A stretch of DNA of 64,000 nucleotides from an uncultured delta proteobacterium (lineage in GTDB: Bacteria > Desulfobacterota > Desulfobacteria > Desulfobacterales > JAHEIW01), in the NCBI GenBank assembly GCA_963706575.1, contig CAVPNL010000018.1, forward strand, positions 128,001 through 192,000, in the 5' to 3' direction. The translations under genes and the position numbers were made by a program. Below are positions 1 to 64,000 of the stretch, one piece after another. Numbering within the stretch: position 1 is the stretch's first letter; each line of letters starts with the position of its first letter. The notes under the pieces were generated by a model that was not told the origin of the DNA, ran no database searches, and worked only from the letters and a program-made list of their open reading frames with translations.

Positions 1-546
1 AGCCGCCAGTCGGTCTGCCCTGCGGGCCTCGAGCAGCCTGGCGGTCTTTGAACGCTTTACATAATTGCCGACATGCTTGAAAATATGAACCTGCGCGGGG
101 GTTAAATCATGATTATTGATAAATTTTTTTATCAACTTTTTGTGTTCCTTGCCAAACCGGCCGTATTTGACATCGAGCTCCTTTTCAGCGCGTCGCACCA
201 TATAAGTCACATTCGGATTAACGGATTTCAAAGGCAGGCGCAATCGGTAATAACTGTCGCGGGGGTGCATTTCAATAGCGGTAGCCGGCAACCAGATGTC
301 AGCCGCAATCAGCGCGACCGTGGATGGATCAAAACGTTCACATGCAGATGCATAAGCTCCGGGGGTGTCATCGGAAGGCACCCCCAGCGGATAACCGATG
401 AAAATCAGATGGGTTTTACGGATATAACACAGGTAATTGCCGTGAAGACGGCGTCGGGCACCCGATATACTCTCCACATACCCGGGAAGATGCTCGGGCA
501 AATAAGCATGTTGATAAATTCGGCTGCTGTCTTCACTATTGAGCAT
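1..546 (-). CDS. Hypothetical protein, truncated by window start; possible GNAT/FemAB-like fold
   Basis: Not in the ORF track. Manual translation gives an open frame from ATG at 546 (MLNSEDSSRIYQHAYLPEHLPGYVES...) to the edge, overlapping the stop of the 536..1168 gene by 11 nt. The fold guess is weak. Confidence 0.7.
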   Translation of the reverse strand, partial: MLNSEDSSRIYQHAYLPEHLPGYVESISGARRRLHGNYLCYIRKTHLIFIGYPLGVPSDDTPGAYASACERFDPSTVALIAADIWLPATAIEMHPRDSYYRLRLPLKSVNPNVTYMVRRAEKELDVKYGRFGKEHKKLIKKFINNHDLTPAQVHIFKHVGNYVKRSKTARLLEARRADRLAA

Positions 547-1168
547 TTTGCGACTGTAATCGCGGATTAAATATTTTTTCAGTGATTTTAAGCCTGGTAT
601 TTCGCAGGGCGGCATTCATTCTTTCAAGGGTGGGGGTATCGGCATTGTCCCCCAGGGTGTTGTGGGCGGCTCGCCCCACCCTTTCTTCGGCTTCTTGCAG
701 CCGCTCAAAAAAATCAGACAATCGCTGCGGTTTTCGATAAGCATTGAATACCAGCGAATCGTAATCGTCGCCCTCACTGTTCAGCAGCCGGCCGTAATGA
801 TCAACGAGCAGATCGATTTCTTTCAATTGTTCCTGGCGGATTTCAGCGGAATAAATTCCGCCGGGAATCGTGGCAATCATTTCTCGGGTTTTTGATCGAA
901 TCTGCTCCATTTCGGTTTCCCGCGTGTGGTCCTTTTTGAACATATCAAATGCAGCTTGCAATGCCATTTTTTTGGTAAACAATACATTCTGGGCAAAGAC
1001 CTCCCGTTGTTCCTTGGATCTCATGTAGCCGAAGATGAAAAGAATTGGAATCAGTACCTCCCAGACGGAAAACGGTTTCGGTTGGATGACCGCCAGCGCC
1101 ACGGAGCGCGCCATCGCTGTTTCGTGAGACAGAATCATGTCGTATTTTTTTTTAAAATTGCCTATCAC
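536..1168 (-). CDS. Uncharacterised protein, paralog of 1186..1767
   Basis: 210-aa ORF with motif KYDxIxxxExxxARxVxLxVI...P.S.W..LIP..FIF shared with its neighbour. Confidence 0.8.
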   Translation of the reverse strand: MIGNFKKKYDMILSHETAMARSVALAVIQPKPFSVWEVLIPILFIFGYMRSKEQREVFAQNVLFTKKMALQAAFDMFKKDHTRETEMEQIRSKTREMIATIPGGIYSAEIRQEQLKEIDLLVDHYGRLLNSEGDDYDSLVFNAYRKPQRLSDFFERLQEAEERVGRAAHNTLGDNADTPTLERMNAALRNTRLKITEKIFNPRLQSQNAQ

Positions 1169-1185
1169 CGGTTGTCTTTATATTC

Positions 1186-1767
1186 CTAATAGATATCTTC
1201 TAAAATTTTTTGACGCCGCTTTTGCACCTCCCGGGCTTCGAGCTGCAATTTTTCTTTAACAGCCGGATCGTCGCTGACTTTGGCCAAAATCGCCTGATCG
1301 ACTTTATTTTCTGCCGCGGCAATTTGCTGCAAGTGGGTATCAAAATTTTCGCGGGATGAATACGCATGCTGAATTAAATCATAGTAACTCTGGCCTTCGG
1401 CGTGCAAAAGTTTGACATAATGATCAGCCAGCAAACCGACGGTTTCTTTTTGGGCCAGTACCAGGTCCTGGGAATCAAGCCGATGCGTGATCAGCCAGTT
1501 TTTAATCTCGGTTTCAAGATGCGCATCAATGGCTGCCCGGGTTTGGCCAGCTGCAAGGCTCCGCGCACCCTCCAGGGCAAGCTTTCGCGGAAACAGAAAA
1601 GTCTCGGTGAACTTTCGAATGGTGCTGCCACGGCGCAGAAAGTCGAAGATAAACATCCCGGGGATCAGATATTGCCATGCCGACGGAGGTCTCAGATAGA
1701 TGACTCCCAGAGTGACTTCCCGGGCAAACTGCTGTTCGGCAGCTATGATGATATCGTATTTGTCCAT
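1186..1767 (-). CDS. Uncharacterised protein, paralog of 536..1168
   Basis: Start moved to MDKYDII (1767) by alignment with the paralog. Confidence 0.8.
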   Translation of the reverse strand: MDKYDIIIAAEQQFAREVTLGVIYLRPPSAWQYLIPGMFIFDFLRRGSTIRKFTETFLFPRKLALEGARSLAAGQTRAAIDAHLETEIKNWLITHRLDSQDLVLAQKETVGLLADHYVKLLHAEGQSYYDLIQHAYSSRENFDTHLQQIAAAENKVDQAILAKVSDDPAVKEKLQLEAREVQKRRQKILEDIY

Positions 1768-1819
1768 GTTCGATGACCTATCGGGCCCACATATCACTAA
1801 AAGTGTTTTCATCTGTAAT

Positions 1820-1850
1820 AAAAGGCGTCCCCGAGGGAGACGCCTTTTAT
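1820..1850. terminator. Intrinsic terminator downstream of the yeiH-like gene
   Basis: AAAAGGCGTC-ccCGAGgga-GACGCCTTTT hairpin with A/T tracts on both sides. Confidence 0.75.
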
Positions 1851-1890
1851 TTTCTGAGATAATAACAATTCAAGATATGATCTCAAGAAA

Positions 1891-3245
1891 TCAATCTGCC
1901 GGAATCACCGGAGCAAAGAACGCTCCTGACCACAGGATCCAGGTAATGAAAAATGTCCAGATGGCATTGGCAGTCTGGGATATCCAGTAAGCCGCTGCGG
2001 GTCTGCCGCCTCCGACGGAAATCAGTTCTTTAAAGTTGGTTTCCAGACCGATGGATACGAAACACAGGGCAAAAAACCAGTTTCGATAGACCTTGGTGGC
2101 CTTGCCGACGGCCTTGACCGCTTTGAGCCCCGAAACCGGTTCAACCAAAACCGAAACAACGATAGAGGCCACAATAAAGCCGACCACAAACTTGGGAAAA
2201 CGATACCAGATTTCCATAAAGGAAGGTCTTCTCGGCGGTGCACCGGCCTCTCTGCGATCCAACGTCATGGTTGACCACAGGGCCATCAAAAAGGCCGCCA
2301 CGCCGATCAGAACGTTTTGTGCCATCTTGACCATGGCGGCGACTTTGTACGCGGCATCACCACCGATGATCCCGCCGGCAGCCACCACGGCCCCGGTGTT
2401 GTCGATAACCCCGCCGACCCAGGCACCGGCCCAGTTGTTGGGCAGATTCCATCCATTTGGCGATCGGCGGCATAATCAGGATCAGGACCACCGCACACAC
2501 CAGCACCCAGGCCACCATGTAACTGACTTCCTTTCTTGTCGCCCTGGATCGCACCGCCGGCGGCAATGGTGGCCGACACGCCGCAGATGGCATTGGCCGA
2601 AGCGATAATGGCGCTGAAGCGCTCGGACACCTGAAACTTGCGGCAAATCCAGTAGGTCATGAACCAGACCGCCGTGGCCACCAGTACAGCCTGGACCAGA
2701 CCCATGAAGCCGCCCCGGAGGACATCCGAGAACAGGATACCCGCGCCCATGCACACCAGTCCGATCTTAATGAAGTATTCCGTCTGTCCGGCAGCTCTCA
2801 AAAACTGGGGCACCTTGAAAATATTGCTGATGATCAGACCAAAAATGAGCGCAAAGATAACGTACTCGATGCCCCATTTTTTCAAAAAATGCCTGTTTGG
2901 ATAAAATCATCGAAATCAAACGCCAGAAAGAAAATCACCACAAAACCGGGGATGTACCGCTTTAGATCGAATTTCATGAAGATGCCGCCGATCATGGTGA
3001 TGACCGCCATAAAGACAAAGAGCCAATGGCTCTGCCAGAGGGTGACCATGCCTTTGGGAAAAGCGGCCCCCAAAGCTGGTCCATTTGGCGATTTTGGGAC
3101 CCGCGGGCAACAGCCCGACGACCCATTTGCCGGCTTCGATTTCTTTCAGACCAATAATGGCTAAAAGGATAATAAACCAGCCTAAAAAACATGCCCACCA
3201 GTCTTCACTTTGCCAGACCGGCGGTCTTTGATTTCCGTTGCTCAT
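1891..3245 (-). CDS. YeiH-family putative sulfate exporter, reading frame broken by about 5 single-base insertions
   Basis: Fragments SEDWWA, ICGVSATIAA, VKMAQNVLIG and RFPKFVVGF are typical of YeiH. One frame is restored by deleting single bases in homopolymers near 3070, 2918, 2886, 2533 and 2450. Confidence 0.8.
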
Positions 3246-3816
3246 TTCATCTGCCTCCTTCCTCTTCGGTTGGTTAAGTGGCAAACAAACATTCCCAACT
3301 GAGTACCCTTACGATTCAACAATTAATCATCCTTAATTGACTCATCTTGAAAATGTCCAGAGCTTCACCTCCTTTCAACCCCATAATTTCAGCGATAGAA
3401 TCGCTTTCATCTGTCCTTCTCCTTACACCCAACGTGCTGGTATAAAAAAGTACTCTATAAATTATAAAAAGCATTCTATAAATGCAAGGAAAATTATCTT
3501 TTGAAGGTTCTGGGGGATTTAGCCGAAAATCTCCTGATGGAACTTGAATTTATGATTATTGAATAATTTCAATAACTAATGTTTAATTTGCTGCCACGTA
3601 TATCTTCGCCAAAGGTCAAAGAAGTATTTATTTGGGTATGAAATCAGCAAGTTCAATCCTATTCGATATATCCTTGACACTTGACCGCCTCTCGCCTATT
3701 ATCGCTGCCCAAAAATTCAAATCATTTGAATGTTTAAAAGCGTTTAGAACCCGCAATGACCCCGCGTTTTTTTGAAAAGGACATGGGGACAGGGGGGGTG
3801 AAAGGAGTTTGACACG

Positions 3817-4809
3817 ATGCTGCTATATGTTGCGGTTTGCCTGGTGGGTTTTGTGCTGCTTTACTTCGGGGCGGAATGGCTTGTCAAAGGTTCCTCCAGC
3901 CTGGCGCGAAGTCTGGGTGTGACACCGATTGTTATTGGGCTTACGGTGGTGGCTTTTGGGACTTCGGCCCCCGAGCTGGTGGTGAGTCTGATCTCGTCTA
4001 TTAAGGGCAAAAGCATGATCGCCGTCGGTAATGTGGTGGGCAGCAATATCTGTAACATTGCCCTGGTTCTGGGGTTGTCGGCCCTGTTTAATCCCATAAA
4101 AAGCGACCCCTCCGTCATCCGGCGCGATATACCGATCATGCTGGGAGTCTCACTTTACTTATTGGTCCTCTCTTTAAATAGCACCCTGGGCCGAATCGAA
4201 GGCGCCACGCTTTTTGCCGGCATTATCGCCTACACCTTTATCAATTACTATCTGGCCAAAAAAGAAACCCTGGATACGGGCGATGCGGGCGATGGTGATA
4301 TGGCAGCGGCGATCACATCTGAATTGGAAGAAATCGGTTATATTGCTTCCAGATCCAAACAGGTTTTGCTGGTGGTCGTCGGAATTGTCGGTGTGGTGGG
4401 CGGTGCGCAGATGGTGGTGGAAAGCGCCGTTTTTATTATGACGGAATTGGGGGTCAGTGAAAAATTTATCGGCCTGACCATCGTCGCCTTCGGCACTTCC
4501 CTGCCGGAGCTGGCCACATCGGTGGTTGCCGCCATGCGCGGCGAAATGGATATCAGCATCGGCAACCTGGTGGGCAGCAACGTCTTCAACATCATGAGCG
4601 TTCTGGGTGCGGCTTCTCTGGTTCGACCGATTCCGATTCCCGGCGGGTTTTTTGCGAGCGGATTGTGGATCGATTACCTGGTCATGCTGTTTACCAGTTT
4701 TCTGCCCTGGCTGTTGATGCGCAAAACCTATACCGTCGATCGCAAGGGCGGCGCCCTGCTTTTAGTCTGCTATGTGGGGTATTTGGTGTACCTAATCATC
4801 AAAGCCTAA
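3817..4809 (+). CDS. Calcium/sodium antiporter (CaCA, YrbG-like)
   Basis: Two alpha repeats: GTSAPE...GNVVGSN and GTSLPE...GNLVGSN. Confidence 0.92.
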   Translation: MLLYVAVCLVGFVLLYFGAEWLVKGSSSLARSLGVTPIVIGLTVVAFGTSAPELVVSLISSIKGKSMIAVGNVVGSNICNIALVLGLSALFNPIKSDPSVIRRDIPIMLGVSLYLLVLSLNSTLGRIEGATLFAGIIAYTFINYYLAKKETLDTGDAGDGDMAAAITSELEEIGYIASRSKQVLLVVVGIVGVVGGAQMVVESAVFIMTELGVSEKFIGLTIVAFGTSLPELATSVVAAMRGEMDISIGNLVGSNVFNIMSVLGAASLVRPIPIPGGFFASGLWIDYLVMLFTSFLPWLLMRKTYTVDRKGGALLLVCYVGYLVYLIIKA

Positions 4810-4849
4810 CGAAGGTCTCAGTGTGTCGGGCTTTAGGTGTTGGTAAATC

Positions 4850-4950
4850 ATTGGTTTGTTTTATTGGTTTGATTGGTTTAATTTGTTCAATTGGTTCGGT
4901 TAGACCAACCAATTCAACCAATAAAACTAATGAAACCAATCCAACAATTA
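4850..4950. repeat. Inverted 9-mer tandem-repeat shell (ATTGGTTYA / TRAACCAAT family)
   Basis: ttgattggtttaatttgttcaattggtt followed by aaccaattcaaccaataaaactaatgaaaccaat. Confidence 0.8.
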
Positions 4951-4978
4951 GTATTACCGAACACTTGAACCTTGGACT

Positions 4979-5958
4979 CTATGATCCAATTTCACGAATT
5001 CTTTGAATAAGTGCCGCCATATCCTCCGGCAGCGGCGACTCAAAGGAAACCGCTTCGCCGGTGTGCGGATGGCGAACCCCAGCCGCCAGGCATGCAGCAT
5101 CTGGCGCTTAACCGATTTTAATATCTGCAGGATCTTATCGGATTTCTGATGGTCTCCGGCAATTGTTTTTTCCGGGTTGCGGGGCCCATAAACTTTATCC
5201 CCTACAATGGGATGATGCAAGGCGCTGCAGTGAACCCGAATCTGGTGGGTCCGCCCGGTCTTCAAATGAACTTCCAGCAGCGCAAACCCTTGAAATTGCT
5301 CTTTGATATTCCATTGCGTTTCTGCTGATCGGCCCCTGGGGCTGACGGTGGACATGCGTTTGCGATCAACCGGATGCCGGCCGATGGGCAGCTTAATGCT
5401 TCCGGTCGGTGATTTCATATGACCGTGAACCAGTGCCAGGTAATCTTTTTTAACTTTGCGGGATTTAAATTGCCGGGATAAATTCGTGTGCGCAGCGTCG
5501 TTTTTGGCAACCACCAGAGTGCCCGAAGTATCTTTATCTAATCGATGCACGATGCCCGGCCGCAGTTCACCGCCGATTCCGCCAAGATTCGGACAATGAT
5601 AAAGCAGGCCGTTGACCAGCGTACCGCTAAAATGCCCCGGCGCCGGATGCACGACCAGCCCCGGCTGTTTGTTCACCACAACGATGTGGCCGTCTTCATA
5701 TACAATATTTAGCGGAATGGGCTCGGGTTTGAATTCGACGGGAACCGGCAATGGAATGGCGCCTGAAATATTTTCGCCGGATTTTACCCGATAACCGGGT
5801 TTTTTGGGGCGGCCATCCACCCGGACGTGTTCAGCGGCAATCAGGCCGGCCACAAATGTTCGCGTACAATCGGAAAGCAGCGAGGCCAACAGCACATCCA
5901 GCCTTTGGCCTTCATCGGATGATCTGACGCGAATGCTAAATACACTGTCGGCAGGCAT
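4979..5958 (-). CDS. rluD: RluA/RluD-family pseudouridine synthase with a 1-nt deletion near 5071
   Basis: S4 domain, HRLDKDTSG and GRTHQIRVH. Adding one C restores the usual C-terminus HAWRLGFAHPHTGE...PLPEDM, ending at TAG 4979-4981. Confidence 0.88.
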
Positions 5959-5981
5959 GGATATGAACAATGAAAGGCGGG

Positions 5982-6536
5982 TTAGTTTTCGGCTTCTTGC
6001 GAAACAAAAAGCGATTCGATCTCGGTCAGTACAGCGTCTTCGTCGATTTTTTTGGCCGTCGAGAGTTCTCTGACTAAAAGAATCTGAGCGGTATCATAGA
6101 GCTTGCGCTCTCCGAACGATAGATCTTTGGTCAGTTTCAGCAGGAAAAGGTCCCTGAAAACTTCGGCGACATCATAAAGCGAGCCGGTTTTAATTTTATC
6201 CATATACTCGCGGTAACGGCGATTCCAGGTCTGATTGTCGGTGTTCGCTTCTTTCTTGGATTGCATCACCGCATAAACCTTGGCTACCTCTTTTTTAGGA
6301 ATAACGTCCCTCAGTCCGACGGATTCAACATTGTTGGTCGGAATCATGATGGTCATGCCGTTTTCAATGACCTTCATGATATAAAAATCGTGCTTTTCCC
6401 CGCTGATGGAACGGCTTTCAATCGCAATGATCTCTCCGACGCCATGGGCCGGATAGACGGCAAGATCCCCCACTTGGAACGTGCGTATCTTTGATTTCTT
6501 GGTTTTTACGCTGTCCTTGGCCTTTTTTTCTGTCAT
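5982..6536 (-). CDS. carD: CarD-family transcriptional regulator
   Basis: FQVGDLAVYPAHGVG, WNRRYREY and LSFGERKLY motifs. Confidence 0.92.
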   Translation of the reverse strand: MTEKKAKDSVKTKKSKIRTFQVGDLAVYPAHGVGEIIAIESRSISGEKHDFYIMKVIENGMTIMIPTNNVESVGLRDVIPKKEVAKVYAVMQSKKEANTDNQTWNRRYREYMDKIKTGSLYDVAEVFRDLFLLKLTKDLSFGERKLYDTAQILLVRELSTAKKIDEDAVLTEIESLFVSQEAEN

Positions 6537-6630
6537 TTCACCACCGGTAACCGCTAAATTATTAAAAACTATCTAAAAATAAACCATTTCTAATTAATTT
6601 CATAACATACCTTTGGTTAACAATCAACAG

Positions 6631-6664
6631 AAAAGGGTTGACGCCGACTGGCGCCAACCCTTTC
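6631..6664 (-). terminator. Intrinsic terminator after hppA
   Basis: AAAGGGTTG...CAACCCTTT hairpin followed by a T tract on the minus strand. Confidence 0.7.
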
Positions 6665-6693
6665 AGTCTAATTAACGAGTAACGTTCAAGCGC

Positions 6694-8729
6694 TTACATC
6701 AAGAACGGTACCAGCAGTAAGGCAACAACATTGAGGATCTTAATCATCGGGTTAACGGCAGGTCCGGCGGTATCCTTGTAAGGATCGCCGACGGTATCAC
6801 CGGTAACCGCCGCATGGTGCGCATCGCTGCCTTTGCCGCCCAGGTGGCCGTCCTCGATGTATTTTTTGGCATTGTCCCAGGCTGCTCCACCGGTGGTCAT
6901 GGAAATGGCAACAAAGACGCCGGTAATAATACTGCCGATCAGCAGACCGCCCAGCGCAATTTTGCCCAGCAGAAATCCGACCAGCACCGGTGCGATAACC
7001 GGCAGCAGGGCCGGAATCAGCATTTCTTTTAAGGCGAACTTGGTGACGATGTCGACGCATGCGCCGTAATCCGGTTTGGCAGTGCCTTCCATAATTCCGG
7101 GAATTTCACGGAACTGACGTCTGACCTCATCCACGACGGCCCCGCCGGCTTTGCCCACGGCTTTCATGGCAATCGAGGCAAACAAGATACGGCAAGAAGT
7201 CCGCCGATAAACAGGCCGATGATCACCTTGACATTGCTCAGGTCAAAACTCAACTCCTCGCCCCCGCCATGCAGGGCAAATTCCTGGGTGTAGGCCGCAA
7301 AAAGCACCAGGGCGGCCAGACCGGCAGAACCGATGGCATAACCTTTGGTGACGGCCTTGGTGGTGTTTCCGACCGCATCCAGCGGATCGGTTACGGCACG
7401 GACGCTTTCATCCATTTCCGCCATTTCAGCAATGCCGCCGGCGTTGTCGGTAATCGGACCGTAGGCATCGATGGCAATCACCATCCCGGTCATCGAGAGC
7501 ATGGACATGGCCGCCATGGCGATGCCGTAAAGCCCGGCAAAATAATGGGCAATACCGATAGCGGCACAGATGGCCAGCACCGGCGCAGCAGTGGACTGCA
7601 TGCTGACACCGAGTCCGGCAATAATATTGGTGCCGTGTCCGGTCGTCGATGCATTGGCCACAGATTTTACCGGTCCGTAAATCCCGGTGTAGTATTCCGT
7701 GATGATAACGATCAAAACGGTGAGCACCAGACCGACCAGGGTGGAATAATAAATCGACAGCATTGAAATTTCAGGAATTCCGCCCATCAACTGCCGGGTG
7801 GCAAAATAAAAGGCAATCGCCGCCAGGATGGCAGAGCCGAACATGCCTTTGTAAAGGGCACCCATGATATACTCGCTTTTGCCCAGTCTGACAAAGAAAA
7901 CGGCGATCATGGAGGCAACGATTGAAATGGCGCCCAGCACCAGCGGAAATTCAGTAGCGATGCCAATCTGCGGAAAAATCAGGTTTCCCAGAAGCATGGC
8001 CGCAACCGCGGTGACGGCATAGGTTTCAAAAAGGTCGGCCGCCATACCGGCACAGTCGCCCACATTATCGCCGACATTATCGGCAATGGTCGCCGGGTTT
8101 CTGGGGTCGTCTTCGGGAATACCGGCTTCGACCTTGCCGACCAGGTCGGCCCCGACATCCGCCCCTTTGGTAAAGATGCCGCCGCCGAGACGGGCAAAGA
8201 TAGAGATAAGGCTTCCGCCAAAACCGAGGGCCACCAGCGCAATGACCGCCTCCCGGCTCGCAGTACCCATCGAAATTAAAATCGTATAGTAGCCGGCAAC
8301 AGCTGTAAGCGCCAGGCCGGCGACGATCATCCCGGTTACCGAACCGCCCTTAAAGGCCATGGACAGGCCTTTGGCCAGGCCCCCTTTGGCCGCTTCTGCG
8401 GTGCGCACGTTGGCCAGGACGGAGACGCGCATGCCGATATATCCCGCCAGAAAAGAGGCGACGGCTCCGACCAAGAAACCGATTGCGGTTTTGACCCCCA
8501 GCGTAAAAATAATGATCGCAAAAATTATGATACCGGCAATCCCCATGCTCTTCAGCTGCCGATTCAGATAGGCAATGGCGCCTTCCTTGATGGCATTCGC
8601 AATTTCCTGCATCTTTTCATTGCCGGCCGGTGCGCCTTTAACAACAACCGCAATGATGATGGCAAACAGCACACCTGCAGCACCAACCAGTGTACAAATC
8701 AACGGTAAGTAATTCATCCTCTCCTCCAT
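6694..8729 (-). CDS. hppA: Membrane-bound pyrophosphatase, predicted K+-independent H+-PPase; frameshifted near 7185-7195
   Basis: [26 protein letters not shown] (Lys type) and [10 protein letters not shown]. Two extra T residues split GGLLPYLFASIAM. Confidence 0.9.
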
Positions 8730-8758
8730 TTGAAATGTTAACGTTTCACTCTAGATTA

Positions 8759-9340
8759 TCATTCTTTTTTGTTAAACCGATTCATTCCCACCTTGCTACC
8801 TTCCGCCAGAATCGTTACTACCGCATCCCGAGCCCCAGTTAAAACCGAGTCCAATTGCTTCGATTCATCATCAAAGAAGGGTCCCAGAACGTGATCTGAA
8901 ACACTGCCTTCTTCCTCGGAACGCCCGATGCCGATGCGCAGACGCACAAATTCGTCTTCGCCAATGGCATTCATGATCGATTGTAGACCCTTGTGTCCTC
9001 CATGTCCTCCTTTCTCTTTTATTTTTAACCTTCCGAAAGCAAGATCGATGTCGTCGTGAACAACCATCAGATCCTTGCTATTTATTTTAAAATATGCGGC
9101 CAGTTTCTGCACCGGCCACCCGCTGCGGTTCATAAAAGCCATGGGTTTGGCCAGCATGACCTCATGGCCCGCGATCGTACCGCGGCCGTAGCGCACGTCA
9201 AACTTGTTTTTATTAACCAAAATGCCGAATTCACCGGCGAGCTTATCCACCACCATAAAACCGGCATTGTGGCGTGTGTTTTCATATTGGGACCCAGGGT
9301 TCCCGAGCCCGACAATCAGACGCATACGCTTTTGTGGCAA
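8759..9340 (-). CDS. pth: Peptidyl-tRNA hydrolase
   Basis: LIVGLGNPG, TRHNAGF, HDDID and GGHGGH. Confidence 0.96.
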   Translation of the reverse strand: MPQKRMRLIVGLGNPGSQYENTRHNAGFMVVDKLAGEFGILVNKNKFDVRYGRGTIAGHEVMLAKPMAFMNRSGWPVQKLAAYFKINSKDLMVVHDDIDLAFGRLKIKEKGGHGGHKGLQSIMNAIGEDEFVRLRIGIGRSEEEGSVSDHVLGPFFDDESKQLDSVLTGARDAVVTILAEGSKVGMNRFNKKE

Positions 9341-9352
9341 ACGGTTTGTATC

Positions 9353-10036
9353 CTAATCCGCTTTTGTTTCTTCCGAAGGGGTTTCTTCGGCAGCCGCTTC
9401 TCCTTCAGCGCCTTCCTCTTCAGCCGCCTCTTCACCTTCTTCGAGTTCCTCTTCCTCTACGGGCTCTTCTTCGACCTTCGGCGCCAGCACCGTTATGACC
9501 GTGAAATCGATATCCTCAGGCAATTCGACGTCGCCGGGTAATGCAATTTCCTGGACATGAATTGAATCCCCGATCGTAAGATCGCTAATATCCACCTCGA
9601 TTGATTCCGGAATGGCTGTCGGCAGGCAAAACAGTTCAATTTCTCTGCGGACGATCTGCAGCAGCCCGCCTTCTTCAACGCCTGCGGATTTGCCCCGGGT
9701 AACCACCGGAACGCTAACCGTTATCTTGCTCTTCATATCGATCTCATAAAAATCGATGTGAAGAAATGCGCCGCTCACCGGATTGGTTTGCAATTCCTTG
9801 ATCATGGCCGGCCGGGTAAAGGTTTTGCCGTTTTGAATCTGTAGATTCAACAAAACAGAGCCGATGTTTGCTTTTTTGACAATTTGTTCGAACTCTTTGA
9901 AATCGATCGAAAGCATCATCGAGTCTGTTTTCTGTCCGTAAAGGACCGCCGGAATCCGCCCCTCGCGGCGCAGTACCCTGGCCGGACCCTTTCCGGTCGT
10001 TTTTCTGACCTGTGCTTTTAAGTCAATTTGTTCCAA
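9353..10036 (-). CDS. rplY: 50S ribosomal protein L25/Ctc
   Basis: LRREGRIPAVLYG, HIDF and an acidic tail; prs-rplY-pth synteny. Confidence 0.95.
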   Translation of the reverse strand: MEQIDLKAQVRKTTGKGPARVLRREGRIPAVLYGQKTDSMMLSIDFKEFEQIVKKANIGSVLLNLQIQNGKTFTRPAMIKELQTNPVSGAFLHIDFYEIDMKSKITVSVPVVTRGKSAGVEEGGLLQIVRREIELFCLPTAIPESIEVDISDLTIGDSIHVQEIALPGDVELPEDIDFTVITVLAPKVEEEPVEEEELEEGEEAAEEEGAEGEAAAEETPSEETKAD

Positions 10037-10088
10037 TGAATTATCCTCCTTACATTATCCGCCCAAACTGACGCATAAAGATAAATAA

Positions 10089-10168
10089 ATCACGAAAGTA
10101 CGAAAGGATAAAAACACGAAAAAAAAATAAAACAAATTTCGTGTTTTCTAAATTTCGTGTTTTCGTGA
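10089..10168. repeat. Inverted tandem-repeat shell (CACGAAA / TTTCGTG)
   Basis: cacgaaagtacgaaa...aacacgaaa versus tttcgtgtt...tttcgtgttttcgtga. Confidence 0.75.
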
Positions 10169-10213
10169 TGAAAAAAGTTTTTTCATAAAATTCAAAAAAA
10201 CACAATTAAATCG

Positions 10214-11152
10214 TTAAACAAACAAAGAGGTTACCGAATCGCCCCGATAACTGCGGATAATGGCCTCACCCACCAACTCTGCAATCGAAATAACAACAAT
10301 TTTGCCACAGGCTACGGCTTCTTTCGTTAATGGAATGGTGTCGGTAACCACCATACTTTTCATTTCTGAATCCTTAATTCGCTCAATTGCCGGTCCGGAA
10401 AGAACTGCATGGGCACAGCAGGCATGAATTTCTCTGGCACCCTCTTCTTTAAGGGCATGGACCGCCTCGGTCAACGTACCGGCGGTGTCGACCATGTCAT
10501 CGAGGATGACGGCGATCTTGTCATTCACATCGCCGATGACCGCCATCGCCTTGGCCTGGTTGGGGGCGGATCGGCGTTTGTCGATAATTGCCAGATCAGC
10601 ATCCAGCCGTTTTGCAAACGCCCGGGCCCTTTCAACCCCGCCGGCGTCCGGCGAAACAATAACAAGACCATCATTAAATTTGTCTCTGATGTGCTCGATT
10701 AACAACGGTGCGGCAAAAATATTGTCAACCGGAATATCAAAAAAGCCCTGAATTTGGCCGGCATGCAGATCCATGGTAATCACTCGATTCGCACCGGCAA
10801 CTGTGAGCATATCTGCAACCAGTTTGGCGCTAATCGGAACCCGGGGAGCAACCTTTTTATCCTGTCGGGCATAGCCGAAATAGGGCACGACCGCAGTCAC
10901 TCTTTGCGCCGAAGACCGTTTAAATGCATCGATCATTAATAACAGCTCAACCAGGTGATCGTTGACCGGTGAGCAGGTGGATTGGATCACATAGACATCC
11001 TTTGATCGAACGTTTTCATCGATTTCAATCTGTATCTCACCGTCGCTGAAGGTTTTTACCTGAGCATTACCCAGAGACAGGTTAAGATATTCGCAGATCT
11101 TATCCGCCAGGGCAGGATTCGAATTTCCTGAAAAGATTGAAATACCTTCCAT
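10214..11152 (-). CDS. prs: Ribose-phosphate pyrophosphokinase
   Basis: [24 protein letters not shown] and DDMVDTAGT. Confidence 0.97.
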
Positions 11153-11198
11153 TTAGCCCACCGTTTTCAAGGGGTAATCTTTTTGGGGCAATTAATTT

Positions 11199-11298
11199 AC
11201 CACAGAGCACACTGAGATCGCAGAGATTGAATTTAATATTATAAGGCAGGTTTTATAATTTTAATAACTTTCTCTGTGGTCTCTGTGAACTCTGTGGT
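11199..11298. repeat. Inverted 9-mer shell ACCACAGAG...CTCTGTGGT; further copies at 16002-16103 and 35166-35264, right arm only at 54273-54303
   Basis: Three-unit arms around an AT-rich spacer, recurring in the window. Confidence 0.85.
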
Positions 11299-11332
11299 TA
11301 AATATTTTTATACAAAAATTTCATTATTTGCA

Positions 11333-11407
11333 TGGCTGGGGCGGGAGGATTCGAACCTCCGAATGCAGGGACCAAAACCCTGTGCCTTGCCACTTGGCGA
11401 CGCCCCA
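11333..11407 (-). tRNA. tRNA-Gln(TTG)
   Basis: TGGGGCG acceptor stem, TTG anticodon, GTTCGAATC T-loop and encoded CCA. Confidence 0.96.
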
Positions 11408-11511
11408 TTACGCACTGTCCATTATCCGTATATTCGCGATGTTAGAACCATCTGGCCAGTTGGGTGTTCCTGCAATGACCCAGAGTCAGGCCGAATCTTT
11501 CAGACGCCGAT

Positions 11512-12369
11512 TCATATCGGATCAGCTTCATGGATCGGATCCACCAGAAATAATTTCAAATCCTTATCCGCCCTCAGACTCTGATTGGCCGATTTTGCTG
11601 TTTCGGCATTGTCGAAAAGGCCAAACACTGTTGGGCCGCTTCCGCTCATCAGCGCACCGATTGCCCCAAGATTCAGAAGCTTTTCTTTCGCCAAACCAAT
11701 TTCAGGGTATTTTGCGACAGTCACCCTTTCAAGATCATTCGTTAAATGGCGCGCCGGATCGAACCTGTCTCGCTTTAAACTGTTGCTTGTAGGTTTTTTT
11801 TGATCGTTTGTCAATCCAAAATTCAGGTTTTGGTATGTCTCTGCGGTTGAAATGCTAATCCCTTGATATAACAACAAAATATGATATGGCAAGGCCGCCT
11901 CGAAGGCCTCCAGCTTTTCACCGATGCCGGTGGCAATCGCCGGTTTTTGAAAAATAAAAAAAGGAACGTCTGCCCCCAGCGTAAGGCCCATTTCCATCAG
12001 TTGCTCCTGGGTAAAGGGCCGCTCATAGTAGGTGTTCAAGGCCATTAAAACACTGGCTGCATTGCTGCTGCCGCCGCCAAGACCGGCGGCTACCGGGATG
12101 TTTTTGTTCAGATATATGTCAACACCCTGGGCTGAATTCAGCTTGCGTAGAAACAAAGATGCCGCCCGATGCGCCAGGTTGGAATCATCGGCCGGAACGT
12201 CGGGATGGGAGCAATGGATTTCGATCGTTTTTCCCCCGCCGATCTGAAGCGAAAGCTCATCAAAAAGCGTGACGCAACACATTAAAGAAAACAATTCGTG
12301 ATAGCCATCAGGGCGTTTTCCGCAGATACGCAAAAAAAGATTGATTTTAGCAGGTGAAAGAATCTTCAT
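11512..12369 (-). CDS. ispE: 4-diphosphocytidyl-2-C-methyl-D-erythritol kinase
   Basis: SPAKINLFL, IPVAAGLGGGSSNAA and MSGSG. Confidence 0.96.
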   Translation of the reverse strand: MKILSPAKINLFLRICGKRPDGYHELFSLMCCVTLFDELSLQIGGGKTIEIHCSHPDVPADDSNLAHRAASLFLRKLNSAQGVDIYLNKNIPVAAGLGGGSSNAASVLMALNTYYERPFTQEQLMEMGLTLGADVPFFIFQKPAIATGIGEKLEAFEAALPYHILLLYQGISISTAETYQNLNFGLTNDQKKPTSNSLKRDRFDPARHLTNDLERVTVAKYPEIGLAKEKLLNLGAIGALMSGSGPTVFGLFDNAETAKSANQSLRADKDLKLFLVDPIHEADPI

Positions 12370-12381
12370 AACGCTTCGCGT

Positions 12382-12570
12382 AGGTTCAGGGTTCTGGGTT
12401 CAAAGGTTCCGTGTTGTGAGTTCCATGTTGCGTGTTGCGAGTTTCGGGTTACGGGTTCGGCGTTGCGGGAATCATGCGTCAGAAGTCAGGCATTCTTTTT
12501 GCTCAGTCCTCAGCACTTGTTAACCATTTTTTTACCCTCAACCTCTGAACGCTGAACCTTGAACCTTTGA
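12382..12570. repeat. Inverted heptamer shell (GGTTCAR / YTGAACC)
   Basis: ggttcagggttctgggttcaaaggtt ... aacctctgaacgctgaaccttgaacc with inner gttgcg-type heptamers. Confidence 0.75.
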
Positions 12571-12642
12571 TTCGGAGGGGTAAAACCGAAGATGACGTAT
12601 AGATATTAGATTCCTTAAAGATAATTTTAATATTTCAGCGGC

Positions 12643-13074
12643 TTATTGCTTTTCTTTGACATACATCAGCCGCAAATCATAAAGAATGTTTTTCAGTAAG
12701 TTCTCTTCTTCTTGGCTTAAATTTCCGGCGGTTTTTTCCTGCATCATACTGAGGATGTCAATTGTTTGCTTGGCCATCGGCAGATTTTTATTTTTGGTGC
12801 CGGTGGTTGGATCTTCAATGGCGCCCAACTGTAACAGTGCCGAAGCATTTAAAGATGCGATGAAGGTTGGGAAATTTATTTCCGGGAACTGAAAGGGCGG
12901 CTCCTGGTCTCCGGCGTCCGGCTTTTCATTTTCTTCTTTGGTTTGCGCCTCTGTTTTCTCTTCTGCCGCTGGTGCCTCTTTTTCTTCCTTTTCCCCGTCA
13001 TCCGTGTTTTCTTTTGCGAAAATTCGGCGGTCTTTTACGACAAAATCCTTCTTTTCTTCTTTTTCCTCTGGCAT
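12643..13074 (-). CDS. DUF1844-like protein
   Basis: VKDRR N-terminus, PEINF and AKQTIDIL...KTAGNL...LYDLRLMYV. Confidence 0.8.
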   Translation of the reverse strand: MPEEKEEKKDFVVKDRRIFAKENTDDGEKEEKEAPAAEEKTEAQTKEENEKPDAGDQEPPFQFPEINFPTFIASLNASALLQLGAIEDPTTGTKNKNLPMAKQTIDILSMMQEKTAGNLSQEEENLLKNILYDLRLMYVKEKQ

Positions 13075-13134
13075 GGGTAACCTCCCTGATATTGGCGCTT
13101 ATAAGATATTATGTTAGGCGATTTTGTCAAGTAT

Positions 13135-13581
13135 TTACACTTTACCAAATGCATACTTGCTGATCAATTCTTCAATATCCAATGCCGGCTCGGTTTCGGT
13201 TATGGTATCTTCGGGCCCCAGGACCTCATCGGACCCCCCCGGCGTCAGCTTGATATATTTATCTCCGATCAGTCCGGCAGTCTTGACCGAGGCAATCACA
13301 TCGTCGGTCAGAACAATCTTCTTTTGGATTTTCAACCGCACCATGGCGACTTGATCTTTGGGATCCAGCAGGATGGAATCAACCTGCCCGATCGGTACCC
13401 CGGCAATTTCCACCTGAGCACCAGCCTTCAAGCCCGAAACTGAAACAAACCTCGCATTCAGAAAATAGTGATCATCTCCCAGCAATTTCATTTTTCCAAG
13501 CTGAATCGTCAGATACCCAACGCAAATCAGCCCGATTAAAACAAAAATACCGACACTCAATTCAACAGAAGACTTATTCAT
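13135..13581 (-). CDS. mlaD: MlaD (MCE domain) lipid-asymmetry protein
   Basis: SGLKAGAQVEIAGVPIGQV and GLIGDKYI; single N-terminal TM. Confidence 0.93.
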   Translation of the reverse strand: MNKSSVELSVGIFVLIGLICVGYLTIQLGKMKLLGDDHYFLNARFVSVSGLKAGAQVEIAGVPIGQVDSILLDPKDQVAMVRLKIQKKIVLTDDVIASVKTAGLIGDKYIKLTPGGSDEVLGPEDTITETEPALDIEELISKYAFGKV

Positions 13582-13608
13582 ATCTCCTCCGGTTAGTTGA
13601 TGACTAAA

Positions 13609-13714
13609 TTAGCCACAGACCCACACGGACCCACACAGATAAGAAAATATGTATGATTGACAGTTTGTGTAATTTTTACATAGTCTGTGTATGTCTGTGT
13701 GCGTCAGTGGCTAA
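13609..13714. repeat. Inverted 10-mer shell TAGCCACAGACCCACAC...GTGGCTA inside the mla operon; related copies at 18059-18316, 36805-36977, 40990-41066 and 61469-61562
   Basis: Recurring ccacagacccacacagactcacac arms and their reverse complements. Confidence 0.85.
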
Positions 13715-13722
13715 TAATAAAA

Positions 13723-14934
13723 TCAGATCCTGCATTCCCAAAATATATTCTGCCGCTCCTCCACATCGCAGAGCATCGATTCGATTTGGCCGTCTCCTTT
13801 TGCCTGGGCGATTCCGGCAGAAACTGCAAAACACAACCCGCTGCGTTGTTCGGAAAGATCAAAGATGGCATCCGTATCCAGGTTGCGTGACAGCTTGTTG
13901 CAAAACATCCCGGCCTGATCGACATCCGTATCGGGTAATACCACCATAATCTTGTTCATGTCATAGCGAAAACAGATATCCGTGAGGTAAATATTGTTCT
14001 TTACAAAATGGGCAAAATTTCTCAGGGCGGTTTGGCCGGCCACATGACCGGCAATCCGGTCAACGTCCTCCAGGTTTTCGACTGAAAGCAGAACAATGGA
14101 AAAAGGTCGGTGATGCCGCTGTAACCGGAACATTTCCCGGGTCAACCGTTTCTGACCCAGCGACTGCGAGGCAACCCCGGTCAATTCGTCATGCGGGCTT
14201 TCCAGCCCCCGGATATAACTGCGCACGACAGGATCAGCGGTCTGCTGTATTTCTTCCGGAGACCCTTCAAAACGGATTTTTCCTTCATTCAGCATGGCAA
14301 TCCGCTGGGAAATAAAAAACACATCGGGAATTTCATGGCTGACGATGATACCGGTAAATCCAAATCGTTTCTGGTAGTCGGATATCATGCTGTGAACTGC
14401 AGTTTTGCGAATGGGATCAAGGCCCGTGGTGGGCTCATCAAATAACACAATTTCCGGATCCGTGACCAGGGCTCTGGCCAGGGCGACCCGTTTTTTCATT
14501 CCACCTGAAAGCTGGGACGGGTATTTTTCCTCGACATCAAACAGATCCAGCTGATGCAGCTTATCCTGAACCCGATCCTTGATCTCTGTTTCAACATATG
14601 CAGTGTTTTCCATGAGCGGTAAAGCGATATTTTCAAAGACATTCAGAAAATCAAAAAGTGCGGTGTCCTGAAATACATAACTGAATTTTCGTTTCAGAAC
14701 TCTGCGCTGGTCTTTTTTCATTGCAGCCAGAAGTTTTCCTTCAAAAAGCACCTGGCCCGAATCCGGCGTTAACAGACCGATGATGTGCTTTAGCAGTACA
14801 CTTTTCCCCGTGCCGCTCTGGCCGATAATGGAAGTTATTTGCCCGCGGTAGATGCTCAGGGTGACCCCATCCAGCACACAATTTGAGCCAAAGCATTTAA
14901 TAATATCTTTTATTTCAATAAGTGGTTGATCCAT
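13723..14934 (-). CDS. mlaF: MlaF-type ABC ATPase with a C-terminal degenerate GGDEF-like domain
   Basis: GQSGTGKS, LSGGMKKR and FDEPTTGLDP, then DELTG...GHVAG...RYDMNKIMVVLP...SAGIA. Confidence 0.88.
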   Translation of the reverse strand: MDQPLIEIKDIIKCFGSNCVLDGVTLSIYRGQITSIIGQSGTGKSVLLKHIIGLLTPDSGQVLFEGKLLAAMKKDQRRVLKRKFSYVFQDTALFDFLNVFENIALPLMENTAYVETEIKDRVQDKLHQLDLFDVEEKYPSQLSGGMKKRVALARALVTDPEIVLFDEPTTGLDPIRKTAVHSMISDYQKRFGFTGIIVSHEIPDVFFISQRIAMLNEGKIRFEGSPEEIQQTADPVVRSYIRGLESPHDELTGVASQSLGQKRLTREMFRLQRHHRPFSIVLLSVENLEDVDRIAGHVAGQTALRNFAHFVKNNIYLTDICFRYDMNKIMVVLPDTDVDQAGMFCNKLSRNLDTDAIFDLSEQRSGLCFAVSAGIAQAKGDGQIESMLCDVEERQNIFWECRI

Positions 14935-14992
14935 TATTGGAAACGCTCAATTTAGGTTTTACCTAAGTTGAGCCAGAAACGCTCAATTTAGG

Positions 14993-15793
14993 TTATAGTA
15001 GAAACGTTGTTAGCGCGTAATCCGCGATTAATATCATCACACAGGAAAGCACAACTGCGGATGTCGTCGCCTGGCTGACGCCCTTGGCCCCGAATTCAGT
15101 CCGGGTATGGGTGTAGTATCCGTTGAAGCAGCAAACGGATACCACAATTACTGCAAAGACAACGGACTTGATAAAGCCGCCGGTAACATCTACCAGGGCC
15201 ACAGAGGATTCGACCCGGGAGAAGTACAGTTCCGGATTCACACCCAATAAAATCGAGCCGGTTAAATATCCTCCCAATATTCCGACCACGTCAAAAAGTG
15301 CGGTCAAAAGCGGGAAGCTGATCAATGCGGCTGCAATTCTGGGGCTGACCAGATAACGAATGGGGTCGATGTCCATGGTTTCTAACGCATCGATCTGCTC
15401 GGAGATGCGCATGATTCCAATCTCTGCCGCCATAGCCGATCCGCCTCTGGCAATGACCATCACGGCGGCCAGCACCGGACCCATTTCGCGAATCAGCGAC
15501 AGCGCCACGGCCGAGCCCAAAATCCCGGTGGAGCCATACTTGACCAGCAGGTAGTATCCTTGAAGGCCCAGAACCATTCCGGTAAATGCCCCCGTCAGAC
15601 AGACGACAAAAACCGATTTCATGCCGATAAAATATACCTGCTGTAAAATTTTATCGATTTGCAACGGCAGGGAAAAAATGAGGACAAAGCCTTTTAAAAA
15701 AAAAAGAGCGATTCTGCCCAGGTCCTGAACAAAGACCACGGTGTAGCGGCCCATGGCAATTAACGGGTTTTTTATAACAACAAGCAGGTCCAT
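14993..15793 (-). CDS. mlaE: MlaE ABC permease
   Basis: REMGPVL, EIGIMRISEQIDAL and GAKGVSQATT. Confidence 0.93.
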   Translation of the reverse strand: MDLLVVIKNPLIAMGRYTVVFVQDLGRIALFFLKGFVLIFSLPLQIDKILQQVYFIGMKSVFVVCLTGAFTGMVLGLQGYYLLVKYGSTGILGSAVALSLIREMGPVLAAVMVIARGGSAMAAEIGIMRISEQIDALETMDIDPIRYLVSPRIAAALISFPLLTALFDVVGILGGYLTGSILLGVNPELYFSRVESSVALVDVTGGFIKSVVFAVIVVSVCCFNGYYTHTRTEFGAKGVSQATTSAVVLSCVMILIADYALTTFLL

Positions 15794-16130
15794 AGAAAGT
15801 GCCCCGATGCGATGATATTTGCGATAAATCAGGAAGAATTAAGGAAATCATAGCAAAATGTCAAGCAGGTTTCAAGGAAGGCGACAATTGACCATTGACG
15901 CCTAACTCCAAAAAGGTTAACCAAGTCCGTTGAGCCGGATAGCCAATTTCCCACTAGACGGCCAAAAAGGGAATTCTGTCTAATTTTAGCTTAATAATTT
16001 TACCACAGAGAACACAGAGACCGCAGAGGGATGTTTTTTTAGGTAATAATTTTTAGCTTGTTTTTAATATTTTCTTCTCTGTGAGCTCTGTGCACTCTGT
16101 GGTGAAATAATACAGTTGCGTTTTCCAGTC

Positions 16131-18020
16131 ATGATTCGAATAGAAAGCCTGCATAAAAGCTACGGAGATCTGATCCTGTTTGAAGGCATCAATTTTGCCC
16201 TCAATGAAAGAGAGCGCCTGGGGGTCGTGGGTCGCAATGGTCACGGAAAAACGACGTTGTTTCGGATGATTCTGAGAAAGGAAAATCCCGATTCCGGCAG
16301 CATTGTTGTCCCCAAAAACTACCGCATCGGTTATGTCAGCCAAAATCTGGAGTTCCGCCAAAGTACGATTTTAACTGAGGCCATTTCAGCGCTTCCGGAG
16401 CCGGAAGAAGATCATCACTGGAAAGCAGAGAAAATCCTCGCCGGTCTGGGCTTTAAGCAGACGGATTTCCAGAGGCACCCAAAGGAATTTTCAGGGGGCT
16501 ACCAGGTCCGGTTGAATCTGGCCAAAGCATTGATTGCCGAACCGGACCTTTTGTTACTTGATGAACCCACAAACTTTCTGGACATTATTTCCATCCGCTG
16601 GATCGAACGGTTTCTGCAAACCTGGCCTCATGAAATCATGCTGATCACCCATGACCGCAGTTTTATGGATAAACTGGTTACGCATACCATGGGGATCCAT
16701 CGCTGCGCGGTGCGCAAAATTGAAGGCAACACGGCAAAGTACTATGATCAAATTGCTCAGGATGAAGAGATTTATGAAAAGACCCGCATGAAAGACGCCC
16801 GTCGGCGCAAAGAAATCGAGCAATTTATCACCCGTTTCAGGGCCAAAGCCAGGCAGGCGAACCTGGTGCAATCCCGTATTAAAACCCTGCAGAAAATGGA
16901 AAAAAAACAAAAACTTGAAAAACTAAAAATATTGGATTTTTCCTTCAGCAGCAGCCCTTTCCAGGCCAGGCACCTGCTTAGCGCCCGCAACGTAAATTTT
17001 TCCTACGATACGGAAAATCCGCTCGTTCGTGATTTTAAAATCACCGTGGAGGCCGGGGAACGAATCTGTGTGGTGGGGCCCAATGGAAAAGGCAAATCTA
17101 CCCTGTTAAGACTGCTGGCCGGGGAACTGTTGCCCGATACGGGTCAGCTTAAATATCATCCGGCTGTCAAAAAAGGCTATTTTGAGCAGAGCAGTGTACA
17201 AACACTGGTTGAAAACCGAACCGTCCTGGATGAAATCATTTTTTCAAATCCGGATGGTGATCGGCAGCGGGCCCGCAATGTTTGCGGGGCGATGATGTTT
17301 TCAGGAGACGATGCCTTAAAAAAAATCAGTGTGCTCTCCGGCGGTGAAAAAAGCCGCGTGATGCTGGGCAAGCTTTTGGTGTCTGCAACGAACCTGCTGC
17401 TGCTGGACGAGCCGACCAATCATCTCGACATGGAATCCTGCGATGCCCTGCTCGCAGCCATAGATAACTTTGAGGGAACCGTAATTATGGTGACCCATAA
17501 CGAAATGTTTCTGTATGCACTGGCTCAACGGCTGATCGTGTTTCAAAATGACGGCATAGATATTTTTGGCGGCAGTTATCAGCAGTTTTTAGAAAAAGGC
17601 GGCTGGCAGGATGAAAGCAAAGTGAATCAGACACCACAACAGCCCGACACCCAGGTGGATGATTCTGTAAAACTTACCAAAAAGGAACTGCGGCGTCAGA
17701 GATCAGAAATTATTTCCCGGCGTTCCCGGATCCTCAAACCGATCCAGCAGCAGGCTCAGGCGCTCGAAAACGAAATTGAAAAAAATGAGCGGGAACTCGA
17801 CCGTCTGAACCAATCCATGCAGCCGGCTGCCCAGAATCAGGACGGTACGAAAATCGCTGAAATTTCCCAGGCCATTCACCTATGTCGGCAAACCATCGAC
17901 GACCTGTTTGAAAAGCTGGAAGAATTGACCCGTGACCTCGAAACTCGCAAGGCCGAGTTTGATGCCCACCTGCAAAGCCTCGATTCAGAAACCGAATCAC
18001 CTCCCTCTTCCGATACGTAA
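16131..18020 (+). CDS. ABC-F family ATP-binding protein
   Basis: Two ABC domains (GRNGHGKT, GPNGKGKS, LDEPTN twice), no TM, C-terminal coiled coil; ATG start at 16131. Confidence 0.92.
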   Translation: MIRIESLHKSYGDLILFEGINFALNERERLGVVGRNGHGKTTLFRMILRKENPDSGSIVVPKNYRIGYVSQNLEFRQSTILTEAISALPEPEEDHHWKAEKILAGLGFKQTDFQRHPKEFSGGYQVRLNLAKALIAEPDLLLLDEPTNFLDIISIRWIERFLQTWPHEIMLITHDRSFMDKLVTHTMGIHRCAVRKIEGNTAKYYDQIAQDEEIYEKTRMKDARRRKEIEQFITRFRAKARQANLVQSRIKTLQKMEKKQKLEKLKILDFSFSSSPFQARHLLSARNVNFSYDTENPLVRDFKITVEAGERICVVGPNGKGKSTLLRLLAGELLPDTGQLKYHPAVKKGYFEQSSVQTLVENRTVLDEIIFSNPDGDRQRARNVCGAMMFSGDDALKKISVLSGGEKSRVMLGKLLVSATNLLLLDEPTNHLDMESCDALLAAIDNFEGTVIMVTHNEMFLYALAQRLIVFQNDGIDIFGGSYQQFLEKGGWQDESKVNQTPQQPDTQVDDSVKLTKKELRRQRSEIISRRSRILKPIQQQAQALENEIEKNERELDRLNQSMQPAAQNQDGTKIAEISQAIHLCRQTIDDLFEKLEELTRDLETRKAEFDAHLQSLDSETESPPSSDT

Positions 18021-18330
18021 TCCGCTATTCCAACTTTCAGAATCGTTTTTATTTATTCAGCCACAGACCCACACAGACTCACACAAACAAAACTTTTCCT
18101 CGGGCGTCTTTGACTGACAAAAAACTTGTATGCCTCCATAAAGACGGCCACAGCTTAAACTCAGTTTAAAAAACATATCGTAGCAATAATACCTGTTCTA
18201 CTTAAATGACTTTATGTGAGGATAGATTTTTTTTTAATCGCGAAGCGATTGACTGTTTTTGGCCGAGCAGGTCGCTCGGCCAAAAGGTCTGTGTGAGTCC
18301 GTGTGGGTCTGTGGCTAATTTATCCGGTCG

Positions 18331-19605
18331 TCAACGAATCCGCTTTTTCTTTCGACGTGTGATGAAAAAATAACACAGCCCGGCTACAAACAATGAGGGC
18401 ATGGAGCCGCCGATGGGATATTTCATAAGAGCAATCAGTTCATATACAAAAAATCCACTCGCCCAGCAGATTAACGCAATGCCATTAAAGCCTTTGGCAT
18501 ACCAGTATTTACCCTCCGGCTGGTAAAGGTCCTGCGTGCTGATCCGGCGGTCTCGAATAAAAAAATAGTCGGTCAGAACAACCCCAAACAGGGGCACAAA
18601 CATGGCGCCGATCAGAAAGAGGAAATTTTCATATTGTTCCATTGGAAAAACCAGCGCAACCAGTATGGAAATAATGCCCGCCGCCCAGACAATGCTTTTT
18701 GAGCTGAATCTTTGAGAGATATTCAGCGTTGAGCAGGCCGCGGAATACACATCCGGAAAACCGGTGGTGATGGTAGAAAACACCACCATGGCCAGGGCCG
18801 GAACCGCCAGGCCTATTTTGCCCATAAGCTGCAAAATTAATGTGCCTGGATCACTTGCTCCGGCAACCAGGGTTGCGGTTAAACCCAGCGCATACATCCA
18901 TGATGAAATCAGAAAGTAGCCCAGCCAGGTATTCCAGAAGGCCGGAGCGGCCCTTTTGGAGAACCGTGAGTAATCCGCCACTAGCGGCATCCAGGAAATA
19001 GGCATGGCGATGACCAAATCCAGGCCAATCATAAATGGCATATTCTGCGATTTGACCTCAAAGACATCGCTTCCAAATTCATTGACTGACACACCACTCA
19101 TCAGCAGGATGACCAGCAATAGTCCGATAACCGTCATTTTCTGCATCACGCGCCAGATCGGGTTGCCCGTCATCTGTGCCCATAAGAGGGTTCCCAATCC
19201 TATTGCGACAATCCAGAACTGGTTGGATGCCAGAATTCCCCCTAGTGGTTTGCCCAGCATGGCACCGGCCCGGCCGCCGATGATCAGCATAATCGAGGCC
19301 CAGCCGATTAGTTGGATAATGTTTAAAACAGCTGCCAGATTTGAACCGCGAATACCGAATGATGGCCGAACGGAAACCATTGACATAATGCCGTGTTCAG
19401 ACCCGATAACCCCCCCCAGTGCCATAAAGGTATTCCCGATAATGTGCCCCAGAAAAATTGCCAGGATACCCATCCAAAACCCCATGGGCGCTAAAAATCC
19501 GCCGGCCCAAATTTCCGCCAGAGATATGGCCACCCCGGCCCACAATAAAAAATAGTCCAGACCGCTGAGACTGCGTTGTCCGGCGCCAATCGGTTGAATG
19601 TCCAT
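18331..19605 (-). CDS. cytX: CytX-like NCS1 permease, putative hydroxymethylpyrimidine transporter
   Basis: LWAGVAISLAEI and MPISWMPLVADYSR; about 12 TM; TPP riboswitch upstream. Start reset to MDIQP because the longer ORF runs through the riboswitch. Confidence 0.85.
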   Translation of the reverse strand: MDIQPIGAGQRSLSGLDYFLLWAGVAISLAEIWAGGFLAPMGFWMGILAIFLGHIIGNTFMALGGVIGSEHGIMSMVSVRPSFGIRGSNLAAVLNIIQLIGWASIMLIIGGRAGAMLGKPLGGILASNQFWIVAIGLGTLLWAQMTGNPIWRVMQKMTVIGLLLVILLMSGVSVNEFGSDVFEVKSQNMPFMIGLDLVIAMPISWMPLVADYSRFSKRAAPAFWNTWLGYFLISSWMYALGLTATLVAGASDPGTLILQLMGKIGLAVPALAMVVFSTITTGFPDVYSAACSTLNISQRFSSKSIVWAAGIISILVALVFPMEQYENFLFLIGAMFVPLFGVVLTDYFFIRDRRISTQDLYQPEGKYWYAKGFNGIALICWASGFFVYELIALMKYPIGGSMPSLFVAGLCYFFITRRKKKRIR

Positions 19606-19708
19606 TTTGCACTCCTTGTCTATAGTGTCAGAGGGCAGATGAATATCGGAAGTAGGGCGGGCCTCCGCGCCCGCCGGCATTGGCCGGCGCGGAGGCCGGC
19701 CTTTGAAA

Positions 19709-19738
19709 CAAAAAAAGCCACCCGGATAGCGGGCGGCC
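19709..19738 (-). terminator. Attenuator terminator of the TPP riboswitch
   Basis: GCCGCCCG-CTATC-CGGGTGGC-TTTTTTT immediately 3' of the aptamer. Confidence 0.85.
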
Positions 19739-19749
19739 TGATCGCGCAT

Positions 19750-19850
19750 TCTTCCTCCGCCGGCATTATCCGGATCAGGTTCAACGGTCGGACTCACAAT
19801 AAGATGTCAGAGTCCCTCTCAGCCCGGTCTTTCCGAGCTCCCGACACACA
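19750..19850 (-). ncRNA. TPP riboswitch
   Basis: GGGAGC...GCTGAGA...GACCGTTGAACCTGATCCGGATAATGCCGGCGGAGGAAG matches the THI-box consensus. Confidence 0.93.
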
Positions 19851-19996
19851 GCAAAGTTAATTTTCAGTCTGCAAATTATAAATAGGGGTCTAACCCGAAC
19901 CTGTCAAGCAATTTCACGGCTGGATGTTTGTTTTCCTGAGTCACTATGATATATAACCTGTAGCTGCATCTCGTTTTACGGCAGGAAGACAGGTTT

Positions 19997-20449
19997 ATGG
20001 CAATTTATAATTTAGACGGCTTATTGGACAAATACAGTGGTGAATTTCTGATTCTGGAGTTTAATCATCTCTTTATTTCATCGTCCATCCGCGAGGAAGT
20101 CTGGCTGCTTCAGCGCAAAAATGATTCGCCGTTGATCGATAAAATCGTGAGGGCCGCCAGAGAATTTAATATCCATGAAGTCAGCGATGAAAGAGATTTC
20201 GAGACCTATTCCGGCGGACAAAAAGCCATTTTAGCCTGCCTGCTGACACTGGCGCTGATTGGCGACCGCAAAATCCAGGGCCTCAAATTATTGCTAAATA
20301 ATATCCTGGACTCCGTGAGTGAAGAAAACCGGTCAAAATTGGTTCAAAAATTCGAAGAAATCCGTTCAACTCACAATATAAGGCTGTTCACCGAAAAGGA
20401 TGGCCACATCCAGGAGATTTTTACAACGAATGGAAATCCGCAAGGGTAA
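19997..20449 (+). CDS. Truncated ABC-ATPase-like protein with signature motif only
   Basis: HLFISSSIREEV, YSGGQK and a degenerate Walker B (LLLNN); no Walker A. Confidence 0.7.
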   Translation: MAIYNLDGLLDKYSGEFLILEFNHLFISSSIREEVWLLQRKNDSPLIDKIVRAAREFNIHEVSDERDFETYSGGQKAILACLLTLALIGDRKIQGLKLLLNNILDSVSEENRSKLVQKFEEIRSTHNIRLFTEKDGHIQEIFTTNGNPQG

Positions 20450-20909
20450 ATATCGTTTAGATGACCGCAACCTGAATTTTGATATCGTCGCTGACCTCAA
20501 TTTTAATGTTAGCGGCAGCCGATTTTATTTCAGGGGCGGCAACGGTTTCGGCAAGACATCCTTTCTGGAGAAAATTATCATTCCCGCCCTAAAGGCTGAT
20601 AACCTTCCCTATTTATATATCGGTCAGGATATTCGGACGCAGCTTTATACCTTGCGAGCGCTTCTTTCCATCCAGGGATTTAAAGTATCCGATACGGATG
20701 AGGTTGAACTTTTAAGGCTGTGGATTGATCAGGGCCAATCGGCAAGCGTCCTTATACTGGATGAGTTTGATAAATATTTCCCCGATTATGGATTTATCTT
20801 TGACTGGAGTGATGCCTTTATCCGGACCTACATCATCGTAACCCATCTGGCGATGAATCGCTGTGAGGCGGTTGCGAATAATTATCCGAATTTGCAACGT
20901 GAGGTTTGA
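20430..20909 (+). CDS. Short ABC-ATPase-like protein with Walker A/B but no signature motif
   Basis: GGNGFGKT, YIGQD, VLILDEFD and IIVTH. May extend to TAA at 20961 if a 1-nt indel lies near 20890. Confidence 0.75.
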   Translation: MEIRKGKYRLDDRNLNFDIVADLNFNVSGSRFYFRGGNGFGKTSFLEKIIIPALKADNLPYLYIGQDIRTQLYTLRALLSIQGFKVSDTDEVELLRLWIDQGQSASVLILDEFDKYFPDYGFIFDWSDAFIRTYIIVTHLAMNRCEAVANNYPNLQREV

Positions 20910-20953
20910 ATTGATCAACATCGATGGTCAACTCAAGAATGTCAGGGTGAGAA

Positions 20954-21568
20954 ATGAATAATATCGTCATTTTAAAACTTGGCACCATATTCATCATCAT
21001 CCTCTCCTTTTTTTGGCTGTTTGTTTTCGGCCCCTTTTATGACAGCATCAGCATTCAACTGGCTGTTTTTATCGTTGTCATGGGATGGAATGCGTTGCGG
21101 TTTTCGTTTCAAGAAACCATATCATTGCTGAAGTTCTGTTTTCCATTTGTATTGAGTTTGTTTGTTTTCGGACTTATCTTTCACTTTATACAGCTATTCG
21201 GCAGAACGGATTGGTTGCAGGACACACTCATTAAATGTTTGGTGTTCCCGAGCTCATTGATTTTTTTAAAAATCCTGTTGACCTATATTACCTATCTGGA
21301 TATCCTTAACCTTCCGATTTCAATGAAAAAACGAATTGGCCTGATCACAATGAAATCTGCATTCCAAAAAGGGGAAAAAATATTGCGCCGATTTTCCTGG
21401 TATCTGAATACCTATTCTGACCTGCAATCCGGCAACAGAATTAAATCCGAATTGAAAAAATATGCCTGCCTTATTATCGCCCTGTATTTGTATCTTTATG
21501 AAGAAATTGAAAATTCAAATCGATTACTAAAAAATCGATATCAGCATCTATACGAGGTCAACGAATGA
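20954..21568 (+). CDS. Membrane protein, putative divergent ECF T component
   Basis: Four N-terminal hydrophobic helices and a basic amphipathic C-terminal half; lies between the ATPases and the S component. Confidence 0.6.
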   Translation: MNNIVILKLGTIFIIILSFFWLFVFGPFYDSISIQLAVFIVVMGWNALRFSFQETISLLKFCFPFVLSLFVFGLIFHFIQLFGRTDWLQDTLIKCLVFPSSLIFLKILLTYITYLDILNLPISMKKRIGLITMKSAFQKGEKILRRFSWYLNTYSDLQSGNRIKSELKKYACLIIALYLYLYEEIENSNRLLKNRYQHLYEVNE

Positions 21569-22068
21569 AAAATGTTAAAATTGCTTTTATCGCCCTAACA
21601 GTTGTTGCTGCCCTGATCACCCTGTTTATCAGGATCCCGCTGCCCAGCAGGGGCTACTTCAATTTTGGAGATGTGGCAGTGGTGTTCTCGGGTCTGGTTC
21701 TGGGAAGCCTGGCGCAGAAAAAAAATTTCTGGTGGGGTGCAGGAGCCGGGGGTATCGGTTCGGCCCTGGCGGATATCATCGGCGGATTCGGAATGTTTGC
21801 GCCGATTACATTAATTGCCAAGGGGGCTGAAGGCGGATTATGCGCGCTGGCATCCGGCCGGCACAAATTCAGCCGGTGGATTTTAATTCTGCTGGGCGGC
21901 GCTTCGATGGTCGCATGCTATTTTATTGCTGAAGCATTAATGCCGAACATCGGGCTTCAGGGGGCGGTATCGGAAATCATCCCCAATCTGATCCAGGCCG
22001 GCGGCGGCATTGCCGGCGGCGTCCTGGCGTTTACCGCTTATAAAAAAATAGTAGGTACCGAAAAATAG
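21565..22068 (+). CDS. ECF transporter S component
   Basis: IRIP...GYFNFGD, GGIGSALADIIGG, APITLIAKG and IPNLIQ. Confidence 0.88.
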   Translation: MKNVKIAFIALTVVAALITLFIRIPLPSRGYFNFGDVAVVFSGLVLGSLAQKKNFWWGAGAGGIGSALADIIGGFGMFAPITLIAKGAEGGLCALASGRHKFSRWILILLGGASMVACYFIAEALMPNIGLQGAVSEIIPNLIQAGGGIAGGVLAFTAYKKIVGTEK

Positions 22069-22118
22069 TTCAATGGCGGAATGGGTTCAGTTGAACCCTT
22101 TAACCCCGGTTAGACGAC

Positions 22119-22988
22119 ATGGCAATTGCGCTGGCGCTGTTATCCTCGCTTCTCATCAGCGGGACCACCATCATTATGAAAAAAGGCATTGAGCGGACAA
22201 ACCCGACTTCCGCTATGCTGGTGGTCACCCTGACGGGGACTTTGATTTTGTTGATAATTTCACTGCCGCTGGTTCAACTTACCCATCTAAAATCAAAGGC
22301 ATTTCTGTTATTTATTCTGGCTGGCATATTTTCTCCGGCACTCGTTCGCTGGCTTTACTTCATCAGCCTCGATCGTATCGGCCCGTCGATGTCATCGTCC
22401 ATCATATCCACCGGGCCCGCGTTCACTGCAATTATCGCCATCGTATTCCTGAAGGAAAAAGCAACGCTAAACATCGTCCTGGGAATCATTTTGATTATCG
22501 GCGGGATCATTACCTTTGAAAGAGACATCAGCTCCAGCGGCAAATTTGTCGTCCGTCATAAACAGGATTTGATATTTGCACTGTTGTCAGCAATTCTAGT
22601 GGGATTGGCAATCGTCATCCGCAAGATGGGGTTGAATACTCTGGACGAACCGATTTTTGGCGTAACCGTCGGATTTACGACATCGCTGGTATTTTATGGA
22701 ATGATGTGTCTGGTATTTAAAGGTATGCGTGCGGCGATTTCCTTGAACCTCAAAAATACACTGTATCTGAGCGGGGCCGGTGTGTTTTTAACAACCGCCT
22801 GGTTGACGTTATTCTATGCACTGTCCTACGGAGATGCGATTATCGTAGCGCCGCTGGCCAGTCTTCACCCGGTGATGGTGCTGGGGTGGAGTTACCTGTT
22901 TTTCAAAGATATAGAAAAAATTACCTTTAAAACCGTACTCGGTGTTATCGTGGTGCTGATCGGCGTCCTGCTGATTGCCTTAAAGTAG
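22119..22988 (+). CDS. EamA/DMT family transporter
   Basis: About 10 TM in two repeats; IVFLKEK and LFFKDIEK ends. Confidence 0.88.
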   Translation: MAIALALLSSLLISGTTIIMKKGIERTNPTSAMLVVTLTGTLILLIISLPLVQLTHLKSKAFLLFILAGIFSPALVRWLYFISLDRIGPSMSSSIISTGPAFTAIIAIVFLKEKATLNIVLGIILIIGGIITFERDISSSGKFVVRHKQDLIFALLSAILVGLAIVIRKMGLNTLDEPIFGVTVGFTTSLVFYGMMCLVFKGMRAAISLNLKNTLYLSGAGVFLTTAWLTLFYALSYGDAIIVAPLASLHPVMVLGWSYLFFKDIEKITFKTVLGVIVVLIGVLLIALK

Positions 22989-23093
22989 TTTAATTGGTTT
23001 GATTGGTTTAATTCGTTGAATTTGTTAAAGCGAACCAATTGAACAAATCAAACGAATCGAACCAATGGAACAAGTTGCTTTTTCCTGAATCCC

Positions 23094-23759
23094 TCAACCG
23101 CCGACTGGCGATAGCCATCCAGTTGAAAATGCCAGCATAAACTGCCCGCCATAATACAATGGCAAACCGATCAATCGATTGACAAATTCAGCCTTTAAAA
23201 ATCGCTGCCGGGCAACAAAGATATCGGAGACATAAAAACCCAGTGCCCCGCCAAATGCCGCCATGCGACCCGCCGGCTCAAGCTCGCCGGCACCCACCAT
23301 TGACCAGGCCCCCACGACCATGGCGGTGATCACCAGGATATAGAATATTACCGGAATTTTCATAGAGCCCAGATGGGGCCGCAGCCACAAAAACACACCG
23401 GCGCCGGCCAATGTGCTTATTGCCAGACCAATGTCGGTCCACAGATTGAATCCGGCCGTATAAAAGAAGGCGCCAGTATAAAACACATGCCCCAGCAAAA
23501 AAGACACCAGGCCAAAGAGAAACATTTTCTTGCCGGGCAACGCCAGAAAGACATCACCGCCCAGACAAAAAATCATGCCGATCAGCAAAAAACGGTAATA
23601 TGGCGGAATCGGATGGAATTGAACGACTGCGGCAAAGATAAACAGTGAAGAAAGAAGGGATTTAACCGCCAGCTTGGCCGTCAGAACCTCCTTTTTTTCA
23701 CAATAAAGAAGGCCGGCCAGCAAGCCAGCAGCGGATACAACTACTAAAAAATTAACCAT
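23094..23759 (-). CDS. YhhN/lysoplasmalogenase-like membrane protein
   Basis: GDVFL, GLVSFLLGH, FYVSD and YYGGQ. Confidence 0.88.
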   Translation of the reverse strand: MVNFLVVVSAAGLLAGLLYCEKKEVLTAKLAVKSLLSSLFIFAAVVQFHPIPPYYRFLLIGMIFCLGGDVFLALPGKKMFLFGLVSFLLGHVFYTGAFFYTAGFNLWTDIGLAISTLAGAGVFLWLRPHLGSMKIPVIFYILVITAMVVGAWSMVGAGELEPAGRMAAFGGALGFYVSDIFVARQRFLKAEFVNRLIGLPLYYGGQFMLAFSTGWLSPVGG

Positions 23760-23839
23760 CGTAATTTATGGATCGTCCTAAGAACTTACATATGGAGGTT
23801 GGTCGTTGGTCTCATACAGGTTTCAGGTGTCAGTAAAAT

Positions 23840-23932
23840 AGCTGGAAGGCTGGAAAGCTTGGATGCTCGAAGGCTCGAAGGCTTCATCGCTTCCGGCTTC
23901 CTGGCTTCCCAGCCTTCCAGCCTCCAAGCTAT
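23840..23932. repeat. Inverted 8-mer shell (GCTGGAAG / CTTCCAGC); larger copy at 36464-36660
   Basis: gctggaaggctggaaagcttggatgc ... gcttcctggcttcccagccttccagc. Confidence 0.8.
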
Positions 23933-23936
23933 GAGC

Positions 23937-25304
<1,368 letters not shown>

Positions 25305-25433
25305 TCAGACCGGAATTTCGGTCAAAATCGGTATTGAGTAATGCGTGCTCCATAATGAACTCGTGAAGATTTTGCAAGTATTTATGTCTTTAGGAATAAA
25401 AAAGAAGAGATTTTGAAACGCGCAATTTAGATT

Positions 25434-27020
25434 TTAATTCCTGACCCCCTTTGTACTACTGTCAAGTGGCAACATAACATTCCGCGTGTATTTAACAACC
25501 TGGTCGCGGCCGGCCCTTTTGGCTGCATACATGGCCGCATCCGCTTTCCTGATCAGATCTTCCGGATCCGTTCCATCATGTGGAAAAGTGGCGATACCCA
25601 GGCTGATGGTGACGGGAGGGAAATCCTCGAATTTCATCTCTGCCAAATTTTTCCGTAAGCGCTCGGATAAAATATGGGCGGCGTCATTGGCCGCCTCAGG
25701 TATCATAATGACAAACTCTTCACCACCATACCTGGCAACCACATCCACATCTCTGACATTTTGTTGCAGAAATTTGCCGATGGCCCTTAAAACCCGATCA
25801 CCGGCATCGTGGCCATAGGTGTCATTGATATTTTTAAATCGGTCCAGATCAGCCATGACAACAGATAAAATATTGTTGTAGCGCTGGGCTCGATGCAGTT
25901 CCTCCTGCAGCTTGACCATAAAATACCGGCGAACGTAAAGGCCCGTTAAAGAATCCGTAACCGCCATATCCCAGAGCTGGGCCTTATTGATAGCCACGGC
26001 GGCCTGATCGGCCACGGCTTTCAGCATTTCAACATCTTCGTCCGTAAAGTCTTTTCCGTGCCGCTTGTTGGTCACATTGATGACGCCGATGACATCACTG
26101 TAAACGATCATGGGAATGCACACAATCGAGCGAACATACGATTTCTCGGAGTCTATGAAAACATCATCGTCTTCGATGTTGTTTACCACAATGGGTTTGG
26201 CAGTCATATAGACCCGACCGGCGATGCCCTCGCCCGGTTTAAAACTGCGGCATTCGATTTCATTATTATTGACTTTTTCCTGAAAGGCTGCGTCCTCCAC
26301 TCCGGCCAGCACTCGGATATTTAGCTGATCGGTCTCCAGATCATAAAGCATCAGGGAGCCTTTCTCGGCAGAGGTCACCTCGATGGCCTGGCTTAAAATA
26401 AACTGCAGCAGGTTCTTGAGGTCACTGATATAATTCATGGCCTTGCCGATGCTGTACAGAAGAGACAGATTTTGGATGGTTTTATCCAGGTCTTCCTTTT
26501 CTTTTTGACGCTTCTCATAAAGATGGCAGGTGTTAACGCATACGACAGCATGAGCGGAGAGTTGCTGCAGAAAATATCGATCGGCATCGTCGAAAGGTTG
26601 ATCGTTTTTGCGAGACCCGATGGTCACCAAGGCGGTCAATTCATCCCCCATGCCCAGAGGAACCCACAGTTTAGATTGAAGCCCGGCAAGGCCGTGCTTT
26701 TGGAAATCCTTTGAAAACAAAGGCTTTCCCGTATCGTCGCTGACCTCAAAGGGTTCGCCGTTCAAAATGGATTTCCAGAGTCTGGTTTTACCTTTCTTAA
26801 TTTCAATGCTCAGCTCGCTTAAACCTTCGTTGAAAACAAGCTCAAGCGCATTTGTTTTGTTGCGATAAAGAAATATCGCCAGCCGGTGAATCGAAAATTT
26901 TTTCCGGATCACATCGGCAAGTACCCTGTATAATTGTTCAAGATCGAGCGTGTTACTTAATTTGCGACAAGCTTGCAGAATTTCTGTCAGCGCTATTGAT
27001 TGAATATTTCTTGAAGACAT
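25434..27020 (-). CDS. GAF-GAF-GGDEF diguanylate cyclase
   Basis: Two GAF-like repeats, intact RYGGEEF and RxxD I-site (RDVD); start MSSRN follows GAGGAG. Confidence 0.92.
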   Translation of the reverse strand: MSSRNIQSIALTEILQACRKLSNTLDLEQLYRVLADVIRKKFSIHRLAIFLYRNKTNALELVFNEGLSELSIEIKKGKTRLWKSILNGEPFEVSDDTGKPLFSKDFQKHGLAGLQSKLWVPLGMGDELTALVTIGSRKNDQPFDDADRYFLQQLSAHAVVCVNTCHLYEKRQKEKEDLDKTIQNLSLLYSIGKAMNYISDLKNLLQFILSQAIEVTSAEKGSLMLYDLETDQLNIRVLAGVEDAAFQEKVNNNEIECRSFKPGEGIAGRVYMTAKPIVVNNIEDDDVFIDSEKSYVRSIVCIPMIVYSDVIGVINVTNKRHGKDFTDEDVEMLKAVADQAAVAINKAQLWDMAVTDSLTGLYVRRYFMVKLQEELHRAQRYNNILSVVMADLDRFKNINDTYGHDAGDRVLRAIGKFLQQNVRDVDVVARYGGEEFVIMIPEAANDAAHILSERLRKNLAEMKFEDFPPVTISLGIATFPHDGTDPEDLIRKADAAMYAAKRAGRDQVVKYTRNVMLPLDSSTKGVRN

Positions 27021-27376
27021 AAACTCCTCGACTATGTGCACATAGGAACACAGCGTTTTGATTTGCCAGTTATCGACCTATGCTATTTAACTTTATCGTT
27101 TTTCCTCAGAGATTGCAAACAGTGTTCACTCGACAAGAATCATTTAAATAATGACAAAATTTGAAAGGGAAATACCATTATGACGATGCTTTTAAAGATT
27201 AAAAAAAAGCACTTTTCCGAATCAACTTCATGTGGGTCGGAACTCATTTGGGTGTCCGGGTAACAGACGTTTGGCGGGAATTGGAATTGAGCCGGCCGAT
27301 GGCAGCATTTGGACGGATTATGCGATAAAGATCTTTATCGCCATTAAGGAAAAATTACAAAACATTTTAATGGCTT

Positions 27377-27871
27377 TCAATAAACGCGCTCTTCACGTAT
27401 TCCTTCTTGGGACACCGAATCCGGCATAACCTGAATTTTATTGTCCGATCCGAATTTTACGGTTACATAGAGGCTGGAGTAATACACACCTACCTTATTT
27501 CCTTGATTGTCAAAAATATGGGAGCCACGCGGATTATAGGGTGGGCGGTGTTCAAATTCCCACATGTATTTTACGGCTTCTTTAAACTCTTCGGTTTGGG
27601 GATCGATTTGACGCCATAATCGTGATTGAAGCTCCCATTTGGGATCAAGCCCCACAATGGCGTAATGTCTGTTGTTAACGCCGTAATAATAAAATTTGAA
27701 ATCAGATGGAACCTGGTTGGTTTTAAAAGAATCGGTGACATTATCATCAAAAGCGACCCGCCCGTATGATCCGGTGCACCCCGCAGCCAGGGCAAACGCC
27801 AATAAACCAAATAAAAAGCCAATAAACGGCTTCGAAGTGGCCTTATTTGGGCAAAATGGTCCGCTTTTCAT
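27377..27871 (-). CDS. Uncharacterised lipoprotein, paralog 1
   Basis: Lipobox AAGC; YYYG...YAIVG.DP, W..DP, G.K.G.YYS and VMPD shared with neighbour. Confidence 0.8.
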   Translation of the reverse strand: MKSGPFCPNKATSKPFIGFLFGLLAFALAAGCTGSYGRVAFDDNVTDSFKTNQVPSDFKFYYYGVNNRHYAIVGLDPKWELQSRLWRQIDPQTEEFKEAVKYMWEFEHRPPYNPRGSHIFDNQGNKVGVYYSSLYVTVKFGSDNKIQVMPDSVSQEGIREERVY

Positions 27872-27958
27872 CGTTGACTTCCTTACCGCCAGCCCGGTAT
27901 CCGACCACCGGCTTCAAATGCAATCAGGCAGTTCTTAGCAGAAAAATAAAATTAGAAC

Positions 27959-28154
27959 TATACCCTGTCTCAAAAATGTGGATCAGGGTTCAGGGCCCCG
28001 CTAAGCGGGATTACATGTCTAATCTAAACAGATTAAGGTATGCATCAAGGCGTCCGGTGAATTGAAAACGGAGCGTACACGAAGTACGTGAGTATTTCAA
28101 TTTGCGGGACAACGCAGCCCAGGGCCCTTAGACGCATTTTTGAGATGGACTCTA
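27959..28154. mobile_element. MITE-like element of the TCTCAAAA terminal-repeat family
   Basis: Imperfect TIR TATACCCTGTCTCAAAAATG / CATTTTTGAGATGGACTCTA; internal hairpin related to 37455-37600. Confidence 0.7.
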
Positions 28155-28628
28155 GTGACTGCCACGGACGAATGGCGTATCCGGCATGACCGCAATTCTG
28201 TTGTTCTCTTCGAATCGTATCGCGACGAACCAGATGCTCGAATACCATATACCAACCTTTTCGCCGGTTGGAGACAAAATGCTGGCTCCGGATATCAATG
28301 AATAATAATCGCCGCCCCAAACCCAGTCAACCATTTCTTTGAACTGCTCGGTCCCGGGATCGACCTCACGCCAGACTTTCGAGCTTATATGATAAGCGGG
28401 ATCGATTCCAATAATGGCATACGGGGCATTCGTTCGGCCGTAATAGTAATATTTGTAATCGGGCTCGACCTCATAGGATTGAAAAATCCGGGTGAGTTCA
28501 GGATTGCGTTTGATTCGTCCGTAATTTTCAGAACAGCCGCTGACCATCGCAGATACAATTAACATGGCAAGAATATAGCAAAATCTTGAAAATCGGCTGC
28601 CGCTAATGATTGTTTGTAGATGATTCAT
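28152..28628 (-). CDS. Uncharacterised lipoprotein, paralog 2
   Basis: Lipobox VSGC; aligns over its full length with 27377..27871. Confidence 0.8.
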   Translation of the reverse strand: MNHLQTIISGSRFSRFCYILAMLIVSAMVSGCSENYGRIKRNPELTRIFQSYEVEPDYKYYYYGRTNAPYAIIGIDPAYHISSKVWREVDPGTEQFKEMVDWVWGGDYYSLISGASILSPTGEKVGIWYSSIWFVAIRFEENNRIAVMPDTPFVRGSH

Positions 28629-28800
28629 TAAAACTCCTATATGGGAAGCATTTCATCTGTGTCCTTGCACTGGGGATGAAAATGCTTTTGATGTTTATTT
28701 TTTGTAATAAGGATAATGGTTAAATAATAATACCACTCAGTGGCATGTCAATGGGGATTGTTATAGCGAGGGTTACCTGTTGATCGGTGGGTTTAAAAGG

Positions 28801-28841
28801 CAAAAAAAAGGCCTGTCACAGTTTAATTAATGACAAGCCTT
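28801..28841 (-). terminator. Terminator after tRNA-Val/tRNA-Asp
   Basis: AAGGCTTGTCA...TGACAGGCCTT followed by a T tract. Confidence 0.75.
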
Positions 28842-28849
28842 ATTTAAAA

Positions 28850-28928
28850 TGGCGGGGACGAAGGGACTCGAACCCTCGACCTCCGGCGTGACAGGCCGGC
28901 GTTCTAAACCAAACTGAACTACGCCCCC
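28850..28928 (-). tRNA. tRNA-Asp(GTC)
   Basis: Cloverleaf with CCGGC-CTGTCAC-GCCGG anticodon arm and CCA end. Confidence 0.96.
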
Positions 28929-28984
28929 GTATGTTTATTTAGTTGCGGATAGCTTTCGCCTCTCCGCTCCACTCCTTTATGAAG

Positions 28985-29060
28985 TGGTAGGCGGAACAGG
29001 GCTTGAACCTGTGACCCCCGGCTTGTAAGGCCGGTGCTCTCCCAACTGAGCTACCCGCCC
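28985..29060 (-). tRNA. tRNA-Val(TAC)
   Basis: Cloverleaf with CCGGC-CTTACAA-GCCGG anticodon arm and CCA end. Confidence 0.96.
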
Positions 29061-29170
29061 ACTTTTATCGGTCCGTTAGGCGTCCAGGGAAAGCAATTGC
29101 TAACAATTTCAGCCCATAATGTCAAGGTAAAAGTCGGCTGAAAAGATGTAGTCCCTTATCGCTTTGTCTC

Positions 29171-31555
29171 TTATATCAAATTTTTCGGTTTTTCCGCGTC
29201 TTCGGTGGTGATTTCAAGCGGAATGTCAACATTTTTAAAAATCGTGTTGCCGTCATCAAGGATGAGTGCGTGGGAAAGCACTTCATCCATATGCTCCACC
29301 AGGATAACTTCAACCTGCTTGGAGATGCTTTTGGGCACATCTTTTAGATCTTTTTCATTTTCTTTGGGGATCAGAATTTTTTTGATTCCGCCCCGGTGAG
29401 CGGCAATGATTTTTTCCTTCAAACCGCCGATCGGCAGTACGCGGCCCCGCAGGGTGATCTCACCGGTCATGGCATAATCACGGTGTACCGGAAATTTGGA
29501 CAGGGCTGATACAAGCGAAGTGCACATGGAAATGCCTGCAGATGGTCCGTCTTTAGGGATAGCGCCTTCGGGGATATGAATATGAATATCATATTTTCGG
29601 TAAAATTTTTCATCGATCGCCAGATTATGCGCCCGTGATCGAACGTAACTTACCGCGGCCTGAGCTGATTCCTGCATGACATCGCCCAGTTTGCCGGTAA
29701 CCGTGAGTTTACCCTTTCCGGGCATAATCAATGTTTCGATAAAGAGCAGCTCGCCGCCCACCTGGGTCCAGGCCAGCCCGGTGACCATACCGACCTGATC
29801 CTTTTCTTCAACCTGTTCCTGCCGAAACCGGTAAGGTCCGAGGTATTTGGCAATCGATTTTTCGGAAACTTTGAATTCGGTTTTATCCTTGTTCTTGACC
29901 GCTTCTTTGGCCAATTTACGGCAAATCGAAGCAATTTCACGCTCAAGATTTCTAACACCGGCTTCGCGGGTATAGCGCCGAATAATGGCCAGTATCGAAT
30001 TTTTGGAATAATTTACGTTTTTCCCCTCCAGGCCGTTGAATTTAATCTGTTTGGGGACCAAAAAGCCTTCCGCAATATGATATTTTTCATATTCGGTGTA
30101 ACCGGGGAGTCGGATAATTTCCATGCGGTCCTGCAGCGGCAGCGGAATATCCGGCAAGGTGTTGGCCGTCGTAATAAAAAGGATATCTGAAAGATCATAA
30201 TCCATATCCAGATAATGATCATTGAAGCTGAAGTTTTGCTCGGGATCCAGAACTTCCAGCAGCGCTGCCGACGGATCGCCCCGGAAATCCATGCTCATTT
30301 TGTCGACTTCATCCAGACAAAATACCGGGTTGCTGACACCGGCCTTTTTCAGTGACTGAAGGATTTTACCCGGCAGGGCCCCGATGTAGGTTCGCCTATG
30401 CCCGCGGATTTCAGCTTCATCTCTAACCCCCCCGAGGGAAAGGCGTACGTATTTGCGCCCGGTGGCCCTGGCGATGGATTTGGCCAGCGAGGTTTTGCCA
30501 ACGCCCGGCGGGCCGACGAAGCAAAGGATCGGGCCTCGAATTTTCTTTACCAGGGCCTGAACCGCCAGATACTCTAAAATCCGTTCTTTGGGTTTTTCAA
30601 GGCCGTAATGATCTTCATCGAGGATCTTTTCAGCCTCATCGAGGTCATCGCCCACTTCGCTTTTTTCATGCCAGGGCAAACTGATGATCCAATCGATATA
30701 ATTTCGCACCACCGTGGCTTCGGCCGACATGGGGGTCATCATTTTTAATTTTTTAAGTTCGGCTTCAACTTTTTCAGTGGCCTCTTTGGACATCTTTTTG
30801 TTTTTGATCTTTTCTTCAAGCTCTCTGATCTCATCGCCCGGATCATCATCGGCGCCCATTTCTTTTTTGATCGCCCGCATCTGTTCGTTCAGATAGTAAT
30901 TTTTCTGCGTCTGCTCCATCTGATCTTTTACGCGATTTTTGATGCGCTGATCCATTCGGAAAACTTCAATTTCCATTTTAATCAGGCTTAAGAGCAGCGC
31001 CAGCCGATCGGTGGGCGAAATAATTTCCAGCAGTTTTTGCTTGTCTTCAATTTTAAACGAAAAATGCGAGGCCACCGTGTCGGCCAGCTGCGATGAATCC
31101 GCAATAACCGCAGCGTTGGTGACCAGTTCTTTTGATATGTTTTTGTTGACGCTGGCATATTCCTCGAACTCTTTAATGACCGATCGAATAAGCGCCGTGG
31201 CTTCTGCTTCAGGAACAACAGGTTCTATTATTTTTTCAACCTGTACCTGAAAGAAATCATTTTCTATTCTAAAGCGTTCAATTCGGGCTCTGGCCTGGCC
31301 TTCCACGAGGGCTTTAACGGTTCCGTCCGGAAGCCTCAGCAGCTGAAGCACCTTACCAATCGTTCCAACATGGTTAATGTCCGTTTCCCCGGGGTTGTCC
31401 ACATTGGCCTTTTTCTGAGTCGACAGAAAAACAAGCTTATCTTTGTTCATGGCATCAGCCAGCGCATTGACCGATTTGGTTCGCCCCACAAAAAGCGGCG
31501 CCACCATATGGGGAAAAACGACAAGGTCTCTTAATGGTAAAAGGGGTAATAGCAT
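29171..31555 (-). CDS. lon: Lon protease
   Basis: LPLRD N-domain, GPPGVGKTS and PKDGPSAG. Confidence 0.97.
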
Positions 31556-31711
31556 ATTTGATTCCTCAGTTCCTTTTTCTTTAAAAAATTTAGGAATATT
31601 GTCTGTTTCTTATTTAACGAATTGCCAGAAGAATTAGATCATGGGCGATTTGGTTTGCGGACAACGCCGTCTATGGGGAACAGATCCATTCACATGATAA
31701 ATAAAATCACA

Positions 31712-32956
31712 TTAGGCTTGTTTCTTCGTCTGCTCGTAAAGCAGGATGGGTTCCTCCTTGTTTAAGACAACATCCTCTCCGATGACACATTCTTTTACAT
31801 TGGCAATTGACGGCAGGTCATACATGATTTCAAGCATGCAGGTTTCCATAATTGCCCGCAACCCGCGCGCGCCGGATTTGCGTTTCATGGCCTCTCTGGC
31901 AATCGCCGCCAGCGCACTGTCGGTAAGTCGCAGGTTGACGCCTTCCATTTCGAAGAGCTTCTGAAATTGCTTGAGCAAGGCATTCTTGGGTTCTTTCAAA
32001 ATCCGGATCAATGCGTTCTCATTGAGCTCATCCAGGGTCGCAACCACCGGCAGGCGCCCTAAAAACTCGGGAATCAGCCCGTATTTTATCAGATCCTCCG
32101 GTTGGACGTCCATGAGGATCTCACCGATGGTTCTCTCTGTTTCCAGAAGGATCTTGGCCCCGAAACCCATTTGCTTGGATCCGAGACGACGCTGAATAAT
32201 TTTTCCCAGACCGTTGAAAGTCCCCCCGCAGATGAACAGGATGTTGGAGGTGTCGACTTTAACAAAATCTTGTTGCGGATGTTTCCGGCCGCCCTTTGGC
32301 GGCACGCTGGCTGTTGTTCCTTCAATTATTTTCAAAAGCGCCTGTTGAACGCCTTCCCCCGAAACATCTCGCGTGATCGAAGGATTGTCCGATTTACTGG
32401 CAATTTTATCGATCTCATCGATGTAGACGATCCCGCGCTTGGCTTTGTCTACATCGTAATCCGCATTCTGGAGCAGGGCAAGAATGATATTTTCTACATC
32501 CTCGCCGACATAACCGGCCTCGGTCAGGCTGGTCGCATCCGCTATGGTAAACGGTACATTCAAAAATCTGGCAAGCGTTTGCGCCAGCAGCGTCTTTCCG
32601 CAGCCGGTCGGGCCAATCAGCATGATGTTGCTTTTCTGAAGTTCAACATCCCCGGTGTTTAATATAGAGTCAAGGCGTTTGTAATGATTGTAAACCGCTA
32701 CCGAAAGCACCTTTTTGGCCGATTCCTGTTCGATCACATATCCGTCAAGCTTTTCCTTAATTTCTTTCGGCGCCAGGATACGATCCGATTCCTGGGTATC
32801 CTTTTCGCTTTCTTCCTCAATGATTTCGCTGCACAGCTGGATACATTCATCACAAATATATACCGCCGGGCCGGCAATCAGCTTTCGAACTTCAGATTGA
32901 TTTTTCCCGCAAAAAGAACAAAACAGGTTGTCGTTTTCATCTTTTTTCTTTGGCAT
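31712..32956 (-). CDS. clpX: ClpX ATPase
   Basis: CSFCGK zinc finger, GPTGCGKT and [14 protein letters not shown]. Confidence 0.97.
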
Positions 32957-32957
32957 A

Positions 32958-33572
32958 TTAGCTCTCCGACTCTTCTAAGTGGTCAAGATCGTCACGGTTG
33001 GCAATGACATGGTCAATAATTCCGTATTTTTTGGCCTCCTCACCTGACATGAAAAAGTCTCGATCGGTATCTTTTCGGATGTCCTCCATTTTTTTACCGG
33101 TATGATCCATCAGAATCTGGTTTAAGCGCTCTTTCATCCGCAGGATCTCTTTGGCCTGGATTTCAATATCAGAAGCCTGGCCCTGAAAGCCCCCCATGGG
33201 TTGATGGATCAAAATCCTTGAATTGGGCAGCGAGTAGCGCTTACCGCGTGTTCCTGCAGCCAGCAAAACCGCACCCATGCTGGCAGCCTGGCCGATGCAA
33301 ACGGTGGCAATATCCGGTTTAATATACTGCATGGTGTCATACACCGCCAAACCGGCAGTTACCAGCCCCCCGGGGGAGTTCACGTAAAAATTGATATCCT
33401 TGTCAGGGTCTTCGGATTCTAAGAAAAGCAGTTGGGCAATAATGAGATTGGCAATCTCATCGTTCATGGCCGTGCCGAGAAAAATGATGCGGTCCTTGAG
33501 AAGGCGCGAATAGATGTCATAGGCGCGCTCACCCCGGCTGCTTTGCTCGATTACCATCGGTATCAGTGGCAC
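32958..33572 (-). CDS. clpP: ClpP protease
   Basis: DIYSRLL, QAASMG and IHQP. Confidence 0.97.
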
Positions 33573-33769
33573 AGGTGGTCTCCTCTATCAATAAACGTTT
33601 CGGATTTGTTTTTAGGCCAATTTCCTAAATTTACATCATGGAATGATGGAAGTCTGAGTATGAAATGCGGAAAAAGACATTTTCATTCCATTGTTCCAAA
33701 CCCATTATTCCACTATTGCAGCATTCCAATATTCCAGATGAGGCGCCGATTTTTAATCGGTCTAAAACC

Positions 33770-35119
33770 TTACTTCTTTTTTGCTTTTTTTGCCTCTTTT
33801 TTGGCTTTGGGTTTATCGGGCGTTTCGGGCTTCACATCAGTAATTGTGCTACTATCAATAATAAGTTTGATCGCCTTTTTTTCAAGTAAGGTATGCTTGA
33901 AATACCTCAGCTTATCCGGATTTTGATCATAGAATTTCTTGATTTCTTCCAGCGGCTGGTTAAAGCTTTCAGACATCTCCTCCAGCCCGCCTTCCAGCTC
34001 CTCATCGTCAAGGTCGAGGCTTTCCTGATCGATGATTTTCCCCAGAATGAGGTGGCGTTTAACCTGCTTCAAGGCCGTGTCGCGGTATTTTTCAGCAATC
34101 GTCTCTTTTGAAAGCCCCATTTCCTCCATGGACGTGTTGCGATAGGCAAAAGAGCGCTCGGCCTCCTCGACGATTCCCTGAAGCTCCATCTCGACCATGG
34201 CGTCGGGTACTTCAAACTCCGTTCCGGCAATTAAGGTGGTGAAAACCTGCTCATTGAGTTCCTGCTCGGTTCGTTTTTCGTAACCCTGTTTTAAATTATC
34301 CAGAATCACTTTTTTCAGGTCATCCAGCGATTGATAGGGGCCTGCTTTTTTGGCCAGTGCATCATTAATCGGCGGTAAAATCTCCTTGCGGATTTCGTTC
34401 AGCACCACCTGAAAATCAATTTCCTGGTCGGCCAATTTTTCGTTGGGGAAATCTTTGTCAAATTTTAGGCTAAACGCTTTGGATTCACCCGACTTCATAC
34501 CGATTAGCTGGTCGTCAAAATCTTTGGAAATAATCGCCTTGCCGATTTGCAGGCTAAAATTTTCAGCATCGCTAAATTCCGCCACGGGCTCTCCATTCTG
34601 GGAGCCTTTCAGGTCGAGGGAGACAAAATCCTCTTTTCGGGCCGTCCGATCTTCAGAAACTTTTTCCTGTTGGGCCATTCCCTTCTGGAGCGATTTAAGC
34701 TGAATGTCCACCTCGTCGTCGCTGGCGGCATGCAGTGTACGTTTGAGCTTCAGCCCTTTAAAATCGATATCTTCGATTTCGGGAGTGATCTCAACGGTGG
34801 CATCATATTTATAGGGGCTGTCGGCTACCAGCTCGGGCGGGTCCAGCTCGGGGTTACCGACGATATTTAGCTCGGTCTCCTTGATGGCATCGATAAATGA
34901 ACTTTGAATCAGCTTGGAGGATACATCGGCATGCACATCCTTTTTAAACATTCTTTCCAGAACCGACCGCGGAACTTTTCCCGGCCGGAAACCCTTTACT
35001 TTGGCGCTTTTTTTTAACTGATTATAGGCTTTGTCCAGTTCCCGGATAACTTCATCCTGTGGAATTTCAATATGGAGTGTTTTCTTGACGCTGCTGACAT
35101 CTTCAACTTTAAATGGCAT
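33770..35119 (-). CDS. tig: Trigger factor
   Basis: GFRPGKVP; tig-clpP-clpX-lon synteny. Confidence 0.96.
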   Translation of the reverse strand: MPFKVEDVSSVKKTLHIEIPQDEVIRELDKAYNQLKKSAKVKGFRPGKVPRSVLERMFKKDVHADVSSKLIQSSFIDAIKETELNIVGNPELDPPELVADSPYKYDATVEITPEIEDIDFKGLKLKRTLHAASDDEVDIQLKSLQKGMAQQEKVSEDRTARKEDFVSLDLKGSQNGEPVAEFSDAENFSLQIGKAIISKDFDDQLIGMKSGESKAFSLKFDKDFPNEKLADQEIDFQVVLNEIRKEILPPINDALAKKAGPYQSLDDLKKVILDNLKQGYEKRTEQELNEQVFTTLIAGTEFEVPDAMVEMELQGIVEEAERSFAYRNTSMEEMGLSKETIAEKYRDTALKQVKRHLILGKIIDQESLDLDDEELEGGLEEMSESFNQPLEEIKKFYDQNPDKLRYFKHTLLEKKAIKLIIDSSTITDVKPETPDKPKAKKEAKKAKKK

Positions 35120-35322
35120 AATGTTTCCAGTTCAACAAAATTTAAGCGCCTTGTAGAATATATTCACCACAAAGTTCGCAGAGCACACAGAGGATATCAC
35201 GAAAAAATTTTTAAGCTTCTTACCCCTTAGATCCAATCTCAGTGTTCTCTGCGCTCTCTGTGGTAAAAAAACCAGCACGACCTAAAGTCCGATCGTATCA
35301 AGGCACTTTTTAATAATTAATG

Positions 35323-35409
35323 TGGTGCGAGAGGGGAGACTTGAACTCCCACTCTGTTTCCAGAGCTGGATCCTAAGTCCAGTGCGTCTACCAATTCCGC
35401 CACTCTCGC
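35323..35409 (-). tRNA. tRNA-Leu(TAG)
   Basis: 87 nt, long variable arm, CTGGA-CTTAGGA-TCCAG anticodon arm and CCA end. Confidence 0.96.
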
Positions 35410-35645
35410 ATTTGCATATGAAAAAAGGAATCCAGGCAAGTGATTTGGGCAGACTGACCTTGGAGGATAAAATTTTCATTCAAGATTCTTTGGACTTTAA
35501 CGGCTGAACCCAGTACCCAAATCCGTTAAATCTCAGTATAAAAGACAAAACAGATAATGTCAATCTTATCGGCTGTCAAGTAAAATATGCGGACAGCCTG
35601 CCTTACGGTGTTGAAAAAAAAGATTGAATTTTATATAAAAATAAG

Positions 35646-36464
35646 ATGCCATTCGGAATCATGCAAGTTACAAATCCGTTAGTTAGCCGACTCCGGGAAA
35701 TGGATATGCCTCCCGCAAAAGGATTTTTCTTGAGCCCGCATGCAATGCCGGCAATTCTTTTCATTTTATTCATTTGCATCTTAGTGCCCGCAGCAAATGC
35801 CAAACAGCCGTTCTTTGAAAAGGATAGGCCGGTGGTCGTAATTGATCCGGGGCATGGCGGAACTAACGCCGGTGCGAAAGGCCCAAACAATACGCTGGAA
35901 AAAACAGTCACGCTGAACCTGGCTCACATACTCGCACAACAGCTGAAAGCCCGCTACCGGGTGGTTTTAACCCGAAATGGGGATTATGGGCTCGACCATT
36001 CGAGCCGCACGGCGGTGGCCAATCACGCCAAAGCGGAAATTTTTATCAGTCTGCACACCGGTAGCAGCTTTATCCACAATATCACTGGATCGACTGTGTT
36101 TTTTTATCAGCCATTTCAGGAGTCTGCCTTAACGACTGAAACCCATGCCTCAAAGCCGCTTCAGGATAGCAATCCGGCCGTTAGCTGGGGAATGATCCAG
36201 ACAAAATACCGTATAACAAGCGAAAAACTGGCCGGTCAGATACATTTCCGGCTGTCGGCGCTCTGGCAGCCGCAGGATGTTAAAGTTCAGGGAACGCCGC
36301 TGCTGGTTCTTGAAGGCGCCGATATGCCGGCTGTGGCAATCGAAATCGGAAACCTGCCAAATCCAACCTCAGAAAAAGCGCTGGGAGACCCCCGGTTTCT
36401 GTCTCGCATCGCCGAGGCGATCATTGGCGGAATTGATGCCTTTTTTGGCGAAAAGCCAAAATAA
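35646..36464 (+). CDS. N-acetylmuramoyl-L-alanine amidase (Amidase_3); start uncertain
   Basis: IDPGHGG, LEK, ISLH and IEIG zinc/catalytic residues. Confidence 0.88.
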   Translation: MPFGIMQVTNPLVSRLREMDMPPAKGFFLSPHAMPAILFILFICILVPAANAKQPFFEKDRPVVVIDPGHGGTNAGAKGPNNTLEKTVTLNLAHILAQQLKARYRVVLTRNGDYGLDHSSRTAVANHAKAEIFISLHTGSSFIHNITGSTVFFYQPFQESALTTETHASKPLQDSNPAVSWGMIQTKYRITSEKLAGQIHFRLSALWQPQDVKVQGTPLLVLEGADMPAVAIEIGNLPNPTSEKALGDPRFLSRIAEAIIGGIDAFFGEKPK

Positions 36465-36705
36465 GCTGGAAAGCTTGGAGGCTTGGAAGCTGGAAGGCTA
36501 TAAAGCCAGGAGGCCAGAAAGCTATAAAGCTTTGAAGCTAAAAGCCTGGAAAGCTAATTTATATGCATAAGGGCAAGCTTTACAGCTTCCAGGCTTCCCA
36601 GCCTGCCAGCAGATGGAGCTTTCGGGCTTCCCAGCTTTATAGCCTCCCAGCCTTTTGAGAGGCTTGCAACGGCAGAAAAAGCATGGTAATGAGTCTCCCT
36701 CGGAT

Positions 36706-36782
<77 letters not shown>

Positions 36783-36974
36783 GCCTTCCCTTCTGATTTT
36801 CCATTAGCCACGGACACACACGGACTCACACAGAATTTGTTAAATGGTCAAATGGTCGATTCGTTAAACAGCTAAAAAAAGGAATACATCCATCGACAAA
36901 TTGACCAATCAACCAATCAACAATTTAACAAAAGTGAAAAGATTTGACTGAATCTAATCTGCGTGCATCTGCGG

Positions 36975-37424
36975 TTAAATATTCTTCTTTATGGATTTTA
37001 TTAAGGCAGGAGCGGTGAGGATGACAAGCAGATCACCCACCGGCCCGTTGCAAAGCAGGGTGACACCCGAAAGCAAAACCGACCAGATCATGACTTCAGA
37101 TTTTACCAACATGGCGCTGAAAGCTTGCGGGGTAAAGAAAAAGATAACCAGATTAATCGCACAGACAGCAACAGCTCCCCAGACTGCCCATTTACGCATA
37201 TTCCATATACCGATTCCGCAAATAATCAAGGGTAACATCCCCAGCAGGTATTTGGCGCCTAAAAAACTCAGCAGGCTCCCCGACATATTCGGCTCATAGG
37301 CCAGCCAGATTATACCTTTAAATATGCACAGCCAACCCACTGCCCAGATTTGCCACGGGAATTCGACACTCATTCTCTCGGACGGAAAAATCTGAAACTT
37401 ACTTTTCTCCATTATCGGCACCAT
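36975..37424 (-). CDS. Hypothetical membrane protein
   Basis: 149-aa ORF with about 4 TM. Confidence 0.7.
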   Translation of the reverse strand: MVPIMEKSKFQIFPSERMSVEFPWQIWAVGWLCIFKGIIWLAYEPNMSGSLLSFLGAKYLLGMLPLIICGIGIWNMRKWAVWGAVAVCAINLVIFFFTPQAFSAMLVKSEVMIWSVLLSGVTLLCNGPVGDLLVILTAPALIKSIKKNI

Positions 37425-37454
37425 TTCCTGCTGCTTATCAATTTGTTTTCAATC

Positions 37455-37600
37455 AAGAACCCATCTCAAAAATAGGATTTTGGTTCAAGATCGCGGCGGG
37501 GCCAAGCTTAAAACCGGAGGCATACTGTTGTATGTTGAGGATTTTAAGCGAGGCACCAACAAAGATATTGGGCCAAAAGACATTTTTGAGATGAGTTCTA
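37455..37600. mobile_element. MITE-like element of the TCTCAAAA terminal-repeat family
   Basis: AGAACCCATCTCAAAAAT / ATTTTTGAGATGAGTTCT inverted termini with a palindromic interior. Confidence 0.78.
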
Positions 37601-37798
37601 ATTGGATTAGGTATTCATAGGGAATTAATTGGTTCGGGTCAATTAAAAAGCAGACGGGATTAGTTTAAATAGCTCGATATTCGTCAAATCGTTAATTAGT
37701 CGAATCGTCAAATAGGTAAAAATGGATATAATCATTTGACTAATTGACCATTTAACCAATTAACTAATCAACAAATAGCGAATTGGCTGATTGGAATG

Positions 37799-38410
37799 TC
37801 AGCTCAGCAAATTAACGATAGCCAGGGTAATGATCAGAAATGAGATAACAGCGCCGGCCATGCCGAAAAAAAAAGGATGGCGGAAAAAAAGAACGTCCAG
37901 TTCGGGGCCGTTGCGATCCAGTTTTTCAAAAAAAGTCCGTGTTTCAAACCAGGAATTCATTTTAGCCTCGATTGCCTGCATTTTTTCCGGCTTAAATAAC
38001 AGAAAGAGACCGGATACCAGACCAAGGATGCATGCAAGCCTGGCAACCCAGGCAAAAAAGATAAAAATCACCTCAAGGGTCATGAAATATTTGCGGGATC
38101 CGAGGAACACTTTCGCAAAGTTGGATAAATCAATATTAAAAAAGAAAAAGATGAGGGCAAAGATTGACCCCGCAACAAGGCATAAGCCGACAATAATATG
38201 ATGGCTGTATATTAATGCCTCCGTGGAAATTTCTCTGTCCAGAAGGTTAATTTTGGGTTCGACGCTGATGTTGCGATTAAAAAAACTGCTGAGGGATTTT
38301 GTCAGGCGGGGCGAAAAAAGAAGCAGCAGGGAAAATGCCATCCCCAGAATACCAAATAGCAAAGTTAAAATTTCCACCGTATCTAACGCAATATCCCAGA
38401 AGATTTCCAT
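37799..38410 (-). CDS. Hypothetical membrane protein with an internal duplication
   Basis: About 4 TM; two repeats of LLLFxP...N...LD...HxxxG. Confidence 0.75.
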   Translation of the reverse strand: MEIFWDIALDTVEILTLLFGILGMAFSLLLLFSPRLTKSLSSFFNRNISVEPKINLLDREISTEALIYSHHIIVGLCLVAGSIFALIFFFFNIDLSNFAKVFLGSRKYFMTLEVIFIFFAWVARLACILGLVSGLFLLFKPEKMQAIEAKMNSWFETRTFFEKLDRNGPELDVLFFRHPFFFGMAGAVISFLIITLAIVNLLS

Positions 38411-38494
38411 TGTATATCCCTTACATGTATGGTTGCAAATTTGAACCGGCCTTGTTTTTGGTATCGCCGGTTTTTAAAAGAACTTAAGCCGGTT

Positions 38495-39229
38495 TTATTT
38501 TTGCGTCAGTTTATTGGCAAGATAAACAACATGAGAATTAGCGATGGCCTTCAATTTTTTCCGAACAACACGGGAATAATATTCACGTTCGGTTTTGGTA
38601 AATGATTGACTGTTTAACTTTTTAAATACCAGATCCTTTTGTTTGGGTGAAAAAAGCCAGTCCAGGCAGGCATTCAGCTCAGGGGACCGTCGCAACATAT
38701 CCTTTTTAGTCTCCCTGTCGGAAGTCCCGCCCGTACTTTCCAAAGCGGCATTTTTAATTTTGAGAGTGTAATCCTTTAAGGTATTTTGAATATCTTTGAT
38801 TGAGATCGTCATACCGCTGCTCAGTGAAAGCAATCTCCCCGACTTCAAGGAGCCGTACTTTGCCTTTAGCGACCGCACTATTTTCTTGAGGTTTTGCGGA
38901 GCTTCAATTCCCTCAAGATCGAATAATTCACCACTGATTAGCAGCAGTTTTTCCAGATTTTTCTTTTTGGGACTCGATTCCCAGTATTTAGAAAACAATG
39001 CGTGGCTGTTGAGTGAAACGCCGTTGCGAGCGCAGATGCTCAGTACAACCGGGAATCGGACCACCAAAGCCGGATCGTTGGAGCTGGCAAGCGCATCAAG
39101 AATAACGGTTGCCTGGCTTCCGGTGAGCCGCTTTTGACTGGAATCGGCCAAAAGCGAATCGAGTATCCGCAATACAGCATCCGGACCGCCGGTTTTGCCC
39201 GCTGATGCATGGACAGCGTTTGTTTTCAT
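38495..39229 (-). CDS. Hypothetical protein with a basic helical C-terminus, possibly nucleic-acid binding
   Basis: 244-aa ORF ending in LFSPKQK...TKTEREYYSRVVRKKL. Confidence 0.7.
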   Translation of the reverse strand: MKTNAVHASAGKTGGPDAVLRILDSLLADSSQKRLTGSQATVILDALASSNDPALVVRFPVVLSICARNGVSLNSHALFSKYWESSPKKKNLEKLLLISGELFDLEGIEAPQNLKKIVRSLKAKYGSLKSGRLLSLSSGMTISIKDIQNTLKDYTLKIKNAALESTGGTSDRETKKDMLRRSPELNACLDWLFSPKQKDLVFKKLNSQSFTKTEREYYSRVVRKKLKAIANSHVVYLANKLTQK

Positions 39230-39401
39230 TTGCTAAAAGAAACTCCCGGAACCAATTAATCTTCTAAATATCCAATTTTTCACTAAATAATAGAATACCC
39301 TATTCCAGGCATTTTATCAAATAAAAATTGTATTTATTTATACAAACTACCCTTGAAGAGATTCAGAGGAATTTGAAGAGAGAGGAGGGAAAGAAGGAAG
39401 T

Positions 39402-39585
39402 GGCTAAAGCCTAAACCAAGTGCGCTAAAGTTGGAAGTGAACTAAAGTGACTAAAGTTAAGGAATTCTGCCATTTCTATAAAAGACGGAGTAACACGCGG
39501 CGCAAGCGCCTGCGCTGCGCGAGCGACACCAAAACTTTAGGCACTTTAGCTCACTTTAGTCATTTTAGTCACTTTAGGCACTTCG
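39402..39585. repeat. Inverted 9-mer shell (CTAAAGT / ACTTTAG) with GC-rich core; reverse-oriented relative at about 51110-51295
   Basis: Shared core acacgcggcgcaagcgc...gcgcgagcg and ggaattct...tataaaaga. Confidence 0.75.
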
Positions 39586-39588
39586 GAA

Positions 39589-40956
39589 CTACTTTCGGTA
39601 GACGCGCTTCCTGGCACTGGCCGCTTTCTTGAGCGTAGCCACTTTTTCATCCACGTAATCAAATACTCTGGCATATTTTTTCCCGGGTGCCGGGCGCAGA
39701 ACCCGGCCGAGATACTGAAGCAAGCGCCCGCTGAATTTTATCGGGGTCGCCAGAAATAAGGTGGTCAGGTCTTTACAATCAAAACCTTCCCCGATTAACT
39801 GCCCCGTGGCAATCAGTATTTTAACCCGGCCTTGATTGATTCGCTCGAGGACCTTTTGGCGTTCGGCTTCATCGAGATCGCCGGTGAGCAATTCGGATTC
39901 CTGCTTGAACCGATATCGCAGCATAGACTGCAGATTCATACAATGGGCCTTGCGATCGGAGAGGATCAGGCAAATTCCTGAATTTTTAGACGCCTGTTCG
40001 GCAACGTCTGAAGCGATCAGCTTGTTTCTGTCCGTATCGGTGGTAAGTTCGGCCACCATCTTGCTGTATTCACTTACCGGATCACAACGGGTGGCGAAAT
40101 TGGTATGGCGAAAAACCACTTTCGCAGGCAAGACATCACCGGTTTCAATTAATTGGCTTTTTTCCACCTCGTGGTGTTTATCGCCCAGGTGCCAGAAAAT
40201 TAATTTGGAAAGCTGATCCCGCCGATACGGTGTGGCGGAAAGGCCGAGCATATATTGAGAATCGAAACAGGAGACCGCCTCGGTGAAGGTACGACTTGGA
40301 CATCGATGGCATTCGTCAACAAGTAAAAAGCCAATACTCTCAGCAACCTCATCGGCACATTTGTAAAGTGACTGCACCAGCGCAACGGTAATCTTTTCAC
40401 CGACGCGTTTCTTACCGCCCCCGATAAAGCCGATATCCTCGGATTCGATACCAATAAAAGTTCCGATACGCTCAACCCATTGGGCGGCGAGTTCTTTAGT
40501 GTGAACGGTGATCAGTGCCGGTTGCTTTCGCTTCGCGATCATGTAAAGGGCCATGACCGTTTTGCCGGAACCGGTGGCAGAGCTCAGGGTCCCGAAATCT
40601 TTAGCCAGCATTTTATCCACAGCAACTTTCTGAAAAGGCTTTAGCCGGCCGCGGAAGACGAAATTCACCGGTTTGAGTCTGCGCCGTTGATCATCGATAC
40701 GGAATTGAATTCCCTGCCGGCGGCACAGATTAATTAAATGCCGGATATAGCCGCGCGGTATCCACAGTCCGGTTCGGCCGACTTTATCGTAAAACTTGAG
40801 AACCCGGGGAGTGCCCCGATTCCAGCGGCCCATACGGTCATTTTCCAGCCATTTGGGGTTGAGGAACTCAAGTTTCTCGACAAGTGTCTCCATGATTTCC
40901 GGAGGGACGTTTTGGAGCTGCAAATTTTCTTTGATGGTAATGATCAAAGGGGCCAT
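39589..40956 (-). CDS. Superfamily 2 DEAD/DEAH-box helicase
   Basis: SATGSGKT, DECH, LSATP and QYLGRVLR; start reset to MAPLII because the longer ORF begins inside a repeat. Confidence 0.9.
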   Translation of the reverse strand: MAPLIITIKENLQLQNVPPEIMETLVEKLEFLNPKWLENDRMGRWNRGTPRVLKFYDKVGRTGLWIPRGYIRHLINLCRRQGIQFRIDDQRRRLKPVNFVFRGRLKPFQKVAVDKMLAKDFGTLSSATGSGKTVMALYMIAKRKQPALITVHTKELAAQWVERIGTFIGIESEDIGFIGGGKKRVGEKITVALVQSLYKCADEVAESIGFLLVDECHRCPSRTFTEAVSCFDSQYMLGLSATPYRRDQLSKLIFWHLGDKHHEVEKSQLIETGDVLPAKVVFRHTNFATRCDPVSEYSKMVAELTTDTDRNKLIASDVAEQASKNSGICLILSDRKAHCMNLQSMLRYRFKQESELLTGDLDEAERQKVLERINQGRVKILIATGQLIGEGFDCKDLTTLFLATPIKFSGRLLQYLGRVLRPAPGKKYARVFDYVDEKVATLKKAASARKRVYRK

Positions 40957-41097
40957 AAAGCGGGTGATATGTGAAAGATTGAGATTAATTAGCCACAGAC
41001 CCACACAGACTCACACTAACTTTTTGGTCGTCCAAAAAAAATAATGTCTGTGTGGGTCTGTGGCTATTAAAAAATCAGTCTTAAATCTGCATAGAGA

Positions 41098-41361
41098 TTA
41101 ATCAGACTGCTTGTCCTCTTTTATCAGTGCCTGTGCAATCTGAATATCATAGGCCTGTTTGGGGTCAAAATCCTTTGCCTGATATATTCCCTCGGCCTTT
41201 TTGATCGCATCGTAGGGAACCCAGCCGTGCTCGTCCCACAGCTCCGGATCGTCGGAATTCCACATCCGAAACCAGATCTCTTCCACCCCTTCACGAACGT
41301 ACATTCGCACCTTTTTGTTCAATGGAAAAGGGTAGTAATATAAGCCTTTTTCGTCTTTCAT
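41098..41361 (-). CDS. Hypothetical protein
   Basis: 87-aa ORF: GLYYYP...RMYVR...FRMWN...WDEHGWVP. Confidence 0.75.
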   Translation of the reverse strand: MKDEKGLYYYPFPLNKKVRMYVREGVEEIWFRMWNSDDPELWDEHGWVPYDAIKKAEGIYQAKDFDPKQAYDIQIAQALIKEDKQSD

Positions 41362-41409
41362 GGTTCACGTTCCAGAGAGCACGTTCAAAGATTGCAAAGT
41401 GTCAGTCAA

Positions 41410-41606
41410 CTGGTTCGAAGGTTCAACGTTCAAGGGTTCAGAGGTTTTTTTTGCCGTTACCCGTTTTATTGGTTTAATTCGTTTCATTGGTTAAATTCGT
41501 TAAATAACCGAACCAATCGAACCAATTAGACCAATTGAACTAATGAAACTGGCCTTTAGGCTTTTATCCTTGAACCTTTGAACCCTGAACCCAGAACCTT
41601 TGAACC
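41410..41606. repeat. Composite shell (heptamer arms enclosing 9-mer arms); inverted near-copy at 43735-43940, relative at 46370-46568
   Basis: Reverse complement matches 43770-43880, including the non-repetitive junction aggataaa.gcctaaaggccagtttcatt. Confidence 0.85.
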
Positions 41607-41615
41607 TAGCTCGCG

Positions 41616-42680
41616 CTATATGATGCCTCTTTCCTGCATGATGCGTATATAGGTTTCTACTCCGCTTTTCGGCGGGTCGTAAAGCTTGTCGTCATCTTTC
41701 TTGACGAGCTGAATGGCCTCTGTCGGGCAGGTCGTCACACACAGCCCGCAGCCGATGCAGCGATTCAGCAGTACGGCCGAAATGCCGTCGATCACCTCAA
41801 CGGCTTCCATCTGGCAGCGGTCCACACAGGTTTCACACCCCGTACAGAGCTCTTCATCCACCTGTGCGTAATAATTGCTCTGCACGGCCTCCGCCGGATT
41901 CGGCTGCTTTTTCAACGCGCGCAGCATCCCGCAGCAGTCACCGCAACAGCTGCACATTCCGCCAATTTTTTTGGAATTAAACGGCTGCATTACCAGACCG
42001 GCTTCTTCATTATTGATAACGATCTGTTTGGCTTCATCTTTGGTGACAAAGCGGCCCAAGCCGTTCTCAACATAATATTCAGCATGGGAACCAAATGAAA
42101 AACAGTTGTCATTGGGCTTGTCGCAATCATGGCCGGCAAGTTTGGTCTGGGTCCGGCAGACACAGGGTGTAATGGCAATTTTTTCCTGGCTTTCAATAAT
42201 CTGCAGAACATCTTCATAGGGTGCAATCGGCCAGTCGGCAACAATCTTTCGATTGATAGGAACCGTTCGTAAAATCGGTGTTTTAAAAGATTGAGCATTT
42301 GCCAAAAAAGCCTGTTCGAAATACGCTTCATTATCGCGTGCAAAGGTTTCATCCATTGATTTAACCTGGAATTCAAATATCCCGACCACATAAGGTATAA
42401 CGGCATAACGCACCCGATCGCCATCGCGTTTCCGAAAAAGCAATCCCTTTTTCGCCATTTGCTCCATCAAAACGGCGACTTCATCCGGCTCCCGGTTCAG
42501 CCGCTTGGCGGCATCATCCGGCGACTCCAGCAAAGGATGAAGCTGCACGAAAAAATCCGCTTCCGTTTCGGTAAACAGGCGTTTCAACAATCTGATTTCG
42601 ATTTTGTTTTCGGTTTGCGGTAAACCGACTGCCAGCTCGTCCAATCGTGCCCGCAGCCGCTCGTACACATCACTCATCAT
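41616..42680 (-). CDS. 4Fe-4S dicluster protein with an N-terminal HTH-like region
   Basis: CVCR, CSCCGDCC, CTGCETCVDRC and CIGCGLCVTTCP. Confidence 0.88.
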   Translation of the reverse strand: MMSDVYERLRARLDELAVGLPQTENKIEIRLLKRLFTETEADFFVQLHPLLESPDDAAKRLNREPDEVAVLMEQMAKKGLLFRKRDGDRVRYAVIPYVVGIFEFQVKSMDETFARDNEAYFEQAFLANAQSFKTPILRTVPINRKIVADWPIAPYEDVLQIIESQEKIAITPCVCRTQTKLAGHDCDKPNDNCFSFGSHAEYYVENGLGRFVTKDEAKQIVINNEEAGLVMQPFNSKKIGGMCSCCGDCCGMLRALKKQPNPAEAVQSNYYAQVDEELCTGCETCVDRCQMEAVEVIDGISAVLLNRCIGCGLCVTTCPTEAIQLVKKDDDKLYDPPKSGVETYIRIMQERGII

Positions 42681-42948
42681 TCATCCTTTCAAATAGTTAA
42701 TAACTAATCGCAGATGTCTCAAACAATTCAATCGATGAAAAACACTTATGGTACTTTATCAGCATGTTTTATTAGTTTAATTGGTTCGATTGGTTCAATT
42801 TGTTAAAAAACGACCAACGTGAACTTCATTGCCAACTAATAAAACCAATAAAACAAATTTAACCAATTGAACTTGGGCCTTCAGAGATTGTACATCTGCA
42901 GACAATTTGAATCATGCATATACAGGTAACCCGCAAAGTTTGCAACAA

Positions 42949-43719
42949 TCAAAGCCCGTGGTGGTCCAGAAACTCGATGATGGCCTGATTGACCTCCTGA
43001 GGCTTTTCCATCGGGGCGATGTGGCCCGCCCCCATAATATGTTTCCGGATGGCATTTGGGATGCCATCTTCTAAAAACTGGGCATATTTAGGCGGTGTCA
43101 ACTTGTCCTCTTCAGCTGAAATGATAAGTACCGGAATGCTTATTTCGCCCAGCCTTCCCATCACGTTGAACTGGTTGCAAGCCTGAAAATCACCATAGGT
43201 GACCTTGGGCGGGCAATCGATCATGTCTTTCTTGTAAAGCTGGATCTTTTGAGCATCTGTTTTCTCGGAAGTCGCAAATTTATATGCCATCTCTACAAAG
43301 GCAGCATAGTCATTTTCAATGGTTTCAAAAATCGCCGGCAAAACCTTGAGTCTGGCACCGGTTCCGATCAGAATACCGGCCCCGAAGCTGTTCGCAAAAT
43401 CCAGCAGAAGCTGCTGGACAATAGCACCGCCCAGGCTCAAACCGCAAAGAATCGCTTTGGGTGCATCTATGGCTTCAATAAATTCAACCACCACCCGGCT
43501 GTAATCGGTAATTGTATCTTTTCCGTCCTTACCGCTTCTGCCGTGGCCGGGCAGATCAAGTGCCACCGTATTCAACTGCTCGGCAAGGCCTTCCACCTGT
43601 GCCTTCCAAAAATGGCCGGTACCGCCGGAACCGTGAATAAAAACAATTGTCGATTTTTCAGTATCCAACGGCCACCGGTTTGCAATGAAGCCGATTCCAC
43701 CGATTTCCCTTTCCTCCAT
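42949..43719 (-). CDS. Alpha/beta hydrolase
   Basis: FIHGSGG, DLPGHG, GLSLGG and GAGH; start MEERE follows AGGAGG. Confidence 0.9.
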   Translation of the reverse strand: MEEREIGGIGFIANRWPLDTEKSTIVFIHGSGGTGHFWKAQVEGLAEQLNTVALDLPGHGRSGKDGKDTITDYSRVVVEFIEAIDAPKAILCGLSLGGAIVQQLLLDFANSFGAGILIGTGARLKVLPAIFETIENDYAAFVEMAYKFATSEKTDAQKIQLYKKDMIDCPPKVTYGDFQACNQFNVMGRLGEISIPVLIISAEEDKLTPPKYAQFLEDGIPNAIRKHIMGAGHIAPMEKPQEVNQAIIEFLDHHGL

Positions 43720-43944
43720 CTGTCCTCCTATATCGGGTTCTGGGTTCAAGGTTCAGGGTGCAGAGGTTTAAGGATAAAGGCCTAAAGGCCAGTTTCATTT
43801 GTTCAATTGGTCTGATTGGTTCGATTGGTTCAGTTATTAAACTAATTTAACCAATTAAACTAATTAGACCCATAAAACGGCTTAAACCATCCCCTCAGAA
43901 AAAAGAACCCTTGAACCTTTTAACGCTGAATCTTGAACCTGATT

Positions 43945-44307
43945 TTAACCCTCAAAATTCACCTGTTGCACCGAATCTTTTTTCGATATCAACCGCCGGA
44001 TTCCTGACTGAACGTCCGCATCCCGTATCGGCTCCACACGTGATACAAAGAGATCATCACGGCCGGTTTTATATTTCCATTCTCTAATGTACCCCGGCAC
44101 CAGCGCATAGGTGCAGCCCCCCGGACCGCAGCATGAGGCGTCTACAACCGCACAACCGATAAAATATAGCACTTGCCGGCCGTTATACGACAGCCGCTTT
44201 TCCTGGCTCAAGATATAGTGGCCGCTGATCGTCCTGACCGCTTTATTTAAAACCGGATGAATAAAATCTATTGGGACAAGCTGTCCTTCCACAGGCATTC
44301 CTTTCAT
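43945..44307 (-). CDS. Hypothetical Cys-motif protein; start uncertain
   Basis: HP.L...ISGHY...VDASCCGPGGC.YALVPG. Confidence 0.65.
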   Translation of the reverse strand: MKGMPVEGQLVPIDFIHPVLNKAVRTISGHYILSQEKRLSYNGRQVLYFIGCAVVDASCCGPGGCTYALVPGYIREWKYKTGRDDLFVSRVEPIRDADVQSGIRRLISKKDSVQQVNFEG

Positions 44308-44370
44308 CCCGCAAGGAATATAGATAAAACACCCCACCATTGTCAATCGTATCGGATTTTATTTGTATTT

Positions 44371-44656
44371 AACCGCGAGACATGCGCAGACGATCGCAGA
44401 CTTTTTAATCGCGCGACCCGCGCGATTAAAAGATACGTTATCCCGCTGGCGCGTGATAAAAACATACTTATATATGACTTAAAGAGGATACATATAGTTT
44501 ATAAGCAAAAGTTGAAAACCCAAATAGAAGTTTAATAGCACGGCGAATTTATGCAGTCACATAAATATTATTAATCGTGAAGCGATTGACGTGTTTTTTG
44601 CCGGCCGGGTTGGCCGGGAAAAAGGTCTGCGCGAGTCTGCGTTCGTCTGCGGTTAA
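44371..44656. repeat. About 285-bp inverted-repeat element AACCGCGAGAC...GTCTGCGGTT; left end repeated at 59159-59206, right end related to 18236-18316
   Basis: Shared cgcagactttttaatcgcgcgacc and aatcg.gaagcgattgac...aaaaggtctg. Confidence 0.8.
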
Positions 44657-44871
44657 ATAAAAAATCATAATAATCCTGCAAATCCTGTCTAAAAATCAAT
44701 CTGCGTATGTCAGCGGGTAATTGGCTTAAGTCGGCGAATCAATTGCGATTTGCAAAAATTCTGACTTCAATGCGCAAATAGCGACAAAAACCCGACAAAG
44801 TTCACCGTCCGGCTCAACCGAAAACCTTATAACAATTTGAATTTAATCCATTATTTTTAAAAAGATGAATT

Positions 44872-44887
44872 TGGTCCGGTTCTTGCT
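44872..44887 (+). promoter_or_regulatory. Putative sigma-54 promoter
   Basis: TGGTCCGGTTCTTGCT (GG-N10-GC) with an AT-rich IHF-like tract upstream. Confidence 0.55.
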
Positions 44888-44899
44888 ATGTATATTCAT

Positions 44900-44992
44900 A
44901 TGGAAAATCTAATTTTTATCGGAATTGTATTCCTGGGGTTGGTTGCATTTCTGTGGATGGCTGCCGACCGCAGCCCGAAGCAGGATGAATAA
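44900..44992 (+). CDS. Putative 30-aa single-TM small protein
   Basis: MENLIFIGIVFLGLVAFLWMAADRSPKQDE*, starting about 2 nt after the predicted sigma-54 TSS. Confidence 0.55.
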   Translation: MENLIFIGIVFLGLVAFLWMAADRSPKQDE

Positions 44993-45070
44993 TGCGCTTT
45001 GCGCATGGTTCAGGGTTCTGGGTTCTAGGTTCAGAGGTTAGGGAACCCTGAACCTTTGAACCTTGACAGC

Positions 45071-46216
45071 CTAACGCCGTTTTGTCCCATCGTAACACAT
45101 ACTATCCGCCATCATAAAAAACATTCCCTTAAATTTCGGTGACATATCCTTAAACCGGAACCCCAAGGCCACGATTTTTTTCTTTTTCCATGAAAACTCG
45201 CGGCTCCAGACAATGTTGCCTGCCACTTTCAAAACAAGCTCTTCTTCCGGCAGACTCATTTCAATTTTGGCTTCCTTAATATTTTTTGAAATAGCTGAAA
45301 TGCTCTTGTATTTACCATCCAAAACTACACACAACCCTCCGATGGAAACATCCCGGGAATAACCGTCAATGATCAACGGCTCCTTCTGGTTAGCATTTGT
45401 AAAAATATGCAGGTTGATTTTTAAGGGCAGTTGATGCCGCCCCAGTTTTCGAACTTTCTTCTGCACACCATCATTACCGTTTTTTTTGCGGACCTTGTAC
45501 AGATCGATCAACCCCATCTCGATGTTGGGATGTTTTTCACAAATTTTTATGAGGTTGGATTTCGTTATCCTGACCAGTTCTGTCTGGGTGGATGTTTCAA
45601 TGTAGGATTTTGACCTGTTTTCTTCTTTAAAGGGGTAAACGTCTCCGAAGAACTGATTTTCGGTTAGAAAAAATGCCCTTTTGCGATAAAGCGAATCCTC
45701 TCCTTTTCTTAGCGGCACAAAAACGGTTTCTTTTAAATTGCCGGACACGACTAAGTACAAATCCGTTTCCTCGTCACCACTTTTTTTAATCATTTTGCCC
45801 GGCGATAGCTCCAAGCGTATCAGTTTGGACACAAAGGAGACCAGTTCCTGGTAGGTCAGACGCTGAAAAAATGTCTTCAATGGTGATTCATAATAGCTGC
45901 CTTTGTGCAGGAAGGAGTAAAAACGCTGTGCCTCCTGCGGTGTGGGAGGCTTGATTTTCCACTGGAGCATCTTTGAATCAATGGCTTGCAATATTTTACC
46001 GGCCTCGATGAACAGCTGTGCGGCTTTATCATAGGATTTAACAGCCTCTTCCGGTTGGTTGTTTTTGTCCAGCAGATTGGAATAAGCCTTCTGCAGAGCT
46101 GGATCATTGGGAAATATTTTAAGAATGCTATTAAACTCTTCGATGGATTTTATCGTTATAGATCCATCAACAATTTGCTCGGCAATGCTGATGTGACTGT
46201 TTAAATTCGTTTTCAT
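45071..46216 (-). CDS. TPR-like + cNMP-binding + PilZ domain protein
   Basis: LYLVVSG...FFGD...RS cNMP-type fold; RKLGR and DVSIGG PilZ motifs. Confidence 0.82.
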   Translation of the reverse strand: MKTNLNSHISIAEQIVDGSITIKSIEEFNSILKIFPNDPALQKAYSNLLDKNNQPEEAVKSYDKAAQLFIEAGKILQAIDSKMLQWKIKPPTPQEAQRFYSFLHKGSYYESPLKTFFQRLTYQELVSFVSKLIRLELSPGKMIKKSGDEETDLYLVVSGNLKETVFVPLRKGEDSLYRKRAFFLTENQFFGDVYPFKEENRSKSYIETSTQTELVRITKSNLIKICEKHPNIEMGLIDLYKVRKKNGNDGVQKKVRKLGRHQLPLKINLHIFTNANQKEPLIIDGYSRDVSIGGLCVVLDGKYKSISAISKNIKEAKIEMSLPEEELVLKVAGNIVWSREFSWKKKKIVALGFRFKDMSPKFKGMFFMMADSMCYDGTKRR

Positions 46217-46771
46217 GGTTTTTCCTAATTTGAACGATCTAATATAGAACGATTAAACATGAATCGCGGATAACCCAGGCTACGAATTGATTATCGGTAT
46301 TGCCGCAAAAAACTTAAGGCAATCTCATAACTTTTCGGCAGGTTATATTCAAGGTGTCAGTCACCCGGTCCAAAGGTTCAGCGTTCAGCGATCTGAGGTT
46401 CACGGCCTCAGGGATTTGTTAAATTTGTCTTATTTGTTTCATTGGTTGAATTGGTTGGCTTAAATCGAACCAATTGAACAAATTAAACCAATCAAACCAA
46501 TGGTACTAAAGAAACTGCCCCAAATACCTTTGGCCCTTGAACTCTGAACCTTGAACTTCTGAACCTTTGGATTAATATAACTGACTGAAAAAGCTAAAGT
46601 AATGTTAAAAATGACCGATATATTATCCTAGGTCGGGCGATTGAGTTGCTATCGGCAAACTTTTCTTATAAACTTAGATGTTACGTAGGTCCCGCGCATA
46701 AATCGGGGGCTCGCAATCATGCAGAACCGAATCATTTCCTCCCGGGGCATGTTGCTTTTGAAGGGGACAGC

Positions 46772-47186
46772 ATGGCTAGAACAAATCGGATCCGGAAAAA
46801 TACGGCCGGAGGCGCAGGTCTTTTTAGCGGTCTTATTATCCTCCTGGTGCTGGCGTGCGGCGCACAAACCGGCAATAGCAACAATAACAACCCTCAACTG
46901 GAACAAAAATCGTCTGAATCCGAAATCAAGCGCAGCGGCCAGACCGGAATTTCGCAGCTGGAAGATAAGCAGCAGCCGTATGTCCTGGATGAAGTTTTGG
47001 TTAAATTCAAACCCGGTTCCGATGCGGACACCATCGCGCGCATCCGGGCAGCCTTGAACCTGGAAACAATGCGCAAATTTTCAAGCCCGAATCTATTTTT
47101 AATGAAAATAACCGATGGCTCGCCCGTTGAAGCAGTTATCAAACAGTTGAAAACATATGAAGCCGTAAAATACGCCGAACCCAATT

Positions 47187-47209
<23 letters not shown>
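46772..47209 (+). CDS. Lipoprotein consisting of a stand-alone subtilase pro-domain
   Basis: Lipobox VLAC; YVLDEVLVKFK...VKYAEPNY aligns with the pro-domain of the next gene. Confidence 0.8.
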
Positions 47210-50843
<3,634 letters not shown>

Positions 50844-51033
50844 TACCGGTTCAAGGGTTCTGGGTTCAGGAGTTCTGGGTTCCCTTTTTGTGGATGGGTA
50901 TAATATAGGAGACCGTTTTATTGGTTTGATTGGTTTAATTAGTTCAATTAGTTTATTAACTGAACCAATCGAACAAATTAGACCAATTGAACTAATTAAA
51001 CAGGCCGCAGGCCTCCGGACCAACCAATTTAAC

Positions 51034-51352
51034 TAGAAGCTATCTCAAAAATATATTTAACACCCGATAGTAAAGTTCTAAAACTATAAAAGGTGCTTAT
51101 AACAATAAATGAGCTAAAATTAAAAATGATCTAAAATGCCTAAAATTAAGATTGCGCTCGCGCTGTGCCAGCGCTTACGCGGCGTGTACGCCAGGTGGTC
51201 GCTACATCTTTTATTATAAATAGGAAAGAATTCCTCAACTTTAGGCATTTTAGATCATTTTAGGCATTTTAGGCAATTCTAAATTTAGAGCACCGTGGGA
51301 ACTTTTTTTCTCTGTCTTCCAAGGTAAACTGCTAATTTTGAGATAGCTTCTA
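51034..51352. mobile_element. MITE with perfect 17-bp inverted ends including TA, inserted inside a 9-mer repeat arm
   Basis: TAGAAGCTATCTCAAAA / TTTTGAGATAGCTTCTA; excision leaving one TA restores the unit aactaatca. Confidence 0.88.
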
Positions 51353-51438
51353 ATCAAAGCAATGGAACCAATTAAACAGCTGATTGTAGTGAACCGTTGA
51401 ATAGCCAGAAGCCAAAAGACCGGCAACCAGTATCCGTA

Positions 51439-52833
51439 TTATTTATTCTTCCTCCAGCGGGAGTGCGTAATGCCGTGCTTTTTGATGCGGTAGTTTAATG
51501 CGCGGGGGGTCAGTCCGAGTTCTTTGGCGGCCTCTTTCTGAATCCACAGGTTTTTCTCCAGGGCCCGAAAGATGAGTTCCTTTTCTTCTTGATCTGAAAG
51601 CCTCAGCTGCTTGGCAGGGGGCGTTGCAGCCGGCCCCGGCAGTTCGTTGATCTTCGGAAGAGAAATATGCACCATTTCGATGGTCGGGCCGTCGGTCAGG
51701 AAAATCGCCCTTTCAATCGTGTTGGAGAGCTCGCGTATGTTTCCGGGCCAGGGATAGGTCTTAAACAAAACCAGGACTTCGGGAGATAGGGTGTCGACCT
51801 GCTTTTTTTCCGCCCGGGACAGGCGGCCTAACAGATAATATGCCAGCGGCTCGATGCATTCGATGCGCTCTCTGAGCGGCGGCATGTGGATTCGCAGTAC
51901 ATTAATACGGTAATACAGATCTTCACGGAATTTTCCGTCCCGAACCTGGGCTTCGATGTCGCGATTGGTGGCGGCGATGATCCGCGTATCCGCCTGAATG
52001 GTTTTGTTGTCGCCTAACCGCTCATAGGTTTTTTCTTCCAGCACCCGCAGCAGCTTTGCCTGCAAATCAAAACTAAGCTCGCAAAATTCATCCAAAAACA
52101 GCGTGCCGCGGTCGGCCTGTTCGAAGCGTCCGGCCCGCGTCTTATCCGCCCCGGTAAAGGCGCCTTTTTCGTGGCCGAAAAGCTCGCTTTCCAGCAATGT
52201 CTCGGGAATGTTGGCACAATTTATTTTGACAAACGGTTTGCCGCTGCGGGGACTGTTAAAGTGAACATGCCCGGAAATAAAACTTTTTCCGGTACCGGTT
52301 TCACCGGTCATTAAAATCGTTGCGTCCGATCGGGCCACCCGCTTGATAGTGGCCATGATCTCCTGCATAACCGGACTGACGGAGATGATGCGGTCCTGGT
52401 CGTACTCAACATCCTGCTGCCGCCTTAAATAATCGATTTCATTTTTCAGGCTAAGGTTTTCGATCGCCTGATGAACAGCGAGTCGAATTTTTTCGTCCAC
52501 AATCGGTCGGGTGATAAAATCCGTGGCGCCGGCCTTAATGACCCGAACGATCACTTCCGCATCCGTCACAGCACTGGTAACAATGATGGGCGTCAAAGGG
52601 GCAAGCTCTTGAAGGGTCTGGATGATATTTTCAAGATCAGCGCTTGCATCGCGCAGATCAAACAGGATTACACTAAAGATCTCTTTTTTCATGCGCCCGG
52701 CAGCCTCGGATACACTTGGGGCCGCGCTGATGCTGTAGCCGGCCGCCAGCGCATCCGCAAACCTGCGCGTCTCATCTTCAGCTTCACCGATGATCAGAAT
52801 GCGATCACTTTTTTCCAAGACGGGTCTGTTCAC
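51439..52833 (-). CDS. Sigma-54-dependent (NtrC-family) regulator with an atypical receiver domain
   Basis: GETGTGKS, GAFTGA, WPGNIREL and C-terminal HTH. Confidence 0.93.
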   Translation of the reverse strand: MNRPVLEKSDRILIIGEAEDETRRFADALAAGYSISAAPSVSEAAGRMKKEIFSVILFDLRDASADLENIIQTLQELAPLTPIIVTSAVTDAEVIVRVIKAGATDFITRPIVDEKIRLAVHQAIENLSLKNEIDYLRRQQDVEYDQDRIISVSPVMQEIMATIKRVARSDATILMTGETGTGKSFISGHVHFNSPRSGKPFVKINCANIPETLLESELFGHEKGAFTGADKTRAGRFEQADRGTLFLDEFCELSFDLQAKLLRVLEEKTYERLGDNKTIQADTRIIAATNRDIEAQVRDGKFREDLYYRINVLRIHMPPLRERIECIEPLAYYLLGRLSRAEKKQVDTLSPEVLVLFKTYPWPGNIRELSNTIERAIFLTDGPTIEMVHISLPKINELPGPAATPPAKQLRLSDQEEKELIFRALEKNLWIQKEAAKELGLTPRALNYRIKKHGITHSRWRKNK

Positions 52834-52864
52834 AACAATTCCTGTTGGTGGCTTTGATTGATCA

Positions 52865-53065
52865 AACTGTTTTATTGGTTTGATTGGTTTAATTAGTTCA
52901 ATTGGTTCGGCTGGAAGCCTGCGGCCGGTTTCATTTGTTCAATTGGTCTGATTTGCTCGATTGGTTCGCTTAATCACCCGATTCAAATTATTCAACAAAT
53001 TTAACCAATTAAACCAATTGAACCAATTGAACGATAGAGATTATCCAATTCAACTAATCCAACTC
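52865..53065. repeat. 9-mer shell; closely related copy at 56215-56345, others at 22986-23072, 42765-42875, 50915-51030 and 59092-59132
   Basis: Shared cctgcg..cggtttcatttgttcaatt.gtct...ttcaacaaatttaaccaat. Confidence 0.8.
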
Positions 53066-53066
53066 A

Positions 53067-54038
53067 TCAAACTATCTTCTGGTGCCAATTCCAGGCGGTG
53101 CCGATGATGTCATCCAGATCCGCATATTGCGGTTTCCAGCCCAGCTCTTTGACGGCTTTTTCATTGGATGCGATCAGCACCGGCGGGTCCCCCGGTCGGC
53201 GATCCGTATTTTCAGCGACAATTTCTTTTCCGGTTATCTTCTTTGCATGCTCGATGACCTCGAGCACCGAAAACCCCCGACCGTTTCCAAGGTTGTAAAC
53301 ATTACTGTCGACTCCGTCCATCAATTGTTCAAGCGCCAGGAGATGGGCCTGGGCCAGATCGGTCACATGAATGTAATCCCGAACACAGGTGCCGTCCGGT
53401 GTCTGATAATCCGTACCGAACACTTTGATGGCCGGGCGTTTTTTGGCGGCCGCATCGAGCACCAGCGGAATTAAATGGGTCTCGGGGTCATGATCCTCAC
53501 CGACTTCGGCATCCGGGTCTGCCCCCGCGGCATTAAAATAACGCAGGCTCATATAATTCAGGCCGTAAGCGGCATGATAGTCTGCCAGGATTTCTTCGAT
53601 CATGCGTTTGGTCCTGCCGTAAGGATTGATCGGGTTTTGCGGATGGTCTTCGTCAATGGGTATTTTTTCGGGATTGCCGTAAGTTGCACAGGTAGAGGAA
53701 AACACAATGGCGTTTACGTCATTTTCCATGGCGGTGTGCAGCAGTTGCATTGTGTTGCGGAGGTTATTTTCATAGTACTTTAAGGGGTTCTCCACCGATT
53801 CCCCGACATAGGCGTATGCCGCAAAGTGCATGATCGCATCGATTTTATGCCGGCTGAAGCATTTTTTTAAATGTGCCGGGTTGCCCGAATCGCCTTTAAA
53901 GAACTCGCCCCACCTGACAAAGTTTTTATGCCCGTAAACCAGATTGTCGATGGTTATGGGGTGAAACCCCTTTTTGGAAATCGCTTTGCAGCAGTGAGAA
54001 CCAATATAACCGGCCCCGCCGGTTACTAAAATGTTCAT
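53067..54038 (-). CDS. galE: UDP-glucose 4-epimerase
   Basis: GGAGYIGSH, YGRTK, LRYFNAAGA and RDYIHV. Confidence 0.95.
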   Translation of the reverse strand: MNILVTGGAGYIGSHCCKAISKKGFHPITIDNLVYGHKNFVRWGEFFKGDSGNPAHLKKCFSRHKIDAIMHFAAYAYVGESVENPLKYYENNLRNTMQLLHTAMENDVNAIVFSSTCATYGNPEKIPIDEDHPQNPINPYGRTKRMIEEILADYHAAYGLNYMSLRYFNAAGADPDAEVGEDHDPETHLIPLVLDAAAKKRPAIKVFGTDYQTPDGTCVRDYIHVTDLAQAHLLALEQLMDGVDSNVYNLGNGRGFSVLEVIEHAKKITGKEIVAENTDRRPGDPPVLIASNEKAVKELGWKPQYADLDDIIGTAWNWHQKIV

Positions 54039-54085
54039 AGCAGTGTCTCTACTCTGATGTCATTTATTGAATTTGTGAATTAATA

Positions 54086-54256
54086 ATCCGCAGATTACGC
54101 AGATTAACGCAGATTTAAAAAATTAATATTAAAAAATGCTCAATAAAAATACTACAGTGACAGCAATAGTTACGAATAGGCAAAAACCTGTGGGTAAATC
54201 TCTTTAAGTTTATTTGAATTATTAATAATCTGCGTTAATCTGCGTAATCTGCGGAT
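54086..54256. repeat. Inverted shell ATCCGCAGATTACGCAGATTAACGCAGATT / exact reverse complement
   Basis: About 30-bp perfect inverted arms around an AT-rich spacer. Confidence 0.88.
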
Positions 54257-54324
54257 GAATTTAACTTTTGAACCTCTCTGCGATCTCTGCGTCTCTGCGG
54301 TGAATAAACTTCAACAGTTACTTG

Positions 54325-56040
54325 CTATATAAAACCTTTTTTCTGCAACACGAGTATGATCTGGCGGGCGGCCTCATCCGGTGTCATATTGGTGGTATCG
54401 ATACGCACCTCACAATTTTCGGGCATTTCGTAAGGATCGTCGACGCCCGTGTAACCTTTGATCAAACCGGCCCTGGCCTTGGCATACATGCCTTTGCGAT
54501 CCCGTTTTTCACACTCTTCAATGGGTGTGGATACATGTACCTCGATAAAGCCCCCATAGCCTTCGATGGTTTTACGTATTTCCCGGCGGGTGAACGCATA
54601 GGGAGCAATCGGAGCGCAAACGGCAATTCCGCGGTTTTTGGTAATCTCGCTGGCAACAAAACCGATGCGCTGGACGTTAATATCCCGGTGCTCTTTTGAA
54701 AAGGTCAGTTCACTGGACAGGTTATGCCGCACGATGTCGCCGTCCAGCAGGGTAACGGGACGATCCCCCATTTCCAGGAAGCGCGCATAGAGCACTTTGG
54801 CAATGGTGGATTTTCCGGCACCCGAAAGGCCGGTCAGAAAAACGGTAAATCCCTGTTTGCGCGGCGGCGGATAAGCCTTTTGAAGTTCTTCGACAACTTC
54901 GGGAAAGGTGGCCCAGTCCGGTATTTTGCGGCCGGTGCGGATGCGCTCTCGAATATCCGAGCCGGAGAGAGAAATAAACTGCGTGCCCTCCGGCACCTGA
55001 TCGGCACAGCGGAATTCATCTTCAAACGGCAGATAGACCATCTCCGTAAAAGGCAGAATCGTCAAACCGACCTCATTGCTATATTCCTCTGTCAGTTTGC
55101 AGGCATCATCACTTTTATAATACGGATTGCCGTTGCAATCCAGACCCGGACCGGCATGATCACGGCCGGTGATAAAATGAGTGCAGCCATAATTTTTGGC
55201 AATGATGGCATGCAGCAGGGCTTCCCGCGGACCGGACATGCGCGTCGCCAGCGGTAACAGGTTCAGCATGAACGTATCCGGGGGATAGTGCTCTGCAACC
55301 CGCCGATAACATCGCACCCGGGTGAAGTGATCAAAATCGCCGGGCTTGGTCATACCGGCGATCGGAAGCAGTAAAAGATTGGCATTGGCATCGCGCATGG
55401 CATTCATGGTCATTTCAAACTGGGGGCGGTGAATCGGGTTGCGGGTCATAAATACCGCCATGCGCGTCCAGCCGAATTTTTTGAAATTCGAACGAATTTC
55501 AGCCGGGGTCATGCGCAGCTGCTTAAAATCCGAATGCAGCGGAGGGCTTAAGACTTCCAGATTGCCGCCGATGTAGTAATTGCCGGAACCGTTATATAAG
55601 TAAGCGGTCCCGGGGTGGGATTGATCGAGGGTGCCGTATACCAGCTGCGCTTCTTTCTTGCGCTCGATCGGCCAGATATCTTCAATGTGCATAACTGCAA
55701 GCAGATAGCCTTCCGGATCCCGCAGAGCGACCGATTGACCGGCTTCAAGGCTGCGAGCCTTAAGTTCATCCACATCCAGGCAAATTGGAATCGGCCACAG
55801 AATATCGTTCTGAAGCCGCATGCGATCTAAAACCGATTCGTAATCGGAGCGGGTCATAAAGCCTTTTAGCGGCGAAAAGGCGCCGGTCGCCATCAATTCC
55901 AGATCGCACATTTGCCGTTCGTTTAAGGTAATATCCGGCAAATTGAGGGCGATCTCCTTGAGCAGACGGGCGCGCTCTTCATCCACCAGCAGATCAACCA
56001 GTTCACTGCCGTGAGGCTTTACCCGGTTATTGGTATTCAT
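54325..56040 (-). CDS. sat/cysC: Bifunctional sulfate adenylyltransferase / adenylylsulfate kinase
   Basis: FSPLKGFM, TRNPIH, GPREA and GRDHAG, then GLSGAGKST and LLDGD. Confidence 0.93.
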   Translation of the reverse strand: MNTNNRVKPHGSELVDLLVDEERARLLKEIALNLPDITLNERQMCDLELMATGAFSPLKGFMTRSDYESVLDRMRLQNDILWPIPICLDVDELKARSLEAGQSVALRDPEGYLLAVMHIEDIWPIERKKEAQLVYGTLDQSHPGTAYLYNGSGNYYIGGNLEVLSPPLHSDFKQLRMTPAEIRSNFKKFGWTRMAVFMTRNPIHRPQFEMTMNAMRDANANLLLLPIAGMTKPGDFDHFTRVRCYRRVAEHYPPDTFMLNLLPLATRMSGPREALLHAIIAKNYGCTHFITGRDHAGPGLDCNGNPYYKSDDACKLTEEYSNEVGLTILPFTEMVYLPFEDEFRCADQVPEGTQFISLSGSDIRERIRTGRKIPDWATFPEVVEELQKAYPPPRKQGFTVFLTGLSGAGKSTIAKVLYARFLEMGDRPVTLLDGDIVRHNLSSELTFSKEHRDINVQRIGFVASEITKNRGIAVCAPIAPYAFTRREIRKTIEGYGGFIEVHVSTPIEECEKRDRKGMYAKARAGLIKGYTGVDDPYEMPENCEVRIDTTNMTPDEAARQIILVLQKKGFI

Positions 56041-56997
56041 TCTTAAGACCTCCAAATTAATTCAGATTCGACTTTTGGACGCGCTTATATAGGACTAAAT
56101 TCATCATCAGGGCAAGTATTGAAATCTCTTTGACCCTAATTTAGACTAATTAATAAGTATAACAAAAATCTTGTAATAAATACACCGTTTCTGGTTTTAG
56201 TTAGTGGCCAGAAGCCAGAAACCTGCGCTCGGTTTCATTTGTTCAATTTGTCTAATTGGTTCAATTAGTTCTTTTAATCAACCGATGCAACCTGTTCAAC
56301 AAATTTAACCAATAAAACCAATGAAACTAATTTAACAAATCAAATTGCTGAACCTTGAGCTTTTGAACCTCTGAACTCTGAACCGGGAAACTTTGGTAAA
56401 AAAGTTTTCCTAGATATATGGCAAAATGCAATGGGTCGGAGTCAAAAATTTTCCGAGTAACTATAACGTAATTCCGATCCCGATTCCGTAATTAAAATAA
56501 GCAAAGATTTGCAGGGCGGCTATAGTCAATAATGACTGTATTTTACTCCCCGGCTGTGCGTTGGACCGCGTCGGATAAAGAATGGTGTTGCGTAACCGGT
56601 TAACGCAAGTCCTTAATTGGAGGCAACTGGCTGAAATTGACTAGCTTAATTAAATCTGCAATACCGGCTGAATTCATTCTATTGCGAATAAAAGAGATTC
56701 AGTCCATAGAATGTGAGTTAGCTACGTGTTTTAAATCATACAGACTAGTTATACAAAATTATAATTTAGATCTATATGTATAGTAAAAGATTTCGAATAG
56801 AGAATTCATTTAAAAAATTTTTTCAAATTTTTTCAAAACACATTTTCGCCTAATCCCCTAAAATTTAAAAGCATTTTAATTCTCCTCAAATCTTCTTCTG
56901 ACCTGCTGGATCTCAGCGCAACTTTTACATTCAAGGTTGGCATCTGTTTTGCTGTATATAACGCGGTTGCAATAGCAACCGAAGAGCAATCTGTAAA

Positions 56998-57085
56998 GCT
57001 CGAAAAGGCAAACCACCTGAAAGGGTGGGACGCAAAGCCACTGGCCTTAAACCGGGGGGATGGAAAGGCAGCAGGGCTGCCGGGC
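56998..57085 (+). ncRNA. c-di-GMP-I (GEMM) riboswitch
   Basis: AAAAGGCAAACCACCT-GAAA-GGGTGGGACGCAAAGCCACTGGCCTTAA...GGCAGCAGGGCTGCC with P1 gctcg/cgggc. Confidence 0.9.
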
Positions 57086-57184
57086 GGGAACCCGTCGTCG
57101 CAAGAAGCTTTGACGCGGCGATGGGCAGCACTTCAGTTGGGTGCATCTCGGTCGGTTTTGGATGAATCTCAACGGAGGTGTGCA

Positions 57185-59093
57185 GTGAAAGGGTTGCGAA
57201 TCAATATAAATAAAATTTTAAGGTATTTTGGGTATTGTTCTCGTCAGTCAATATCTTCAACCGACTGGCTCAAGGCCCAAGGCGCAAGGCTCAAGGAAAA
57301 ATCCCTTCCTAAAATCCAATCTGCAGTAAAGAACACCTGTAAATCAAACCGTGGGCCGTGGGCCGTACGCCGTGTGCCGTTTATATTTTTAGCATGCTTT
57401 TTAAGCTATGGCGGCTTTCACCACAGCCGCGTATGCGGCGGCATCTGTCGAACTGCAATGGGACGCAAATACGGAACCCGAGCTGGCCGGCTATAAGATT
57501 TACTGGGGCACATCCAGCGGTAATTATATTTCCAGCAAGGATGTGGGTAAAACGACCAGCTACACCCTCACGGGACTAGAAGAGGGCAAGACCTATTATT
57601 TTGCCGCCACCGCTTATGACGGCAGCAATAATGAAAGCGGTTATTCCAATCAAATATCCTATACGGTGCCGTATAGCGACACAGACGGCGACGGCGTTCC
57701 GGATTATCAGGATGCCTTCCCTTCAAACCCGGCCGAGACCATTGATACTGACGGCGACGGCATCGGCAACAATGCCGATACAGATGACGACGGCGACGAA
57801 ATGCCGGATGCCTGGGAAAACCAATACGGCTTTAATCCGCTAATCGATGACGCCTCCGAGGACGAAGACGGCGACGGCCTCAGCAACCTGGATGAATACC
57901 GTGCGGGTACCGATCCGGTAGCTTCCCAGGACAACCTCGAACCGGATGCCCCCGGCCTTTCATCCCCGGCCAATCAGCAGGTAGTGGAGCTGACCCCTGT
58001 GCTTAAAACCGGTGCGTTCTTCGATCCCAATTCCGGTGATTTCCACTCCGCCACTCAGTGGCGGATTCACCGGCAATCCGACAGTGTCTGCGTCTTCGAT
58101 ATTACCAGTGAATATTCTCTGATCCAGCTGAATGTTCCCAAGCTGATTTTGGATGATGACGAAGACTATAGTTGGCAGGCCAGGCATTATGACAATCACG
58201 GTACACCATCTCCATGGTCTGCGAACAGGTCTTTTAGCACCCAGGTCGATCCCGACGATACCAACAGCAATGGAATACCTGATGAGCAGGAGGTAACAAC
58301 ACCTACAGATCTGGACGGAGACGGTAACTGGGATTCAGATCAAAATACAATTAAATGTGTCGTAACCGGCGAAAACCAATCCCTGGGCATCAGTTTTAAC
58401 GGCTCAAGCACGGTTGTCGGAATCGAATCCATCTCTGCCGAGAACGAAAACGGCACCAATACCTATGCCAGCGCGGCCAGCACCCCGAACTATTTCCCGT
58501 TTGGATTGATCAATTTTAAATTAATCATGGCTCAGCCCGGTGATCAGGCTGAAATCACCATCTATTTTTCCGAGCCGGCGCCGCAGGACGGTCGCTGGTT
58601 TAAATACGATCCCATCGAGGCCACCTGGACCGACTACAGCTCCCAGACCGATTTCAGCCAGGACCGGTACTCGATAACCCTGTACCTTGAAGATGGCGCA
58701 GATGGAGATGCCGACGGTATTGCAAACGGAATCATCGTCGATCCGTCCGGTGTCGGGTTTCGGCCTCCTCGATACGGTTCCAGTTCCAGCGCTTCCGAAG
58801 CAGTTGTCCGATGTGTCGCTGCCACCTGTTTTATCTCCACCGCGTCTTCCCCGAGTGGGGATGGGCAAAAACAGGCCAGCCCTGTCTGGAAGGTAATCCA
58901 CGGCCGGGAGCTGGCGTTTATGCTGGTGCTGTTGGTGGTGTTTAAGGGATTTACGATTGTGTTGAGGCGGGCCAAACAGCGGTGGGAAGAAATCCAGCGC
59001 CGCTACGAGATGTATCATCAGCACGCCACCCGTTTCACCGCAACGGGTCTCGTCAGTCCTAAAAAGGTGAAAAGGATTAAAAATCCTTTATAG
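57185..59093 (+). CDS. Secreted FN3 / TSP3-like repeat / choice-of-anchor-U-like protein with CFI-TM anchor; probable 1-nt insertion near 57403
   Basis: LQWDAN.EP.LAGY FN3, DTDGDG repeats, EDGADGDADGIANGIIVDPSG, TCFIST + TM. GGAGG-GTG at 57185 plus removal of one A restores the signal peptide RRVPFIFLACFLAMAAFTTAAYA. Main ORF is 57408-59093. Confidence 0.82.
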
Positions 59094-59332
59094 TTTTATT
59101 GGTTTGATTTGTTTAATTGGTTGAATTGGTTTTAGGCGACAACAGAAGGCTTTAAATTAACCGCGAGACCCGCGCAGACGCTCGCAGACTTTTTAATCGC
59201 GCGACCTGGGAAATTAAAAGGGCGGTTAATAAAGAAACTCATAGTAATCCTGTAAATCCTGTCTAAGAAATAAAAAGCATAAGTTTTATGGTACAAAACT
59301 GAAAGCCAAAGCAAAGAGAATTGAAGAAGGAG

Positions 59333-59366
59333 AAAGGCGGTTCGAAGATGAGCCGCCTTTTTTATT
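59333..59366 (+). terminator. Intrinsic terminator
   Basis: AAAGGCGGTTC-gaagat-GAGCCGCCTTT followed by TTT. Confidence 0.8.
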
Positions 59367-59394
59367 TGACAAAAATTGATATTCTAACTATGGT
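59366..59394 (+). promoter_or_regulatory. Putative sigma-70 promoter of the TA operon
   Basis: TTGACA-17 nt-TATGGT. Confidence 0.55.
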
Positions 59395-59427
59395 ATTCAT
59401 AATTTATCATACTAATCAGGAGTATAA

Positions 59428-59685
59428 ATGATGAGTACACAAAAAGTGGCAATTACAGTACCTGCCGAATTAGTTGCAATAATTGATGATATCAGCAGGC
59501 AGAAAGGGATATCTCGCAGCAAGCTTATATCAAACATTCTTAAGGAAAAAATATTAAATGAAAAAGAAAAAGAAATTAAGACGGCATACAATCGAGTCTT
59601 TTCGGATGCCTTAATTTTAAAAGAGCAAATTGATACCGCCTCATGGTTTGAAGGAACCGGAAGCAAAAAGGGGCAGGAATGGTAA
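59428..59685 (+). CDS. Ribbon-helix-helix antitoxin
   Basis: KVAITVP.EL...ID......GISRSKLI; overlaps the toxin start. Confidence 0.88.
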   Translation: MMSTQKVAITVPAELVAIIDDISRQKGISRSKLISNILKEKILNEKEKEIKTAYNRVFSDALILKEQIDTASWFEGTGSKKGQEW

Positions 59686-60026
59686 TTCGCAAAGGATCCA
59701 TTTACTGGGTTGATTTTTCGCCGGGTAAAGGCTCAGAGCCCACTGGCCGCAGGCCGGGCCTGGTGATTCAAAACGATATATTAAATGACAGCAATCTCAA
59801 TACTGTCATCATGCTGGCAATAACCTCGACCATGAAATTCGGCGAACTGCCAGGAAATGTTGTCTTACGAAAGGGCGAAGCGAATATCCCCAAGAAGTGT
59901 GTAATTAATGTTACTCAAATCAAATCAGTGGATAAGCAAAGCATCAGGGAAAAGATTGGAACATTATCCAAAAAAAGAATGGGCGAGGTCCAAGAAGGTT
60001 TGAAGCTTGTAATGAATCTTTCATAA
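59679..60026 (+). CDS. mazF: PemK/MazF-family toxin
   Basis: GSIYWV...GSE..G.RP.LVIQND, ITS and Q..SVDK. Confidence 0.93.
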   Translation: MVIRKGSIYWVDFSPGKGSEPTGRRPGLVIQNDILNDSNLNTVIMLAITSTMKFGELPGNVVLRKGEANIPKKCVINVTQIKSVDKQSIREKIGTLSKKRMGEVQEGLKLVMNLS

Positions 60027-60040
60027 TTATAGAAGCTATC

Positions 60041-61243
60041 TCAAAAGCGACCTCTGCGTCTCGAGCGACCATAGGCAGCGCGTGTGAGATAGAATATAAC
60101 CCCCAACAAAAGCACAATAAATCCTATTGCCTCGGTAAACCTAAAATCCGCACCCCCGGCGGTGGTATTTATAAAACAAGTAGCGTAGACGACCGTACCG
60201 GATCCGTGGTGGGGTGGTTTTTCCTCTTCTTCCGTTGTTCCTCCAACTACCGCCTGAACCCCGGAAAAGTGGTACACCTGCACTTCGATCAGGGCCGGTC
60301 GGCTATCCGTGTGATCGATCCTGGAGCCGGGCACCATCCACCCTTCCCCACCGGCAAGAACATTGCCGTCGGCATCCACAGCCGACAGCCACTGAGCACC
60401 GTCATGATATGCCAGGCCCACTGAAAAAATATCCGCCTCTTCCGGGACCGGGATAAACAACTTGACCGGGGTATCAAACACTGTGTGCGGTGCCAGGCTA
60501 AGGGGCATGCCAACGGTCTCAGAGCCCTCTATGTTGACTTTTTCAATTCCATTATAGGGCCCGAATTGCGGTGTCAGCGGCTCATTGCTGTTATATAAGA
60601 TTTTGGCGCCCGCGAGCTCCCCTTCCACCAGCTCAATACCGGCGTCCAGGCTACCGCCGGAATCCGTATCGACCCCGTAAAAGTCTCTGGTTTCGGGCTG
60701 GTTCTGGCCGGAGGCGGCCCGACTGGCAGCCGTTTCTGTTTTAAATTCAAATGGCGCCGGCTTCAGGATATTGCCGGCCACGTCCCTGATCGCTACCTTT
60801 ATATATATGGGTGAATTTTGCGGATAATGGGCGGGCATATACGGTTCCAGAGACCTATCATATACCGCCCAAAGGAAAGTGGCCCTGGCATCGGGGTCGT
60901 CATCGAGTTTAACCACTCGAAAAGTATCAAATCTTACATTGCGCCCATACGGCAGATGGAAACCGTCAGCAATGGTAAACCGGATGGCATCAGGCGCAGT
61001 AAGATCGATGCCGTGATCTGACCGAATCAGGACGGCAAAGGAAGTATCATAGGGTACATGTGCATAATCGATAATTCCGGCATCCTCCTGGGGGATGCAA
61101 TCTCGAATCTCAATGGGCGTGGGATATACTTTAGTTGCGGCACCCGCCGGCTGGATGGATGATAGGGTCAGAGGTAAAATACACAAGAGCCCTGTTAGCA
61201 GAAAATAAAATTTCGATGACTTTCTCAAAACCCTAAAAATCAT
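60041..61243 (-). CDS. Secreted protein, stand-alone paralog of the subtilase C-terminal domain, with CFI-TM anchor
   Basis: Signal peptide; colinear motifs TSFA, FTIxDG, VYDRS, GAKI.Y, PQFGP, PVKL.IP, GGEGWMVP.SR.DH and VYHFSG; TCFINT + TM. Confidence 0.88.
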   Translation of the reverse strand: MIFRVLRKSSKFYFLLTGLLCILPLTLSSIQPAGAATKVYPTPIEIRDCIPQEDAGIIDYAHVPYDTSFAVLIRSDHGIDLTAPDAIRFTIADGFHLPYGRNVRFDTFRVVKLDDDPDARATFLWAVYDRSLEPYMPAHYPQNSPIYIKVAIRDVAGNILKPAPFEFKTETAASRAASGQNQPETRDFYGVDTDSGGSLDAGIELVEGELAGAKILYNSNEPLTPQFGPYNGIEKVNIEGSETVGMPLSLAPHTVFDTPVKLFIPVPEEADIFSVGLAYHDGAQWLSAVDADGNVLAGGEGWMVPGSRIDHTDSRPALIEVQVYHFSGVQAVVGGTTEEEEKPPHHGSGTVVYATCFINTTAGGADFRFTEAIGFIVLLLGVIFYLTRAAYGRSRRRGRF

Positions 61244-61620
61244 CCCGCCCCCCTGACAGTTGTCGATTCAGTATCTTCTTACATCACAACATAATCTCAA
61301 GTAAAGCATATTCACGATTTGGCTATATGTGTAGTTACATGGTTCAGGGTTAAGGGGTTCAAGGTAAAAAAAGGACTGAGTGCCGAGGTCTGAGGACTGA
61401 GTAAAACAATTTACCTGACGCCATATGCTCAATTATTTGAAATAATAAAGCGCAATGGAAAAAATAATTAGCCACGGACACACACAAACAGACAGGGACA
61501 ACGCTCACCGTAAGACAAAGAAATATTTTTATCTGTGTGAGTCCGTGTGGGTCTGTGGCCAATAAAAAAAGGTTGGTGTGACTCCGTGTGGGCCGGTTGC
61601 TAAAACAAATTCTGCTTTGT

Positions 61621-61893
61621 TTACAGGGTCAATTTAAGCTTATTTTTCCCGATAAAGATTAAGTTTTTCAACCGCATATCAAAAAATCCGTAATATTTCA
61701 GGAAAACATCCTTTCCAAAAGAATGAATGACTTCCAGATCGTCCGTATCGATAAAAATTTGATAGCATCGTGAACGGTATTTTTTCAATGTATGGATCAA
61801 TTCATGGGCGGAGCTCCCATCAAAATCACCGTATAGTTTCAAATGCAGACTGTCGCCGGTTTTATGCTTAAAAAGTTTGAAATTGGATGCCAT
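61621..61893 (-). CDS. Small STAS-like protein
   Basis: LHLKLYGDFDGSSA...IFIDT..L..IHSFG resembles the anti-anti-sigma/STAS pattern. Confidence 0.7.
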   Translation of the reverse strand: MASNFKLFKHKTGDSLHLKLYGDFDGSSAHELIHTLKKYRSRCYQIFIDTDDLEVIHSFGKDVFLKYYGFFDMRLKNLIFIGKNKLKLTL

Positions 61894-62213
61894 TTGAGAC
61901 CACCTTTGCCTGTTGATTATCAATATTTTTCAATAACAACGGTTAGGGTCGGCTCGATTCTCTGGCCTAAATTCGAGTCAGCATCATTGCCAGCGTATAC
62001 CTGTGGCACAAAGAAAAAAGCAAATTTGTGGCGGGATGGGTATAAGAAAAACTCGGTTGTTGAATGTAATTCCCCGGGAAAAATTTGGCCTGTCTGCCGG
62101 TATCCAAACAGACATACCCCCAAGCTATGATGACGCAAATTTCATGACTGACAAAAATAAACCTTTGAACGCGGAACGGAGAACCCTGAACCCTTTAAGT
62201 CTGAACCCTGTTT

Positions 62214-62408
62214 TTATTCCATCTCCGCCGTCACCCACTTCAGCCTTTCCTCATAGGCTTCTATACTCGCCAGATACTCCATTTTCTTGAGCCGGTACTG
62301 ACGTTCCAGACGCATTAGCCTTCGCGTCGTATTGAAAAGACGATCTTCGAGGTTGTTCGCTTCAGCTCGAATTTTTGAGGGACTCCACATCTCTTTTAGG
62401 GATACCAT
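62214..62408 (-). CDS. Small helical/coiled-coil hypothetical protein
   Basis: 64 aa from ATG 62408, preceded by AAGG; charged helical composition. Confidence 0.5.
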   Translation of the reverse strand: MVSLKEMWSPSKIRAEANNLEDRLFNTTRRLMRLERQYRLKKMEYLASIEAYEERLKWVTAEME

Positions 62409-63191
62409 AAATCGCAGCCTTTCAAATTCCAAAACAGTTGAATCGCAAAAATAAAAATTTCGTCTTCTAATTCATCCTCATAAGTCATCTTAACTACTAA
62501 TATAGATATCAGCAAAAATCGTGCACACTTTAACATTTTTCAAAAAAAATATTTAAACATATGATTACAGATACTTATAAGCTATTCCGCATTTAAGGGA
62601 GTGTCAAAAAATATGAAAACAGGTGCAGAATATTGGGTAATTGATTTCACACCTTAGACTTTGCGTAAAAGCGCAAAGTCTAAGGTTCAGAGGTTCAAAG
62701 TTCAAGGTTAAAAGATATGTGAGGACCTGTCCTCGGCAATTGCCCAGTTCCGAGAGGCAGTCAAATGTCAGAAGGCCTGCTTTATTTTGCAATCAGCCTC
62801 TGACCTCAAACATGGCATTTTTCCGATCATTTATTTGGCCGTCATTGATTAAAATAATGAACCAATGAAACTAATCAAACCAATAATCCATATAGATTCT
62901 TTGACCTTTTAATTCCGCAATCCGAAATCCACAATCCGCAATCGATTGACCTTGTACCTTATACCAGGATAATAAATCCGTATAGAATCCTACACCCTCT
63001 GTACACAAAAGCATACACTTTTAATTAAAATCCAGTTTAATAGAGCCTTAAAAAAATGTATTATCGCGATAAAGTCCACACCACCACTCCATAAAATATT
63101 ATGGACAAAACCATTGTATTTATTAAGGATTTATTAACAAAGAAAATTTGACTTTTTTTACATATGAAAAAAAGGATACCAAATTTTCTTT

Positions 63192-63207
63192 TGGTATCCC
63201 TTTTGCT
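63192..63207 (+). promoter_or_regulatory. Putative sigma-54 promoter
   Basis: TGGTATCCCTTTTGCT (GG-N10-GC). Confidence 0.55.
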
Positions 63208-63283
63208 CTTATACTAAGGACAAGCTAAGCGAATCCCATAACCCCCTTGTGGGCCTGTCGCGTCCGCTTCCTTCCTCTTGGCC

Positions 63284-63326
63284 TGGCGGGCGGGTTTCAG
63301 CTCGTAACCCGCCCGCCATTTTCTCT
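63284..63326 (+). terminator. Strong intrinsic terminator, possibly the end of an sRNA
   Basis: Perfect 13-bp stem TGGCGGGCGGGTT / AACCCGCCCGCCA followed by TTTTCT. Confidence 0.8.
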
Positions 63327-63659
63327 AAAGAGGATTTTTTTTGCAAAAATGATGACTGGAGAAAAGCAGATTGCTGAACCGGATTTCAGCGGACAAACGC
63401 AATTCATTTTAATTAGACGGAATCTATGGGATTATGCGGATTTATCTGCTGAATGTAAGTCAAGACAATATATTGAAATAATTAAAAAAAATCTTGCAAT
63501 CTTTCCAGTCAGTATGGAAATGAGTGATTTTTATTGGGTTAAGATCGAGCATTGGGGAGAACGTGTATTGTTGCGTCTAAAATCTGTTATTCACAATGCG
63601 CTGAATACCTGTCGCTTATCCGCGGGGATCATTCCAGTTTCAACACGTTTGCTCTTTAG

Positions 63660-64000
63660 AATATCGCCATCCTCCTTGCACTATGCGCCTATACCGTTAT
63701 CTGCGGTTGCTACCGAACTGCGAAAACCGTAACACTGGGTTGGTCACCCAATGACGAACCCGACCTTGAAGGCTATGTGGTGTATCGCAATACGAATTCT
63801 CCGGGCCCGCCGTATAGTTATTCAGACACCATACCGGAAGGCGAGCTTGCCGATCCGCTCCATCCAAAAGCGACCCTCACCGGATTGCAGGAAGGCAAAG
63901 AATATTATATCGCCCTTACGGCTTACAATACTGAGGGCGTCGAGAGCGGTTTTTCAAACGACGTCTGTGTTGAAGTGGTAAACGGTATTGCCGAACTCTG
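63660..64000 (+). CDS. Secreted FN3-domain protein, partial; start obscured by a probable indel
   Basis: Not in the ORF track. Frame reads IAILLALCAYTVICG...KTVTLGWSPNDEPDLEGY...LTGLQEGKEYYIALTAYN..G.ESGFSN, homologous to the 57408 FN3 domain. Confidence 0.8.

Follow-up and report, generated by a model that had tools for sequence, protein, structure and literature searches.

The four genes at positions 19997-22068 (+ strand) of the window, by which we mean the whole 64,000-nucleotide stretch of DNA analysed here, probably encode a group I ECF-type micronutrient importer whose two ATPase subunits are cut reciprocally, leaving a single predicted composite ATP site. ORF1 (A) retains the ABC signature and lacks the Walker motifs, ORF2 (B) retains the Walker motifs and lacks the signature, and a divergent membrane protein (ORF3, T) and an S component (ORF4, S) complete the A-B-T-S operon. 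The reciprocal motif loss is conserved among homologs, as is the gene order. A sequence-only reading of this DNA had proposed a streamlined single-site ECF motor, a proposal which genomics and modelling now support, the latter as prediction.

Table 1. Features of the A-B-T-S operon in window coordinates.
Feature	Position	Strand	Remarks
ORF1 (A)	19997..20449	+	signature-only ABC/EcfA-derived subunit, 150 aa; hhalign 94% to EcfA/CbiO
E33-E34 of A	20093..20098	+	counterpart, in the alignment, of the acidic pair of EcfA (first helix of its helical subdomain)
ABC signature TYSGGQK of A	20204..20224	+	contacts ORF2 N38, G39 and T43 in the model
Dead Walker B (LLLNN), then D-loop remnant (ILDSVS), of A	20288..20320	+	residues 102 and 105-111 in the model interface
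ORF2 (B)	20430..20961	+	Walker-only subunit; 176 aa in homologs, 159 aa here
Walker A GGNGFGKT of B	20535..20558	+	G36, N38, G39, G41 and K42 invariant in 91
Q-loop Q66 and ECF Q-helix-position Q71 of B	20625..20642	+	Q in 83/91 each; aligns with FQNPDDQL
Walker B ILDE of B	20754..20765	+	D111 91/91, E112 90/91
H-loop His139 of B	20844..20846	+	90/91
Extra base putting B out of frame	20885..20890 (about 20889-20890)	+	from comparison with homologs
ORF3 (T)	20954..21568	+	divergent membrane protein, putative EcfT role, 204 aa
N-R-Y, single conserved arginine motif of T, end of last helix	21533..21541	+	residues 186-199 touch A in the model
ORF4 (S)	21565..22068	+	HmpT/PdxU-like S component, 167 aa

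The genes overlap by 20 nt (ORF1 and ORF2, the start of B being set from that of its homologs), 8 nt (the homologous ORF2 stop and ORF3) and 4 nt (ORF3 and ORF4). Nothing significant was found for ORF1, ORF2 or ORF3 of the window in Pfam or NCBIfam, ORF4 being the sole gene of the four that Pfam names. Narrow profiles likewise retrieved no relative from the PDB. A promoter scan at the operon gave no informative signal (11 against 6.8 +/- 2.7). Contigs from RNA runs span parts of the operon, and such contigs are no proof of transcription.

From the translation of ORF1 it was evident that FISSSIREEV and TYSGGQK are present and that LLLNN stands in place of Walker B, as the sequence-only reading had described. 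The N-terminal beta-subdomain, Walker A, the Walker B acids and the H-loop histidine are gone, and the helical subdomain is retained. When A was aligned by hhalign with EcfA/CbiO, represented by 19 CbiO-type proteins of relatives, the match ran from the Q-loop to the helix after the D-loop. The Q-helix consensus is absent, with the downstream acid kept. Among the 56 aligned A homologs the most strongly conserved part is SGG (S72 in 56, G73 in 54, G74 in 56, followed by Q/E75 in 56), and E34 is acidic in all 56. The AF2 model of A has a pLDDT of 90.7, and ABC nucleotide-binding domains (NBDs) make up nearly all of its matches to solved folds; the best Z, 8.9 (rmsd 3.9-4.4), is modest and close to the background of the tool. 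Since the NBD match begins only at about residue 40, the N-terminus of A sits at the place of the P-loop. The A profile matches ABC chains, including the C-halves of SMC/Rad50 heads. No longer A homolog (309-2000 aa) was present among 8000 scored, which is weak evidence. In one sequence, P0312, A seems to run on into B through a frameshift.

The translation of ORF2 holds GGNGFGKT, GQDIRTQL, ILDE and VTH and no signature. The protein aligns with EcfA/CbiO along the entire domain save for the signature helix, which is deleted (hhalign, 98%), and most of the helical subdomain is missing. Its conservation was read from 91 full-length sequences among the representatives found with the B profile, of which there are 113 at 50% identity, most of them 160-200 aa long; the glutamine of the Q-helix (X-P-D/E-X-Q) is kept in 83 of the 91, and the proline is absent. 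B was modelled from P0124, an intact homolog 99% identical to the ORF2 of the window, with an AF2 pLDDT of 94.6. The model matches ABC NBDs at Z 10-11, including the EcfA structures 4hlu and 4huq (Z 10.5, rmsd 3.3-3.9), and the B profile matches ABC chains. Foldseek lists KaiC first, above ABCE1, at a TM of about 0.5. With such KaiC/RecA-like proteins as its top matches, B could be an ATPase that works without a signature, with A serving only as a non-catalytic adaptor to T. We regard this as quite unlikely: VIA ranks ABC NBDs first for B, and the conserved SGG of A touches the P-loop of B in the complex model described below.

The Q-loop and the Walker-B strands occur in both ORFs separately, which bears out the earlier argument that this is not one frameshifted gene. 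The same observation bears on whether A and B might complement each other in cis as one split NBD, so that two AB units would form an ordinary two-site motor. Such an arrangement would agree with A keeping the helical subdomain that B has largely lost, and with the match of the A profile to the C-halves of SMC/Rad50 heads, which are split NBDs themselves. However, the Q-loop, Walker B and the core strands that follow would then be duplicated in one domain, the modelled arrangement is head-to-tail, and the Walker domain of the fused relatives discussed below retains its helical region but has still lost the signature. We consider a split NBD unlikely and prefer two reciprocally cut subunits that share one site.

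The motifs that the earlier reading assigned to ORF2 were all found, but it overlooked a frameshift. An extra base puts the gene out of frame, so that the B of the window ends after 159 aa at a stop at 20907-20909, and the homologous C-terminal 23 residues go on in another frame to 20959-20961. Among the matches listed, 104 of 120 B homologs are 176 aa long, and the window B is the only short one among the 15 listed of the 18 members of its 90% cluster. One 91%-like contig is a base short at the insertion site, and the genes neighbouring the operon in this assembly are full length. The extra base is either an assembly error or a strain mutation, and with ORF2 frameshifted this single copy may be dead or mis-assembled. 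In another member of the family (P0267), the B domain shares its chain with a 320-aa part that weakly matches outer-membrane beta-barrels, which is probably a read-through or a mis-assembly.

For the family as a whole, the picture is one of maintenance. Near-length homologs number 328 for A and 309 for B, from which it follows that neither is a chance ORF. In a regular-expression search of the ORFs at the loci, Walker A was found in 0 of 74 A homologs and the signature in 0 of 105 B homologs, so the homologous four-gene operons, whose comparison the sequence-only reading had suggested, keep the reciprocal loss. The order A-B-T-S is common to loci of the Desulfobacterales, the Desulfomicrobium type and the Cloacimonadota type. 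At the 16 GTDB loci, wherever the flank suffices, A lies ahead of B in 15/15, T follows in 16/16 and S in 13/13. A metagenome pattern scan returned at least 120 stretches, 80 of them with flanks and 61 of these B-positive; among the 61, some of which are duplicates, A is in place in 53/54, T in 50/50 and S in 45/45. The sole locus without A in that count is L061 (-), on a short contig, in which A is broken by a single-base frameshift with its signature intact. The other 19 of the 80 flanked loci hold other ATPases and not B. Pairwise dN/dS medians among 12 Desulfobacterales sequences are 0.19 for A, 0.17 for B, 0.12 for T and 0.06 for S; all four genes are under purifying selection. The two frameshifts, in the B of the window and in the metagenome A of L061, are what one would expect if these ORFs were decay products of an ordinary ECF operon. 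Hundreds of homologs of the same length, the narrow size range of the 113 representatives, the purifying selection and the spread over several phyla argue against this so strongly that we give decay next to no credence, and for the family it is excluded.

Among 61 relatives, 12 carry B, and within the genus 11 of 21 do. The titled GTDB records with B are Desulfobacterales/Desulfobacteraceae MAGs, and named carriers elsewhere are Ca. Syntrophosphaera, Desulfomicrobium escambiense (the WP_028578330.1 cluster), D. salsuginis and one Allosphingosinicella MAG. No match was found on plasmids. The B, T and S profiles uncovered no further split operon in phylum samples of 400 genomes, with only 7-9 candidates scored per genome; since Desulfomicrobium does have the split operon, this null does not amount to absence.

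ORF3 had been called T-like, a label that sequence comparison does not bear out. Pfam CbiQ (PF02361) is matched by 0 of the 39 aligned T members, the hhalign probability to EcfT is under 4%, and the T profile found no relative in the PDB. The Atlas gives two leads: one cluster, at 0.96, bears the automatic name cobalt transport protein, and in another, at 0.87, 30% of the members carry CbiQ. The arginine of the N-R-Y motif, R195, is R in 35 and K in 2 of the 39, and there is no conserved arginine at the end of the middle helix in a manual register. In four loci of the Ca. Syntrophosphaera (Cloacimonadota) type (L042, L053, L074 and L094), T and S form one ORF of 366 aa. The amphipathic C-terminal helices of T dock on A in the model, and T may fill the role of EcfT.

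The complex was modelled from B, T, A and ATP, with S left out. It scored 0.87, against 0.61 for the best control (T replaced), with 93% of contacts agreeing between runs and a partner pLDDT of 86. Among solved pairs, 116 of 157 attain the mark for this score, and among mismatched pairs 2 of 215 do; the mark is a rough guide here, where our own alignments and a ligand were used. The predicted arrangement is head-to-tail: N38, G39 and T43 of B touch S72-Q75 of A, and the interface also has B 112, 115-118 and 139-140 and A 102-111. The complex prediction that the earlier reading had called for thus joins the Walker A of ORF2 to the signature of ORF1; since dimers of NBDs are a textbook arrangement, the pass may owe more to resemblance to solved ones than to binding. 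Residues 186-199 of T dock on A 18-19, 24, 27 and 37-38. The available parts of two structural papers describe an acid in the first helical-subdomain helix of solved ECFs that binds a T arginine (PMC6828968, PMC4820897), from which we infer a possible Arg-Glu bridge between R195 of T and E33/E34 of A. The model names E33, not E34, at the T interface, and the closest named contacts of R195 are L18 and L38 of A.

The predicted model therefore contains an ABC-type site, with Walker A and B from one subunit and the signature from the other, and at the second site the P-loop is absent altogether. A working cycle would begin with ATP binding by ORF2, after which the SGGQ of ORF1 would close over the nucleotide, one ATP being used per closing. 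The helical subdomain of ORF1 would hold the end of the last coupling helix of T, with its only conserved arginine, so that the closing movement could be passed via ORF1 to T, which in turn would make the HmpT-like S subunit topple or reset. From what is known of ECFs, we infer that closing on one ATP could move the helical subdomain of A, the coupling helices of T and hence S. The N-terminus of ORF1, at the place of the P-loop, may provide a fixed contact that replaces the lost site.

That an S component follows, as the sequence-only reading had it, is confirmed: ORF4 matches PF07155 at 71.1 bits (cut-off 26.7) and the S chain of 4HZU, L. brevis HmpT, at E 7e-13. A profile of S alone found no relative in the PDB. 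In the available part of PMC4860826, HmpT is reported to bind pyridoxamine via E41, H84, Q87, Y120, N140 and Q143. Three of these six are identical in S (Y120, N140 and Q143), whereas the other three differ from the HmpT/PdxU2 pyridoxamine components: E41 is D36, H84 is K86 and Q87 is E89. The residues D36, K86, Y119, N141 and Q144 are common without exception to S, to the related S' described below and to stand-alone S homologs, and E89 is found in 47 of 52. In two other families of the phylum the same pocket residues are found in stand-alone S components (L231-L244), with no ATPase or T within 1.5 kb. The substrate is likely a B6-vitamer- or HMP-like heterocycle.

In the genus, the upstream neighbour of the operon is a divergent cytX under a TPP riboswitch (7 loci) or a co-directional ABC importer (4 loci), which we take to be thiZXY-like. 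At one locus (G007, L185 5415-8012, -), a TPP-headed three-gene ABC importer takes the site of cytX and ends 82 nt before A. The window itself has a divergent cytX at 18331-19605 (-), above the cut-off for TIGR02358. Ahead of it and divergent from the operon lies a TPP riboswitch at 19734-19854 (-; 53.9 bits against a cut-off of 54.3), alongside a terminator-like stem at 19739-19715. In G000, at 92% completeness, pdxJ is present and thiC and pdxS went undetected. The neighbours in other lineages are housekeeping genes. A gene of about 155 aa, deaminase-like and presumably tadA-like, precedes the operon at 18 Cloacimonadota-type loci (L037, L045, L053, L072, L101, L112 and others), and in five of those scanned a tRNA lies between the two.

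The same data bear on whether the module, with its one site, might be something other than an ATP-driven importer, such as an ATP-gated facilitator, an S-release device or a ligand sensor. T is too divergent to be assigned by sequence, and the S fold is used by receptors too, going by the title of PMC11109136. On the other hand, no conserved signalling gene lies beside the operon among its clustered neighbours, the S pocket is invariant, and B retains its catalytic Glu and His in 90 of 91 sequences. A role other than import is improbable, and all four alternatives taken together hold a small, if appreciable, share of the probability, the greater part falling to the one-site importer.

The system resembles ECF transporters such as L. 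brevis ECF-HmpT (4HZU; group I, A-A'-T-S) in its four subunits, its homologous S and its dedicated operon. Moreover, A and B align with EcfA/CbiO, B keeps the glutamine at the Q-helix position, and T-S fusions occur. However, the solved ECF ATPases have every motif in both subunits, as stated in the available part of PMC4820897, and here each subunit has half of them in only 150 or 176 aa. EcfT has two coupling arginines, according to the part of PMC6828968 available; the T of this operon has one, in a sequence unrecognisable as EcfT. Because two defining ECF features are missing, namely two complete ATPases and two T arginines, we class the system as an ECF-derived variant and not as an ordinary member.

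In having one consensus site, built from the Walker motifs of one side and the signature of the other, it is also like the asymmetric ABC exporters Pdr5, CFTR, MRP1, ABCG5/G8 and TM287/288 (PMC3971661 and PMC6533308, available parts). In those exporters, as far as these sources describe them, the NBDs are full-size and the second site is degenerate through point changes; that of TM287/288 still binds nucleotide. Here, in contrast, A has physically lost its P-loop and beta-subdomain and B its signature helix, and the setting is an importer-type ECF. The parts of the literature available also report that a single active site suffices in HisP (PMC3971661, PMC6533308) and that ECF-FolT2 uses its two sites unequally (PMC10368641). 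Degenerate second sites in ABC exporters are thus already known; the earlier reading had not recognised the motor as described, and in the literature searched, outside which subscription reviews and supplements fall, we found no description of a half-ATPase or of an ECF with one site, the other deleted. The deleted site in an ECF-type importer therefore appears to be new.

A parallel system, absent from the sequence-only reading, came to light in the relatives. When these 61 genomes were searched for S, 28 had exactly one match each: the 12 B-positive genomes have an S of the window type, and the 16 others have S'. Upstream of S', 14 of the 16 have an ATPase domain with Walker motifs and a membrane protein, T'; in one of the other two the contig starts inside S', and in the last neither gene lies within 8 kb. 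The Desulfobacterales loci (L216-L229, L256-L283) encode a fused ATPase of about 440 aa, then T' and S'. Its N-domain has LSGGE and lacks Walker A, Walker B and the H-loop, and its C-domain has GxNGxGKS, FQD..Q, DEP and SH with the signature replaced. This one-site pattern is found in 29 of 29 aligned fused proteins, for which no NCBIfam name scored above its cut-off. The fused form thus resembles the split form in having signature-only before Walker-only in the same order, followed by T' and by an S' whose pocket residues are the same, but it is one chain and less shortened.

The fused form is present in 47 of 301 genomes of the order and in none of the five B-positive genomes listed there; in this sample the two forms are mutually exclusive. 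In one genome (G002) it lies next to gdhA-yhhN, which are neighbours of the window operon as well. By hhalign, A matches the fused N-domain at 95.6% and EcfA at 94.4%, and B matches the fused C-domain at 94.3% and EcfA at 98.1%. T and T' have no profile similarity, and in most T' the middle helix keeps an R-E-E motif. In the tree, S and S' are separate long branches, with a support of 75 for the join. With trees of long branches, both a common origin and convergence of the two forms are compatible with the data. The pocket residues common to S and S' suggest that both systems probably serve the same function. As a tentative proposal, one-site ECF motors of anaerobic bacteria may form a separate class, in which the second site was removed outright twice (fused, about 440 aa; split, 150 + 176 aa) with the same S family, giving the smallest ABC motor, with one ATP and one coupling arginine.

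Whether one or two ATP are used per ABC transport cycle, and what the degenerate site does, are open questions according to the available part of PMC3971661. A natural transporter without a second site would make stoichiometry and coupling directly testable in a complex of about 700 residues, and homologs are found in cultured Desulfomicrobium species. Three unnamed protein families missed by Pfam gain an annotation, and one genus offers two interchangeable designs. Elsewhere in the window, a c-di-GMP-I-GGC riboswitch lies at 56998-57085 (+; 68.6 bits), and an MlaF-like ABC ATPase of 403 aa at 13723-14934 (-) has a C-terminal extension that, read by eye, is degenerate GGDEF-like.
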